Assembly: GCA_030390025.1 (NCBI GenBank)
Contig: CM059432.1
Span: forward strand, 7,502,001-7,566,000
Source: Squalus acanthias
Lineage: Eukaryota
Length of the DNA stretch: 64,000 nt
Direction of reading: 5' to 3'
Part shown: piece by piece, positions 1 through 64,000 of the stretch
Layout of the letters: every line of letters begins with the position of its first letter
Numbering within the stretch: position 1 is the first letter of the stretch
Notes under the pieces: generated by a model
What the model saw: the letters and a program-made list of their open reading frames with translations, nothing else
Told to the model about the DNA's origin: nothing
The model's database searches: none
Program-made: the position numbers and the translations under genes

Positions 1-121
1 ATAAACTACTGCTTAAATACCGCAATGTATTAATTCTTGCTTATGCCGAATAAAACCATATAACATAACCAATATGGTGTCAGCGTTGAACAATTGAACG
101 GACAGTACGAAACATCAACAT

Positions 122-503
122 ACCGAGGGAGTGCTGCACTGTCAGCGGTGCCATCTTTAGGATGAGACGTTGAAGCGAGGCCCTGTCTGCCCTCTCAGGC
201 GGACATTGGTCCCGATTTTAACTCCGGGCGGATTCCCCGCTCAGGCCCTGAGTTAAAATTAGTCGAGTCTCAATGATGTCATCAGGCCGCAACATGCATA
301 TGTAAAGAAGGACCCCTGTTGGCTCCGGGCGCGTGTCCTTGCCGCCTGCTCAGGAGGACAGGTTAAAATTGCAGAGGTTGAGATCATGGTGGCTTTCGGA
401 CCGGTAAGAGCCAGGGCGATTTTAACTGCCCACCCGCCAGGTTTCTGCTGAGCTAGTAGGGGTTAAAATCGCCCCCTAAATATCCCATGGCACTATTTTG
501 AAC
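122..503 (+). mobile_element. Deu-domain SINE fragment interrupted by a small MITE
   Basis: GAGGGAGTGCTGCACTGTC...GATGAGACGTT...CCCTCTCAGG matches the body of the SINE repeated throughout the window; resumes as ATCCCATGGCACTATTTTGAA after the insert. Confidence 0.8.
208..477. mobile_element. ~270 bp MITE, Harbinger-like termini
   Basis: Imperfect TIRs GGTCCCGATTTTAACTCC / GGGGTTAAAATCGCCCCC, internal GTTAAAAT repeats, splits a SINE; TSD not clean. Confidence 0.6.
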
Positions 504-595
504 ACAGCCTTCTATTGGCTGAAGATGGGTTGGTATTAATGGGTTGGCCCACCATGTTGGCAATGCTTTAGAACATTGTTTTGATCGGTTTTAAT

Positions 596-974
596 TAGGG
601 TCACCAACCCTCCAGGATTGCCCTGGAGTCTCCAGGAATTAAAGATTAATCTCCCAGACACTGCGGCCAGCAACATCCCGGAGAAAAATCATAGGAGCAA
701 TAAAAAAAATTGTGTTTTTTTTAAGAATTTTCTTTGAACAATTTTGTTTAGTGGTCATGAAAATATTGGACATGGCCGTTTGATTGACAGTCAAGAATCA
801 TCCAATCGGATGGCAAAGAGTCTGTTCGCTTTCCGATTGGCCGTGGGAAGGCGGGGCGATGCGAGGATGGACATGCCGGGCGACCAATGGCAGGAGCGTG
901 GGGGCGGGGCAGGGGGGCGGTCGAAGGCAGGAGGTCATGTGGTGACACCTCACCTTCCAACCAGAGTTGGCAAC
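596..974. mobile_element. hAT-Blackjack-type MITE (right TIR eroded)
   Basis: Starts TAGGGTCACCAAC, ends GTTGGCAAC, resembling TAGGGTTGCCAAC termini; non-coding interior. Confidence 0.55.
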
Positions 975-1523
975 TGGAATTTTAACACCTGGTTGCCAGT
1001 GAAGTATAAATGAAAACATTCAACATTTTTGCAGAGCAGGTGAAAGTATCTGATTTTCAACACATGCTCCCCCTTTTCAACTTTGGCACAGTTGGAAGCC
1101 AGTGAACCAGCCAGGCCCCTGCACCTTGAATGGACGTGCCAATTACTTCAAGTTGCCAATCAAAATATTATTTTGCACTTGCTGCGTGAAATATGCAGCT
1201 GGGGCTGTCATTTGGTTGAATGTCAAAGGAATGACTTCACCTATATTTAAACAGCTGTCCATCCCGGTCTGTCAAGACATTTCATCTGAGGAATGCTCTC
1301 CATTTCAGCTTTTTATTATTACTATTAGGTTCAATCTTCCTGAGGTTATTGGAGATGAATTCCAAATATCTACAGTGAGGCCACGGCGCTCTTTAGCTGA
1401 TCACTATTTTACAGTTCGAAATAGTTCCCATTTTAGCATTAAACGGTATTTGTGGTGGGCGGGGGGAGGGGGGGGGCTTTAGGTATTTTATTATTTTCTC
1501 GGTTTGTATTTCTGATATTCTTT

Positions 1524-1782
1524 CACTCCGCCACTGGCGGCTGCGCCTTCAGCTGCCTGGGCCCGAAGCTCTGGAGTCCCCTCCCTAAACCTCTCCGCCT
1601 CTCTCTCCTCCTTTAAATCTCTCCCTAAAACCCACCTCTTTGACCAAGCTTTAAGGCAGCCTGTCCTAATAGCTACTTATGTGACTCGGTGTCAGGTTTT
1701 GTCTGATAATCGCTCCCGTGCAGCGCCTTGGGACGTTTTACTACGTTAAAGGCGCTATATAAATACAAGTTGTTGCTGTTGC
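1524..1782 (+). mobile_element. L2 LINE 3' end
   Basis: Same 3' sequence as the L2 copy at 51171-52062; ends AAAGGCGCTATATAAATACAAG(TTG)n. Confidence 0.8.
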
Positions 1783-2013
1783 TCCGAGTGTAAGCTCCAC
1801 TGTGTATTACATATGCAAAAAATATTCTTGCCCCAAGTAATTTCAAGAAGAATACCGGGACTTGCGAATCACTAGAACATTCTTTTATTCATAATATATT
1901 CTGAATAAACATAAATGTTTTCTCTTACTTTGAACAAAAAAGTAAAGTACTATCCTTTTCAATGATTTCTTTGAATGGAATAGGCTATGGAGCCTCTCAA
2001 TTGTTGGTGGTAT

Positions 2014-2484
2014 TAGAAACATAGAAAAATAGGAGCAGGAGTCAGCCATTCGGCCCTTCAAGCCATTCAATATGATCGTGGCTGATCCTCTATCTCAATA
2101 CCATATTCCCGCTCTCTCCCCCATACCCCTTGATGCCTTTTGTGTCTAGAAATCTATCGATCTCCTTCTTAAATATATTCAGTGACTTGGTCTCCACAGC
2201 CTTCTGTGGTAGAGAATTCCACAGGTTCACCACCCTCTGAGTGAAGAAATTTCTCCTCATCTCAGTCCTAAATGTCCTACCCCGTATCCTGAGACCCCTC
2301 GTTCTAGACCCCCCCAGCCAGGGGAAATATCCCCTCTGTATCCAGTCTGTCTAGCCCTGTCAGAATTTTATACGTTTCAATGAGATCCCCTCTCATTCTT
2401 CTAAACTCGAGCGAATACAGGCCTAGTCGACCCAATCTCTCCTCATACGACAGTCCTGCCATCCCAGGAATCAGTCTGGTGAAA
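2014..2484 (-). mobile_element. CR1/HER1-type LINE, 5'-truncated
   Basis: ORF 2304-2489 FTRLIPGMAGLSYEERLGRLGLYSLEFRRMRGDLIETYKIL, conserved 3' UTR and TTCTATG-type tail. Confidence 0.9.
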
Positions 2485-2613
2485 GTCATTATAAGTCATT
2501 CGCACCATAATATCATCAGTATTACCTGAATGACTGGGACCTCCATTAAGTTCCCTTCAATGGACATTTGGTACCTTGAGTAAAATCAGAATCTCCAAAA
2601 CGAGAAACATATA

Positions 2614-3378
2614 GGACCAGATTTTGGCGTAGGGGGTCATCTACCAGCGTCTGCTGTTAATTCAACTTGCCCCCGCATCCTTCAGCTCAAAACATTTTTG
2701 TCCACCAAGTTGCTGAAAGTGCGAGCTGATAACGGCGCTGTGAGGGAAACAGGACATCTGGGACCTGTGCATCTCCTTAACCAGTGAGATTGAAGGATTG
2801 AGAAGTAAACAGCAGAAGGACTGAACAGGAAGTGTAAGTTACAGTGGGTGAATTCAATGTCAAATTGGGTACAGATAGAGAAATAAAGAGAAAGAAAGAA
2901 AGATTGGATTCAGAGAGAGGGAAAAAAAGACAGAAAGGAAAAGTAAAACCAAATGTAAAAATGTTAAATTTAAAATTTTTTAAAATCTCCAACAATTAAA
3001 ACCTGAAGGAATGAGACTCCACACTTGTAAAGTTAATTTTCAGTGCCAGAGAGGTTGACTGGCAGTAATTGACAATTATCATGTCGTTAATAGGGTTCTT
3101 GTGCTTGAAATGACAAGGCTTAACTTTCCGTGGCGAGTTTAGTTCGCCTCTGCCGCGCAAATGCAGCAACTTCACGCCTCTCAATGCATCTCGATGGTGA
3201 GGCAGACAACGAGATGCCGTTTTCGCGAAGCGGAGCGAGGCAACTTGAACAGCAACTTTTGGATATTGGCATTTAATCGCGTATCTCTGCCCCTCGCCTG
3301 AAGTTGCTGTACCAGTTACCCATAAATAACGGCGAGCGCCATCGGCCTCACCGCTCATTTGACAGCGAATTCTGGCCC
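2614..3378. mobile_element. Harbinger-like non-autonomous DNA transposon (partial relative at ~24567-25110)
   Basis: Degenerate TIRs GGACCAGATTTTG / CGAATTCTGGCCC; an inverted homologous segment begins GGCCCAGAATTTGC at 24567. Confidence 0.55.
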
Positions 3379-3825
3379 ACTGGTATGTTTTATCACCGGG
3401 CAGAAGCAGATTCCTCCAAACGTATTGTCACAAAGACAAAAGTGTAGCTGTAGGAAAGGCATAAATCAATGGGGATTATATCTGATGTGAGTGGGGACTT
3501 CCGGATACCTTTAAAGTGGAAAGATCCAGAAGATGGCTGTAGAGAGCTGAGTTTAAGGGAAATAGTGCTTCATCAACATCAGTGCAATTAACCAGCCTGA
3601 GCTCCAAACTGAACACTATTGTTCAGTCCAAGGTGTCCTGGCAGGTTTGTTATACATCGACTGTAAAAGCTGCCTTATGATGAGATCGTAAAGACATTAT
3701 TTTTCTCTTTCTCTTTTGCTTTTGCTCGTCGGATTTTTATTACCTACATTACTACACTTCAAAAGTACTTCACTGGCTGTAAAGCACTTTGGGACGCCCT
3801 GAGGTTGTGAAAGGTGCGATATAAA

Positions 3826-4265
3826 TAGAAAGACAGACTTGCATTTCTATAGCGCCTTTCCCGACCTCAGGACGTCCCAAAGCGCTTTACAGCCAATGAA
3901 GTACTTTTTTGAAGTGCAGTCACTGTTGTCATGTAGGAAACGCGGCAGCCAATTTGCGCACAGCAAGCTCCCACAAACAGCAACGTGATAATGACCAGAA
4001 AATCTGTTTTAGTGATGTTGATTGAGGACATCGGGGAATAACTCCCCTGCCCTTCTTCGATATAGTACCATGGTAAATTTTACATTCACCTGAGAGAGCA
4101 GACAGGGACTCGGTTTAACATCTTATCCAGAAAGACGGCCCCTCTGACAGTGCAGCACTCCCTCAGTACTGCACTGGAGTGTCAGCCTAGATTATTGTGC
4201 TCACATCCCTGGAGTGGGACTTGAACCCACAACCTTCTGACTCAGAGGCGAGAGTGCTTCCCACT
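3826..4265 (-). mobile_element. tRNA-derived Deu-domain SINE (SacSINE1-like); head continues at 6276-6298
   Basis: tRNA-like head with B box GGTTCAAGTCC, central Deu-like domain, L2-like tail; head split by the 4266-6275 insertion. Confidence 0.85.
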
Positions 4266-4385
4266 TTTTTTTTAATATATTATTTATTGAACATTAAAAG
4301 CATTTATAACATGGTGATCATTCCATTGTATCACACAAATCCATTCCGCCGCTCTGCACAGCCATTCCTCCATCACATATTAACA

Positions 4386-4502
4386 TCAAAACCTGAAGTT
4401 TAATTTGTCTCCCATAACATATACTAATCTATTGTACTTTAAAAATTGATCAGTAATCATGGCTCCGAATAAGGGAAGTATGCCTGATAATCCCCCCGTC
4501 AT
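4386..4502 (-). pseudogene. 38-codon ORF2 remnant (MTGGLSGILPLFGAMITDQFLKYNRLVYVMGDKLNFRF)
   Basis: ATG overlaps the ORF1 stop (ATGA, 4502-4499) and reads open to TGA at 4388-4386, just before the 3' UTR. Identity as fused ORF2 termini is inference. Confidence 0.5.
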
Positions 4503-6058
4503 TTAATCTCCGGCCCTTCCCTCCTCCCATGCTCCTTCCCAACATTTCGGACAGCTGTTACTTTCTCCTGCAGCCTCCGGCTCTTTTTCACCTCCTGTTT
4601 GAACCTTCCCTGCAGTTTCAGCCTCTTCCTTACATTAGGTTTGGGCTGAGGAGCTGCCCCTTCTCCCTCCTTCTGCCCCTCACTAACCTTTCCCTTTCCA
4701 CACGATGCCACCCCACCCCCCACTTCCATGTCTCTGTCCCCCTCTGACTCCTCACTCTCGAGCTCTTCTGTAACCTCCCATCCCTGCTCCCCGTCAGATA
4801 CATAATCTCCCTTAGACAGTCTTCCTGCTATCAGGGTTTCTCCAACAGTGCCACTCCCTTCGGCCTCATCTCCACCGCTGATCCTTGTTCCCCGTTTCTT
4901 CTCTCTCTGGGACAATGGCGCATCTGCACCTATCTTGCTCCCTTCTGGCGTCTTTGTCTCCCTGCTCCCATCCTGCTGCCCCTTTAAGGCTCCTGCCTCT
5001 TGCACTCTCTCCTTGTCTTGCCCCCTCCTGCTCCCTGAGATGTCCGACTCCCCGTCTTTCTTTGGAGTACTTACACCTACCCCGCACCCCGCTCCCACCT
5101 CCTCTCCCCCCGCAAACACCAGACTCTTTAGGGAGAGCCGAGCCGTATTATGGCTCGACTCTGCCCTCGACCCGTGCTGCCCTCTGCTGTCTTTGTCCTT
5201 TTCCACCGTACTTAGTGTGTTTTCCACCATCTCCATCCTGTTCTCTGCTCCGCATATTTCTGCCTCTTCCTGCACTCTTTTCTCCTTCCATTCACCAGCT
5301 GTGTCCTCTGTCTGCTCCGCTCCTCCAGCCGCTCCACTCACACCTCCTGCTCCTTCTCCTTCTCCCATCTCCTCGTCACTCAAGGGGCTTCCTTCTGCCT
5401 CACACTCACAGCGGGTGAGGCCTTTGTGACACACCCCACAGCTCTCCGCCTTGCGACTCCGAGCGATGTGTCCAGACTCACCGCAGTTATAACAGTACAA
5501 GTCTGGACAGCTTCTTACAAGATGGTCGTGTCCAAGACAATAATAACAAACCTTCACTTGATTATCATACAGTACCCGGAAGTACTGCACTCCTTCCATT
5601 GTCTCAAATTTCATGCTATACGGCAATGACTTCACCCCCTCTGGGAACCGCACCTTTACATAACGGATTCCATCTGCTACCCGCATTCCTGGATAGTATC
5701 TCCGCTTTATTGCCGAGCAAATTTTAATGCCCCACGACTCCAACTTTTTTATTAGCACATCGTCCTCAATATAAACTGGCAGGTTTAAGAATGAGACCAC
5801 CACCTCTTCAGAATATAGCAGAGATACCTCCAAGAACTTATCTCCAACCTTCAAACTCAGTAAAAGTCTTTCCACCTCCTCTCGGCCACTGACCGTCACC
5901 TTGAACCCAATATTTGGCTTTGGTCGGCAGGCAAAGCAGCTTCCCTCGCCGCAGTCCTCATGTACCGCCCGGATAATATCCCAAGCTCGTATCTCCTTAT
6001 CCTCGCACTGAACCACCACCATGTTTTCTTTTCCAAACCTCCTGGGGTCCCGACCCAA
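4499..6058 (-). CDS. Tx1/L1-type ORF1 gag-like protein with zinc knuckles (ZCCHC3-like N-terminal domain)
   Basis: 519 open codons; RRYYPGMRVADGIRYVKVRFP...SLPYS motif, CYYCLGHDHLVRSC knuckle, second knuckle CYNCGESGHIARSR (last C lost), CGVC...CEC, acidic low-complexity C-terminus. An in-frame TAA separates it from an upstream ATG at 6115. Confidence 0.85.
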   Translation of the reverse strand: MGRDPRRFGKENMVVVQCEDKEIRAWDIIRAVHEDCGEGSCFACRPKPNIGFKVTVSGREEVERLLLSLKVGDKFLEVSLLYSEEVVVSFLNLPVYIEDDVLIKKLESWGIKICSAIKRRYYPGMRVADGIRYVKVRFPEGVKSLPYSMKFETMEGVQYFRVLYDNQVKVCYYCLGHDHLVRSCPDLYCYNCGESGHIARSRKAESCGVCHKGLTRCECEAEGSPLSDEEMGEGEGAGGVSGAAGGAEQTEDTAGEWKEKRVQEEAEICGAENRMEMVENTLSTVEKDKDSRGQHGSRAESSHNTARLSLKSLVFAGGEEVGAGCGVGVSTPKKDGESDISGSRRGQDKERVQEAGALKGQQDGSRETKTPEGSKIGADAPLSQREKKRGTRISGGDEAEGSGTVGETLIAGRLSKGDYVSDGEQGWEVTEELESEESEGDRDMEVGGGVASCGKGKVSEGQKEGEGAAPQPKPNVRKRLKLQGRFKQEVKKSRRLQEKVTAVRNVGKEHGRREGPEIK

Positions 6059-6824
6059 ATCTTTGGGCCTTTATTTCTCCCTTCCCCCAACATTTTCTCC
6101 CCTGATTAAATTCATCCTGGGAACATTGTCCGCTGAGTGGCCTGGCACTGTTTAAGGACCAAAAGCCCTTAAACCTGAAAAAAAAAACCACCGCCAACTT
6201 TTTACAAACTCACTCCAACTCCCTGCAATAATCAAGCACCCAGCAGTTCCTGCTCACTCCTAGCCCCTCCACCTAGAGAGTGCTACCCACTGAGCCAATG
6301 GGAGCTCTGTCTTTCTGCTTTTCTTCTTCCCTACTCTTTCCTTATCTTTCTTTTTTTCCGTTTGTAACACGAATCACTTTCACACAGTCAGCCTCCAGCA
6401 GTCCAGAATTTACAACTTCTGGTGCTGGCCACAGTCTTCTCTCTGATGATGTGATTATTTTTCAGAAATTGCTTTTCCACTGAGATTGTCAAGCTGTGTC
6501 TGAAGATGCCGATTGCGTGCTCTGTTAGCTATACCCATTACAGTCTAGTAGTCTATCTCAGCTGTAACAAGTCGAAAATGTCTGATGTTGAATACAAGCC
6601 TTTTTGAATTCCATTTCATATCTTTTGATGTTTTCAAGATAAATAATGTTGATAAATTAATTGAAATATACTGCTAATGAGAACATAAAAGAAATAGGAG
6701 CAGGAGTAGGCCATATGGCCCATCGGGGAAAGAGCAGGGGAGCGGGACTAACTGGATGGTTCTTTCAAAGAGCTGGCACAGGGCCGAATGGCCTCCTTCT
6801 GTGCTGTATCATTCGATGATTCTA

Positions 6825-7220
6825 AGTCCAGAGACTTGAAGACCTAAGCCAGGCTGCCACTTCAGTGAAGAAACTGAGAAAGTGATGAACTGTCGGATGT
6901 GCCGTCTTTCAGATAAAGCACCAAACTGAAACCCCGTCTGCCCTCTCAGTGGACATAAAGGATTTCATGGCACTATTCAAAGAATAGCAGGGGAGTCCTC
7001 CCCGGTATCCTGGCGAACATATATGCCTCAACCAACATCACTAAAACAGATTATCTGGTCATTATCACATTGCTGTTTGTGGGAGCTTGCTGTGCGCAAA
7101 TTGGCTGCCGCATTCCCCTACATGACAAAAGTGGCTCCACTTCAAAGGTACTTCATTGGCTGTAAAGCGCTTTGGGACGTCCTGAGGTCATGAAAGGTGC
7201 AAAATGAACGCAAGATTTTT
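6825..7220 (+). mobile_element. Deu-domain SINE, diverged
   Basis: Body and tail align with other copies (e.g. 46208-46682). Confidence 0.8.
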
Positions 7221-7348
7221 CTATCCTCAATTCAAAGAAAAGTAAATTGTGAGTTTTATTTGTGCATATTTTTGGCATCTCTTTTGGAGTATAAGAGACA
7301 GATACTTAAATTTCCTTTTTGTGGTCATTTACATTTTTAAATTATTAC

Positions 7349-9513
7349 ATAGAATTACATCGACTTTACAGCACAGAAACAGGCCAGTTGGCCCAACTGG
7401 TCCGTGCCGGTGTTTATGCTCCACACGAGCCTCCTCCCACCCCTCTTCATCTCACCCCATCAGCATATCCTTCTATTCCTTTCTCCCTCAGGTGTTTATC
7501 TCGCTTCCCCTTAAATGCTTCCATGCTGTTTGTCTCAACCACTTCCTGTGGTAGCGAGTTCCACGTTCTCACCACTCTCTGGGTAAAGAAGTTTCTTCTG
7601 AATTCTTAATAGGATTTATTGGTGACCATCTTATATTTATGGCCCCTAGTTTTGGACTCCCCCACAAGTGGAAAGATCTTCTCTACATCCACCCTATCGA
7701 ACCCCATCATAATTTTAAAGACCTCTGTCAGGTCGCCTCTCAGCCTTCTTTTCTAGAGAAGCTAGAGACTATTTCTCAGCGTGTGTCGTTAAGAACATAA
7801 GAAATAGGAGCAGGAGTTGGCCATTCGGCCCCTCGAGCCTGCTCCGCCATTTAATGAGATCATGGCTGATCCGATTTTGGACTCAACTCCATTTCCCGGG
7901 CCGCTCCCCATAACCCTTGACGCCCCTGTTGCTCAACAATCTGCAGACGACACAAAGCTGGGTGGGCGTGTGTGCTGTGAGGAGGATGCAGAGAAACTCC
8001 AGTATGATTTGGACAGGTTGGGTGATTGGGCAGATGCATGGCAGATGCACTATAACGTGGATAAATGCGAGGTTATCCACTTTGGTGGCAAAAACAGGAA
8101 GACAGATTATTATCTGAACGGCAATAGATTGGGAAAAGGGGAAGTGCAACGAGATCTGGGAGTCCTTGTGCACCAGTTGCTGAAGGTAAGCATGCAGGTG
8201 CAGCAGGCGGTTAAGAAGGCAAATGGTATGTTGGCCTTCATAGCGAGAGGATTCGAGTATAGGAGCAAGGATGTCTTGCTGCAGTTGTACAAGGCCTTGG
8301 TGAGACCACACCTTGAGTATTGTGTGCAGTTTTGGTCGCCTTATCTGAGGAAGGATGTTCTTGCCATGGAGGAAGTGCAGCAAAGATTTACCAGACTGAT
8401 ACCTGGGATGGCAGGAATGACGTATGAAGAGAGATTGGGTCGATTAGGCTTATATTCGCTAGAGTTTAGAAGAATGAGAGGGGATCTCATTGAAACTTAT
8501 AAAATTGTAACAGGACTAGACAGACTAGATGCAGGAAGGAGGTTCCCGATGGCGGGGAGTCCAGAACCAGAGGTTACAGTCTAAGGATAAGGGGTAAGCC
8601 ATTTAGGACTGAGATGAGGAGGAATTTCTTCACCCAGAGAGTGGTGAACCTGTGGAATTCTCTACCACACAAGGCAGTTGAGGCCAATTCATTAAATATA
8701 TTCAAGAAGGAGTTGGATATATTTCTTAAGGCTAAGGGGATCAAGGGATATGGGGAGAAAGCAGGGACAGGGTACTGAATTTGGATGATCAGCCATGATC
8801 TCATTAAATGGCGGAGCAGGCTCGAGGGGCCGAATGGCCTACTTCTGCTCCTATCTTCTATGCTTCTGCGCTTCTATGTCAATCTCCAGCTTGAATATAT
8901 TCAATGAATCCGCCTCCACAGCTCTCTGGGGTAGAGAATTCCAAAGATTCACGACCCTCTGAGAGAAGAAATTCCTCCTCATCTCCGTTTTAAATGGGCG
9001 ACCCCTTATTCTGAAACTGTGCCCCCTAGTTCTAGATTCCCCCACGAGGGGAAACATCCTCCCTGCATCTACCTTGTCGTGCCCCCTCAGAATCTTATAT
9101 GTTTCAATAAGATCACCTCTCATTCTTCTAAACTCCAATGAGGATAGGCCCAACCTGCTCAACCTTTCTTCATAAGGCAACCCCTTCAACTCAGGAATCA
9201 ACCTAGTGAACCTTCTCTGAACTGCCTCCAATGCAAGTATATCGTTCCTTAAATAAGGAGACCAAAACTGTACGCAGTACTCTAGGTGTGGTCTCACCAA
9301 TGCCCTGTACAGTTGCAGCAAGACTTCCCTACTTTTATACTCCATCCCCCTTGCAATAAAGGCCAATATTCCATTTGCCTTCCTAATTACTTGCTGTACC
9401 TGCATGCTAACTTTTTGTGTTTCATGTACGAGTACACCCAGATCCCTCTGTACCACAGCATTCTGTAGTCTCTCTCCATTTAAATAATATTTTGCTTTTT
9501 TATTCTTCCTACC
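7349..9513. mobile_element. Cluster of CR1/HER1-type LINE fragments (7349-7760 -, 7790-7940 -, 7941-8878 +, 8879-9513 -)
   Basis: ORFs 7817-8584 (ADDTKLGG...LVRPHLEYCVQFWSPYL) and 8851-9540 are CR1 ORF2 C-termini; 3' UTR stem-loops present. Confidence 0.9.
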
Positions 9514-9566
9514 ATGGATTTGATTGATATTTTCTATCATATGAGGAGGGACAGTGCGCCATTGTT

Positions 9567-10251
9567 TCAGTTCGCAATCTTGGTGTCATATTTGACCCTG
9601 AAATGAGCTTCCGAACACATATCCACGCAAAACTAAGACCGCCTATTTCCACTTCCGTAACATCGCCCGTCTTCTCTCATCCGCTGCTGAAACCCTCATC
9701 CATGCCTTTGTTACCTCTAGACTTGACTGTTCCAACGCACTCCTGGCTGGCCTCCCACGTTCTCCACCCTACGTAAACTTGAGGTCATCCAAAACTCGGC
9801 TGCCCGTGTCCTAACTCGCACCAAGTCCCGTTCGCCCATCACCCCTGTGCTCGCTGACCTACATTGGCTCCCGGTTAAGCAACGGCTCGATTTTAAAATT
9901 CTCATCCTTGTTTTCAAATCCCTCCATGGCCTCGCCCCCTCCCTATCTCTGTAATCTCCTTCAGCCCCACAAACCCCCGAGATATCTACACTGTTCTAAC
10001 TCTGTCCTCTTGAGCATCCCCGATTTTAATCGCTCAACCATTGGCGGCCGTGGTTTCAGCTGCCTAGGCCCTAAGCTCTGGAATTCCCTCCCTAAACCTC
10101 TCTACCTCTCTCTCCTCCTTTAAGACACTCCTTAAAACCTACCATCTGACCTAATTTCTCCTTATGTGGCTCGGTGTCAAATTTTGTTTGAAGTGCCTTG
10201 GGACGTTTTACTATGTTAAAGGCGCTATATAATTACAAGTTGTTGTTGTTG
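9567..10251 (+). mobile_element. L2 LINE 3' portion
   Basis: Encodes fragments like HAFVTSRLD and LADLHWLPV; ends in (TTG)n tail. Confidence 0.85.
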
Positions 10252-10609
10252 CTTCATAAATTCCCTCTGTAGTTTTTTTGGTAGTTTTTAGCCAAGCCAT
10301 GGGGATGAAATTATTTATTCTACAGTCCTTCAGTCAAGGAAGATCACGAAGACTCATGTTTTAACCAGCTGCTGAAATACAGTGCCAAAGGATTTCTGCT
10401 TGAGCCCTGGGCTAACTACGAATTACCTAGGTATTGGGCTGCTAAATGCTCACTCCAGGCCATAGGGATTGAAAGCGTGCCTATGGGATTTATCTGAGAT
10501 GTGGAACCCAAAAATATCTAGAGTAAAGACCAACAGTGTAACAGTTAAATCATTGGCATATGGGCTTACTTTTCTCACTGTCGCTTCAAGTGCTGCAGGC
10601 ACTAATGAT

Positions 10610-10960
10610 CCAGTGGCTCAGAGGGTAGCACCCTTCGCCTCTGAGTTACGAAGGTTGTGGGTTCAAGTCCCACTCAAGAGACTTGGGCAAATAATCTCGG
10701 CTGACACTCCAGTGCAGTACTGAGGGAGTGCTGGACTGTCAGAGGTGCCGTCTTTCGGATGAGACGTTAAACCGAGGTCCCCGTCTGTTCTCTCAAGTGG
10801 ACGTAAAAAGATCACATGGCCACTATTTTGAAGAAGAGCAGGGGACATTCTCTCCGGTGTCCTGGCCAATATTTATCCCTCAATCAAAATAACTGAAACA
10901 GATTATCTGCTCATTATCACATTGCTGTTTGTGGGAGCTTGCTGTGTGCAAATTAGCTGC
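10610..10960 (+). mobile_element. Deu-domain SINE
   Basis: A box TGGCTCAGAGGGTAG, B box GGTTCAAGTCC, Deu-like body. Confidence 0.85.
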
Positions 10961-11489
10961 ACTGCGACATCATGGAGTGTGAGCACTACGATCGCTAGCC
11001 CTGAAGATAATTAGTTCAGTTTTGCAGAGTCTTGCGTAAAAATAGAAGTCCTGGAAATTAATTCTGTGGAATTATCTGACAGCAGCTTGCAGCGAACAAT
11101 CCACACACAGCTAGTTCCGATAAGGATTTACCTGATTATCGCATATTTGTATAATCGTGCTTTGAACATAGCTTTTTGGAACTGCAAGCAACATTCATGT
11201 ACTTATAAATGTAGTATATGAATAACATATTCATATGTTATTAAAATGTGTCCTGGTCAATATTTATCCCTCAACCAACACCTAAAAGCAGATGATCTGG
11301 TCATTATAACATTGCTGTTTGTGGGAGCTTGCTGTGTGTAAATTGACTGCCGCGTTTCCTATATTACAACAGTGACTACACTCCAAAAGTACTTGATTGG
11401 CTGTAAACCGCTTTTTGGGACGTCCGGTGGTTGTGAAAGGCGCTATATAAATGCAAGTTTTCTTTTTATTACAGCAGTTACCAGTGTGT

Positions 11490-12405
11490 CAGTGGTTGGG
11501 TGTAATATATTAGCATGGATAGGGGATTGGCTAACTAACAGGAAACAGAGAGTCGGGATAACTGGGTCATTTTGACCTGTGGAATTCTCTACCACAGAAG
11601 GTAGTTGAGGCCAAGTCATTAAATATATTCAAGAATGAGTTAGATATATTTCTTAAAGCTAAAGGTATCAAGGTTATCTGACGAAGGATGTTCTTGCCAT
11701 GGAAGGAGTTCAGCGAAGATTCACAAGGCTGATACCTGGGATGGCAGGAATGACATATGAGGAGAGATTGGGTCGATTGGGCTTATACTCGCTGGAGTAT
11801 AGAAGAATGAGAGGGGATCTCATTGAAACATATAAAATTCTGACAGATCTGGACAAACTAGATGCAGGAAGAATGTTCCCGATGGTCGGAGAGTCCAGAA
11901 CCAGGGGTCATAATCTAAGGATAAGGGGTAAGCCATTTAGGACAAAAATGAGGAAGAATTTCTTCACCCAGAGAGTGGTGAACCTGTGGAATTCTCTACC
12001 ACAGAAGGTAGTTGAGGCCAAGTCATTAAATATATTCAAGAATGAGTTAGATATATTTCTTAAAGCTAAAGGTATCAAGGGATATGGGGAGAAAGCAGGG
12101 ACAGGGTACTGAGTTTGGATGATCAGCCATGATCTCATTGAATGGCGGAGCAGGCTCGAGGGGCCGAATGGCCTACTCCTGCTCCTATCTTCTATGTTCT
12201 ATGTTTCTATGTTTTCAGGTTGGCAATCAGTAAGTAGTGGGGTGCCACAGGGATCAGTGCTGGGGCCTCAACTATTTTCAATCTATATTAATGACTCGGA
12301 TGAAGATTGGATCGGCCATGAACTCATTGAATGGCGGAGCAGCCTCGAGGGGCCGATTGGCCGACTCCTGATCCTGTTTCTTATGTTCTTTTGTTCTTAT
12401 GTTGG
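11490..12405 (+). mobile_element. Young CR1 3' fragment (~11574-12211) nested in an older CR1 RT fragment
   Basis: Older piece ILAWIGDWLTNRKQRVGITGSF|SGWQSVSSGVPQGSVLGP is split by the insert carrying ORF 11699-12112. Confidence 0.85.
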
Positions 12406-13159
12406 TGGCTGGTTATGTTTCAGTCCATTTATTGCCCGTAAATATTGTATAGTTCACAACTGCATTAATTGATGTTTCGACCTTTATTCTGGCTACCTGG
12501 CAGCTGCTTGAGAAACAGTTAAAGAATTATTAATCTGGGTATATCGCAATTTGCTGCTTTTTTTTCACTAGCCGCAAATTAAATTACATCGGTGAGAAGG
12601 TGGAACTCGCGGAATGGCTGAAGTAGGTGGCATTGACGAATTTAAGGGGAGGGCTTGACGCAGTAAGGATTCGAGGGACAGGGTGGGGCGGGCGGGGGGG
12701 GGGGGCAGGGTGAGAAGAGGTAATTAGAGAGGGAGAAGGCTCGCGTGGAGTGTAAACACAGGCAAAGACCGGTTGGGCTGAACGGCCTGTTACTGTGCCG
12801 CACTGTACTGTAGATTCTATGAAACATTCAGACAAATTGCGGACTTTAAAACTCAACACATTCCCACAGCTTGCTTCGCAAACCATCAATTATGGCGGCG
12901 ATTAAGCACCGCTCTTGCCTTTCAAAAACAAAAGGAAGGTCTCGGCTGATTGCCGGCACAGGCACGATGGGCCGAATGGCCTCCTCCTGTGCTGTAAGAG
13001 TCTATGGTCTGATCGCCGTGAAGTACTGCACATAGTGTGGAAGTAGCATGGTGACCTTACCTCACCTGTGTTTGCCAGGTAAGGCCGTTTAAACCATTAG
13101 AATGTACGTACAGCACACGTCGGCCAAGGCAGTGCGTGGCTGGTTCAAATGTGGCAGGA

Positions 13160-13690
13160 TATCTGGACACGCGCTTGAAGTGCCGTAACCTGCAGGGCTA
13201 CGAACCAAGAGCTGGAAAGTGGGATTAGGCTGGATAGCTCTTTGTCGGCCGGCACAGACACGATGGGCCAAATGGCCTCCTTCTGTGCCGTACATTTCTC
13301 TGATTCTATGACAGCTTTTAAGCATTTGTCAGGGCTAGACAGACTGGATGCAGGGAGGATGTTTCCCCTGGCTGGGGGCTCTAGAATGAGGGGTCACAGT
13401 CTCAGGACACAGGGTAGGACATTTAGGACTGAGATGAGGAGAAATTTCTTCACTCAGAGGGTGGTGAACCTGTGGAATTCTCTACCACAGAAGGCTGTGG
13501 AGGCCAAGTCACTGAATATATTTAAGAAGGAGATTGATAGATTTCTAGACACAAAGGCATCAAGGGGTATGGGGAGAGAGCGGGAATATGGTATTGAGAT
13601 AGAGGATCAGCCATGATCATATTGAATGGCGGAGCAGGCTCGAAGGGCTGAATGGCCGACTTCTGCTCCTATTTTTCTATGTTTCTAACC
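13160..13690 (+). mobile_element. Two CR1 3' end fragments in tandem
   Basis: MRRNFFTQRVVNLWNSLP motif and two types of CR1 3' UTR. Confidence 0.85.
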
Positions 13691-13957
13691 TTTCCAAGGG
13701 CTATATGGGGAGTTGGAGGGGTGGGGGTGGGGGGGGGGGGGGCAAGTGGGTGGTGGGGTGGAGAAGAGAGAGGGATAGCAATGCAGAAGCACAAATTGGC
13801 ATCTGTGGGCAACTGACGCCTGACAACCTGTTCCACATTTACTGCTCTTCCATTTAAAGCCCTTGCACAACCTTACAGTTCTTTCATTCGATCTTGTGCA
13901 CATCCATATTCAGCAGGCCACACATTCAAAACCTTTCCACTGTAGGAAAAGTGGCCC

Positions 13958-14448
13958 ATATCCTAACCCGCACCAAATCCCGTCCACCCATCACCCCTGC
14001 GCTCGCTGACCTGCATTGGCTCCCAGTCCGGCAACGCCTCCTTTAAAATTTCTCACCCTCGTTTTCAAATCCCTCCGTGGCCTCGCCCCTCGCTATCTCT
14101 ATAACCAGCCCTACAACCCTCCGAGATCGCTGCACTTCTCCAATTCTGGCCTTTAGCGCATCCCTGATTTTCGCCGCTCCACCATTGATGGCCGTGCCTT
14201 CAGCTGCCTCGGCCCTAAGCTCTGGAATTCCCTCCCTAAACCTCTCCGCCTCTCCACCTCTCCACCTCTCTCTCATCCTGTAAGACGCTGCTTAAAACCG
14301 ACCTCTATGACCCTTTGATCATCTGTCCTAATATCTCCTTTTGTGGCTCGATGTCAAATTTTTGTCTGATAACGCTCCTGTAAAGCACCCTGGGGCATTT
14401 TTACTATGTTAAAGGTTCTATATAAATACAAGTTGTTGTTGTTGTTGT
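13958..14448 (+). mobile_element. L2 LINE 3' end
   Basis: Homologous to 51640-52062; (TTG)n tail. Confidence 0.85.
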
Positions 14449-14499
14449 TAAAAATGGTGGTTTAAACCACGCAGAACTCTGAGAAATCTTAAAGAGTTA

Positions 14500-15381
14500 G
14501 GGGGAAAAATTCCGTTGGTTGCGCCTCCCGTTAGCGCCTTAAGAGGGCGCTAATGGGGCGCAAATCATCTAGCACCCAGGCGCGGCGATGTTTGCGCCGC
14601 TCGCGAAATTAACTAGACACTTTGCGGCGGCGCTAAACACTACCGCCACGATCTCCTACGCCGGCAGATCGTGACGTCAGTCGAGTGCGCAACGCCCCGG
14701 AGCGGATATTGAGTGGCGCCCCCTGCCTTACCGCCTGACGCTAGCAACGACATGTTGAGGGGAGCGTTTTGCAGTCAGGAAGGGACTGGGGAAGCGCTAT
14801 TTAAAGGCGACCGCTTCCTGCCTTTTATTGTTGGTGCCATTTTTGAAACACGCATTCTGAGAGAGAGGGAGAGAGTCATCTGGAGAGATTCAATGCTGTG
14901 TGAAGGCGTTTTGGGTACTGAGCAGCATTTTGCAGGTTAATTTTGATTTGCCATTCTTTGTATCGATTTAGAAGAGACTGTGGGGGCTGCACTCTGAGCT
15001 CTTTCCCTGGTACTCTCCATTGTTCTTTCCAGCAGATTTGATGTGCAGGTCTCTCCAGGCCGAGATTCAAGGCTGCAATGAGCAGGATGTGGATGGAAAG
15101 CAAGATCAACCATCCCCTTTAAGAACTGGCCCGTGCCATTGTGTGTGTGTTCCGTTGCTGACTGACATCACATGAGCTTCGCCAGCGCTCTGAGGTAGCG
15201 CCTCGCTCCTCGGCCTTTGCGCCTTAAGACAGGTGTGAAGCGCCTGATTTAGCGCTCCAATCACCTCCAGGGGCGATAAAAGTCAAGTTTGCAGTCGGTG
15301 GCGATAATTAGCGCCAGGCGCTAATCTTTGCGCCCGGCCGATAATTGCGCCCCAAATGGGGCGATACTGAATTTCTCCCCC
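14500..15381. mobile_element. PIF/Harbinger-type non-autonomous element, family A copy 1
   Basis: TIRs GGGGGAAAAATTC / GAATTTCTCCCCC, 3-bp TSD TTA (14497-14499, 15382-15384), TTAGCGCC-rich subterminal repeats. Confidence 0.85.
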
Positions 15382-15874
15382 TTAATGTTTAGCAATCGGG
15401 GAAGCTCAGACAACATTCTGAGTATAAAGGACTGACAACTCTCAGCTCGCTTCAACTATTGACTGGAGCTGGTAGGCCTAGGTTGTCACGGTTACAAGCC
15501 TAGAGAAAACGTATGGGTTATGCAGTTAGGTCAAAGATAATTAAGATTAAGGAATGACTGAAAGGAAGGCTGCTTTTATCTCATGTTATCCGGGTTTTTT
15601 ATTTTAAAGGAAGGGGGAATTTAAAAGGATTTTCCAATTAATGAGCAAGCCTGGTTTTTTTTGTCAAATAATTAAAATTTGTTCGTTTTGAGTGGCCCTT
15701 GATAAGTGTCTGTTCAAGGGTGATTGACACCGAAAGGTGAACCCTGAGAATAAATAAGTCATCAAGATTGGTCAAACATCAAAATAGGTGAGACTTTGTG
15801 AAATTAAGTCTATAAAAGATTGTGATGTTTGACACCCAAACCAGAGGTCTGAAGAAGTTTGGAGAAATGTGGAA

Positions 15875-16308
15875 AAAAAAGAAAAAGACTTGCATTTATA
15901 TAGCGCCTTTCATGATGTCCCAGGGCGCTTTACAACCAATGAAGTACTTTTTGAAGTGTAGTCACTGTTGTAATGTAGGAAACACGGCGGCCAATTTGCG
16001 CACAGCAAGTTCCCACAAAGCACAATGTATTAATGACTGGATAATCTGTGTTTAGTGATGTTGGTTGAGGGATAAATATTGTCCAGGACACCGGGGAGAA
16101 CTCCACTGCTTTCCTTCAAATAGTGGGATCTTTTACGCCACCCGAGAGGACTGTCTGGGTCTCGCTTTAACGCCTCATCCAAAATGACTGCACCTCCGAC
16201 AACGGCACTGGCGTGTCAGCCGAGATTATGAGCTCAAGTCTCTGGAGGGGGACTTGAATCCACCTGCCTTAGAGACGAGAGTGCTACCAACTGAGCTATG
16301 GCTGACAC
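15875..16308 (-). mobile_element. Deu-domain SINE
   Basis: Reverse complement of the SINE consensus, head to tail. Confidence 0.85.
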
Positions 16309-16477
16309 CGGCAGGGTTTGGAATAGCTTATGAAGCCAATCTTGTAAGCATTTAAAAAGTCTATTCAGATAAAGGCAAAGGTTTTAAGTGCAGATCTCTG
16401 TAACGGTTTAAGTTTCTGAGATCAGGAACAGAAGTGAGTAGAGTTTATGCCTGTACACGGATACTAATGTTAGATCT

Positions 16478-17165
16478 ACTGGGAAGAAAAACAGAGTTCT
16501 TAATGAATACTTTGCGTCTGTTTTCACAATAGAGAGACACGATGCAGGCATTGCAATCAGGGAGGAGGAGTGTGAAATATTCGATGAAATAAGCATAGTG
16601 AAAGAGGAAGTATTAAGGGGTTTAGCATCTTTGAAAGTGGATAAATCTCCAGGCCTGGATGAAATGTATCCCAGACTGTTAAGAGAAGTAAGAGAGGAAA
16701 TAGCAGAGGCTCTGACCATCATTTTCCAATCCTCTCTGGCTACAGGTGTGGTGCCGGAGAAAAAGAAAGAAAGACAGAAAGACTTGCATTTCTATAGCGC
16801 CTATCACGACCACCAGACGTCTCAAAGCGCTTTACAGCCAATTAACTACTTTTTGAAGTGTTGCCACTGTTGTAATGTAGGAAATGCGGCAGCCAATTTG
16901 CGCACAGCAAGCTCCCACAAACAGCAATGTGATAATGACCAGATAATCTGTTTTTGTGATGTTGGTTGAGGGATAAATATTGGCCCCAGGACACCGGGGA
17001 TAACTCCCCTACTCTTCTTCGAAATAGTGGCCATGGGATCTTTTACCTCCACCTGAGGGGGCAGACGGGGCCTCAGTTTAACGTCTCATCTGAAAGACGG
17101 CACCTCCCACAGTGCAGCACTCCCTCAGCACTGCACTGGAGTGTCAGCCTAGATTTTCGTGCTCA
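16478..17165. mobile_element. CR1 ORF2 internal fragment (+, 16478-16758) abutting a Deu SINE (-, 16760-17165)
   Basis: LKVDKSPGLDEMYPRLLREVREEIAEAL is CR1 ORF2; the remainder of ORF 16598-16969 runs through SINE sequence. Confidence 0.85.
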
Positions 17166-17659
17166 GTAGAACAATTGATCGATAACGGCTTGATTATCAA
17201 ACTGTTACTTTTTGATTTAAAATGTTAGCTGCACTCCAATCAATCCTGTGCAATGCGCCAAAGTGTTTGAGATGAAAAAACGGAAGGGAACCTTAATCAC
17301 GTCTGAATAGTTTAATGTTAGAAGCCTTCAAGATCTTGCAAAATTGCTCCTGACATTTTCTCCAGTGATAGAAACCAAAGATTATATTTTGTATCCATGC
17401 TCAAACTAATTTGACAAGGTCAGGCATTGCCAGATCTGTTCTGAGTTGTGTAGGCTACAGATGGATGGAAGAACGATGTTTTATTAGGATAAATGATTTC
17501 ATAATTGAATGTGAAGGCATGGTGAGATTTTCACTGCCTCCCGACTGCACGTGAAAATCCACTCTTACCCAATGAACTGGCGTGTCTCGTATCTGTGATG
17601 TGTGTTTTAAAATGGTGGAGAGCGCCATTGAATAAAACTGTGGGTTTTAGTGTGGGCAC

Positions 17660-18005
17660 TATGAGGGGCATAGATAGAGTAGATAGAAAGGAATTTTTCC
17701 CCTTAGTAGAGGGGTCAATAACCAGGGGGCATAGTTTCAAGGTAAGGGGCAAGAGGTTTAGAGGGGATTTGAGGGAAAACTTTTTCACCCAGAGGGTGGT
17801 TGGAATCTGGAACTCACTGCCTGAAAGGGTGGTAGAGGCAGGAACCCTCACAACATTCAAGACGCATTTAGATGAGCACTTGAAACGCCAAAGCTTACAA
17901 GGCTACGGACCAAGTGCTGGAAAATGGGACTAGAATAGATAGGGCTTGATGGCCGGCGCAGACACGATGGGCCGAAGGGCCTCTTTCTGTGCTGTATAAC
18001 TCTAT
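17660..18005 (+). mobile_element. CR1 3' end
   Basis: RENFFTQRVVGIWNSLPERVVEA; its ACTCTATG tail resumes at 19754. Confidence 0.85.
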
Positions 18006-19753
18006 GGCCCAGAAATTCGGGTCGGAGGCTTCCCGCGGGTGCAAGCATAGCGGGTGCACTTACATACCGCGCCTGCCGTTGTGCTGTGGGCCTGCGTGGG
18101 ATTCGGCTCCTTGGCCTCCTCCAGCTGCCGGTGTGCAGTGCTCGCGTATCCCAGCGGCGAAGCTAGTTCGCAGCGTCCCCTGGGATCACGTGGGCCATGG
18201 GGAGCCAATCGGAGCAGGGAATCTCCATTCATAGATTTGACAGGAAGACCTGTCAAATCTATGAATAGAGATCGGTCCCAAAACCTCACTAAAACTTCAA
18301 ATAATTTTTTTTAAAAACATCACATTTTTAAAATAACTATAAATTACATAAAATAACTATTTTAAACAATAATTTAAATTTTTTAAAAAATTAATTTGTT
18401 TTTAATGGGGCTAAAAATAAACTTACCTTTCTTTAAAGTATTTAAAAATAATAAATCAGTGGAATTTTTTTTAAAATTTTACAGCCATGATCTTATTGAA
18501 TGGCGGAGCAGGCTCGAGGGGCAGAATGGCCTACTCCTGCTCCTATCTTCGATGTTTCTATGGGGGAGAAATTCAGTATTGCCCCATTTGGGGCGCAATT
18601 ATTGGCCGGGCGCAAAGATTAGCGCCTGGCGCTAATTATCGCCACCGACTGCAAACTTGACTTTTATCGCCCCTGGAGGTGATTGGAGCGCTAAATCAGG
18701 CGCTGCACACCTGTCTTAAGGCGCAAAGGCCGAGGAGCGAGGTGCTAACTCAGAGCGCTGGCGAAGCTCATGTGATGTCAGTCAACAATGGAACACACAC
18801 ACAATGACACGGTCCAGTTCTTAAAGGGGATGGTTAATCTTGCTTTCCATTCACATCCTGCTCATTGCAGCCTTGAATCTCGGCCTGGAGAGACCTGCAC
18901 ATCAAATCTGCTGGAAAGATCAATGGAGAGTACCAGGCAAAGAGCTCAGAGTGCAGTCCCCACAGTCTCTTCTAAATCGATACAAGGAATGGCAAATCAA
19001 AATGAACCTGCAAAGTGCTGCTCAGTACCCAAAACTCCTTCACACAACGTTGAATCTCTCCAGAAGTCTCTCTCTCTCTCGCTCAGAATGCATAGTTCAA
19101 AAATGGCACCAACAATAAAAGGCAGGAAGCGGTCACCTTTAAATAGCGCTCCCCCTTTCCCTTCATGACTGCAGAACGCTCCCCTCAACCTGTCGTTGCT
19201 AGTGTCAGGCGGTAAGGCAGGGGGCGCCACTCAATATCCGCTCCGGGGCGATACCGGGGCGTTGCGCACTCGACTGACATCACGGTCTGCCGGCGCAGGA
19301 GATCGTGGCGGTAGTGTTTAGCGCCGCCGCAAAATGTCTAGTTAATTTCGCGAGCGGCGCAAACAACGCCGCGCCTGGGCGCTAGATGCTTTGCGTCCCA
19401 TTAGTGCCCTCTTAAGGCACTAACAGGAGGTGCAACCAACTGAATTTTCCCCCCTATGTTTCTATGTTAATTCACCACTTACCTTGTTAAAAGCAAGCCT
19501 TGCGCCTGCTTTTTCCCCGCGCAGCTGCTAGGGACTTACTCGCACGGAGAAACCTGTAAAAAAAGCCGAAGTTCCAGGTCTACACGCTGCCTCTCCGGCG
19601 CACGCGTTTGACCTGTGAACCCCTTCCTTCAAGGGAACGGAAGTTCCAGTTTCCAGCGCATGCGCGGTGCATGCGCGAAACCGGCACTTTCGTTGGGCCT
19701 ACGGGTGAGTACACAGCGCGTCCTCACCTGTGGAGACCCGAATTTCTGGCCCA
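18006..19753. mobile_element. Harbinger-type non-autonomous element (family B) hosting nested inserts
   Basis: TIRs GGCCCAGAAATTCGGGTC / GACCCGAATTTCTGGCCC(A); TAT on both flanks. Confidence 0.75.
18562..19454. mobile_element. PIF/Harbinger-type non-autonomous element, family A copy 2 (inverted relative to copy 1)
   Basis: Full-length reverse-complement match to 14500-15381; TSD TAT (18559-18561, 19455-19457). Confidence 0.85.
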
Positions 19754-20277
19754 TATGACTCTATGACTACAGGGGCAGGGTGTCCTAGAATCACAGAATC
19801 ATTTTCTGTTTTTATCACAGTCCTTTCCCCTCTTATAGAATCATAGAATGGTTACAGCACAGTAGGAGGCCATTCGCCCCATCGAGCCCGTGCTGGCTCT
19901 CTGCAAGAGCACTTCAGCGAGACCCACTCCCCCGCCCTTTTCCCGTAGCCCTGCACATTTTTTTTTCCTTCAGCTACTTATCCAACTCTCCTTTTGAAAG
20001 ACACGATTTCTATAGTATCGAGTGTGAAAGCCTGAGGTCTGCTGCAAGCTCAGTGTGCTGAGCGCAGTTAAGTGCATGCGGGAAGCGCTGAGGGTGCTGA
20101 TTGCATGTCCACCAATTGCATGCAAGGCCCAGCGGGGCTCCATGTGCAATGTCAATGAGATCTGCACTGTTTAATATGGCTGGTGCACCAGGCACTCAAT
20201 ACTTACTGCTGAAATAAAAACAGGAAATGCTGGAAACACTCAGCAGGTCAGGCAGCATCTGTGGAGAGAGAGAAACA

Positions 20278-20317
20278 GGGTTAACGTTTCAGGTCGATGA
20301 CCCCTTCGTCAGAACTG
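20278..20317 (-). ncRNA. Minimal hammerhead ribozyme motif (Penelope family 1)
   Basis: Minus strand CAGTT-CTGACGA-AGGGGTCATCGACCT-GAAA-CGTT-AAC: CUGANGA and GAAA core, stem II, palindromic AACGTT stem III. Confidence 0.7.
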
Positions 20318-22142
20318 GAAAAAGTTGGAGATGTAACAGATTTTTAAGCAAGTGCAGGGGCAGGGAAAGGGGGGTGGGGAGGAAAGAACAAAAGGGAAGG
20401 TCTGTGATAGGGTGGAAGGCAGGAGAGATTAAATGACAAAAGGGATGATGGTGCAAGGCAAAAGGAGATGGTAATGGGACAAGTTAAGAAACAAAAGATG
20501 ACTCTAGATGAGGTGTAAATGGCACTGGCAGAATCATCAACAGCTGCCATGTGAAAAAAAAGAAAACATAGGGGCCGAGGTTATGATCTGAAATTGTTGA
20601 ACTCTATGCTGAGTCCAGAAGGCTGTAAAGTGCCTAATTGAAAGATGAGGTGCTGTTCCTCAAGCTTACGTTGAGCTTCGTTGGAACAGTGTAAGAGGCC
20701 GAGGACGGAGAGGTCTGAGTGGGAGTGGAGGGGAGAATTAAAGTGACAGGCGACCAGAAGCTCGGGGTCACCCTTACGGAACATTATTTGTGCCGGTCCT
20801 TCTCAGGTCCCCCCCGTCACCTCTTTTTCCGGTACATTGATGACTGTATCGGTGCCGTTTCCTGCTCTCGCCCTGAACTAGAAAATTTCATTCACTTTGC
20901 TTCGAATTTCCACCCTTCCCTCACCTTCACATGGTCCATCTCCGACTCTTCCCTTCCCTTCCTCGACTTCTCTGTCTCCATCGCTGGGGCTAGGCTATTG
21001 ATAAACATTCACTACAAGCCCACTGACACCCACAGCTATCTGGACTACACTTCCTCCCACCCCGCTTCCTGTAAGGACTCTATTCCATTCTCCCAGTTTC
21101 TCCGTCTCCGTCGCATCTGCTCTGACGATGCCACCTTCCATACCAGTGCTTCCGACATGTCTTCCTTTTTCCTCAACCCAGGATTCCCCTCTACCGTGGT
21201 CAACACGGCCCTCGACCACGTCCGTTCCATTTCCCGTACTTCTGCTCTCACCCCTTCCCCTCCCTCCCAGAACCACGATAGGGTTCCCCTTGTCCTCACT
21301 TTTCACCCCACCAGCCTCCACATTCAACGGATCATCCTCCGCCATTCCCACCACCTCCAGCGTGATCCCACCACATCTTCCCCTCCCCTCACCTTTCAGC
21401 ATTCCGAAGGGACTGCTCCCTCCGCGACACCCTGGTCGACTCCTCAATCACCCCCTCCCCTTTCCACGGCACCTTCTCTTGCAAGCGCAGGAGATGCAAC
21501 ACCTGCCCTTTTACCTCCTCCCTTCCCACTTTCCAGGGCCCCAAACACTCCTTCCAGGTGAAACAGCGATTTACTTGTACTTCTTGCAATTTAGTATACT
21601 GTATTCGCTGCTCACGATGCGGTCTCCTCTACATTGGGGAGACCAAACACAGATTGGGTGATCGCTTTGCAGAACACCGCCGTTCAGTCCGTAAGCGTGA
21701 CCCCGAGCTTCCGGTCGCCTGTCACTTTAATTCTCCGCTCCACTCCCACTCTGATCGCTCCGTCCTCAGCCTCTCACACTGTTCCAATGAAGCTCAACGT
21801 AAGCTCGAGGAACAGCACCTCATCTTTCGATGAGGCACTTTACAGCCTTCTGGACTCACCATCGAGTTCAACAATTTCAGACCATAACCTCTGCCCCTAT
21901 TTTTTTTCACCTGGCAGCTGTTGATGATTCTGCCATACCCATTTACACCGCTTCTAGAGTCATCTTTTGTTTCGTAACTTGTCCCATTACCATCTCCTTT
22001 TGCCTCGCACCATCATCCCTTTGTCTTTTAATCTCTCCTGCCTTCCACCCTATCACAGACTTTCCCTTTTGTTCTTTCCTCCCCTCCCCCCTTTCCCTGT
22101 CCCTGCACTTGCTTAAAAATCTGTTACATCTCCAGCTTTTTC

Positions 22143-22181
22143 CAGTTCTGACGAAGGGTCATCGACCTGAAACGTTAACTG
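22143..22181 (+). ncRNA. Minimal hammerhead ribozyme motif (Penelope family 1)
   Basis: Stem I CAGTT/AACTG, core CTGACGA(A), stem II GGGTC-ATC-GACCT, GAAA, AACGTT palindrome. Confidence 0.8.
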
Positions 22182-22369
22182 TTTCTCTCTCAACAGATGC
22201 TGCCTGACCTGCTGAGTATTTCCAGCATTTCCTGTTTTTATTTCAGATTTCCAGCATCCGCAGTATTTTGCTTTTGACTTATTGCTGAATGGTAGGGCTG
22301 CTTCGTAACTGCATTTCTAGAAGACCAACCAAGTTTATCTAATCATCGACAATTTTGACATCAAAAGCC

Positions 22370-22800
22370 TGTGCCTCAGTGGGTAGCACTCTTGCCTCTG
22401 AGTCCGAAAGGTGTAGGCTCAAATCCCCCTCCAGATATTGAAGCACAAAATCTAGGCTGCCAATTCGTTCTCGTACTGAGGGAGTGCTGCATTGTTAGAG
22501 GTGCCCTCTTTTGGATGCGAAGTTAAACTAAGGCCCTGCCTGTTACAGGAGGATGGAAAAGATCCCATGGCAGTATTTTGAAGAAGAGCAGGGGCGTTCT
22601 CCCTGGTGTCCTGGCCAATATTTATCCCTCAAACAACATCACTAAAATAAAGATTATCTGGTCGTTACCGCATTGCTGTTTGTGGGATCTTGCTGTGCGC
22701 AGATTGGCTGCCGCGTTTCCTATATCACAACAGTGGCTACACTTCAAAAAGTACCTCCTTCGCTGTGAAATGTTTTGGAAGTCCTAAGGTTATAAAGTCT
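22370..22800 (+). mobile_element. Deu-domain SINE, diverged
   Basis: Head, body and tail recognisable. Confidence 0.8.
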
Positions 22801-23005
22801 TCCTTTCTCCCCGTGTTCAGATCGATTCAAGCCTGCGGGCTGGCAGTCTCCACCATCAGCCAGTAGGTCCTGATCACCAGGACTAAGAGGCCTGAGTCAG
22901 CCCTAATTTTCCAGGCCCTATTGCTAACCTCGGCCCTGCCAGGAGCCAGGGTGACCCTGGGGCTACCCCGCTGGACAAGTTGAGTTGCCCAGGACATAAA
23001 ATCCT

Positions 23006-23385
23006 GGGAACGGTGGCATAGTGGTTATGTTACTGGGCTAGTAATCCATGTAGGCCTGGACTTAATGGAGCCTGGGCTGAGACATGAGTTCAAATCTCCA
23101 CCACAGCAGCTGGGGAATTTAAATTCCAATTAATTAAATCTAGAATTAAAAAGCTAGTGTCAGTAATGGTGACCATGAAACTACCAGATTGTCATAAAAA
23201 CCCATCTGGTTCACTAATGTCCTTTAGGGAAGGGAGTCTGGCCTGTCGATTCCAGACTGACAGTAATGTGGTTGAGTCTTAACTGTCCTCTGAAATGGTC
23301 TAGCCAACTTCTCAGGGACAATGAGGGATGGGCAATAAAGGCTGGCTTTTCCCACATCCCGTGAATGCATAAATAAAAAAAAATA
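23006..23385 (+). mobile_element. Second tRNA-derived SINE type (MetaSINE-like central domain) sharing its tail with the LINE at 52313-54202
   Basis: A box GTGGCATAGTGG, B box GAGTTCAAATC, centre GATTGTCATAAAAACCCATCTGGTTCACTAATGTCCTTTAGGGAAGG, tail GGGATGGGCAATAAA...CCCACATCCCGTGAATG plus poly(A). Family name from memory. Confidence 0.6.
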
Positions 23386-23697
23386 ATGGGTGATGGAGCT
23401 GAACAGGAACAGGTTAGTCTGCTCCTATTTAATGTCCAGTCAAAAGGTGAACCCTGCAAAATTGTCCCCTTTTCTGTGATTGCTTTCCAAGCCTAAGCTT
23501 TACGTTAACCTTAAACGTATGCCATGTGATCTGACCATCCGAACACATTGACGCCTTCACATGACCTTCCTTTGTCTGCTATTTTAATGGGGGCGCAACC
23601 TGTCTATTTACAAGCGTGTTAAATGATGGGTTAGTTCACCTTTAAGCAAACCCATCAAAGAGGCGGCGCTGCTCATCTTTATGAGTGGCCCAGTGAC

Positions 23698-24545
23698 ATA
23701 AAACTTGGAAGTATAGTGGACAGTGAGGAGGAGAGTGATAGACTTCAAGAGGACACAGACAGGCTGGTAGAACGGGCGGACATGTGGCAGATGAAATTTA
23801 ACGCAGAAAAGTGCGAAGTGATACATCTTGGTAGGAAGAACGAGGAGCGGCAATATAAACTAAAGGGTACAATCCTAAAGGATGTGCATGAACAGAGAGA
23901 CCTGGGGGTATATGTGCACAAATCATTGAAGGTGGCAGGGCAGGTTAAAAAAGCTTACGGGATCCTGGGCTTCATAAATAAAGGTATAGAGTACAAAAGC
24001 AAGGAAGTTATGATGAACCTGTATAAAACACTGGTTCGGCCTCACCTGGAGCATTGTGTCCAATTCTGGGCACCGCACTTTAGGAAGGATGTGAAGGCCT
24101 TAGATAGGGTGCAGAAAAGATTTACAAGAATGGTTCCAGGGATGAGGGACTTCAGTGGATAGATTGGCAAAGCTGGGGTTGTTCTCCTTAGAGCAGAGAA
24201 GGTTGAGAGTAGATAGAGAGATACTGTGCCCATTGGCGGAAGGGTCGAGAGAGGACACAGATTTAAAGTGATTGGCAGAAGAACCAAAGGCGACACGAGG
24301 GAAAACCTTTTTACATAGCGAGTGGTTAGGATCTGGAATTCACTGCCTGAAAGGGTGGTGGAGGCAGACTCGATCGTGGCTTTCAAAAGGGAGTTGGATA
24401 AGTACCTGAAGGAAAACATTTTGCAGGGCTACGGGGAAAGGGCAGGGGGAGTGGGACTGGCTGAAGTGCTCTTGCAGAGAGCCAGCACGGGCTCGATGGG
24501 CCGAATGGCCTCCTCCTGTGCTGTAAACATTCTATGATTCTATGG
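23698..24545 (+). mobile_element. CR1 LINE 3' portion
   Basis: WQMKFNAEKCEVIHLG...LVRPHLEHCVQFWAPHF; GATTCTAT tail. Confidence 0.9.
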
Positions 24546-25515
24546 TGGTAAATGAATGGAGCTGTTGGCCCAGAATTTGCTGGGGAAATAACGGTGAGTT
24601 TAACGGCGCTCGCCGTGATTCATGTGTAAATCTTTCAGCGACTTGTGGCGAGGAAGAGCTACTCCGTGAGTTGCGAATCGCCACCAGTCGCTGGATGATT
24701 TGCTCCACTCCGCCGTCAGCCTCGCGCAAACGGCAGCTCGCCCTCAACTTCCCCGTGAGCTTCAAGATATTGCTGCATTTGCGCATTAATTACCAATTAA
24801 ACTCGCCGCAGAAAGGTAGGGCCGCTACTTAACAACGTAAGGACCCAATTGATGACGAGGTTTATGTTCCTGCAATGCCACTCAACCTCTCCGGCCCAGA
24901 AAGGGAACAATTGAAACTGTGGAATCTCATTCTGACAGGTAGTCAATTGTTCCAAGAGGTGTAGACAATTTAAAATGTAAATTTTTTTTCTTATTTTTCT
25001 TTAATGTCTTTTTCTTTTCTCTCTCGTAATCCAATCTTTCTTTCCCTCTCTTTATTTCTCTTCCTGTACCTGATTTAACTCTAATTCAACCTATTTCCTT
25101 CTCCATCATTCCTCTGTCATCATTGTATGGATAGATTGGTTAGCTGGTCTGATGATTGGCGGGTATCATTTAACGTGGAAAAGCAAAATCATAAGATTAG
25201 GACATTAAGCAGTGGCAATGTGAACTATATTCTATTATTCTACAGAACATACCACAGTCGAGGAAGTTGAGGTTGTGGTGGATAGATCCTTGAAACCATC
25301 TCAGCTGGTCCGATCCCACTTGGAGCCCTTGTGTACTGTTCTGGCCACCATATTATGAGAAATACGTGCAGACATTGCACAGGAGCAGCAAAGGGCAACT
25401 AAATTGATCGCTGGGATTTGTCACCTGAATAATAGAGAGAGACGGAAGAAGCCTGGCATATTTACCTTGGAGAAGAGTAAGGCTTAGAGGTCATCTTTAT
25501 GAAGATCCTAAAGGG

Positions 25516-26490
25516 TATTAATGATCTAGACGAGGGAACTAGATGTAACATCTCCAAGTTTGCAGACGACACAAAGCTGGGTGGGCGTGTGTGCTGTGAG
25601 GAGGATGCAGAGAAACTCCAGTATGATTTGGACAGGTTGGGTGATTGGGCAGATGCATGGCAGATGCAGTATAATGTGGATAAATGCGAGGTTATCCACT
25701 TTGGTGGCAAAAACAGGAATACAGATTATTATCTGAACGGCAATAGATTGGGAAAAGGGGAAGTGCAACGAGATCTGGGAGTCCTTGTGCACCAGTCGCT
25801 GAAGGTAAGCATGCAGGTGCAGCAGGCGGTTAAGAGGGCAAATGGTATGTTGGCCTTCATAGCGAGTAGATTCGAGTACAGGAACAAGGATGTCTTGCTG
25901 CAGTTGTACAAGGCCTTGGTGAGACCACACCTTGAGTATTGTGTGCAGTTTTGGTCGCCTTATCTGAGGAAGGATGTTCTTGCCATGGAGGGAGTGCAGC
26001 GAAGATTCACCAGACTGATACCTGGGATGGCAGGAATGACGTATGAAGAGAGATTGGGTCGATTAGGCTTATATTCGCTTGAGTTTAGAAGAATGAGAGG
26101 GGATCTCATTGAAACTTATAAAATTCTAACAGGACTAGACAGACTAGATGCAGGAAGGATGTTCGATGGCGGGGGAGTCCAGAACCAGAGGTTACAGTCT
26201 AAGGATAAGGGGTAAGCCATTTCGGACTGAGATGAGGAGGAATTTCTTCACCCAGAGAGTGGTGAACCTGTGGAATTCTCTACCACAGAAGGCAGTTGAG
26301 GCCAATTCATTAAATATATTCAAGAAGGAGATAGATATATTTCTTAAAGCTAAAGGGATCAAGGGATCTGGGGAGAAAGCAGGGACAGGGTACTGAATTT
26401 GAATGATTAGCCATGATCGCATTGAATGGTGGAGCAGGCTCGAGGGGCCGAATGGCCTACTCCTGCTCCTATCTTCTATGTTTCTATGTA
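25516..26490 (+). mobile_element. CR1/HER1 LINE 3' portion (same subfamily as 7941-8878), preceded by an older CR1 relic at ~25120-25515
   Basis: INDLDEG...ISKFADDTKLGG RT motif, one frameshift near 26165, 3' UTR and tail. Confidence 0.92.
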
Positions 26491-26507
26491 TAGACATGAT
26501 AAATACT

Positions 26508-26940
26508 GGTGTCAGCTGTGGCTCAGTTGGTAGCTCCAGAGACTTGAGCACAAAAATCTCGGCTGACCCTCCCAGTGCAGGGCTGAGGGAGTGCTGCACT
26601 GTCGGAGGTGCCGTCTTTCGGATGAGATGTTAAACCCAAGCCCCCGTTTGCCCCCTCAGGTGGGCGCAAAAGATTCCACAGGCACTATTTCGAAGAAGAG
26701 CAGGGGAGATCTCCCCGGTGCCCTGGGCCAATATTTATCCCTCAACCAACATCACTAAAAACAGATTATCTGGTCAATATCACATTTGCTGTTTGTGGGC
26801 GCTTGCTGTGTGCAAATTGGCTGCTGCGTTTCCTACATTAAAACAGTGACTAGACTCCAAAAACTACTTCATTGACTGTAAAGTGCTTTGGGACGTCCTT
26901 AGATCGCGAAACGCGCTATATAAATGTAAGTCTTTCTTTC
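26508..26940 (+). mobile_element. Deu-domain SINE with internal deletion in head
   Basis: GTGGCTCAGTTGGTAGC joined directly to TCCAGAGACTTGAG; body and tail intact. Confidence 0.85.
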
Positions 26941-27190
26941 TAAATGCCAATGAATCCCTCTGTGACCGCTTCACAGAGAAGCCCAGAAATGGCCTCAGAC
27001 AGCCCCACCTCACCGCCCCCCTTCAAACTATGAATTCCGTCCAGGCTCAGGATTTTTGGGGCTTCCCACTTCCCCCTCACCCCACAAGCCTTTCCCACTT
27101 TCCACCTAATCATGTTGTATACATGCCTTTCTCCCTTCCTGCCCCCCTCCCCTCACCTTAACCCAAATCTTGTGCCTTAATGCTTTCAGA

Positions 27191-27841
27191 TAATCAGCAA
27201 GCAGCTGAGCAGCCTGTCCCTGAGGGCACCATAGAGAGCGAGGCGGGAGAAGAAGAGGAGGAAGAACACACCGCATCACTGCATGTCTCACCCACAGGCA
27301 CCAGCTCAGATACTGCCACTACACGTTCTTTAGAGGCTAGTATAGTAGTGGGATCTGCACAGGGTGAGGCACTGGGGACATGCGGGCTGCAGCAAGGCTG
27401 GAGGAAAGGGTAGCTCGGGGGCCAGCTCCCTGGAGGGCGAGTTTGCACGCGAGTTCTGCTACACAGGACTCAGAGGAGGACCTCGATGGGGAGGCATTTA
27501 GTAGAAGGGTGATGGGCATGCATACGGAGATGATAGGTGCAATGGCAAGGGTGCCCGAGAGCCTCTCGGCACTGGTAAGGAGCGTGGAGGAGTCCCCCTC
27601 CAACATTGCACAGAGCTCTGCGCACACCATGGAGCCCATCCTTGGCAGCCTGCAAAGGATGGTGGACTCCCAGAGAGACCGTGGGGACCCAGACCTCATG
27701 CCGCGTGTGATGGGCGACCTGGCAGCTTCCATTGCAGCACAGGCGGAAGCGACGCAACGTCTTAGTGCTGTAATGGAGTCTGTGCTTGGTGCCATCGATT
27801 CTCAGACTGCTCTCATGCAGTCTCAGCTTGATGCCACGTAA
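27191..27841 (+). pseudogene. Frameshifted exon-like coding relic, probably the C-terminal exon of a Harbinger Myb/SANT-type accessory gene
   Basis: Acceptor TGCTTTCAG at ~27190; ORF 27180-27413 (acidic EEEEEE, TSSDT) shifts into ORF 27380-27841 (DSEEDLDGEAFSRRVMGMHTEMIGAMARVPESL, helical). The Myb/SANT domain itself is absent; assignment is recalled similarity. Confidence 0.45.
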
Positions 27842-28554
27842 GCTCGGACTGCTGCCACCGCATTACCCCGAGGAGCCTGAACTGCATCCGTAGCAGACTG
27901 CTCATTCCTGCACTGGTGGAGCCTTCTCATTCTCCAAATGAACTACTGCCATGGCTTCTCTGCGTGAGTTTATTAACAATTGTGCTATGTTTGTGGGCAG
28001 ATTTAATCCCTTGATTAAAGCCGCCCAGAGTAATTCCTATTACGAGTTTTGCTTGACAAGGGTGACCAAAGTCAAACCTATCCGTCTGGGCTCCATTTTG
28101 ACTGAGTCACAAAGTCGCGAGGTTGTAATTCTAAGTCACCACATCACCCGGTTCACCGTGGTTAAATTTGATACACAGCATGCATGACACGTATTTCAGC
28201 GCCAAAACTGGCCAATTACCCGAAACCGTGTCTGACGGACCCAGACACTCGGCAGACTTCATTGACAGATCATTTATCTGAACTGACAATGTAATAAAGG
28301 AGTTCAGATCTGCAGTGTCCTGCTGTAATAATGATGGACAGGACAGCAGTCACTGTTACAGCTGTTAGGTCAGCTGAAGGTCTGCAAAGCTAAATACAGC
28401 ACAGATGGTGAATAAATGAAAGCAGCGTGAGCTGAATTAATTGCCGAATTGGTACCTGTCTGCTAATTGCTTTGGAGATGGCCATTGCTTGTCGCTTGTA
28501 TCAGCTTCCGTTCTGATGTAAATATTTGTCTGCCTGTTAATCTATTCATTTGTT

Positions 28555-29084
28555 TCTCTCTCTATCTATCGATCTATCTCTCTATCTCTCTCTCTATCTA
28601 TCTCTCTATCTATCTCTCTCTCTCTATCTCTCTATCTCTCTCTCTATCTATCTCTCTATCTATCTATCTCTATCTCTCTCTATCTATCTCTCTATCTATC
28701 TCTCTATCTCTCTCTATCTATCTCTCTATCTATCTATCTATCTTTCTATCTCTCTATCTCTCTCTCTCTCTATCTATCTCTCTATCTCGCTCTCTCTCTA
28801 TCTATCTCTCTATCTATCTCTCTCTCTATCTCTCTCTCTATCTATCTCTCTATCTCTCTCTATCTATCTCTCTATCTATCTCTCTCTATCTATCTCTCTA
28901 TCTATCTCTCTATCTATCTATCTCTATCTATCTCTCTCTCTATCTCTCTCTCTATCTATCTCTCTATCTCTCTATCTATCTATCTATCTATCTCTCTATC
29001 TCTCTCTATTCCTCTATCTATCTCTCTATCTCTCTATCTCTCTATCTATCTCTCTATTTATCTATCTCACTATCTATCTCTCTA

Positions 29085-29120
<36 letters not shown>

Positions 29121-29362
29121 TCTCTCTCTACCTATCTCTCTATCTATCTATCTATCTCTCTTACTCTATATCTCTTTCTCTATCTCTCTATCTATCTCTC
29201 TATCTCTCTATCTCTCTCTCTCTATCTCTCTCTCTCTCTCTCTCTCTATCCCTCTATCTATCTCTCTCTCTCCCTCTCTCTCCCTCTATCTATCTCTCTA
29301 TCTCTCTCTCTCTATCTATCTCTCTCTCTATCTCTCTCTCTATCTATCTATCTCTCTATCTA
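28555..29362. repeat. Compound (TCTA)n/(TC)n microsatellite, ~0.8 kb
   Basis: Almost exclusively TC and TA dinucleotides. Confidence 0.97.
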
Positions 29363-29689
29363 TTGTACCTACTTCAAAGTGCGGCAAGTTGACAGCGCCA
29401 AGTTATACTGCTTCCTCTGTACTGCTCTGTTTTTGGCTAACGTTTCAAGCACCAGTATGATTTATACACACCCAGAGTCAGTGTCCTAGAAATTCTTTGA
29501 TGCCGTGCCCATTAGACAGGCGTAAAACAAGCGCCTAAGCTCCCAACATGGCGGACAGCATGCACGCGTACATTCCGCGCCGGATGGGCACCGCCGGCCG
29601 TATCGGTAATGGCTCCAGTATAGGCGTCCGGGACTCACCCCTGAAACGGGAGTTGGGCCCTTAGTGTTGACGGAAGCGGAAGAATTTTG

Positions 29690-30287
29690 TCCTGTTCGAA
29701 CCTGAGCTGAGCTTCCAACCCCAGATCCTCTCCATCACCAAGACCGCCACTTTCCAATCTCCGTAAACTGGAGCTCATTCAAAACTCTGCTGCCCGTATC
29801 CTAACTCACACCAAGTCCTGTTCACCCATCACAACAACAACAACTTGCATTTATATAGCACCTTTAATGTAGTAAAATGTCCCAAGATGCTTCACAGGAG
29901 CGTTATCAAAGAAAATTTGACACCGAGCCACATAAGGAGATATTCGGACAGATGACCAAAAGCTTGGTCAAAGAGAGAGGTTTTACGGAGCATCTTAAAG
30001 GAGGAGAGAGAGGTAGCGAGGCAGAGAGGTTTAGGGAGGGAATTCCAGAGCTTAGGGCCTCGGCAGCTGAAAGCACGGCCGCCAATGGCGGAGCGATGAA
30101 AATTGGGGATACTCTGGAGGCCAGAATTGGAGGAGCGCAGATATCTTGGGGGGTTGTGGGGGCTGGATGAGGTTACAAAGATAAGGAAGAGCAAGGCCGT
30201 GGAGGGATTTGAAAACAAGGATGAGAATTTTAAAATCGAGGTGTTGCTGGACTGGGAGCCAATGTAGGTCAGCGAGCACGGGGGTGA
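29690..30287. mobile_element. L2 fragments (+ 29690-29830, - 29831-30287)
   Basis: MLADLHWLPVQQHLDFKILILVFKSLHGLA on minus; (CAA)n tail at 29831. Confidence 0.85.
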
Positions 30288-30897
30288 AAGAAGGTAAGAA
30301 TGGAATGCAAACTGGATCGCAATTATAATACTGTGAAAACAGTCACACAGTTGTTACCGATAACTGAAAGTGTATTTATATCATTTGCTTCATCCCAAGA
30401 TACACGAAACAGTCCAGCACAACACAGCTTTAAAAAAAAAGGAATTAAAAAATCTTTTTTGTAAAGGACCTTTAAAAACAACTGAGTCACCTCTAGCAGC
30501 ACGGCACAGTTTTTAACAGTTAATCGTTTCTGTAAAAACGGTTCGTCAATGAAGGCTTGCTTTTTAGCTCGAGACACTAGATGAACTGTGCCCTCCAGCT
30601 TATAGAAGGCATTACAAAGCTCTGAGCAGTAGACCTGATGAGGCGGATTTCACACCAAAGCAAAAGTGCTGGTCGCATTGATTGCAAAAAGGTGTTCGAG
30701 CCCCGGCATCTGATGAGGTGAAATAGGCTCTGAAACAATCGCTGAATTGGTTACTCGGCTCAAAAGAGCTTAAAACATCGATCGGCAAAAAGGCTTTAAC
30801 ATATCAGCTATAGCGAGGCAGCCCAAAGCTTTAATGAATAAATCCAGACTTTCGCAATTTATTAAAATGTTTAATGAATTGATCGGCTATTCGTTGC

Positions 30898-31343
30898 GTG
30901 TCAGTTGTGGCTCAGTGGGTAGCACCCTCGCCTCTGAGTCAGAAGGTTGTGGGTTCAAGTCCCACTCACAGGGACTTGAGCACAAAAATCTAGGCTGACA
31001 CTCCCAGTGCAGTACTGAGGGAGTGCTGCACTGTCGGAGGTGCCGTCTTTCGGATGAGCTGTTAAATCAAGGTCCCGTCTGCTCTCTCAGGTGGATGTAA
31101 AAGATCCCATGGCCACTATTTCAAAGAAGGAGTTCTCCCCGTTGCCCTGGCCAATATTTATCCCTCAATCAACATCACTAAAAACAGATGGTCATGATCA
31201 AAGTGCTGTTTGCGGAAGCTTGCTGTGCGCAGATTGGCTGCCACGTTTCCCGCATTACAACAGTGACTACACTTCGATGAGTACTTCATTGGCTGTAAAG
31301 CGCTTGGGACGTCCGGTGGTCATGAAAGGCGCTATATAAATGC
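30898..31343 (+). mobile_element. Full-length Deu-domain SINE
   Basis: A box TGGCTCAGTGGGTAG, B box GGTTCAAGTCC, body, L2-like tail. Confidence 0.9.
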
Positions 31344-31353
31344 TGGACATTTA

Positions 31354-31465
31354 ACAAAAGCAAAATATTGCGGATGCTGGACATCGGAAATAGAACATTC
31401 AGCCGGTCAGGCCGCATTAGTGGAGTGAGTTAACGTTTCAGGCCGATGACCTTTCATCAGAACCC
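31354..31465 (-). mobile_element. Penelope family 1 terminal fragment with hammerhead motif (31426-31465)
   Basis: Minus GGTT-CTGATGA-AAGGTCATCGGCCT-GAAA-CGTT-AACT followed by the diverged 3' tail. Confidence 0.7.
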
Positions 31466-32106
31466 GGGGCAGCTAACATTGGCAAAGACAGAAAAGAGAT
31501 TTGTTTAATGGAGATTTAAGCCTATTATTATTGATCAGTTCCTCAGTTAAGTGAGCTTGACTCTGTCCCACCCTCTGATTGCCTTTCTTCAGTCCAACCT
31601 CATGGATCTTCCCAACAACTCGTATGAACAGCAACACCAAGCGCTGAAAACAGAAACTTTTCGTCAACAACTCATTTCAGATTTGAATAACAGTTAATTG
31701 GAATAATTAAGAATCAATTAAGGTCAATTGAAAATTTAAAAACTGAGGTCGATACGTTTTTGTTAGGCAAGGGTATTAAGGGTTACAGAACCAAGGCAGG
31801 TAGATGGAGTTAAGATACAGATCAGTCATGATCTAATTGAATGGTGGAACAGTCTCGAGGGGCTGAATGACCTCCTCCTGTTGCTAATGTTCCTTTGTTT
31901 TTAGAGAGAGGAGTGGCTTCTTAAAACAGCTGCAGTTTGTCATGCAGAGTGTGTGGGGATGAGATAGGGGGATCAGGGAAAGAGAGGGTAAGTTATGAAG
32001 AAACCCTGAGCAAAGTCTCCTCCGGGGTTGTGACTCGCCCCCTGCCCGTGCTGTCCACCAAGTCCTGCTGAAGTGGGGGGAAGGTGTGCAGGCAGCCCCC
32101 GGCTTG

Positions 32107-32890
32107 TTTTTTTATTCGTTCGTGGGATCTGAGCATCGCTGGCAATGCCAGCATGTATTGCCAATCCCTAATTGCCCTTGAGAAGGTGGTGGTGAACCGC
32201 CTTCTTGTACCGCTGCAGTCCGTCTGGTGAAGGTATTCCCACAGTGCTGTTAGGGAGGGAGTTCCAGGATTTTGACCCAGCGACGATGAAGGAACGGCGA
32301 TATATTTCCAAGTCAGGATGGCGTGCGACTTGGAGGGGAACTTGGAGGTGGTGATGTTCCCATGCGCCTGCTGCCCTTGTCCTTCTAGGTGGTAGAGGTC
32401 GCGGGTTTGGGAGGTGCTTCCGAAGAAGCCTTGGCGAGTTGCTGCAGTGTATCTTGTGGATGGTACACACTGCAGCCACGAATTATACGCGTATACGAAC
32501 AAAGACAGACAAGTAAAGACCCTCTGGTTCATCGAGACTGTCCCACACAATTGCGATACCTTGTGTATCAGAATATATAGACTCCCCACCCCACCCGAAA
32601 TCATGTGATCTCCGGGGAGAGGCAAAAAAACTGATAAAAACCCAGGCCAATTTGGGGATAAAAAATCTGGGAACTTCCTCTCCGACCCATCTAGGCGATC
32701 GAAACTAGTCCAGGAGATCACTCTGGCCCTGAATTCCCTGCAGTACCTACCTTCTGTAAGAGGTGATCTCCGCCCCAGCCAGAAACAAATCCAGCTCTCG
32801 CTTGAAGAAATTCAGCGAGTCCGCGTCCACCGCACGGGACGGCAGCCTGTTCCAGAGGTCCACCAATCTCTGGGAAAAGAACCACCTCTT
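32107..32890 (-). mobile_element. 3' end of the second CR1-group LINE (32107-32479) plus 3' end of a third CR1 family with long 3' UTR (32480-32890)
   Basis: First part matches 53820-54200; second reads RWFFSQRLVDLWNRLPSRAVDADSLNFFKRELDLFL on minus. Confidence 0.75.
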
Positions 32891-33177
32891 TCCAAAAAGA
32901 ACTAAAATGCAATAATTGGTTTTATTAATAAGTTATGTTCATGCTGACCATCAGCTTTCATTCCATTCCTTCTTAGACTTCCTAATCTTCCTCTGTGCTT
33001 TCTTTCCATCTATAAGTCATTAAATGTGTATACCTTCATTGTACCCTATGTAAACGGTTCCTGAGCACTTCCTTTGCTAAGTCTGTCCGCACCTACTTGT
33101 TGTGTGTGTAATTACCTCTGATGCCTGTAGATAGCACTGCATAGGAGTTTCTCATCTTAGTGCACTTGGGACACCTC

Positions 33178-33812
33178 TTAAGAACATAAGAACATAAGAA
33201 CTAGGAGCAGGAGTCGGCCATTCGCCCCCTCGAGTCAATAAGATCATGGCTGATCTTCTACCTCATCTCCACTTTCCTGAACTATCCCCATATCCCTTAA
33301 TTCCCTTAATATTCAAAAATCTATCGATCTCTGTCTTGAATATACTCAACGACTGAGCCTCCACAGCCCTCTGGGGTAGAGAATTCCAAAGATTCACCAC
33401 CCTCTGAGTGAAGAAATTTCTCCTCATCTCAGTCCTAAATGGCCGACCCCTTATCCTGAGACTGTGACCCCTGGTTCTAGACTCCCCAGCCAGGGGAAAC
33501 ATCCTCCCTGCATCTACCCTGTCAAGCCCTGTAAGAATTTTGTATGTTTCAATGAGATCACCTCTCATTCTTCTAAACTCTAGAGAATATAGGCTCAGTC
33601 TACTCAATCTCTCCTCATAGGACAATCTCCCCATCCCAGGAATCAGACTGGTGAACCTTGGTTGCACTCCCTCTATGGCAAGTATATCCTTCCTTAGGTA
33701 AGGAGACCAAAACTGTCCACAATACTCCAGGTGTGGTCTCACCAGGGCCCGATATAATTGCAGTAAGACGTCTTTAGTCTTATACTCAAATCCTCTTGTA
33801 ATAAAGGCCAAA
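33178..33812 (-). mobile_element. CR1/HER1 LINE 3' portion
   Basis: ORF 33263-33898 LAFITRGFEYK...GDSSGKWR; TTCTTATG-type tail. Confidence 0.92.
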
Positions 33813-35288
33813 TGCTTACAAAAGCCCGTGATGTTCAACCACAGTCCCCACCGCTTATAGCGGACGAGTTCGCGCAAACGCGTTTTGCCCGCCACCACGT
33901 GATGGCCGGTATAACGCGGTAACGTTAGTAAAATATTTCATAATTTCATGGATATGCTCACTGTCACTTGTCAGGAACCTGGCAGTACAATGAGGCTATC
34001 TTGTGTCCATTTGGTTTTTGGCCCCGCGAGTTTCAAGAGTGTTTACACAACTGTAAAAGTGGAGTCCAATTGTAATGGGTTTGGGGAATGAAGGACACGC
34101 AAAGTGCCGTAGATCGGTTTTTAAACCTAATGGACTATACAAACATCCCATGATTCGGTTTTACCGTGCGTGAAGCCGTGTTTATTTAGTTAAAATTGGC
34201 CACCCGCAGCTGTGTGATGCTGCATCCTTCCCAAATCAAACGGTCCTAATTATAGGTATTGCCGACTTTAATCCCACCATGGCGTGTGCTCTGCTCTAGC
34301 AGTTGGTCGCCCGTGTTTTCCGTGCCTCATTAAACTGCTTTTGTTTCATCCAACTGGTTTCTGCACTACTTGTTAATGAGAAAACGCCTCAGGGTCTGCT
34401 CTGAGAATCAGGGCCTGAGGCAGTAACTCCCTTTACAAGAACAACAGGCCTGCTCTTTCGAATAAATAGAATTACGCAGAATTTACAGCACAGAAACAGG
34501 CCATTCAGCCCAACAGATCCTCCTATTCCTTTTTTCCCTCGTGTACTTATCTAGCTTCCTGATTTCATTTCAAAGAAATAATCAGGATAAAAGAGGCAGA
34601 TTAACCGGCCACTGCTCATGCTGCGCACGGGCCTCCTCCCACGTAGATGGTTAAAAGTGCATCGGGGTCTTATGTACATCACACGATTGCGATTTGCGTA
34701 GATTAACAAAGCTCTTCCTGCCTGATTCAGGTGGGTTCCAGGGATCCCCCCCCCCTCCCGCCACCAGCGGAATGCCCTGGGGAAAATCGGGGCGGTAATT
34801 CAACCATCTCGATTTCAACTTCTCTTCGGCCCCATTTCCGCTGGGCAGAGAGCGAGTTAAAATTCCCTCCCCGGACATCTTCACGCATTTCAGATGGCGC
34901 TCAAAACACCTCGCGTACAGTGAATTATGTTGCAGTACAGCGACTGTTGTTATGTAAGCGTCAGTGGATAGTTTACTGAAAGAATTGTAAATGTTGTTTA
35001 TAACAAGAAAAACCCAAATTGAAAAATCGTAGAACTTTAACTGGGCAGAAAGCAGCAAGATCACCAAAACTAACCAGAAGGCATTAAGGCTGGCATTACT
35101 TGATGTGCAAAGATTTTGACACAACTTCTTTTCGATGATTACAAGCGAGGAACTGTCTTTAATCTTACTCTGCCGTTACTTCTGATCTAAGGCCGGAATT
35201 CTCATCCTATATTCTTTCATCTGATCTTGCATTGGAGGCAGTTCAGGGAAGGTTCACGAGGTTGATTCCTGAGATGAGGGAGTTGACT

Positions 35289-35913
35289 TATAAATACCGT
35301 GGCAACAAGAGCAGGTCAGAGGCTGGGTATTCTGCGACGAGTGTCTCACCTCCTGACTCCCCAAAGCCTTTCCACCATCTACACAAGTAAGGAGTGTGAT
35401 GGAATACTCTCCATTTGCCTGGATGATTGCAGCTCCAACAACACTCAAGAAGCTCGTCACCATCCAGGACAAAGCAGCCCGCTTGATTGGCACCCCATCC
35501 ACCACCTTAAACATTCACTCCCTTCACCACCCGCGTACCGTGGCTGCAGTGTGTACCATCTACAAGATACACTGCAGCAACTCACCAAGGCTACTTTGGC
35601 AGCACCTCCCAAACCCGCGACCTCTTCCACCTAGAAGGACAAGGGCAGCAGGTGCATGGGAACACCACCACCTCCAAGTTCCCCTCCAAGTCACACACCA
35701 TCCTGACTTAGAAGTATATCGCCGATCCTTCATCGTCACTGGGTCAAAATCCTGGAACTCCCTCCCTAACAGCACTGTGGGAGTACCTTCACCACACAGA
35801 CTGCAGCGGTTCAAGAAGGTGGGTCAACACCACCTTCTCAAGGGCAACTAGGGATGGGCAATAAATGCTGGCCTTGCCAGCGACGCCCACATCCCATAAA
35901 CGAATAAAAATAA
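35289..35913 (+). mobile_element. Second CR1-group LINE 3' portion
   Basis: ATRAGQRLGILRRVSHLLTPQSLSTIY; homologous to 53570-54200. Confidence 0.85.
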
Positions 35914-36060
35914 AAGAAAGGTTGAGCAGGTTGGGCCTATACTCATTGGAGTTTAGAAGAATGAGAGGTGATCTTATTGAAACATATAAGATACTGAGGG
36001 GGCTCGGCAAGGTAGATGCAGAGAAGATGTTTCCCCTCATGGGGGAATCTAGAACTAGGG

Positions 36061-37201
36061 TGAAGGGATAATTACTAGTCCTAGCCCCTTTAGGGTTACC
36101 CCGGATCAGGCGTATTCCTCAGACGTTCACTTTCAACTAAAGTTTGAGGTAGCCGAATCCTAAAGACGCTTAATTGGGTCTAAAGGTCCGGACTATCTCT
36201 CCCTAAAGGAAAGGAACAACCTGAAAATGTTACCGTCCTCCAGATAGCACTTTTAATAAGTTTAGCTAGACTGTAACGTTCCGGATATTATGAGGGTCTG
36301 GAAAACTCCCTCAGAATTCTGCAACTCCTCACCAAAGAGTGTCCAGAGATTGAGTTCGCGAGTTTGATACAGAAGTCTTATGTGAGACAATTCTAAAAAT
36401 ATATAGATTTATTAAAGAACCGAGATGTAATTTACAGTTGGTGAGTCAATCGCAACATTAACAGTTCCAAAAAGAGAAAGCTTACAATCCTATTATCAGA
36501 GAACCTTACTCTCAAATCTTAACTTCGCTACAGTTTTACAGTTCTTAAAGTTCTATTCAGGATATCCACCAAAATCAAATACCTTTGATCCCCGAGGTAC
36601 AAAGAGTTGGAGACTTACAGAGCCACCTCTGAAGCCGAGAATTGCTTTGCCCCTTTAAAGCGAGTCGACTATCCCATTTGAGAGTTCAATATTTATACCC
36701 TTTTCCAGTGGTATTTCCTTTAAGGTTTTCTGCGGATGCAAGCTAATTATCTCTAGTCATCTTTCTGCTGACCTCTGCAATTCTTACTGCCAGATCAGCT
36801 GGCAGCATTACAGAATCATGTCTCCTCTCTAGGTGTTCTAAGTTTCCCATAAAAAACGGTGTAACGGCAGGTGTGTTTTACTTGATGTCATTTTTATGAA
36901 GGCAGATGTTTCTTACTTTTCTGTGCTTCTTTACGAAGTGTAAATTATAACACTTTATCCAGGGTGATCCATTGTTTCATTCCGAAAGGTTCAGCCTGCC
37001 AGAGCCTTTAACCTTCTGTTTCAATAAGGTTATTGATTCAGTGTCAACAACTATCTTATCTCAATAGCCAGAATGCTTTCACAGCTTTTTCATAGTTAGG
37101 TTTCTAGATTTCCAAACCCAGTTTGTCATGTTTTAACAAGGCCAGAATTCTTTCAAAAGATAGTGTATTTTTCTGAATAGGTTATATGGCTTATTCCTTC
37201 A
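36061..37201 (-). mobile_element. Solo LTR (1141 bp) inserted in a CR1 (35915-36060 + 37202-37507)
   Basis: TG...CA ends with inverted TGAAGGGATAA / TTATTCCTTCA; 6-bp TSD CTAGGG/CAAGGG; TATAAAT (36697-36691) and AATAAA (36413-36408) on minus. Confidence 0.8.
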
Positions 37202-38025
37202 CAAGGGGGCATAGTTTCAGAATAAGGGGTCGCCCATTTAAAACTGAGATGAGGAGGAATTTCTTCTCACAGAGGGTCATAAATCTGTGGAATTCTCTGC
37301 CCCAGAGAGCCGTGGAGGCTGGGTCATTAAATACATTTAAGGTGGAGATAGACAGATTTTTGAACAATAAGGGAGTGAAGGGTTATGGGGAGCGGGCAGG
37401 GAAGTGGCTTTGAGCCCAAGATCAGCCATGATCTTATTGAATGGCGGAGCAGGCTCGAGGGGCCGAATGACCTACTCCTGCTCCTATTTCTTATGTTCTT
37501 ATGTTCTTTTCTGCAGCTGCCTCTTTTATCCTGATTATTTCTTCGAAATGAAATCAGGAATAAACTGCCCCGGGAACGCCGTGCAAGGACAAGCTAATTA
37601 ATATTATTTACAGTAATGGTTGTAGGTTTACATGGTTGTTTAATCTTCATTAACCAATACCTTGTGCAACAGTAACATCGGGTAATTCTAATGGATGTGT
37701 TTATATTCAAGCTCAGTGTGTGTGTTTCTCTACAATGGTTCATTGTTAATTTTGAACTAGCTGTCTCAGCAGAAAATTAACACTCGGCAGTGCTACAAAA
37801 GAAGTCCTAAAGTGGTTTTATTGTCGGACAATAAAAGAAATGTATTAAATTCAGGCTAAACTGCACATTTCACTCACGGCACTGATTTTTAGGGAATTAT
37901 TTTTACTACTTTCAACCAAATAACTGTAGTGGTCTTGAACCTTTGAATTACGTTTAAAAATATGAAGCCAGACAGACCAAACAAACACTTAAGTTTCTGT
38001 TAATTTTGTGGGAGGTATTTTTCTC

Positions 38026-38420
38026 ATGTCAGCCGTGGCTCAGTGGGCAGCAACCTCGCCTCTGAGTCAGAAGGTTGTGGATTCATAGTCCCACTCCAGA
38101 GACTTGAACATGAAAATCTAGGTCTGACACTCCCGTGCAGTACTGAGGGAGTGCTGCACTGCCAAAGGTGCCGTCTTTCAGCTGAGACGTTAAACAGAGG
38201 CCCTGTCTGCTCCCTCAGGTGGACGTAAAAGATCCCACGGGGATAGTGCAGGAAAGTGGAGATGAGGTGGAAGATCAGCCATGATCTTATTGAATGGCGG
38301 AGCAGGCTCGAGGGGCCGAATGGCCGACTCCTGCTCCTATTTCTTATGTTCTTATGTAAAGCGGTTTGGATGTCCGGTGGACAGGAAAAGCGGATATAAA
38401 TGCAAGTCTTTCTTTCTTTC
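38026..38420 (+). mobile_element. Deu SINE with centre replaced by a CR1 3' tail (38240-38357)
   Basis: SINE head/body to GATCCCAC, CR1 3' UTR, then SINE tail. Confidence 0.75.
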
Positions 38421-38794
38421 TTTTTTTAATCTGTTTTCACTGTTGTACTTTGTTCGCACTCGGTCAGTTGAGCGATGATGAATCCCGCACTTGTCTACTA
38501 CAATTTATCGAAATCATTCACTGTTACTAAAAGCATTTGATTATAAGCTAAGGATTTCATCCCGTAGTTGGACTGACACATGGTAAATCCTTCTGTGCAA
38601 CAGACATAAAACCCTATCCAGATATAACACAGTAATAATACAGCTCCGTCTCCATTCTTGCTTTTATGTTCCCACACAGTGTCCTGAGGGAATAAGTGCC
38701 TGATCTAATAGTTTCAATTTAAGTTGCAGATTTTACAGCTTTCAAAACCATTGGCCTTTCTTGGAAAATGCACGTGCTGGATGAGGACAAGGTG

Positions 38795-39167
38795 CACAAA
38801 GTTATGAGGGGCCCAGATAGGGTGGATAGGAAGGACCTATTTCCTTTAGCAGAGAGGTCAATAACCAGGGGGCACAGATTTAAAGTAATTGGTAGAAGGA
38901 ATGGAGGGGAGTTGAGGAGAATTTTTTTCACCCAGAGGGTGGTGGGGGTCTGGAACTCACTGCCTGAAAGGGTGGTAGAGGCTGAAACCCTCATCACATT
39001 TAAAAAGTACTTGGATATGCACTTGAAGTGCCGTAACCTACAGGGCTACGGACCAAGAGCTGGAAAGTGGGATTAGGCCGGAGAGCTCTTTTTCGGCCGG
39101 CACAGACACGATGGGCCGAACGGCCTCCTTCTGTGCCGTAAATCTTTATAATTCTATGATTCTATGA
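38795..39167 (+). mobile_element. CR1 3' end
   Basis: RRIFFTQRVVGVWNSLPERVVEA; GATTCTAT tail. Confidence 0.88.
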
Positions 39168-39533
39168 CAGGATGGGGCTGAGTTAACGCAGCCCTTCCCT
39201 TAGTCAGATAACCTGCTGGCGCTTATTGACTTGACTCACAGGTTAAGAAGGACACTTGGGTGAGGTATTGTAGGAGCGCTGGCAACCATAGAATGGTCCA
39301 CACACATCAGCTGCAAAGTGCTCGCTGACCTACATTGGCTCCCGGTCCGGCAACGCCTCAACTTAAAAATTCTTATCCTTGTTTTCAAATCCCTCCATTG
39401 CCTCGCCCCTCCCGGGGTGCATGAACAGAGAGACCTGGGGGTATATGTGCACAAATCATTGAAGGTGGCAGGGCAGGTTGAGAAAGTGGTTAAAAAAGCT
39501 TACGGGATCCTGGGCTTCATAAATAGAGGCATA

Positions 39534-40366
39534 GGGCTGGATTTTGATACTGGGGACGTGATGGAGGTGGGACTCCCACTTTTTGGGTTGTAGTCCCGCC
39601 TCCATCGACTTGTGGCCAACCCACTGCATTTTTACTTGATTGACCTTGTTGAGCCCACCCAGCGAGCTCAGCAGGCCAATTAAGGGCCACCCGGCAACAG
39701 GTGACGTCACAGATTGACATTTCATCTGTCAAGAGCTTTTGACAGATGAAATATCAGCGTTTGACAGCTCTGTGAAGCTGTCAAACACTGACAATCTGTC
39801 TTCTAACTTGAGTCCTTCCTCTCAGGCTGAGTTAGAAATCATTCCAGCACAGAAAACAGAGGCTGCAGGTTTTGACAGCTCCACGGCCATTCTGCTTTCT
39901 GTGCCGGTGAGATTTCTGACTCCCGAGACCTGAAGGGCTGACACCTGCAGGAGGAAGTTAAGGTAAGTAAAACTTTTTCCCACACTTTACACTTACCTTA
40001 CACACTTACCTCTGCACACATGCACTCATCACTCACCTGCCCACCGGACATATCGACCCCTCCAACCCCTACAGACCCACGGTCCGCCTCGCTAACTTGG
40101 CGTGGTTGGGACCTGTCAGGAAGTCCACATTTCAGCCTTCAAAATAGGGATTAGGCAAAAAACTGCCTGTTAACTACCTGTTAATTGTCACTAATCCCCT
40201 TCCCGCCTCGGGGAGGCGGGTCCCAGCACAGGTTGGGTACCCGCCTCCAGAGAAACTGGCATGGAGGTGGGTTGGGGGCGGGATGGGTTCGGGACTCCCG
40301 AATCTGCAACTTTAACCCCCCACACGCCTCCAAACCCGCCTCCACGGGTCAATGAAAATCCAGCCC
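39534..40366. mobile_element. PIF/Harbinger-type non-autonomous element (family C) inside a CR1 (39412-39533 + 40367-40840)
   Basis: Perfect 12-bp TIR GGGCTGGATTTT / AAAATCCAGCCC; TSD ATA (39531-39533, 40367-40369); CR1 sequence rejoins across it. Confidence 0.88.
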
Positions 40367-41424
40367 ATAGAGTAGAAAAGCAAGGAAGTTATGATGAACC
40401 TGTATAAAACACTGGTTCGACCTCAACTGGAGTATTGTGTCCAATTCTGGGCACCGCACTTTTGGAAGGATGTGAAGGCCTTAGAGAGGGTGCAGAAAAG
40501 ATTTACAAGAATGGTTCCAGGGATGAGGGACTTCAGTTACGTGGATAGACTGGAGAAGCTGTGGGGTTGTTCTCCTCAGAGCAGAGAAGGTTGAGAGGAG
40601 ATTTGATCGAGGTGTTCAAAATCATGAGGGGTCTGGACAGAGTAGATAGAGAGAAACTATTCCCACTGGCGGAAGGGTCGAGAACCAGAGGACACAGATT
40701 TAAGGTGATTGGCAGAAGAACCAATGACGACATGAGGGAAAACTTTTTAACAGAGCGAGTGGTTATGATCTGGAATGCACTGCCTGAGAGGGTGGTGGAG
40801 GCAGAATCAATCGTGGCTTTCAAATGGGAGTTGGATAAGTTAGCGCCCCAAAGGGGGGGGCGGGGGCGCCACCAAATATTTCCCCCTTATCATGTAAATT
40901 GTTTCAAATTCCCCAAACATTGATTTAGTACAGTGACTGTTACACAGGCAAATGCATATAATGTACAAAGGACGCTGGTGAAATGTTGGGCTTCCACTGG
41001 GCTGCACTGGAACTGTACGTAGAGTGGCCAAACCAGCGGTCCTTTAAAACAGCTCCGAGCAAAAACTTAAGCTGCATCTCTCTAAGCGCTGCTGCCTACA
41101 CTGAATTTTACCATCCCCGAGCTCGTTCTGCGCCTGTCCTCTATTCAAATTCCAGCCCGGAATTCACGCGCCGCTCACTCCGAGCGGCCAGGGAAGATTC
41201 ACTTGCGCCACGGACCAACTCAAGTCCCATTTTTTGTCACTCTCACAAAAACTGGGGCTCAAGGCTTTGCAGACAACAACAATTCACACAACGATTCCGA
41301 GGCCGAAGAACATTAGAGCTGCACTCTGCCAAGGCGGGTGGATGGACTTAAGATACAGATCAGCCAGGATCAAATTGAATGGCGGAACAGGCTCGAGGGG
41401 CTGAATGGCCTCCTCCCGTTCCTA

Positions 41425-41890
41425 TAAAAGAAAGAAAGTCCTGCATTTATATAGCGCCTTTCACGACCACCGGACGTCCCAAAGTGCTTTTCAGCCAATG
41501 AAGTACTTTTTGAAGTAGAGTCACTGTTGTAATGTGGGAAACGCGGCAGCCAATTTGCGCACAGCAAGCTCCCACAAACAGTAATGTGATAATGACCAGA
41601 TAATCTGTTTTTAGTGATGTTGGTTGAGGGATATAAACATTGGCCAGGACACCGGGGATATCTTCAAAATAGTGGCCTTGGGATCTTTTATGTCCACCTG
41701 AGAGCGCAGATGGGGCCTCGGTTTAACGTCTCATCTGAAAGACGGCACCTCTGACAGTGCTGCACTCCCTCAGTACTGCACAGGGAGTGTCAGCCTAGAT
41801 TTTTGTGCTCAAGTCTCTGGAATGGAACTTGGACCCACAACCTTCTGACTCAGAGGCGAGGGTGCTGCCCACTGAGCCACGGCTAACACT
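41425..41890 (-). mobile_element. Full-length Deu-domain SINE
   Basis: Reverse complement of consensus. Confidence 0.9.
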
Positions 41891-43763
41891 ATGTTCCCAT
41901 AACTAGAAATCCAAATTGATCTGATTCAGGCAATTTAGATTACTATGAAAAAATGAAACATTCTCGCTTTAAATGAATGCAGAGTTTTCTGTGGGTCTAA
42001 GGTCCAGTCTTGCCTGTATGGATTATGTTTTATTCACCAGTATTTTTCCTCATTTAACAGGATCGCAAGACGCGTATGGATGAGGAAAGCCATTCAGCCC
42101 ATCGTAATTCGTCCATCCAGCTGAACCTTACAGTTCTCCCCACCCCCCATTGGCTAGATCTAATTGTTTCTTAAATGATTGGCGGGGGTTTTATCTCTAG
42201 CACTCTGCCCAGGAGACCATTCCAAGTGTCAATCATTCTCTACTTGAAGAAGAACAACCTGATATCAGTCCTAAAATTACCTTTTACTGCTTCAAACCTG
42301 TCCCCCCCCCCCCCCCGCAGTTAAAGTTCAAGTAATATTCCAAACTCGCCTTTTTTCATACTCTTGAGCCTGGGCCAGTGCCACAAAGGATAACGTGTCT
42401 GACTATGTGTCAGAAGATTGTAGGTTCGACACCTACCTGGCTCTGACTGTTTTAAAGGTGATTGGCAAAACAATCCGGAGGTGACATGAGGAAAAACTTT
42501 TTTACGCAACGAGTGTTTAGGATTTGGAATGCGCTGCCTGATAGGGCGGTGGAGACAGATTCAATAGTAGCCTTCAAAAGGGAATTGGATAAATACTGGA
42601 AGGAGAAAAAGTTGCAGGGATATGGGGAAAGAAAGAAAGAAAGACTTGCATTCATAGAGCACCTTTCACGACCACCGGACGTCTCAAAGCGTTTTACACC
42701 TAATGAAGTTTTTTTTTGAAGTGTAGTCACTGTTGTAATGTGGGAAACATAGCAGCCAATTTGCGCACAGCAAGGTCCCACAAACAGCAATGTGAAAATG
42801 ACCGGATAATCTGTTGTTTTTGTTATGTTGGTTGAGGGATGGTTGAGGAAAGAGCAGGGGGGAGTGGGACTAACTGGATTGCTCTGCGATGGAGCCGGCG
42901 CAGACTCGATGGGCCGAATGGCCTCCTTCTGTGCTGTAGTACTGTAGTCTCTGGTTCTATCCTGTACGGCTCTATAAGGTCACCTCTCAGAGACCTCTGT
43001 CCCAGGCTGAAAAACTTAAGTCTCTCCAGTCTTTTCCTGAGCACTCAGTTTCCTGACACGAGGGACCAGCCTCATGGGTCGTCCCCAACAGCTGGACGCC
43101 TCCCTTGTTTCTTGATGACCAAGATTGGATGCCGTACTCAAGGACCAGAGCACTGCACAGTTTAATCTTGACTTCCTCTGACTTATATTTCACTGTTTTA
43201 GCTATATAGCTCAACATTGTATTGATTTGATTTATTATTGCTTTGCGTGGAATGGACATGCTGAGTGCTGAGTCTAACCACTTTCCTTGATCTCCTTGAA
43301 CTGCACCCCTTAGTTATTCATAATATCATGGAGTATGCATGTCACACATTTTTCCTTTGTATGTGCCGTATTTCTTTGTGTGCTGCGTGGCATTTACATA
43401 AGAACATGAGAAATAGGAGCAGGAGGAGGCCATTTGGCCCCTCAAGCCTGCTCCACCATTCAATAAGATCATGGCTGATCTTCAACCTCAGCTCCACTTT
43501 CCTGCACTATTCCCATATCCCTTGAGTGCCAAAAAATCTATCGATCTCTGTCTTGAATATACTCAACGACTGAGCATCCACAGCCCTCTGGGGCAGAGAA
43601 TTCCAAAGATTCACAACCCTCTGAGTGAAGAAATTCCTCCTCATCTCGGTCTTAAATGGCCGACCCCTTGTCCTGAGATTATGACCCCTGGTTCTAGACT
43701 CTTCAGGCAGGGGGAAGCAACCTCTCAGCATCGACCCTGTCAAGCTGTCTAAGAATTTTATAT

Positions 43764-43989
43764 AATATAAAAACAGAAAATGCATGAAATACTCAGCAGG
43801 TCAGGCAGCATCTGTGGAGAGAGAAACAGGGTTAACGTTTCAGGTCGATGACCCTTCGTCAGACGAGTCATCGACCTGAAACGTTAACTCTGTTTCTCTC
43901 TCCACAGATGCTGCCTGACCTGCTGAGTATTTCCAGCATTTTCTGTTTTTATTTCAGATTTCCAGCATCCGCAGTATTTTGCTTTTGTA
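43764..43989. mobile_element. Penelope family 1 hairpin mini-element with hammerhead core (43831-43863, minus)
   Basis: ~85-bp inverted arms plus unpaired 3' tail; 14-bp TSD TAAGAATTTTATAT at 43750-43763 and 43990-44003; inside a CR1 (43396-43763, resuming at 46046). Confidence 0.88.
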
Positions 43990-44006
43990 TAAGAATTTTA
44001 TATGTT

Positions 44007-46045
44007 ATAAGAACATAAGAACATAAGAAATAGGAGCAGGAGTAGGCCAATCGGCCCCTCGAGCCTGCTCCGCCATTCAATAAGATCATGGCTGATCTGA
44101 TCCTAACCGCCAATCTACTATCACAGAACCATCTCCTGCATCTAACAGAATTGCACACACGAAATAAGAGCAGAATCAGGCTACACGGTCCCTGGGCCCG
44201 CTCCACTACCCACAGGGCCATGACCGATCCGAACCTAGACTCATGTCCAAATTCCTGCCCGCTCCCCGTAACCCTTAATGCCCTTTACTTCTAGGAAACT
44301 GTCTATTTCTGTTTTAAATTTATTTAATGATGTAGCTTCTACAGCTTTTTGTGGCAGCATATTCCATGGACCTACCACCCTCTGAGTGAAGTAGTTCCTC
44401 CTCATCTCAGTTTTGAAAGAGCAGCCCCTTATTCTAAGACTATGTCCCCTAGTTCTAGTCTCACCCGTCATCGGGAACATCCTCCCCGCATCCACCCGAT
44501 CCAACCCCTTCACAATCTTATATGTTTCAATAAGATCGCCTCTCATTCTTCTGAACTCCAATGAGTAGAGTCCCAATCTACCCAACCTCTCCTCATATGA
44601 CCACCCCCTCATCCCCGGGATTAACCGAGTGAACCTTTTTTGCACTGCCTCGAGAGCAAGGATGTCTTTCCTTAAGTAAGGACACCAAAACTGTATGCAG
44701 TATTCCAGGTGCGGTCTCACCAATACCTTGTACAACTGAAGCAATACCTCCCTATTTTTATATTCTATCCCCCTAGCAATGAAAGCCAACATTCCATTTG
44801 CCTTCTTAATCACTTGCTGCACCTGCATACTAACCTTTTGAGTTTCGTGCACCAGGACCCCCAGATCCCTTTGGACTTCAGTACTCTCCAGTTTCTTGCC
44901 ATTAAGATAATAAATTGCTCTAGGATTTTTCCTGCCAAAGTGCATCACCTCACACTTTCCAGTGTTGTATTCCATCTGCCAAATCTCTGCCCACTTACTT
45001 AGCCTGTCTATGTCCCCTTGCAGGTTTTTTATGTCCTCCTCACTCACTACTTTCCCTCCCATCTTTGTATCATCTGCAAATTTTGATATGTTACACTTGG
45101 TCCCTTCCTCCAAATCATTAATATAGATTGTAAAGAGTTGGGGACCCAGCACTGACCCCTGTGGAACACCACTAGTTACTGATTGCCAGTCTGAGAATGA
45201 ACCATTTATCCCAACTCTTTGCTTTCTGTTAGATAGCCAATCCTCTATCCATGCCAGAATATTACCCCCAATCCCGTGATTTTTTACCTTAAGCAATAAT
45301 CTTTTGTGTGGCACCTTGTCAAATGCCTTTTGGAAGTCTAAATACACTACGTCCACTGGTTCCCCTTTATCCACTCTATATGTTACTTCCTCAAAGAACT
45401 CCAGCAAATTTGTCAAACATGACTTCCCCTTCGTAAAACCATGCTGACTTTGTCCTATTAAATTATGATTATCCAAATGTCCTGTTACTGTTTCCTTAAT
45501 AATGGACTCCAAAATTTTACCTACCACAGATGTTAGGCTAACCGGTCTATAGTTACCAGCCTTCTGTCTACTGCCCTTTTTAAATAAGGGTGTTACATTA
45601 GCAGTTTTCCAGTCTGCCGGGACCTTAGCGGAATCCAGGGAGTTTTGAAAAATTATTACCAATGCATCTACAATCCCTACCGCCACTTCCTTCAAGACTC
45701 TAGGATGTAAGCCATCAGGTCCAGGTGATTTATCCGCCTTGAGTCCCATTATTTTACCGAGTACCACTTCCTTAGTGATTTTGATCGTGTTTAGCTCCTC
45801 TCCCCCTATAGCCCCCTGTTTGTCCAGTGTTGGGATATTCTTAGTGTCCTCTACTGTAAAGACTGATACAAAATATTCATTCAGTGTTTTTGCCATCTCC
45901 ATATTTCCCACCATTAATTTCCCGGTCTCATCCTCTAAGGGACCAACATTTACTTTAGCCACCCTTTTTCTTTTTATATAACTATAAAAACTCTTACTAT
46001 CTGTTTTATATTTTTTGCTAATTTACTTTCATAATCTATCTTCCC
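44007..46045 (-). mobile_element. Young 5'-truncated CR1/HER1 LINE with duplicated 3' UTR
   Basis: Uninterrupted ORF2 portion, two tandem 3' UTR modules, TTCTTATG-type tail; ATGTT on both flanks. Confidence 0.95.
44241..45962 (-). CDS. CR1 ORF2 reverse transcriptase (partial; endonuclease missing)
   Basis: 573 open codons with KSPGPDG, NYRPVSLTS, QHGF, YLDFQKAFDKV, GVPQGSVLGP, KFADD motifs. Confidence 0.95.
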   Translation of the reverse strand: MAKVNVGPLEDETGKLMVGNMEMAKTLNEYFVSVFTVEDTKNIPTLDKQGAIGGEELNTIKITKEVVLGKIMGLKADKSPGPDGLHPRVLKEVAVGIVDALVIIFQNSLDSAKVPADWKTANVTPLFKKGSRQKAGNYRPVSLTSVVGKILESIIKETVTGHLDNHNLIGQSQHGFTKGKSCLTNLLEFFEEVTYRVDKGEPVDVVYLDFQKAFDKVPHKRLLLKVKNHGIGGNILAWIEDWLSNRKQRVGINGSFSDWQSVTSGVPQGSVLGPQLFTIYINDLEEGTKCNISKFADDTKMGGKVVSEEDIKNLQGDIDRLSKWAEIWQMEYNTGKCEVMHFGRKNPRAIYYLNGKKLESTEVQRDLGVLVHETQKVSMQVQQVIKKANGMLAFIARGIEYKNREVLLQLYKVLVRPHLEYCIQFWCPYLRKDILALEAVQKRFTRLIPGMRGWSYEERLGRLGLYSLEFRRMRGDLIETYKIVKGLDRVDAGRMFPMTGETRTRGHSLRIRGCSFKTEMRRNYFTQRVVGPWNMLPQKAVEATSLNKFKTEIDSFLEVKGIKGYGERAGIWT

Positions 46046-46207
46046 ATGTTTCAATGAGATCACCTCTCATTCTTCTAAACTCCAAAGAATATAGGCCTCA
46101 ATCTATGATGCTTTACATGGAAATCAATAGCAAGAGTTTCAATATATCAGAAGAACTGTTATAGTGGTTATTTCTTTTGTAAAATTATTCTATCCATGTT
46201 TGGGCAT

Positions 46208-46682
46208 GTGTTAGATGTGGCTCAGTTAGCAATGCTTCTTGCCTCTGAGTCATGAGGTTGTGGGTTCAAGTCTCACTCCAAGAGACTTAAGTGCAAAAAT
46301 CTAGGCTGGCACTCCCTGTGCAGTGCTGAGGGAGTGCTGCACTGTCAGAGGTGCCGTCTTTCGGATGAGAAGTTAAACCGAGGCCCCGTCTGCTCTCTCA
46401 GGTGAACGCAAATGATCCCATGGCACTATTTTGAAGAAGAGCAGGGGAGATCTCCCTGGTGTTCTGACCAATATTTAAACCTCAATCAACATCACTGGAA
46501 CAGATTATCTGGTCATCATCACATTGCTGTTTGTGGGACCTTGCTGTGTGCGGATTGACTGCCGCGTTTCCTACGTCATAACAGTGACTAGACTTCAAAA
46601 GTACTTCATTGATTGCAAAGCACTTTGGGACGTCCGGTGGTCATGAAAGGTGCTATATAAATGCAAGTCTTTCTTTCTTTTT
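46208..46682 (+). mobile_element. Full-length Deu-domain SINE
   Basis: A/B boxes, body, tail ending (TCTT)n. Confidence 0.9.
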
Positions 46683-46814
46683 AATACACTTCTCAGATTT
46701 AGGCATCCTGAACTTCATGCTTACTACACTTACAGCTGAATTTACCCCATTTTGCTAATCTCCAGAGAGTATTGCTCTGACTTTGGGATGTTCTGCTACT
46801 AACAGGTTTATAAA

Positions 46815-47024
46815 AATGAGAAGTCGCACAACACCAGGTTATAGTCCAACAGTTTTATTTGAAATTACGAGCTTTCGGAGCGCTGCTCCTTCGTCAGGTA
46901 CAGTGAGGGAATACAAATCAGTTACAAAGCTCGTAATTTCAAATAAAACTGTTGGACTATAACCTGGTGTTGTGCGACTTCTCATTTTTGTCCACCCCAG
47001 TCCAACACCGGCATCTCCGCATCA
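46815..47024. mobile_element. Penelope family 2 hairpin mini-element with hammerhead (46866-46900, minus)
   Basis: Inverted arms, 3' tail TGTCCACCCCAGTCCAACACCGGCATCTCC, 15-bp TSD TAACAGGTTTATAAA; minus TAC-CTGACGA-AGGAGCAGCGCTCC-GAAA-GCTC-GTA. Confidence 0.85.
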
Positions 47025-47174
47025 TAACAGGTTTATAAACCTCATAAGGTGAACTCTACAAATACTTTCTACTCGGTTTCTCCAAGTCATTTACCTAGAT
47101 AGACGAGCAAGGTGGAAACTGAGTAGAAATCCTTTGTAGGGGCTTGAGCTCCTGGTTTCTAATAAATCTAAATA

Positions 47175-47760
47175 ATGTTTAAAATTCTTAGACAGCTTGA
47201 CAGGGTAGATGCTGAGAGGTTGTTTCCCCTGGCTGGAGAGTCTAGAACTAGGAGTCACAGTGTCAGGATAAGGGGTCGGCCAGTTAAGACCGAGATGAGG
47301 AGAAATTTCTTCACTCAGAGGGTTGTGAATCTTTGGAATTCTCTACCCCAGAGGGCTGTGGATGCTCAGTCGTTGAGTATATTCGAGACTGAGATCGGTA
47401 GATCTTTGGACCCTAAGGGAATCAAGGGATATGGGGATCGGGCGGGAAAGTGGAGTTGAGATAGAAGATCAGCCATGATCTTATTAACATAGAAACATAG
47501 AAACATAGAAGATAGGAGCAGGAGTAGGCCATTCGGCCCCTCGAGCCTGCTCCGCCATTCGATGAGATCATGGCTGATCATCCAAACTCAGTACCCTGTC
47601 CCTGCCTTCTCCCCATATCCCTTGATCCCTTTAGCTTTAAGAAATATATCTAACTCATTCTTGAATATATTTAATGACTTGGCCTCAACTACCTTAAATG
47701 GCGGAGCAGACTTGAAAGGTCGAGTGGCCTACTCCTGCTCCTGTTTCTTATGTTCTTAAT
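47175..47760. mobile_element. CR1 3' end (+) interrupted by an opposite-strand CR1 3' end (47486-47694)
   Basis: 3' UTR GATCTTATT|AAATGGCGGAGCAG split by the minus copy. Confidence 0.8.
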
Positions 47761-48619
47761 GTTGCCCAACCATCTGCAGCCCAGTACTCCTGTTGTCTGC
47801 GGTGGAAATATTTCAGTTTTAGCAAGTTATATCGAGTTACATCGAGTCCACAGCACAGAAACAGGCCATTCGGCCCAACTGGACTGTGCCGGCATTTACG
47901 CTCCATACCAGCCTCCTCCCACCAAGAGGGTGCAAGACAATTAAAAGGAAAGATTTCCTCTCACCCTAAAACTTTGTAGGTCGCCTGAGTTTTACTTTTG
48001 CTCGAAGATATATTTCCATAAATCCACTTTGTAAAAACCCAAAAACCTGATCTGATGAATGAAACAGGCTGAATGAGCTTAAGCAGGGTATAATAAATCC
48101 TGTCATGCTCTCTCCACACCATCAATCTGTCACAAAAGATTCAGTCAGTGTTGCACTCGCAGAGATGTGACATCACCTATATTACATTTCAGGAGAATGA
48201 GTGGTTGAACCAGGCAGCGGGGAATTACTGCGGCGGGGCTGGGTGATACGCCAGCTCAGCCATAGCTTCTGAAAAGCAATTTTTGAAAATGACTATAGAT
48301 TGCTGAGGGTTGCTGTGTTTGCTGAAGTAACAGTGGTGACCTTGATTGAGAATTGGACTGTTTGCAAACATTAAATTGTAGGTTTGTATGCTAATCCTTC
48401 TTCTCAATGTTACATCAAGCACCACAAGGACCGGCAAGACATGCAGTGCTTCATTATAGGAGCCCTGAAACTCGGAGATTTTTTTTTTTGGAGTTCTGGC
48501 GTAGGGTACAGGAATGTGGGGCTTAAGTCAGATATTTTATAAAACTTCATTCGCGGGATGTGGGCGTCGCTGACAAGGCCAGCATTTATTGCCCCTTCCT
48601 AGTTGCCCTTGAGAAGGTG

Positions 48620-48827
48620 TGAGAAGTCGCACAACACCAGGTTATAGTCCAACAGTTTTATTTGAAATCGCAAGCTTTCGGAGCGCTGCTCCTTCGTCAG
48701 GACTTCACCTGACGAAGGAGCAGCGCTCCGAAAGCTTGTGATTTCAAATAAAGCTGTTGGACTATAACCTGGTGTTGTGCGACTTCTCACATTTGTCCAT
48801 CCCAGTCCAACACCGGCATCTCCACAA
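48620..48827. mobile_element. Penelope family 2 hairpin mini-element with two back-to-back hammerheads, in a CR1-group LINE tail (48547-49080)
   Basis: ~82-bp arms around a 6-nt loop; 12-bp TSD CTTGAGAAGGTG (48608-48619, 48828-48839). Confidence 0.88.
48705..48741 (+). ncRNA. Minimal hammerhead ribozyme motif (Penelope family 2)
   Basis: Stem I TCAC/GTGA, CTGACGA(A), stem II GGAGC-AGC-GCTCC, GAAA, AAGCTT palindrome; mirror copy on minus at 48668-48701. Confidence 0.8.
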
Positions 48828-49219
48828 CTTGAGAAGGTGGTGGTGGGATTTCTTCTTGAACCGCTGCAGTCCGTGTGGTGAAGGTACTTCCCACAACGCT
48901 GTAATGTAGGGAGTTCCAGGATTTTGACCCAGCGACAATGAAGGATCGGCCGATATATTTCCAAGTCGGGATGGCGTGTGACTTGGAGGGGAACACGGAG
49001 GTGGCGGTGTTCCCATGCGCCTGCCGTCCTTGCCCCTCTCGATGGTGGAGGCCGCGGGTTTGGGAGGTATGGCCGAAGAAATGTGCCAGAGTTACACCCG
49101 TTTTCAACTACATGCTAATTTCCGGTAGAATTGGGCAGCTGGCTCATTCCCAAAGTGGTGCATATATACAAATAACAAGATAAGGAGAGCCAAATCTGCT
49201 GTCCTTGAAATTCTGCCAT

Positions 49220-49855
49220 TTAGGAACACAGGAACAGGAGGAGGCCATTCAGCCCCTCGAGCCTGTTCCACCATTCAACTAAATCAAGGCTGATCTGTAT
49301 CTTAACTCCATCTATCTGCCTTGGTTCCGTAACCCTTTATACCCTTGCCTAACAAAAACCTATCAACAAAAGAAAAAAATCTCTCAATCTCAGTTTTGAA
49401 GTTTTCAATTGTCCACCAGTCTCAACAGCTCTTTTGGGGGGAGAGAGTTCCAGATTTCCACTACCCTTTGTGTGAAGAAGTGCTTCCTGACATCACCCCT
49501 GAACAGCCTAGCTCTAATTTTAAGTTATGCTCTCTTGTTCTGGACTCCCCCCACCAGAGGAAATAGTTTCTCTCTATCTACCCCATCAACTCCTTTAATC
49601 ATCTTAAACACCTCAATTAGATCACCCCTTAATCTCCTGTACTTGAGGGAACACAAGCCTAGTCTATGCAACCTGTCCTCATAATTTAACCCTTTTAGTT
49701 TATGGTGAATCTGTGATGCACCCACCTCCAAGGCCAATATATCCTTCCTGAGATAAAAACAGAAAATGCTGGAAATACTCAGCAGGTCAGGCAGCATCTG
49801 TGGAGAGAGAAACAGAGTCAACGTTTCAGGTCGATGACCCTCCATCAGTGCTGGC
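49220..49855 (-). mobile_element. Old CR1 3' portion (49220-49752) joined to a Penelope family 1 end fragment (49753-49855)
   Basis: LNYEDRLHRLGLCSLKYRRLRGDLIEVFK; the Penelope piece carries a mutated hammerhead core (CTGATGG). Confidence 0.8.
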
Positions 49856-49984
49856 ATATGCAAATCCCATCACCAGTTGGAGGACCCCGATGCAAAATTC
49901 AGGTATAAATGAAGCTCCATCCAGTTTCACCAGGTCTTTTACAGCCTAAGCAAAGACCGCTGGAGGCTGCTCAAGAAATGGCCA

Positions 49985-50830
49985 CTTGGCCTCCCATCCT
50001 TCACCTTCCCTCCTTCACCTTCCCTCCTTGGCCTCCCCTCCTTCACCTCCCCTCCTTGGCCTCCCCTCCTTGACCTCCCCTCCTTGGCCTCCGCTCCTTC
50101 ACCTCCCCTCCTTCACCTCCCCTCCTTCACCTCCCCTCCTTGGCCTCCCCTCCTTGGCCTCCCCTCCTTGGCCTCCCCTCCTTGGCCTCCCCTCCTTCAC
50201 CTCCCCTCCTTCACCTCCCCTCCTTCACCTCCCCTCCTTCACCTCCCCTCCTTGGCCTCCCCTCCTTCACCTCCCCTCCTTCGCCTCCCCTCCTTCACCT
50301 CCCCTCCTTTACCTCCCCTCCTTTACTTCCCCTCCTTTACTTCCCCTCCTTTACCTCCCCTCCTTTGCCTCCCCTCCTTTACTTCCCCTCCTTCACCTCC
50401 CCTCCTTTACTTCCCCTCCTTTACTTCCCCTCCTTCACCTCCCCTCCTTGGCCTCCCCTCCTTCACCTCCCCTCCTTGGCCTCCCCTCCTTCACCTCCCC
50501 TCCTTGCCTCCCCTCCTTCACCTCCCCTCCTTTTCCTCCCCTCCTTTTCCTCCCCTCCTTGGCCTCCCCCCCTTGGCCTCCCCTCCTTCACCTCCCCTCC
50601 TTGGCCTCCCCTCCTTCACCTCCCCTCCTTTTCCTCCCCTCCTTTTCCTCCCCTCCTTGGCCTCCCCTCCTTTGCCTCCCCTCCTTTTCCTCCCCTCCTT
50701 TGCCTCCCCTCCTTTTCCTCCCCTCCTTGGCCTCCCCTCCTTGGCCTCCCCTCCTTTGCCTCCCCTCCTTGGCCTCCCCTCCTTTGCCTCCCCTCCTTGG
50801 CCTCCCCTCCTTGGCCTCCCCTCCTTTTCT
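49985..50830. repeat. 14-bp minisatellite CCTCCCCTCCTT(CA/GG/TA/TG/TT), about 60 units
   Basis: Direct reading of tandem units with a variable dinucleotide. Confidence 0.95.
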
Positions 50831-51170
50831 TCCACCCCCCAGGACCTACCTGTGGGCCGGCTCGATGTCAGAGCCAGACGGAATTCGTCAGGGTCCCCAA
50901 CCAGTGAGCTGCAGAGAAGAAAAAATAGACACCGAGCAGGGGGGAAGAACACGTAAGTGGAATCCTCAAGAGCAGGTTTTGAGAAAGCTCCTGAAAGTAG
51001 GGAGGTAGAAGTAAGGTGGAGCGACTTCGAGAGGGAGTGCCAGAGGTCAGGCATAGTGGCTGACAGAGCGGCCACCAATGGTGGAGTGTAGAGGACCTGT
51101 ACAAGGTCCAGCTCAGTATGAGAGGAGGGAACTGTGTATGTGGGAGCTCATGGCGAGAGGAGGTTGCTGA

Positions 51171-52062
51171 GGTACGCTGATGACACCCAGCTCTACCTCA
51201 CCACCACTTCTCTCAACCCCTCCACGGTCTCTAAATTGTCAGACTGCTTGTCCGACATCTAGTTCTGGATGAGCAAAAATTTTCTCCAATTAAATATTGG
51301 GAAGACCGAAGCCATTGTTTTCATTCCCCGCCACAAACTCCGTTCCCTAGCCACTGACTCCATCCCTCTCCCTAACATCTGTCTGAGGCTGAACCACACT
51401 GTTCGCAACCTTGGTGTCATATTTGACTCTGAAATGAGCTTCCGACCACATATCCGCAGCATAACAAAGACCGCCTACTTCCACCTCCGTAACATCACCC
51501 GTCTCCGCCCCTGCCTCAGCTCATCCGCTGCTGAAACCCTCAGCCATGCCTTTGTTACCTCTAGACTTGACTATTCCAACACACTCCTGGCTGTCTTCCA
51601 ACATTCTACCCTACGTAAACTTTGGCTCATCCAAAACTCTGCTGCCCGTGTCCTAACTCGCACCAAGTCCCATTCACCCATCACCCCTGTGCTCGCTGAC
51701 CTACATTGGCTCCCGGTTAAGCAACGCTTTGACTTCAAAATTCTCATCCTTGTTTTCAAATCCCTCCATGGCCTCGCCCCTCCCTATCTCTGTAATCTCC
51801 TCCAGCCCCACAACCCCCCCGAGATATCGGCGCTCCTCTAATTGTGGCCTCTTGAGCATCCCTGATTATAATCGCTCAACCATTGGTGGCCGTGCCTTCT
51901 GTTGCCTAGGCCCTAAGCTCTGGAATTCCCTGCCTAAATCTCTCCGCCTCGCTACCTCTCTCTCCTCCTTTAAGACGCTCCTTAAAACCAACCTCTTTGA
52001 CCAAGCTTTTCGTCACCTGCCCTAATTTCTCCTTATGTGGCTCGGTGTCAAATATTTTGTCT
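51171..52062 (+). mobile_element. L2 LINE, RT C-terminus and 3' UTR
   Basis: YADDTQLY at 51174; ORF 51269-51841 NFLQLNIGKTEAI...HAFVTSRLDYSN...LADLHWLPV. Confidence 0.92.
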
Positions 52063-52312
52063 TGGAAGTAATCTGTATGCAGTGTTCCAGAAGACAAGAC
52101 CATTTTTAAAAATTCATTCATGGGATGTGGGCATCGCTGGCAAGGCCAGCATTTATTGCCCATCCATAATTGCCCTTGAGAAGGTGGTGGTGAGCCGCCT
52201 TCTTGAACTGCTGCAGTCCGTGTGGTGAAGGTACTCCCACAGTGCTGTTAAGGAGGGAGTTCCTGGATTTTGACCCAGCGATGATGAAGGATCGGCGATG
52301 TACTTCCAAGTA

Positions 52313-54202
52313 GACCGGGCTAAGCGATCCCACAATCAACGGATCAGATCAAAGCTCTGCAGTCCTGCCACATCCAGTCGTGAATGGTGGTGGACCATTA
52401 AACAACTAACGGGAGGAGGAGGCTCCATGAATATCCCCATCCTCAATGATGGAGGAGCCCAGCACGTGAGTGCAAAAGACAAGGCTGAAGCGTTTGCAAC
52501 CAACTTCAGCCAGAAGTGCTGAGTGGATGATCCATATCGGCCTACTCCCGAGGTCCCCACCATCACAGAAGCCAGTCTTCAGCCAATTCGATTCACTCCA
52601 TGTGATATCAAGAAACGGCTGAGCGCACTGGATACAGCAAAGGCTATGGGCCCCGACAACATCCTGGCTATTGTGCTGAAGACTTGTGCTCCAGAACTAG
52701 CCGCGCCTCTAGCCAAACAGTTTCAGTACAGCTACAACACTGGCATCTATCCGACAATGTGGAAAACTGCCCAGGTATGTCCTGTCAACAAAAAGCAGGA
52801 CAAATCCAACCCGGCCAATTACCGCCCCATCAGTCTACTCTCAATCATCAGCAAAATGATGGAAGGTGTCATCGACAGTGCTATCAAGTGGCACTTACTC
52901 ACCAATAACCTGGTCACTGATGCCCAGTTTGGGTTCCGCCAAGACCACTCAGCTCCTGACCTCATTACAGCCTTGGTCCAAACATGGATAAAGGAGCTGA
53001 ATTCCAGAGGTGAGGTGAGAGTGACTGCCCTTGACATCAAGGCAGCATTTGACCGAAGTCTGGCATCAAGGAGCCCTAGTAAAACTGAAGTCAATGGGAA
53101 TCAGGGGGAAAACGCTCCACTGGCTGGAGTCATACCTAGCACAAATGAAGATGGTTGTGGTGGTTGAAGGTCAATCATCACAGCCCCAGGACATCGCTGC
53201 AGGAGTTCCTCAGGGCAGTATCCTAGGCCCAACCATCTTCAGCTGCTTCATCAATGACTTTCCCTCCAACATAAGGTCAGAAATGGGAATGTTCGCTGAT
53301 GACTGCACAGTGTTCAGCGCCATTCACAACTCCTCAGATAATGAAGCAGTCCATGCCCGCATGCAACAAGACCTGGACGACGTTCAGGCTTGGGCTGATA
53401 AGTGGCAGGTAACATTCGTGCCACAGAAGTGCCAGGCAATGACTATCTCCAACAAGCGAGAGTCTAACCACCTCCCCATGACATTCAATGGCATTACCTT
53501 CGCCGAATCCCCCACTATCAACATCCTGGGGGTCACCATTAACCAGAAACTTAACTGGACCAGCCACATAAATACTGTGGCAACAAGAGCAGGTCAGAGG
53601 CTAGGTATTCTGCAGCGAGTATCTCACCTCCTGACTCCCCAAAGCCTTTCCACCATCTACAAGGCACAAGTAAGGAGTGTGATGGAATACTCTCCACTTG
53701 CCTGGATGAGTGCAGCTCGAACAACATTCAAGAAGCTCGACACCATCCAGGACAAAGCAGCCCGCTTGATTGGCAGCCCATCCACCACCTTAAACATTCA
53801 CTCCCTCCACCACCGGCGCACCGTGGCTGCAGTGTGGACCATCTACAAGATGCACTGCAGCAACTCGCCAAGGCTTCTTCGACAGCACCTCCCAAACCCG
53901 CGACCTCTTCCACCTAGAAGGACAAGGGCAGCAGGCGCATGGGAACACCATCACCTCCAAGTTCCCCTCCAAGTCACACACCATCCTGTCTTACAAGTAT
54001 ATCGGCCGATCCTTCATCGTCGCTGGGTCAAAATCCTGGAGCTCCCTCCCTAACAGCACTGTGGGAGTACCTTCACCACACGGACTGCAGTGGTTCAAGA
54101 AGGCGGCTCACCACCACCTTCTCAAGGGCAACTAGGGATGGGCAATAAATGCTGGGCCTTGCCAGCGATGCCCTGATCCCGTAAACGAATAACAAAAAAA
54201 AT
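52313..54202 (+). mobile_element. Second CR1-group LINE (RT domain, frameshifted) inserted antisense into an older copy of its own family (52105-52312 + 54203-54378)
   Basis: KAMGPDNI, NYRPISLLS, QFGFR, ALDIKAAFD, GVPQGSILGP, MFADD motifs in ORFs 52523-53167 and 53031-54053; A-rich tail. Confidence 0.9.
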
Positions 54203-55368
54203 GTCGGGATGGTGTGTGACTTGGAGGGGAATTTGGAGGTGATGGTGTTCCCATGCGTCTGCTGCCCTTGTCCTTCTAGGTGGAAGAGGTCGCAGCTTTG
54301 GGAGGTGCTGCCGAAGAAGCCTTGGGGAGTTGCTGCAGTGCATCTTGTAGATGGTACACACGGCAGCCACGGTACGCCGTTACTAGTACTGTTGTTGTTG
54401 TTGGAAGAAGAACAGCCTGGAATCAGGAGAAGTATCGTCAAGAGTCAAATAAAATCTCTCCCAACAGTAATCCTGATGTCTAATGGAACAGTTAGTTATT
54501 ATGAGGTGCTGACTGGAATAACCGTTTTCAGAAACTATTACCTAATTAGGGAATAATTTAGCCTCTGGCACAGTGTTCCAAATGCTATGATTTAGGTACT
54601 GTGCTTGTTCATGAAAATGACGTAACTACCAAGTCATCGGTACATTCTACTGGGAGGCCCCACACAAGCGAGAGGCTTTGATAGCTGTTCTCATGGCCTT
54701 AACAATACCAGCCAGCTGAAACAATCGCGAGGGAACAAGCCGTAATATAATTTTAAAGAGTATGTAATCGGGGGTGTATATTTCATCAAGTAATTAAAAC
54801 CGAAAGTAATGCTGAATGGTGAGATTCTTCTATAGATTTAATTTAGAATATCCCTAAACTCTCTCCCCCTCCCTACCTCTCTCTCCTCCTTTAAAACATC
54901 CTTAAAACCTCCCTCTTTGACCCAGCTTTTGGTCACCTGCCCTAATGTCTCCTTATGTGGCTCGGTGTCAAATTTGTTTGATAATCGCTCCTGTGAAGCG
55001 CCTTGAGAAGTTTTACTACGATAAAGGCGCTATATAAATGCAAGTTGTTGTTGGTGTTATCCTGTCATTTTTGACTATTATTTACGATACAATTTGGAAC
55101 TAGAAGTTTGCATATTGCTCAAGCGATTTAAGCTTCAGTCCTGACAGCCTCCTCACTACTGTTACATCTCTGGCCACTGCAGTCTCTCTCGGTTCTATGC
55201 TTGCTTCGAACCTGCAAACATTGGGCCTTATTCTTTGTTAATAATTGTCTGCAATGTTACGCCCACAAAAATAGCTACAAAGGATTAGCTGATCCAAAGC
55301 AGATCGGTCTGCAGTAGCAACAGAAGGCACTGAAAATGTCCTGCCGATCAATCAACAGCTGAAAGAAT

Positions 55369-56187
55369 GGGGGAGAAATTCATTATCGGGCCATTTGGGG
55401 GCGGCAACTTTCGAAATCTGGGAAAGTTAGCGCCAGGCGTTAATGATCCCCAGCTTTCACGAAATTGGGTTTAGCGCTCCAGGGAGGAAGTGGAGTGCGA
55501 AAGGAGGCAGGCGGGGCGGTAGTGGTGCAGCGCTGTCGTGATCCAAGTACCTTCCCTCCCTTAAAGGGAAGGACATGATGTGGAGATGCCGGCGTTGGAC
55601 TGGGGTGGACAAAAATGAGAAGTCGCACAACACCAGGTTATAGTCCAACAGATTTATTTAATTTTACAAGCTTTCGGAGCTGTCGCTCCTTCGTCAGGTA
55701 AGTTAGCAATGAGAGAATCTCCCAGAAAAGGGAAGGGTTAACGCTGCAGGCTCTGCATTGGGACCAGTTAGCAGGTCCCCGACAGTAGCCGTGATCCAGC
55801 GGAGCGCCGGGCTGATCGATCGCGGCCCGGGAGAATTGAAAAAAATTGCAAAAACACATTTTAGAAATTTTGCTTCTTGCCTCGGCAACCTCCCCTTTAA
55901 CGTCCGGCCCCGAAGTGCCCGGCCTCCCGAACAACGCCTCCTGCAGCTGTCGGTGTTTTCGCCCAGGGCGGAACCGAAGTTCGGGTCCGGGGGCGATGCG
56001 CACGGCAATGACGCCACGATCTCCGGGCGCCGGAGACCGTGGCGCAAAGTTTTACCGCCACCGCAAACCTCCCGGCCGAGTTGACAGGAGTCGTTCATCT
56101 CGCCGCGCCCAGGCGGTAAGTCGTTAGCGCCCCGTTATCACCCCCTTGGGGCACTAACAGGAGGCGCTAACCCACCGAATTTCTCCC
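55369..56187. mobile_element. Harbinger-type non-autonomous element related to family A, containing a Penelope family 2 end (~55575-55701)
   Basis: GGGGGAGAAATTC / GAATTTCTCCC, TSD AAT; internal minus TTAC-CTGACGA-AGGAGCGACAGCTCC-GAAA-GCTT-GTAA hammerhead at 55664-55701. Confidence 0.8.
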
Positions 56188-56355
56188 AATGACTTTAATG
56201 TTGTGGGCAGAGGCACTTTCCCAGTTCTGATGAAGAGATTCACCCAAAACATGAATCAATCTTTTTCTGTTGATGATGATTGCTCTGCCAGGCACTTCCT
56301 CCACTTTCTATGGGCGATTTTCATCTTCAGCTGTAACAACAACAACAACTACAGC

Positions 56356-56716
56356 TCCCCCTCGCCCCTCCCTATCTCTGTAATCTCCTCCAGCCCCACA
56401 ACCCTCCGAGATATCTTCACTCCTCCAATTCTGGCTTCTAGAGCATCCCTGATTTTCATCGCTCCACCATTGGCGGCCGTGCCTTCAGCTGCCGAGGCCC
56501 TAAGCTCTGGAATTCACTGCTTAAACCTCTCTGCCTCTCTACCTCTCTCACCTCCTTTAAAACGCTCCTTAAAACCTACCTCTTTGACCAAGCTTTTGGT
56601 CACCTGTCCTAATATCTCCTTATGTGGCTTGGCGTCCAATTTTGTTTTATAACGCTCCTGTGAAGCGTCTTGGGACATTTTGTTATGTTAGCGGCGCTAT
56701 TAAATACAAGTTGATG
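56356..56716 (+). mobile_element. L2 3' end (another at 54853-55033)
   Basis: Homologous to 51775-52062. Confidence 0.85.
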
Positions 56717-57360
56717 TATCTTCATCCATAACGCAGTTCTAATTTGCCTGAGTCCCTAGTGCTAATATGGGGACCGTAATGTATTGTCACATGGTTTGGC
56801 ATGAGCATGCTCAGTTCGCTCTGGCCTAGTAAAGCAAGCACATGGACTAGCAACTCATGGTGTCACTGTCCTTCATTTGTTCAACCCACATATATTACAG
56901 GGACAATTAAAGGGAAGTGTTTAAAGAAAGGGGGCAAAAATTTAGAGAGCATTAAAAGGCATCTTCTCAGCCCATCAGTGATCTTTGCCAAGGCTGAAGG
57001 GTCATGGGGTAAAGAGGTGGCAGGTCAGGATGAAGGAAAAGTTCAGTCCGTAAGGGTGACCCCGAGTTTCCGGTTGCCTGTCACTTTAATTCTCCGCTCC
57101 ACTCCCACTCTGACCTCTCTGTCCTCGGCCTCTTACACTGTTCCAATGAAGCTCAACGTAAGCTCGAGGAACAGCACCTCATCTTTCGATTAGGCACTTT
57201 ACAACCTTCTGGACTCAACATTGAGTTCAACAATTTCAGACTATAACCCCTGCCCCCATTTTTTCAGGTGGAAGCTGTTGATGATTCTGCCATTCCCATT
57301 TGCAACATTTAATCTCCCCTGCCTTCAATCCTAGCACAGACCGTCCCTTTTGTTCTTTCC

Positions 57361-60038
57361 TGTAGGCTTCGCAAAATCCCCCAGAAACTCGAACAGTACC
57401 CTAAAAGGGGTGATTTTTGGATTTTTCATACAAATTTGGGATGATGGGACCTGAGTGAAGTGATTTGAGGTAAAAACCTCAGTTTTGGACATTTTTAAGG
57501 ATCAGGGAAGAAAAGCCCTGAGGAAAATAACTTTGGATGTTACTATTGGGAAACCTCACAGTCACAGAGACAAGACAGGCTGCGGAGGGGTGTGGCGAGG
57601 CAGTGGACAGCTTTTGGATATTGGGGCCCAGTCAAGCTGTCTGGGAATTGCTTGCACTGCAATCCAACCAGGGAGGAAGAGCCTCACCCAAAACCTCACA
57701 TACACATCCAAATATGAATAATCCAAGACCCCTTTTGAAATTCCCAGGCCCAAACAGGATGCCAGAAGCCTGAAAACAATAAAACATCCAGTACACCCAT
57801 TACTCCATCAAAAACCAATTAGCCAAGTATCTACAGGGACAGATTAACAAGCCCGCCAAAAACCTAAGACAAAAGGGACAAGATTTGCCGCGTAGATAAA
57901 GGCCTTGCCTAAATGGAAGACATCGGAAGCCATCAGGACAATTTAACACCAAGTTAAAATCATCAAAACTTAACAAGCCCGCCAAAACCTAAGACAATGG
58001 AATGAACAGGCCTCAACTGAACCCTAAATCACTTCAACACGAAACTGATTTAGTAAAGGGGTTTTGGCGCGAAAAAGACAAAGGGGTAAAAATTAGGTCG
58101 CGCCCCATTTGGGGCGCAAATATCGTCTGGACGCAAATATTAGCGCCTGGCGCTAATTATCAGCACTGACTGGAAACTTCACTTTTACCGCCCCGGGAGG
58201 TGAGTGGAGCGCTAAATCAGGCGCTGCACACCTGTCTTAAGGCGCAAAGGCCAAGGAGTGAGGCGCTAACTCAGAGCGCTGGCGAAGCTCATGTAATGTC
58301 AGTCAGCAATGGAACACACACACAATGGCACGGGCCAGTTCTTAAAGGGGATGGTTAATCTTGCTTTCCATCCACATCCTGTTCATTGCAGCCTTAAATC
58401 TCGGCCTGGAGAGACTTGCACATCAAATGTGCTGGAAAGAACAATGGAGAGTACCAGGCAAAGAGCTCAGAGTGCAGCTCCCACAGTCTCTGCTAAATCG
58501 ATACAAGGAATGGCAAATCAAAATGAACCTGCAAAGTGCTGCTCAGTACCCAAAACTCCTTCACACAACGTTGAATCTCTCCAGAAGTCTCTCCCTCTCT
58601 CTCTCAGAATGCGTAGTTCAAAAATGCCACCAACAATAAAAGACAGGAAGAGGCCCCCTTTAAATAGCGCCCCCCCCCAGCCCCACAGCGATTGATAGCG
58701 TTCCAGTCTTCTGGTCGTTGGATGCGCCAGGCGGTAAGGCAGGGGGCGCCACTCAATTTCCGCTCCGGGGCGCCACAAGGGCGTTGCACCATGGAATGAC
58801 GTCACAATCTGCGCGCGCAGGTGGTCGCAGCGGTAAGTTTTAGCGCCGCCGCACAATCTCTAGTTAAGTTCCCGAGCGGCGCAAACATCGCTGCGCCCGG
58901 GCGTTAGCGGCTTTGCGCCCCATTAGCGCCCTCTTAAGGCGCTAACGGGAGGCGCAACCAACTGAATTTTTACCCCAAAGGGCCTGAACAGTATAATTGA
59001 GGGCCTAATCCCCCAAGAAAGTTAGTTCCAGCAAGACACAGCAAGGCACACGACACGAGCAGGAGGAGGAAAGAAGCAGCAAGGCCACCAGGCAGACCCG
59101 AGGCGAGATCGGAGGCAGGGACAGACAAGACCAGGCAAGGGCAAGAGCTGAGACCACGAGCTGGGAGCGAGTCGGCATCGCTCAACATACGGTCCAGCTC
59201 TAGCAGGTAATAGCCAAGGCCACTGGAAGCTGGGAGCGAGTCAGCATCGCTCAATCCACGGTCCAGCTCCAGGAGGTACCGCCCCGACAGGCCTCCAACG
59301 CAACAAACTAACAACCAGAGCCACCAAGGGCTCCACGAGGTGAACCGACACTCGAAAGTCCCGCAGAAACCAAGGCCCCGCGCAACATCCAACCACCAGG
59401 CAACCACGACCAAGAACCAGACCAACACCAGGGGAAAACCGAAGACACGCAAGTTTACACTCTACAAACTATTCCTGACTTACCCCTGGGTAAGATTTTC
59501 CGTTAAAAATCTCTAAACCCTACCTCTAAGGGAGAAAAATCAGGTACTTACCTGATAGAGTCCAATACGCACCTTACCGCATCTGCGGACAAACCCAAAC
59601 TGACCTGGAGTGCAGCTGGAGTCTTCTACTACATCTGGGGTACGGCAGGTCCCAACAACCAAAAACCTCAGTGAACCCCGAAATCGCGAAATACCTCAAC
59701 TGTCAAGAACTGTCATTGGTGAGCATTATCCCTGATCCTTTGAAATTGAAACCTAGCTAGACAGTGGGATTGGGAGGGATAAGGGTTTTTGTATATTGTC
59801 ATTCTCCCTCACCAGTACTGTGTGTTCCCCAACCTGTGTTTAAGCATTTAAGTGTGTTTTAAGTTTGTTACCTTTTTCTTTTAATAAAGTCAAAATTCTT
59901 TCATCAGAACCTGTTGTCTACTTCATCTTTGTTCACAACCCCTAAATAAGTCCAAAGTCTAGAACCAGGGGCGTGGGAGCGATTCGAACCGCTCACTGAG
60001 TCAGAGGTGAAGGCTGGCCCCACACACCACCCCCTACA
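57361..60038 (+). mobile_element. Long solo LTR (~1.8 kb without its nested MITE), Gypsy- or ERV1-type
   Basis: TGTAGG...CCTACA termini, 4-bp TSD TTCC (57357-57360, 60039-60042), AATAAA at 59883-59888, internal direct repeats. Confidence 0.78.
58083..58976. mobile_element. PIF/Harbinger-type non-autonomous element, family A copy 3
   Basis: Colinear with 18562-19454; TIR variant GGGGTAAAAATT / AATTTTTACCCC; TSD AAA. Confidence 0.85.
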
Positions 60039-61153
60039 TTCCTCCCCTCCCCCCCCCCCTTTCCCTGCCTCTGTACTTCCTTAAAACCTGTTATATCCCT
60101 AACTTTTTCCAGTTCTGACGAAGGGTCACAGACCCTGAAACGTTGACTCTGTTTCTCTCTCCACAGATGCTGCCTGACCTGCTGAGTGTTTCCAGCATTT
60201 TCTGTTGTTATTGAAGGAAAATGGACCCGCCCGTGCAGCCGTGAGTCTGCAGACCAGTGACGAATCAATCCAGCTCTTCACCTCCTCTTTGACGGCTGTT
60301 GAAGTTGAGGTGGTGCCGCACGAGATGGGAGCTTTCCTCCGTGCCACTCTACCGCACCGTGCATACAGGTCAGCGCTGCAACACGTCTGCAAGAGGCGAG
60401 GTTTCAGGCCACACCTGACCCTTACTGTCCTTGCACATGAGCAAGCTCCATGCTGCGTGGCAGCTGCTGGTGTTCCAGAAGCAGATGGGAGAGTTTGGCA
60501 TCTTCCCCTCTCCCTTTTCCTCATGCAACAGGAAGAAGTTGTATTTATGTAGCCCCCTTTTCATGGCCTCAAAGCGCTTGAAGCATAGTCAGTGTTGTGA
60601 TGTAGGGAAACGCGGCAGCCAATTTGCACACGGCAAGGTCCTACAAACAGCACTGTATTAACGACCAGATCATCTGCTTTTAGTGATGTTGGTTGAGGGA
60701 TAAATATTGGCCCCGGGAAATCGGGGATAACTCCCCTGCTCTTCTTCGAAATAGAGCAGTGGGATCTTTCAGTTCCACCTGAGAGGGCAGACGGGGCCTC
60801 GGTTTAATGTGGCACCTCTAGGACAGCTAGACCTGCCTGGCATCCTTGTGCTAGTCCCCTTTTCCTCCGGGCATGTCAGTACGAAGGATTCTTGGTGACA
60901 ACGTCTCTGCTACACATAAAGGAGCTCGGGCCAAAATTAAATAAATAAATAACAGCAACTGTCACAAAGACTTATAAAAGCCTAAGTAGAGCGAGGTGGA
61001 AATAAAATACAAGAGGGCCTGTAAAAGGCCTAATGCACTCATCTTTAAAGTGTTTGGACCTTTTAAAGGCGCTCCTGCCCACAGGTCTTCCCGAGGCAAT
61101 GTTCCTGCCAGGATTCACTGATCATGTTAGAGTCTTGAGGGTAGAAATTCGTC

Positions 61154-61580
61154 ATAAGAACATAAGAACATAAGAAATAGGAGCAGGAGTCGGCCAATCG
61201 GCCCCTCGGGCCTGCTCCGCCATTCAATAAGATCATGGCTGATCTGATCCTAACCTCAAATCTAAAGAACACAAGAAGTAGGAGCAGGACCCGGCCACTC
61301 AGCCCCTGGGCCCGCTCCGCCACCCACAGTGCCTCGACCGATCCGAACTCAGCCTCATGTCCAATTTACTGCCCGCTCACCGTAACCCCTAATTCCCTTT
61401 ACCTCTAGGAAACTGTCTATTTCTGTTTTAAATTTATTTAATGATGTAGCTTCCACAGCTTCCTGGGGCAGCAAATTCCACAGACCCACTACCCTCTGAG
61501 TGAAGAAGTTTCTCCTCATCTCAGTTTTGAAAGAGCAGCCCCTTATTCTAAGATTATGCCCCCTAGTTCTAGTTTCACCC
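61154..61580 (-). mobile_element. CR1 3' end with duplicated 3' UTR (relative of 44007-46045)
   Basis: Outer module 61154-61250, inner module 61264-61345, then ORF2 terminus. Confidence 0.88.
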
Positions 61581-61617
61581 TTCCTTGGGCGGTATTGTAT
61601 CTGCTGCCTGTTATCGA

Positions 61618-62280
61618 CTAGATTGATTCCTGGGATGAGAGGGTTGTCCTATGAGGAGAGATTGAGTAGAACGGGCCTATAGGTGTCCTGGGCCAATATT
61701 TATCCCTCAACCAACATAACAAAAACAGATTATCCGGCCATTATCACATTGCTGTCTGTGGGAGCTTGCTGTGCGCAAATTGGCTGCCGCGTTTCCCACA
61801 TTACAACAGTGACTCCACTTCAAAAGTACTTCATTGGCTGTCAAGCGCTTTGAGACGTCCGGTGGTCATGAAAGGCGCTATATAAATGCAAGACTTTCTT
61901 TTTTACTCTCTGGAGTTTAGAAGAATGAGAGGGGATCTCATTGAAATGTATAAAATCCTTAGAGGGCTTGACAGGGAAGATACCGCGAGGTTGTTTCCCC
62001 TGGGTGGCGAGCCTAGAACTAGGGGTCACAGCCTCAGGATAAGGGGTTGGCCATTGAGGACTGAGATGAGGAGAAATTTCTTCACTGAGGGTTGTGAATC
62101 TTTGGAATTCTCTACCCCAGAGGGTTGCGGATGCTCAGTCATTGAGTATATTCAAGGCTGAGATAGATAGATTTTTGGACTCTAGGGGAATCGAGGGATA
62201 TGGGGATCGGGCGGGATGATCAGCCATGATCTTATTGAATGGCGGAGCAGGCTCGAAGGGCCGAATTGTTATGTTCTTAT
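61618..62280 (+). mobile_element. CR1 3' portion interrupted by a Deu SINE 3' half (61682-61902)
   Basis: LIPGMRGLSYEERLSRTGL|YSLEFRRMRGDLIE rejoins across the SINE. Confidence 0.85.
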
Positions 62281-62852
62281 ACTTCCCCCGCCCCCCCATA
62301 ATATTCAGGTCCATTGCGTTGAATAGAACTGATTTCTGGCATATTTCCTGTCTCCAAATTTCCCTTATGTTACCCTAGGTTACTCAGGACTTTCAAAGAT
62401 GGGCAGAGTGGGCCTGGGTCTGAGAAGATAAAATGGCTTTATTTCAGAATTTCAGCACTCATGGTTTTTCTTCATTATAATGATATCTGTAATAACAGAA
62501 TTCCACTGAGGGTCAAATATATGCAAGAATACAACAATAAGTAGCTGAGCCACTTACAGAATGTATCAGCCTTAAACATTTATGAATTTCCCTCCCCCCC
62601 CTTTGGTATTGCAAATAAAAATGCTGCACCAAACTAGCTTCTCCTTTCCATGCACACTGATCCTTCAATGTGCACCAGGTAGATATGGCAGAAACCCACT
62701 GGAAGGCAAAGTAATTAGTAAATATTCCAGCTTTGTCCTCGGCCGCAAGGACATCTGCGACCAACCTGTGCAGTATGCAAGGCGCAGCCAGTGGTAGTCA
62801 CGGTCACCACAGCCCTCAAAACCTACGCCTCTCGCTTGCTCCAAATTTGCAA

Positions 62853-63305
62853 TGCTCAGTGGGTAGCACCCTCGTCTCTGAGCCAGAAGGTTGTGGGTTC
62901 ACGGTCCCCACTCCAGAGACTTGAGCACATAATCCAAGCTGGCACTCCCAATACAGTGCTGAGGGAGTGCTGCACTGTCGGAGGTGCCATATTTCGGACG
63001 AGACGTTAAACCATCTGCCCTCACGGGTGGATGTAAAAGATCCCACGGCCACTATTTCAAAAAAGAGCAAGGGAGTTCTCCCCGGTGTCCTGGGCTAATA
63101 TTTATCCCGCAACCAAGATCACTAAAAACAGATTATCTGGTCATTATCACATTGCTGTTTGTGGGAGCTTGCTGAGTACGAACTGGCTCCCGCATTTCCT
63201 ACATTACAGCAGTGACTACACTTCAAAAGTACTCAATTGGCTGTAAAGCGCTTTGGGACATCCGGAGGTTGTGAAAGGCGCTCTATAAATGCAAGTCTTT
63301 TTTTT
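62853..63305 (+). mobile_element. Full-length Deu-domain SINE (another partial copy at 60533-60820, minus)
   Basis: Head, body and tail match consensus. Confidence 0.9.
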
Positions 63306-64000
63306 TCCATACACATTCCGGCACGGACTCGATGGCCTCCTTCTGTGCCGTTATGACTCTATGACATGGATCCTTTTCACTTAAATGTGGACCCACTGAA
63401 AGAGTAAAGTTTTTGCAATTAGCAATATTTCAGCTTAGTCATCTGCTGCAAGGCCACCGACAACCAACCTGTAAAGTAGGCAAAGCACGGCCAGTGGTAG
63501 TCGAGGTCACCGCAGCTCTCTGGCTCGTTCCAGGTTTACAATGCTGCATCGGCTACCCTGGCCTTCCCCACCCAAGGCCACTCGAGTTATCTTGAGTGGA
63601 GAACTTAGGCGTCCGTCTTCACTGCTCTCTCTCTCTCTCTCTCTATTTTACTGCTGTCAGCAAATTTGACAAGCCTGCATTTGGTTTCAGTATCCAAGTC
63701 ATAAACTGGGATCTACGCCCTGTGAGGGCTGCAGGACTCAGTTCAACACCTTCCCCAGCAATAAGGTGCAAACACGGCAACCTGGCAAAGGAGCAAAAGC
63801 TGACAGCTCCAAAGAGCTCTGAATATAGGCCAATGAAAAATGAAGACTAATTGTTCAGTGGGACATGGATTGGCCATCATGGATGCTGCAGGTATACACA
63901 ACATTGCATCGCATTTATTGCAGTGCGTAGAAGCACAGTTAGCATCAGCGACGATTAGAAATGACAGAAGGAGGCTCTGAGACACAGTGTCAGCTGCGGC

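What the first reader, a model, noticed from the sequence alone, without database searches (positions are those of the whole stretch)
4266..6275. ORF1-only Tx1/L1-type retroelement with an ATGA-coupled 38-codon mini-ORF2
Seen: a self-contained 2.0 kb unit with a 16-bp TSD, 519 open codons of zinc-knuckle ORF1, AATAAA and poly(A), but no endonuclease or RT. The ORF1 stop overlaps a new ATG (ATGA) that reads 38 codons to a stop just before the 3' UTR. Known: mammalian HAL1 elements are ORF1-only L1 derivatives, and AUGA overlaps support termination-reinitiation. Inference: a non-autonomous family that supplies its own RNA chaperone and borrows ORF2 in trans, with mini-ORF2 being an in-frame fusion of ORF2's first and last residues.
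Basis: partly seen in the sequence, partly recalled or inferred. Interest (0 to 1): 0.72.

Follow-up and report, generated by a model that had tools for sequence, protein, structure and literature searches.

The report
Shark half-LINE inserted in SINE head
This is a dead copy of what appears to be an abundant 2-kb jumping-gene family in a shark-like genome that kept only its RNA-binding protein and lost its copying enzyme, and it sits in the tRNA-like promoter of another repeat, much as its intact relatives sit in tRNA and 5S rRNA genes.

Summary
The anatomy is confirmed: minus-strand unit 6275-4266, target duplication matching 15 of 16 bases, poly(A), no endonuclease or RT. ORF1 is two RRMs plus three zinc knuckles, 36-45% identical to ORF1 of full-length, Mutsu-like (Tx1-type) elements. 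The last 19-23 residues of the 38-codon mini-ORF match their ORF2 C-terminus (0 of 2000 shuffles). Its first residues match only by position (ATGA overlap, second Met at +41), not by sequence. So ORF2 lost about 1,250 codons in frame. Public runs cover the whole unit at very high summed depth, and one near-consensus contig crosses the junction without a gap, which favours a multicopy non-autonomous family. That rests on one contig; the autonomous partner was not found. Corrections: this copy is dead (early nonsense codon, lost knuckle cysteine), and ATGA is inherited, not special. SINE targeting across copies is untested. It works like HAL1 but is not HAL1.

The parts
4266..6275 (-). whole ORF1-only (half-LINE) element, 2,010 nt
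   Evidence: only copy in the window; covered end to end in runs X1, X13, X16
6276..6291 (-). 5' copy of the 16-bp target duplication, part of the SINE tRNA head (about tRNA positions 14-29)
4250..4265 (-). 3' copy of the target duplication (one mismatch at 4259)
6276..6297 (-). 5' piece of the interrupted tRNA-derived SINE head (A-box region)
   Evidence: aligns with 8 intact SINE heads in the window; a sister copy matches the tRNA model weakly, 17.5 bits, E 0.74
3820..4265 (-). remainder of the host SINE (HE1-like; name recalled, not aligned)
   Evidence: 72-89% identical to 17 other places in the window
6116..6275 (-). 5' UTR (inferred)
   Evidence: between the element start and the in-frame ATG at 6115
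4499..6115 (-). ORF1, about 538 codons in the family; in this copy broken by TAA at 6073-6071
   Evidence: other copies differ at 6073 in 8709 of 8964 summed depth in X1, 44 of 44 in X16, 26 of 26 in X13
5564..6034 (-). two tandem RRM-fold domains of ORF1p
   Evidence: AlphaFold2 model, mean pLDDT 93; best Foldseek hits are tandem-RRM proteins, E 1e-5; VIA-align Z 9.6, rmsd 2.0 over 73 residues for the first RRM
5402..5548 (-). three zinc-knuckle-type motifs; the second has lost its last Cys in this copy (5455)
4386..4502 (-). 38-codon mini-ORF2, starting in the ATGA overlap with the ORF1 stop
4452..4502 (-). retained 5' end of ORF2 (leader and second Met at 4460); assigned by position only
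   Evidence: same -1 and +41 ATG offsets as L003 and L010; profile score not significant
4386..4445 (-). retained 3' end of ORF2 (last 19 codons and stop)
   Evidence: profile E 2.7e-4; stop-anchored score reached by 0 of 2000 shuffles and 0 of 2172 window peptides
4446..4459 (-). inferred deletion junction (about 3.7 kb of ORF2 missing)
   Evidence: inference; crossed without a gap by X16 contig 18, 4394-4677
4266..4385 (-). 3' UTR with AATAAA (4288-4283) and A-tail (4273-4266)
   Evidence: no significant RNA fold (z 0.25)

Best explanation
A decayed copy of a multicopy non-autonomous Tx1-type LINE family. An ancestral autonomous element of about 5.7 kb lost nearly all of ORF2 by an in-frame internal deletion, keeping about 17 codons at its start and about 20 at its end (shown by homology for the end, by position for the start). 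The 2-kb RNA kept ORF1, whose protein (two RRMs, three knuckles) would coat its own RNA (inferred). It borrowed endonuclease and RT in trans from an autonomous relative (inferred; partner not seen) and inserted by target-primed reverse transcription, as poly(A) and the duplication show. The partner's endonuclease probably comes from a lineage that cuts Pol III genes, and here it cut the tRNA-derived head of a SINE in the same orientation (shown for this one copy, inferred for the family). The mini-ORF is most likely a scar with no function. This copy has since decayed neutrally.
For: Full-length relatives share this ORF1 (36-45% identity) and carry APE + RT ORF2. The mini-ORF C-terminus matches their ORF2 end in register with the stop. 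ATG offsets -1 and +41 equal those of L003 and L010. In run X1 all 24 element bins have summed depth 13,664-90,472, against 18.3 in the first flank bin and 25-152 for long single contigs. In X16 one contig spans 4394-4677 without a gap; it carries all depth at 4527-4560 (14.8 of 14.8) and has the majority letter at 6 of its 7 differences, so it is not this decayed copy. The 3' end is not enriched over ORF1 in any of the three contig runs (ratios 0.28, 1.18, 0.18), unlike a long, often 5'-truncated LINE. Other copies keep the near-invariant Glu, His and knuckle Cys that this copy lost. Nine of 12 relative loci begin right behind the 5' piece of a 5S rRNA or tRNA gene on the same strand.
Against: The junction is shown crossed by one contig in one run. 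The loose-end table shows 20 of 430 rows and the joint table 15 of 95, nearly all from the SINE, so a fork into ORF2 at the junction could be hidden. 3' depth is only 0.18-0.28 of ORF1 depth in X13 and X1, which may mean many ORF1 copies continue into something else. Summed contig depth is not a copy number, as the tool warns. The mini-ORF N-terminus scores no better than shuffles (705-1422 of 2000 as good). No close shark ORF1 or partner ORF2 was found in the protein searches (best ORF1 hits 55% or less). One of six N-domain differences goes the wrong way (window Gly matches 22 of 25 homologues). No second insertion site was seen.
Confidence: 0.72

Rival explanations
1. The family is mostly autonomous (about 5.7 kb); the ORF1-only form is a minority deletion variant that was copied a few times, or arises repeatedly, without being a family of its own.
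For: Low 3' to ORF1 depth ratio in X1 and X13; junction forks could be hidden in the truncated tables; in-frame fusion has a one-in-three chance without selection.
Against: Autonomous copies sharing this 3' end would raise, not lower, 3' depth. In X16 the only contig over the ORF1 end runs straight through the junction.
Confidence: 0.17
2. A single full-length insertion lost ORF2 after insertion; the junction seen in X16 is the orthologous locus in a related animal.
For: Only one copy in the window; the flank was not recovered in the laid runs beyond 6440, so orthology could not be checked.
Against: The X16 contig has the family-majority letter at 6 of its 7 differences from this copy, as a consensus-like sequence would, and its depth matches the rest of the family in that run.
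Confidence: 0.07
3. The mini-ORF is functional: termination-reinitiation at ATGA makes a short peptide, or its translation is needed in cis, and the frame is under selection.
For: The fusion is in frame; X16 contig 18 has no gap across 4394-4502, and other copies have a second ATG at codon 2 (row 4498). Coupled stop-start translation of ORF2 is described for SART1 (PMC3894237, passages).
Against: The overlap is inherited from autonomous relatives; neither retained piece holds a catalytic motif; no notable RNA structure at the overlap (z -1.5) or the tail; frame conservation across copies was not measured.
Confidence: 0.1

Closest known systems
HAL1 (half-L1) of mammals
   Same: Non-autonomous LINE derivative that encodes only ORF1p (PMC5753468 passage; PMC5786205 passage).
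   Different: HAL1 comes from the L1 clade. This ORF1 has no Transposase_22 hit and carries RRMs with zinc knuckles; relatives are target-specific Tx1-type elements.
HeT-A (Jockey clade) and Ag-Sponge (CR1 clade)
   Same: Listed with HAL1 as ORF1-present bipartite non-autonomous LINEs whose protein likely multimerizes with the partner's (PMC5786205 passage).
   Different: Other clades; that review's list names no Tx1-clade example in the passages seen.
Mutsu (5S rRNA), Dewa (tRNA-Leu spacer), Keno (U2), Kibi/Koshi (microsatellites): target-specific Tx1-clade families
   Same: Relatives L001-L006 and L008 begin inside 5S rRNA genes, as described for Mutsu (PMC3706591 passage); same ORF1 family and ORF1/ORF2 joint.
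   Different: This unit lacks ORF2 and sits in a SINE head, not in a gene. Dewa targets the spacer, whereas L009 and L010 begin inside the tRNA itself. Identity with the named families was not aligned.
Tx1L in Tx1D (Xenopus), Tx1-Mar in Mariner-N4_AMi, Tx1-8_Crp/Tx1-4_AMi in LTR elements, Tx1-9_AMi in Harbinger
   Same: Tx1-clade elements that prefer another mobile element as target (PMC4494074, passages and section 15).
   Different: None of those targets is a SINE head; preference across copies is untested here.

Membership tests
Tx1 clade (non-LTR) | RT-domain phylogeny with Tx1L/Keno/Mutsu | not testable with these tools
   The element has no RT; no named Tx1 reference was fetched. One ORF2 homologue is labelled pol-like protein of Danio rerio (P0176); that this is a Kojima-Fujiwara element is recalled.
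Tx1 clade (non-LTR) | ORF1 with RRM and zinc knuckles, shared with elements that carry APE + RT + zinc-finger ORF2 | tested here: met
Tx1 clade (non-LTR) | poly(A) tail and target duplication | tested here: met
Tx1 clade (non-LTR) | sequence-specific target shared by many copies | tested here: inconclusive
   One site only; flanks of other copies not visible; relatives sit in 5S or tRNA genes.
HAL1 | ORF1-only structure, ORF2 internally deleted | tested here: met
HAL1 | derived from L1-clade ORF1 (Transposase_22 type) | tested here: not met
   Only zf-CCHC found at E up to 1; homologues are knuckle-type ORF1s.
ORF1-present bipartite non-autonomous LINE | 5' and 3' parts of an autonomous LINE joined | tested here: met
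   3' part by profile; 5' part by ORF1 homology and ATG spacing; direct partner not found.
ORF1-present bipartite non-autonomous LINE | many independent copies share the junction | tested here: inconclusive
   High depth on both sides and one consensus-like contig across it; no second flanked copy seen.
ORF1-present bipartite non-autonomous LINE | ORF1 kept under purifying selection after ORF2 loss | tested here: inconclusive
   Other copies keep conserved residues at 3 of 6 N-domain differences, 1 contrary, 2 uninformative; no dN/dS possible.
ORF1-present bipartite non-autonomous LINE | mobilised in trans by an autonomous partner | not testable with these tools
   No genome held; no partner in protein searches.
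HE1 SINE (host) | tRNA-derived head and identity to HE1 | tested here: inconclusive
   Weak tRNA-model match of a sister copy; HE1 listed as the tRNA-derived SINE of sharks and rays (PMC3747384 table); no HE1 sequence aligned.

The most novel reading that the evidence does not exclude
An ORF1-only Tx1-type family, in the order of a thousand copies, rides a partner endonuclease that descends from tRNA-gene-targeting elements and now recognises the tRNA-derived promoter head of the genome's main SINE. The SINE would give it a huge, harmless landing pad, each insertion would split a SINE's A and B boxes, and the short parasite would outnumber its autonomous partner.
Probability: 0.3. Interest if true: 0.7.

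Novelty: new variant of a known kind. Interest (0 to 1): 0.5.

Why it matters
ORF1-only LINEs are described for the L1, Jockey and CR1 clades; a Tx1-type case would be a further independent origin and supports the idea that keeping ORF1 helps a non-autonomous RNA capture a partner's enzyme. The sharp junction marks how little of ORF2 the RNA needs in cis (about 50 nt at the start, 60 nt at the end). If the SINE-head target holds across copies, it shows a route by which a tRNA-gene-specific endonuclease can move onto a SINE and escape the copy limit of gene targets. It does not change a general principle.

Tried and rejected
The N-terminal profile test of the mini-ORF failed (HMM -1.7 bits, 1791 of 2000 shuffles as good; anchored test 705-1422 of 2000). 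A Pfam hit of the mini-ORF to TCR_zetazeta (E 0.1) was rejected as chance. No homologue search with the mini-ORF itself was obtained. ORF1 searches found no close shark protein; viral contigs held no relative; records behind the loci are not held; cluster members could not be listed. No RNA holder was listed on record, so expression is open. Run X22 gave 23 reads, all only partly laid; two reads at the 5' end extend about 17 bases each into the flank by my arithmetic, too little to count for targeting. The joints from about 4250 to 6275 are ordinary SINE heads, not empty orthologous sites. The ORF1 tree is a quick tree only: it groups the window with L009 and L010 at SH-aLRT 91, unstarred, on long branches, so I give it little weight. 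A whole-locus Rfam scan of L009 and L010 found no tRNA; the half-tRNA matches came from stretches I cut at the presumed junction and are weak (E 0.051 and 0.34); the L009 flank pattern had no match in viral contigs. RNA folds of the tail and of the overlap were not significant. PMC13343379 holds no mention of Tx1. Bao and Jurka 2010 is not held, Repbase is not available, and no supplements were read; any of these could already list such a family. Splicing as the cause of the ORF2 loss could not be tested without the partner.

Full report
Observation. The element lies on the minus strand from 6275 to 4266. It is flanked by 6291-6276 and 4265-4250, equal at 15 of 16 bases, and ends in AATAAA (4288) and eight A. 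ORF1 is open for 523 codons between stops, 507 from the first ATG. Its stop overlaps the ATG of a 38-codon ORF, 4502-4386. Eight related ORF2 proteins find nothing inside the unit by tblastn. There is no second copy in the window and no genome was held. The window looks like a shark genome (SINE type, CR1-like and Penelope-like pieces); the species label and the name HE1 are my recall.

The site. Joining the flanks restores the head of a SINE found at 17 other places in the window; the 8 of these that reach the head are uninterrupted across the site. A sister copy matches the tRNA model weakly (17.5 bits, E 0.74), which puts the duplication at about tRNA positions 14-29, inside and behind the A box. 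Element and SINE have the same orientation. The duplicated 16-mer occurs 7 times in the window at up to 2 mismatches, as expected of a SINE motif.

ORF1. The N-terminal 223 residues have 791 relatives at E up to 0.001. An AlphaFold2 model on 124 sequences (pLDDT 93) matches tandem RRM proteins (Foldseek E 1e-5; first RRM Z 9.6, rmsd 2.0 over 73 residues). Three Cys-rich knuckle-type motifs follow, then a long acidic tail. No Transposase_22 domain was found. An RNA-binding, chaperone-like role is inferred from the domains, not tested.

Full-length relatives. A metagenome scan gave 12 loci (three pairs look like the same element), most with ORF1 followed by an ORF2 of about 1,280 residues; the three ORF2s scanned carry endonuclease, RT and zinc-finger domains. 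Seven loci (L001-L006, L008) start behind what I read by eye as the 5' piece of a 5S rRNA gene; Rfam confirms 5S at the 3' ends of L004 and L005. This is the target described for Mutsu (PMC3706591, passage). L009 and L010 start behind tRNA model positions 1-33 and 1-26 (weak, E 0.051 and 0.34 on stretches I cut); the L010 flank is also the start of a complete tRNA-Ser in L013. L007, L011 and L012 show no such flank. The window element's 5' joint, near position 29, falls between those of L010 and L009. A quick tree of 73 ORF1 domains groups the window with these two at SH-aLRT 91, unstarred and on long branches.

The mini-ORF. From the top 45 of 97 ORF2 hits I kept the 40 of at least 1,230 residues and added 4 locus ORF2s. 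A profile of their last 60 residues matches mini-ORF residues 20-38 at its end (E 2.7e-4; 1 of 2000 shuffles and 2 of 907 window peptides as good). A stop-anchored score on 42 sequences (two near-duplicates dropped) is reached by 0 of 2000 shuffles and 0 of 2172, 1946 and 1786 window peptides for the last 19, 21 and 23 residues, and decays beyond that. I chose these lengths after seeing the termini. The N-terminus fails both tests. Position supports it: 3 of 7 relatives have the same ATGA overlap, and two of them (L003, L010) have a second Met 41 bases after the start of the ORF1 stop, exactly where Met15 lies here; L001 and L004 have it at +42 and +39. So ORF2 lost about 1,250 codons in frame, with the break near 4446-4459. 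The overlap is inherited. Coupled stop-start translation is known for SART1 (PMC3894237, passages); nothing here shows the peptide is made.

Family or single accident. Of 24 listed runs I laid four. In X1 every one of the 24 element bins has summed depth 13,664-90,472, against 18.3 in the first flank bin, 0 beyond it, and 25-152 for long single contigs; X13 and X16 also cover all element bins. The tool warns that this is no copy number; taken roughly it suggests the order of a thousand copies. In X16 (RNA is only a guess) one 284-nt contig lies ungapped from 4394 to 4677, holds all depth over 4527-4560, and has the majority letter at 6 of its 7 differences. It is therefore a consensus-like sequence with the same junction. 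The 3' end is not over-represented (ratios to ORF1 0.28, 1.18, 0.18), unlike a long LINE with many truncated copies. Against this: it is one contig; only 20 of 430 loose-end rows, 15 of 95 joint rows and 24 of 27,308 contig rows are shown, mostly SINE, so a fork into ORF2 could be hidden; and the low 3' ratios in X1 and X13 may mean other tails exist. X22 gave only 23 partly laid reads.

This copy is dead. I examined 37 of the 40 displayed differences (3 minor rows dropped, 188 not shown; one row kept, 5895, is a minority letter in X1 and X13). Of 29 in ORF1, 6 are silent against 28% expected, as for neutral decay. Other copies read a sense codon where this copy has TAA at 6073-6071, which opens the frame to the ATG at 6115. 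They also keep a Glu, a His and the last Cys of the second knuckle, found in 23, 25 and 25 of 25 homologues; one difference goes the other way and two are uninformative. Four more mismatches at near-invariant sites were not among the displayed rows.

Mechanism. Shown: LINE-type insertion marks, ORF1 domains, ORF2 loss with a retained C-terminal stub, high abundance of the unit in public runs, one insertion in a SINE tRNA head, Pol III-gene targets in relatives. Inferred: the junction is shared by most copies; ORF1p coats the RNA and helps recruit a partner's ORF2p; the partner's endonuclease prefers the SINE head.

Comparison. ORF1-only LINEs are known: HAL1 (L1), HeT-A (Jockey), Ag-Sponge (CR1) (PMC5786205 and PMC5753468, passages). 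The element works like HAL1 but fails its L1-type ORF1 test. Tx1 families that target other mobile elements are known (PMC4494074, passages and section 15). Ten searches showed no paper on an ORF1-only Tx1 family or a SINE-head target in their listings; I also read passages of PMC8869645, PMC3747384 and PMC13343379. Bao and Jurka 2010, Kojima and Fujiwara 2004 and Repbase were not available, and no supplements were read. Sequence look-ups in this scan's notes found nothing alike; one note on another genome describes a SINE-targeting Tx1-like fragment, and notes on this genome describe a Tx1 family that targets Penelope ends; I tested neither.

Verdict. Real feature; most likely a non-autonomous, ORF1-only derivative of a Mutsu-like Tx1 lineage (0.72). 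New variant of a known kind, interest 0.5; 0.7 if SINE-head targeting holds across copies (probability 0.3).

Noticed in passing
L009:30-63 and L010:28-54: Two related elements begin directly behind the 5' half of a tRNA gene (model positions 1-33 and 1-26), suggesting Tx1-type families that insert inside tRNA genes; not found in the papers searched.
   Followed up: partly
L001-L006, L008 (5' ends); L004:5892-6010, L005:5495-5618: Full-length Mutsu-like elements inside 5S rRNA genes, sitting in metagenome contigs, probably host animal DNA.
   Followed up: partly
L009:2085-2143: The contig end repeats the ORF1/ORF2 joint of L010; chimeric assembly or nested insertion.
   Followed up: no
P0003 (1480 aa): A protein with three stretches matching this ORF1 domain; possibly a gene model over tandem copies.
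   Followed up: no
window 44241-46022 (-): 593-codon open RT frame (RVT_1, E 3e-31), CR1-like, with many shorter copies in the window.
   Followed up: partly
window 20719-21833 (+): Penelope-like remnant; weak GIY-YIG hit (E 2.6e-4) in 21369-21830.
   Followed up: partly
window 42372-42444 (+): tRNA-like sequence (Rfam 35.7 bits; ARAGORN His, anticodon atg), probably a repeat head or pseudogene.
   Followed up: no
window 27337-27841: Overlapping open frames of about 155 codons on both strands with no Pfam hit for the plus-strand one.
   Followed up: partly
window 28467-29489 and 49913-51008: Two simple-repeat arrays that give long spurious ORFs.
   Followed up: no
window 7942-8867 and 25561-26485: 927-bp inverted pair at 96.5% identity, a young LINE fragment pair.
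   Followed up: no
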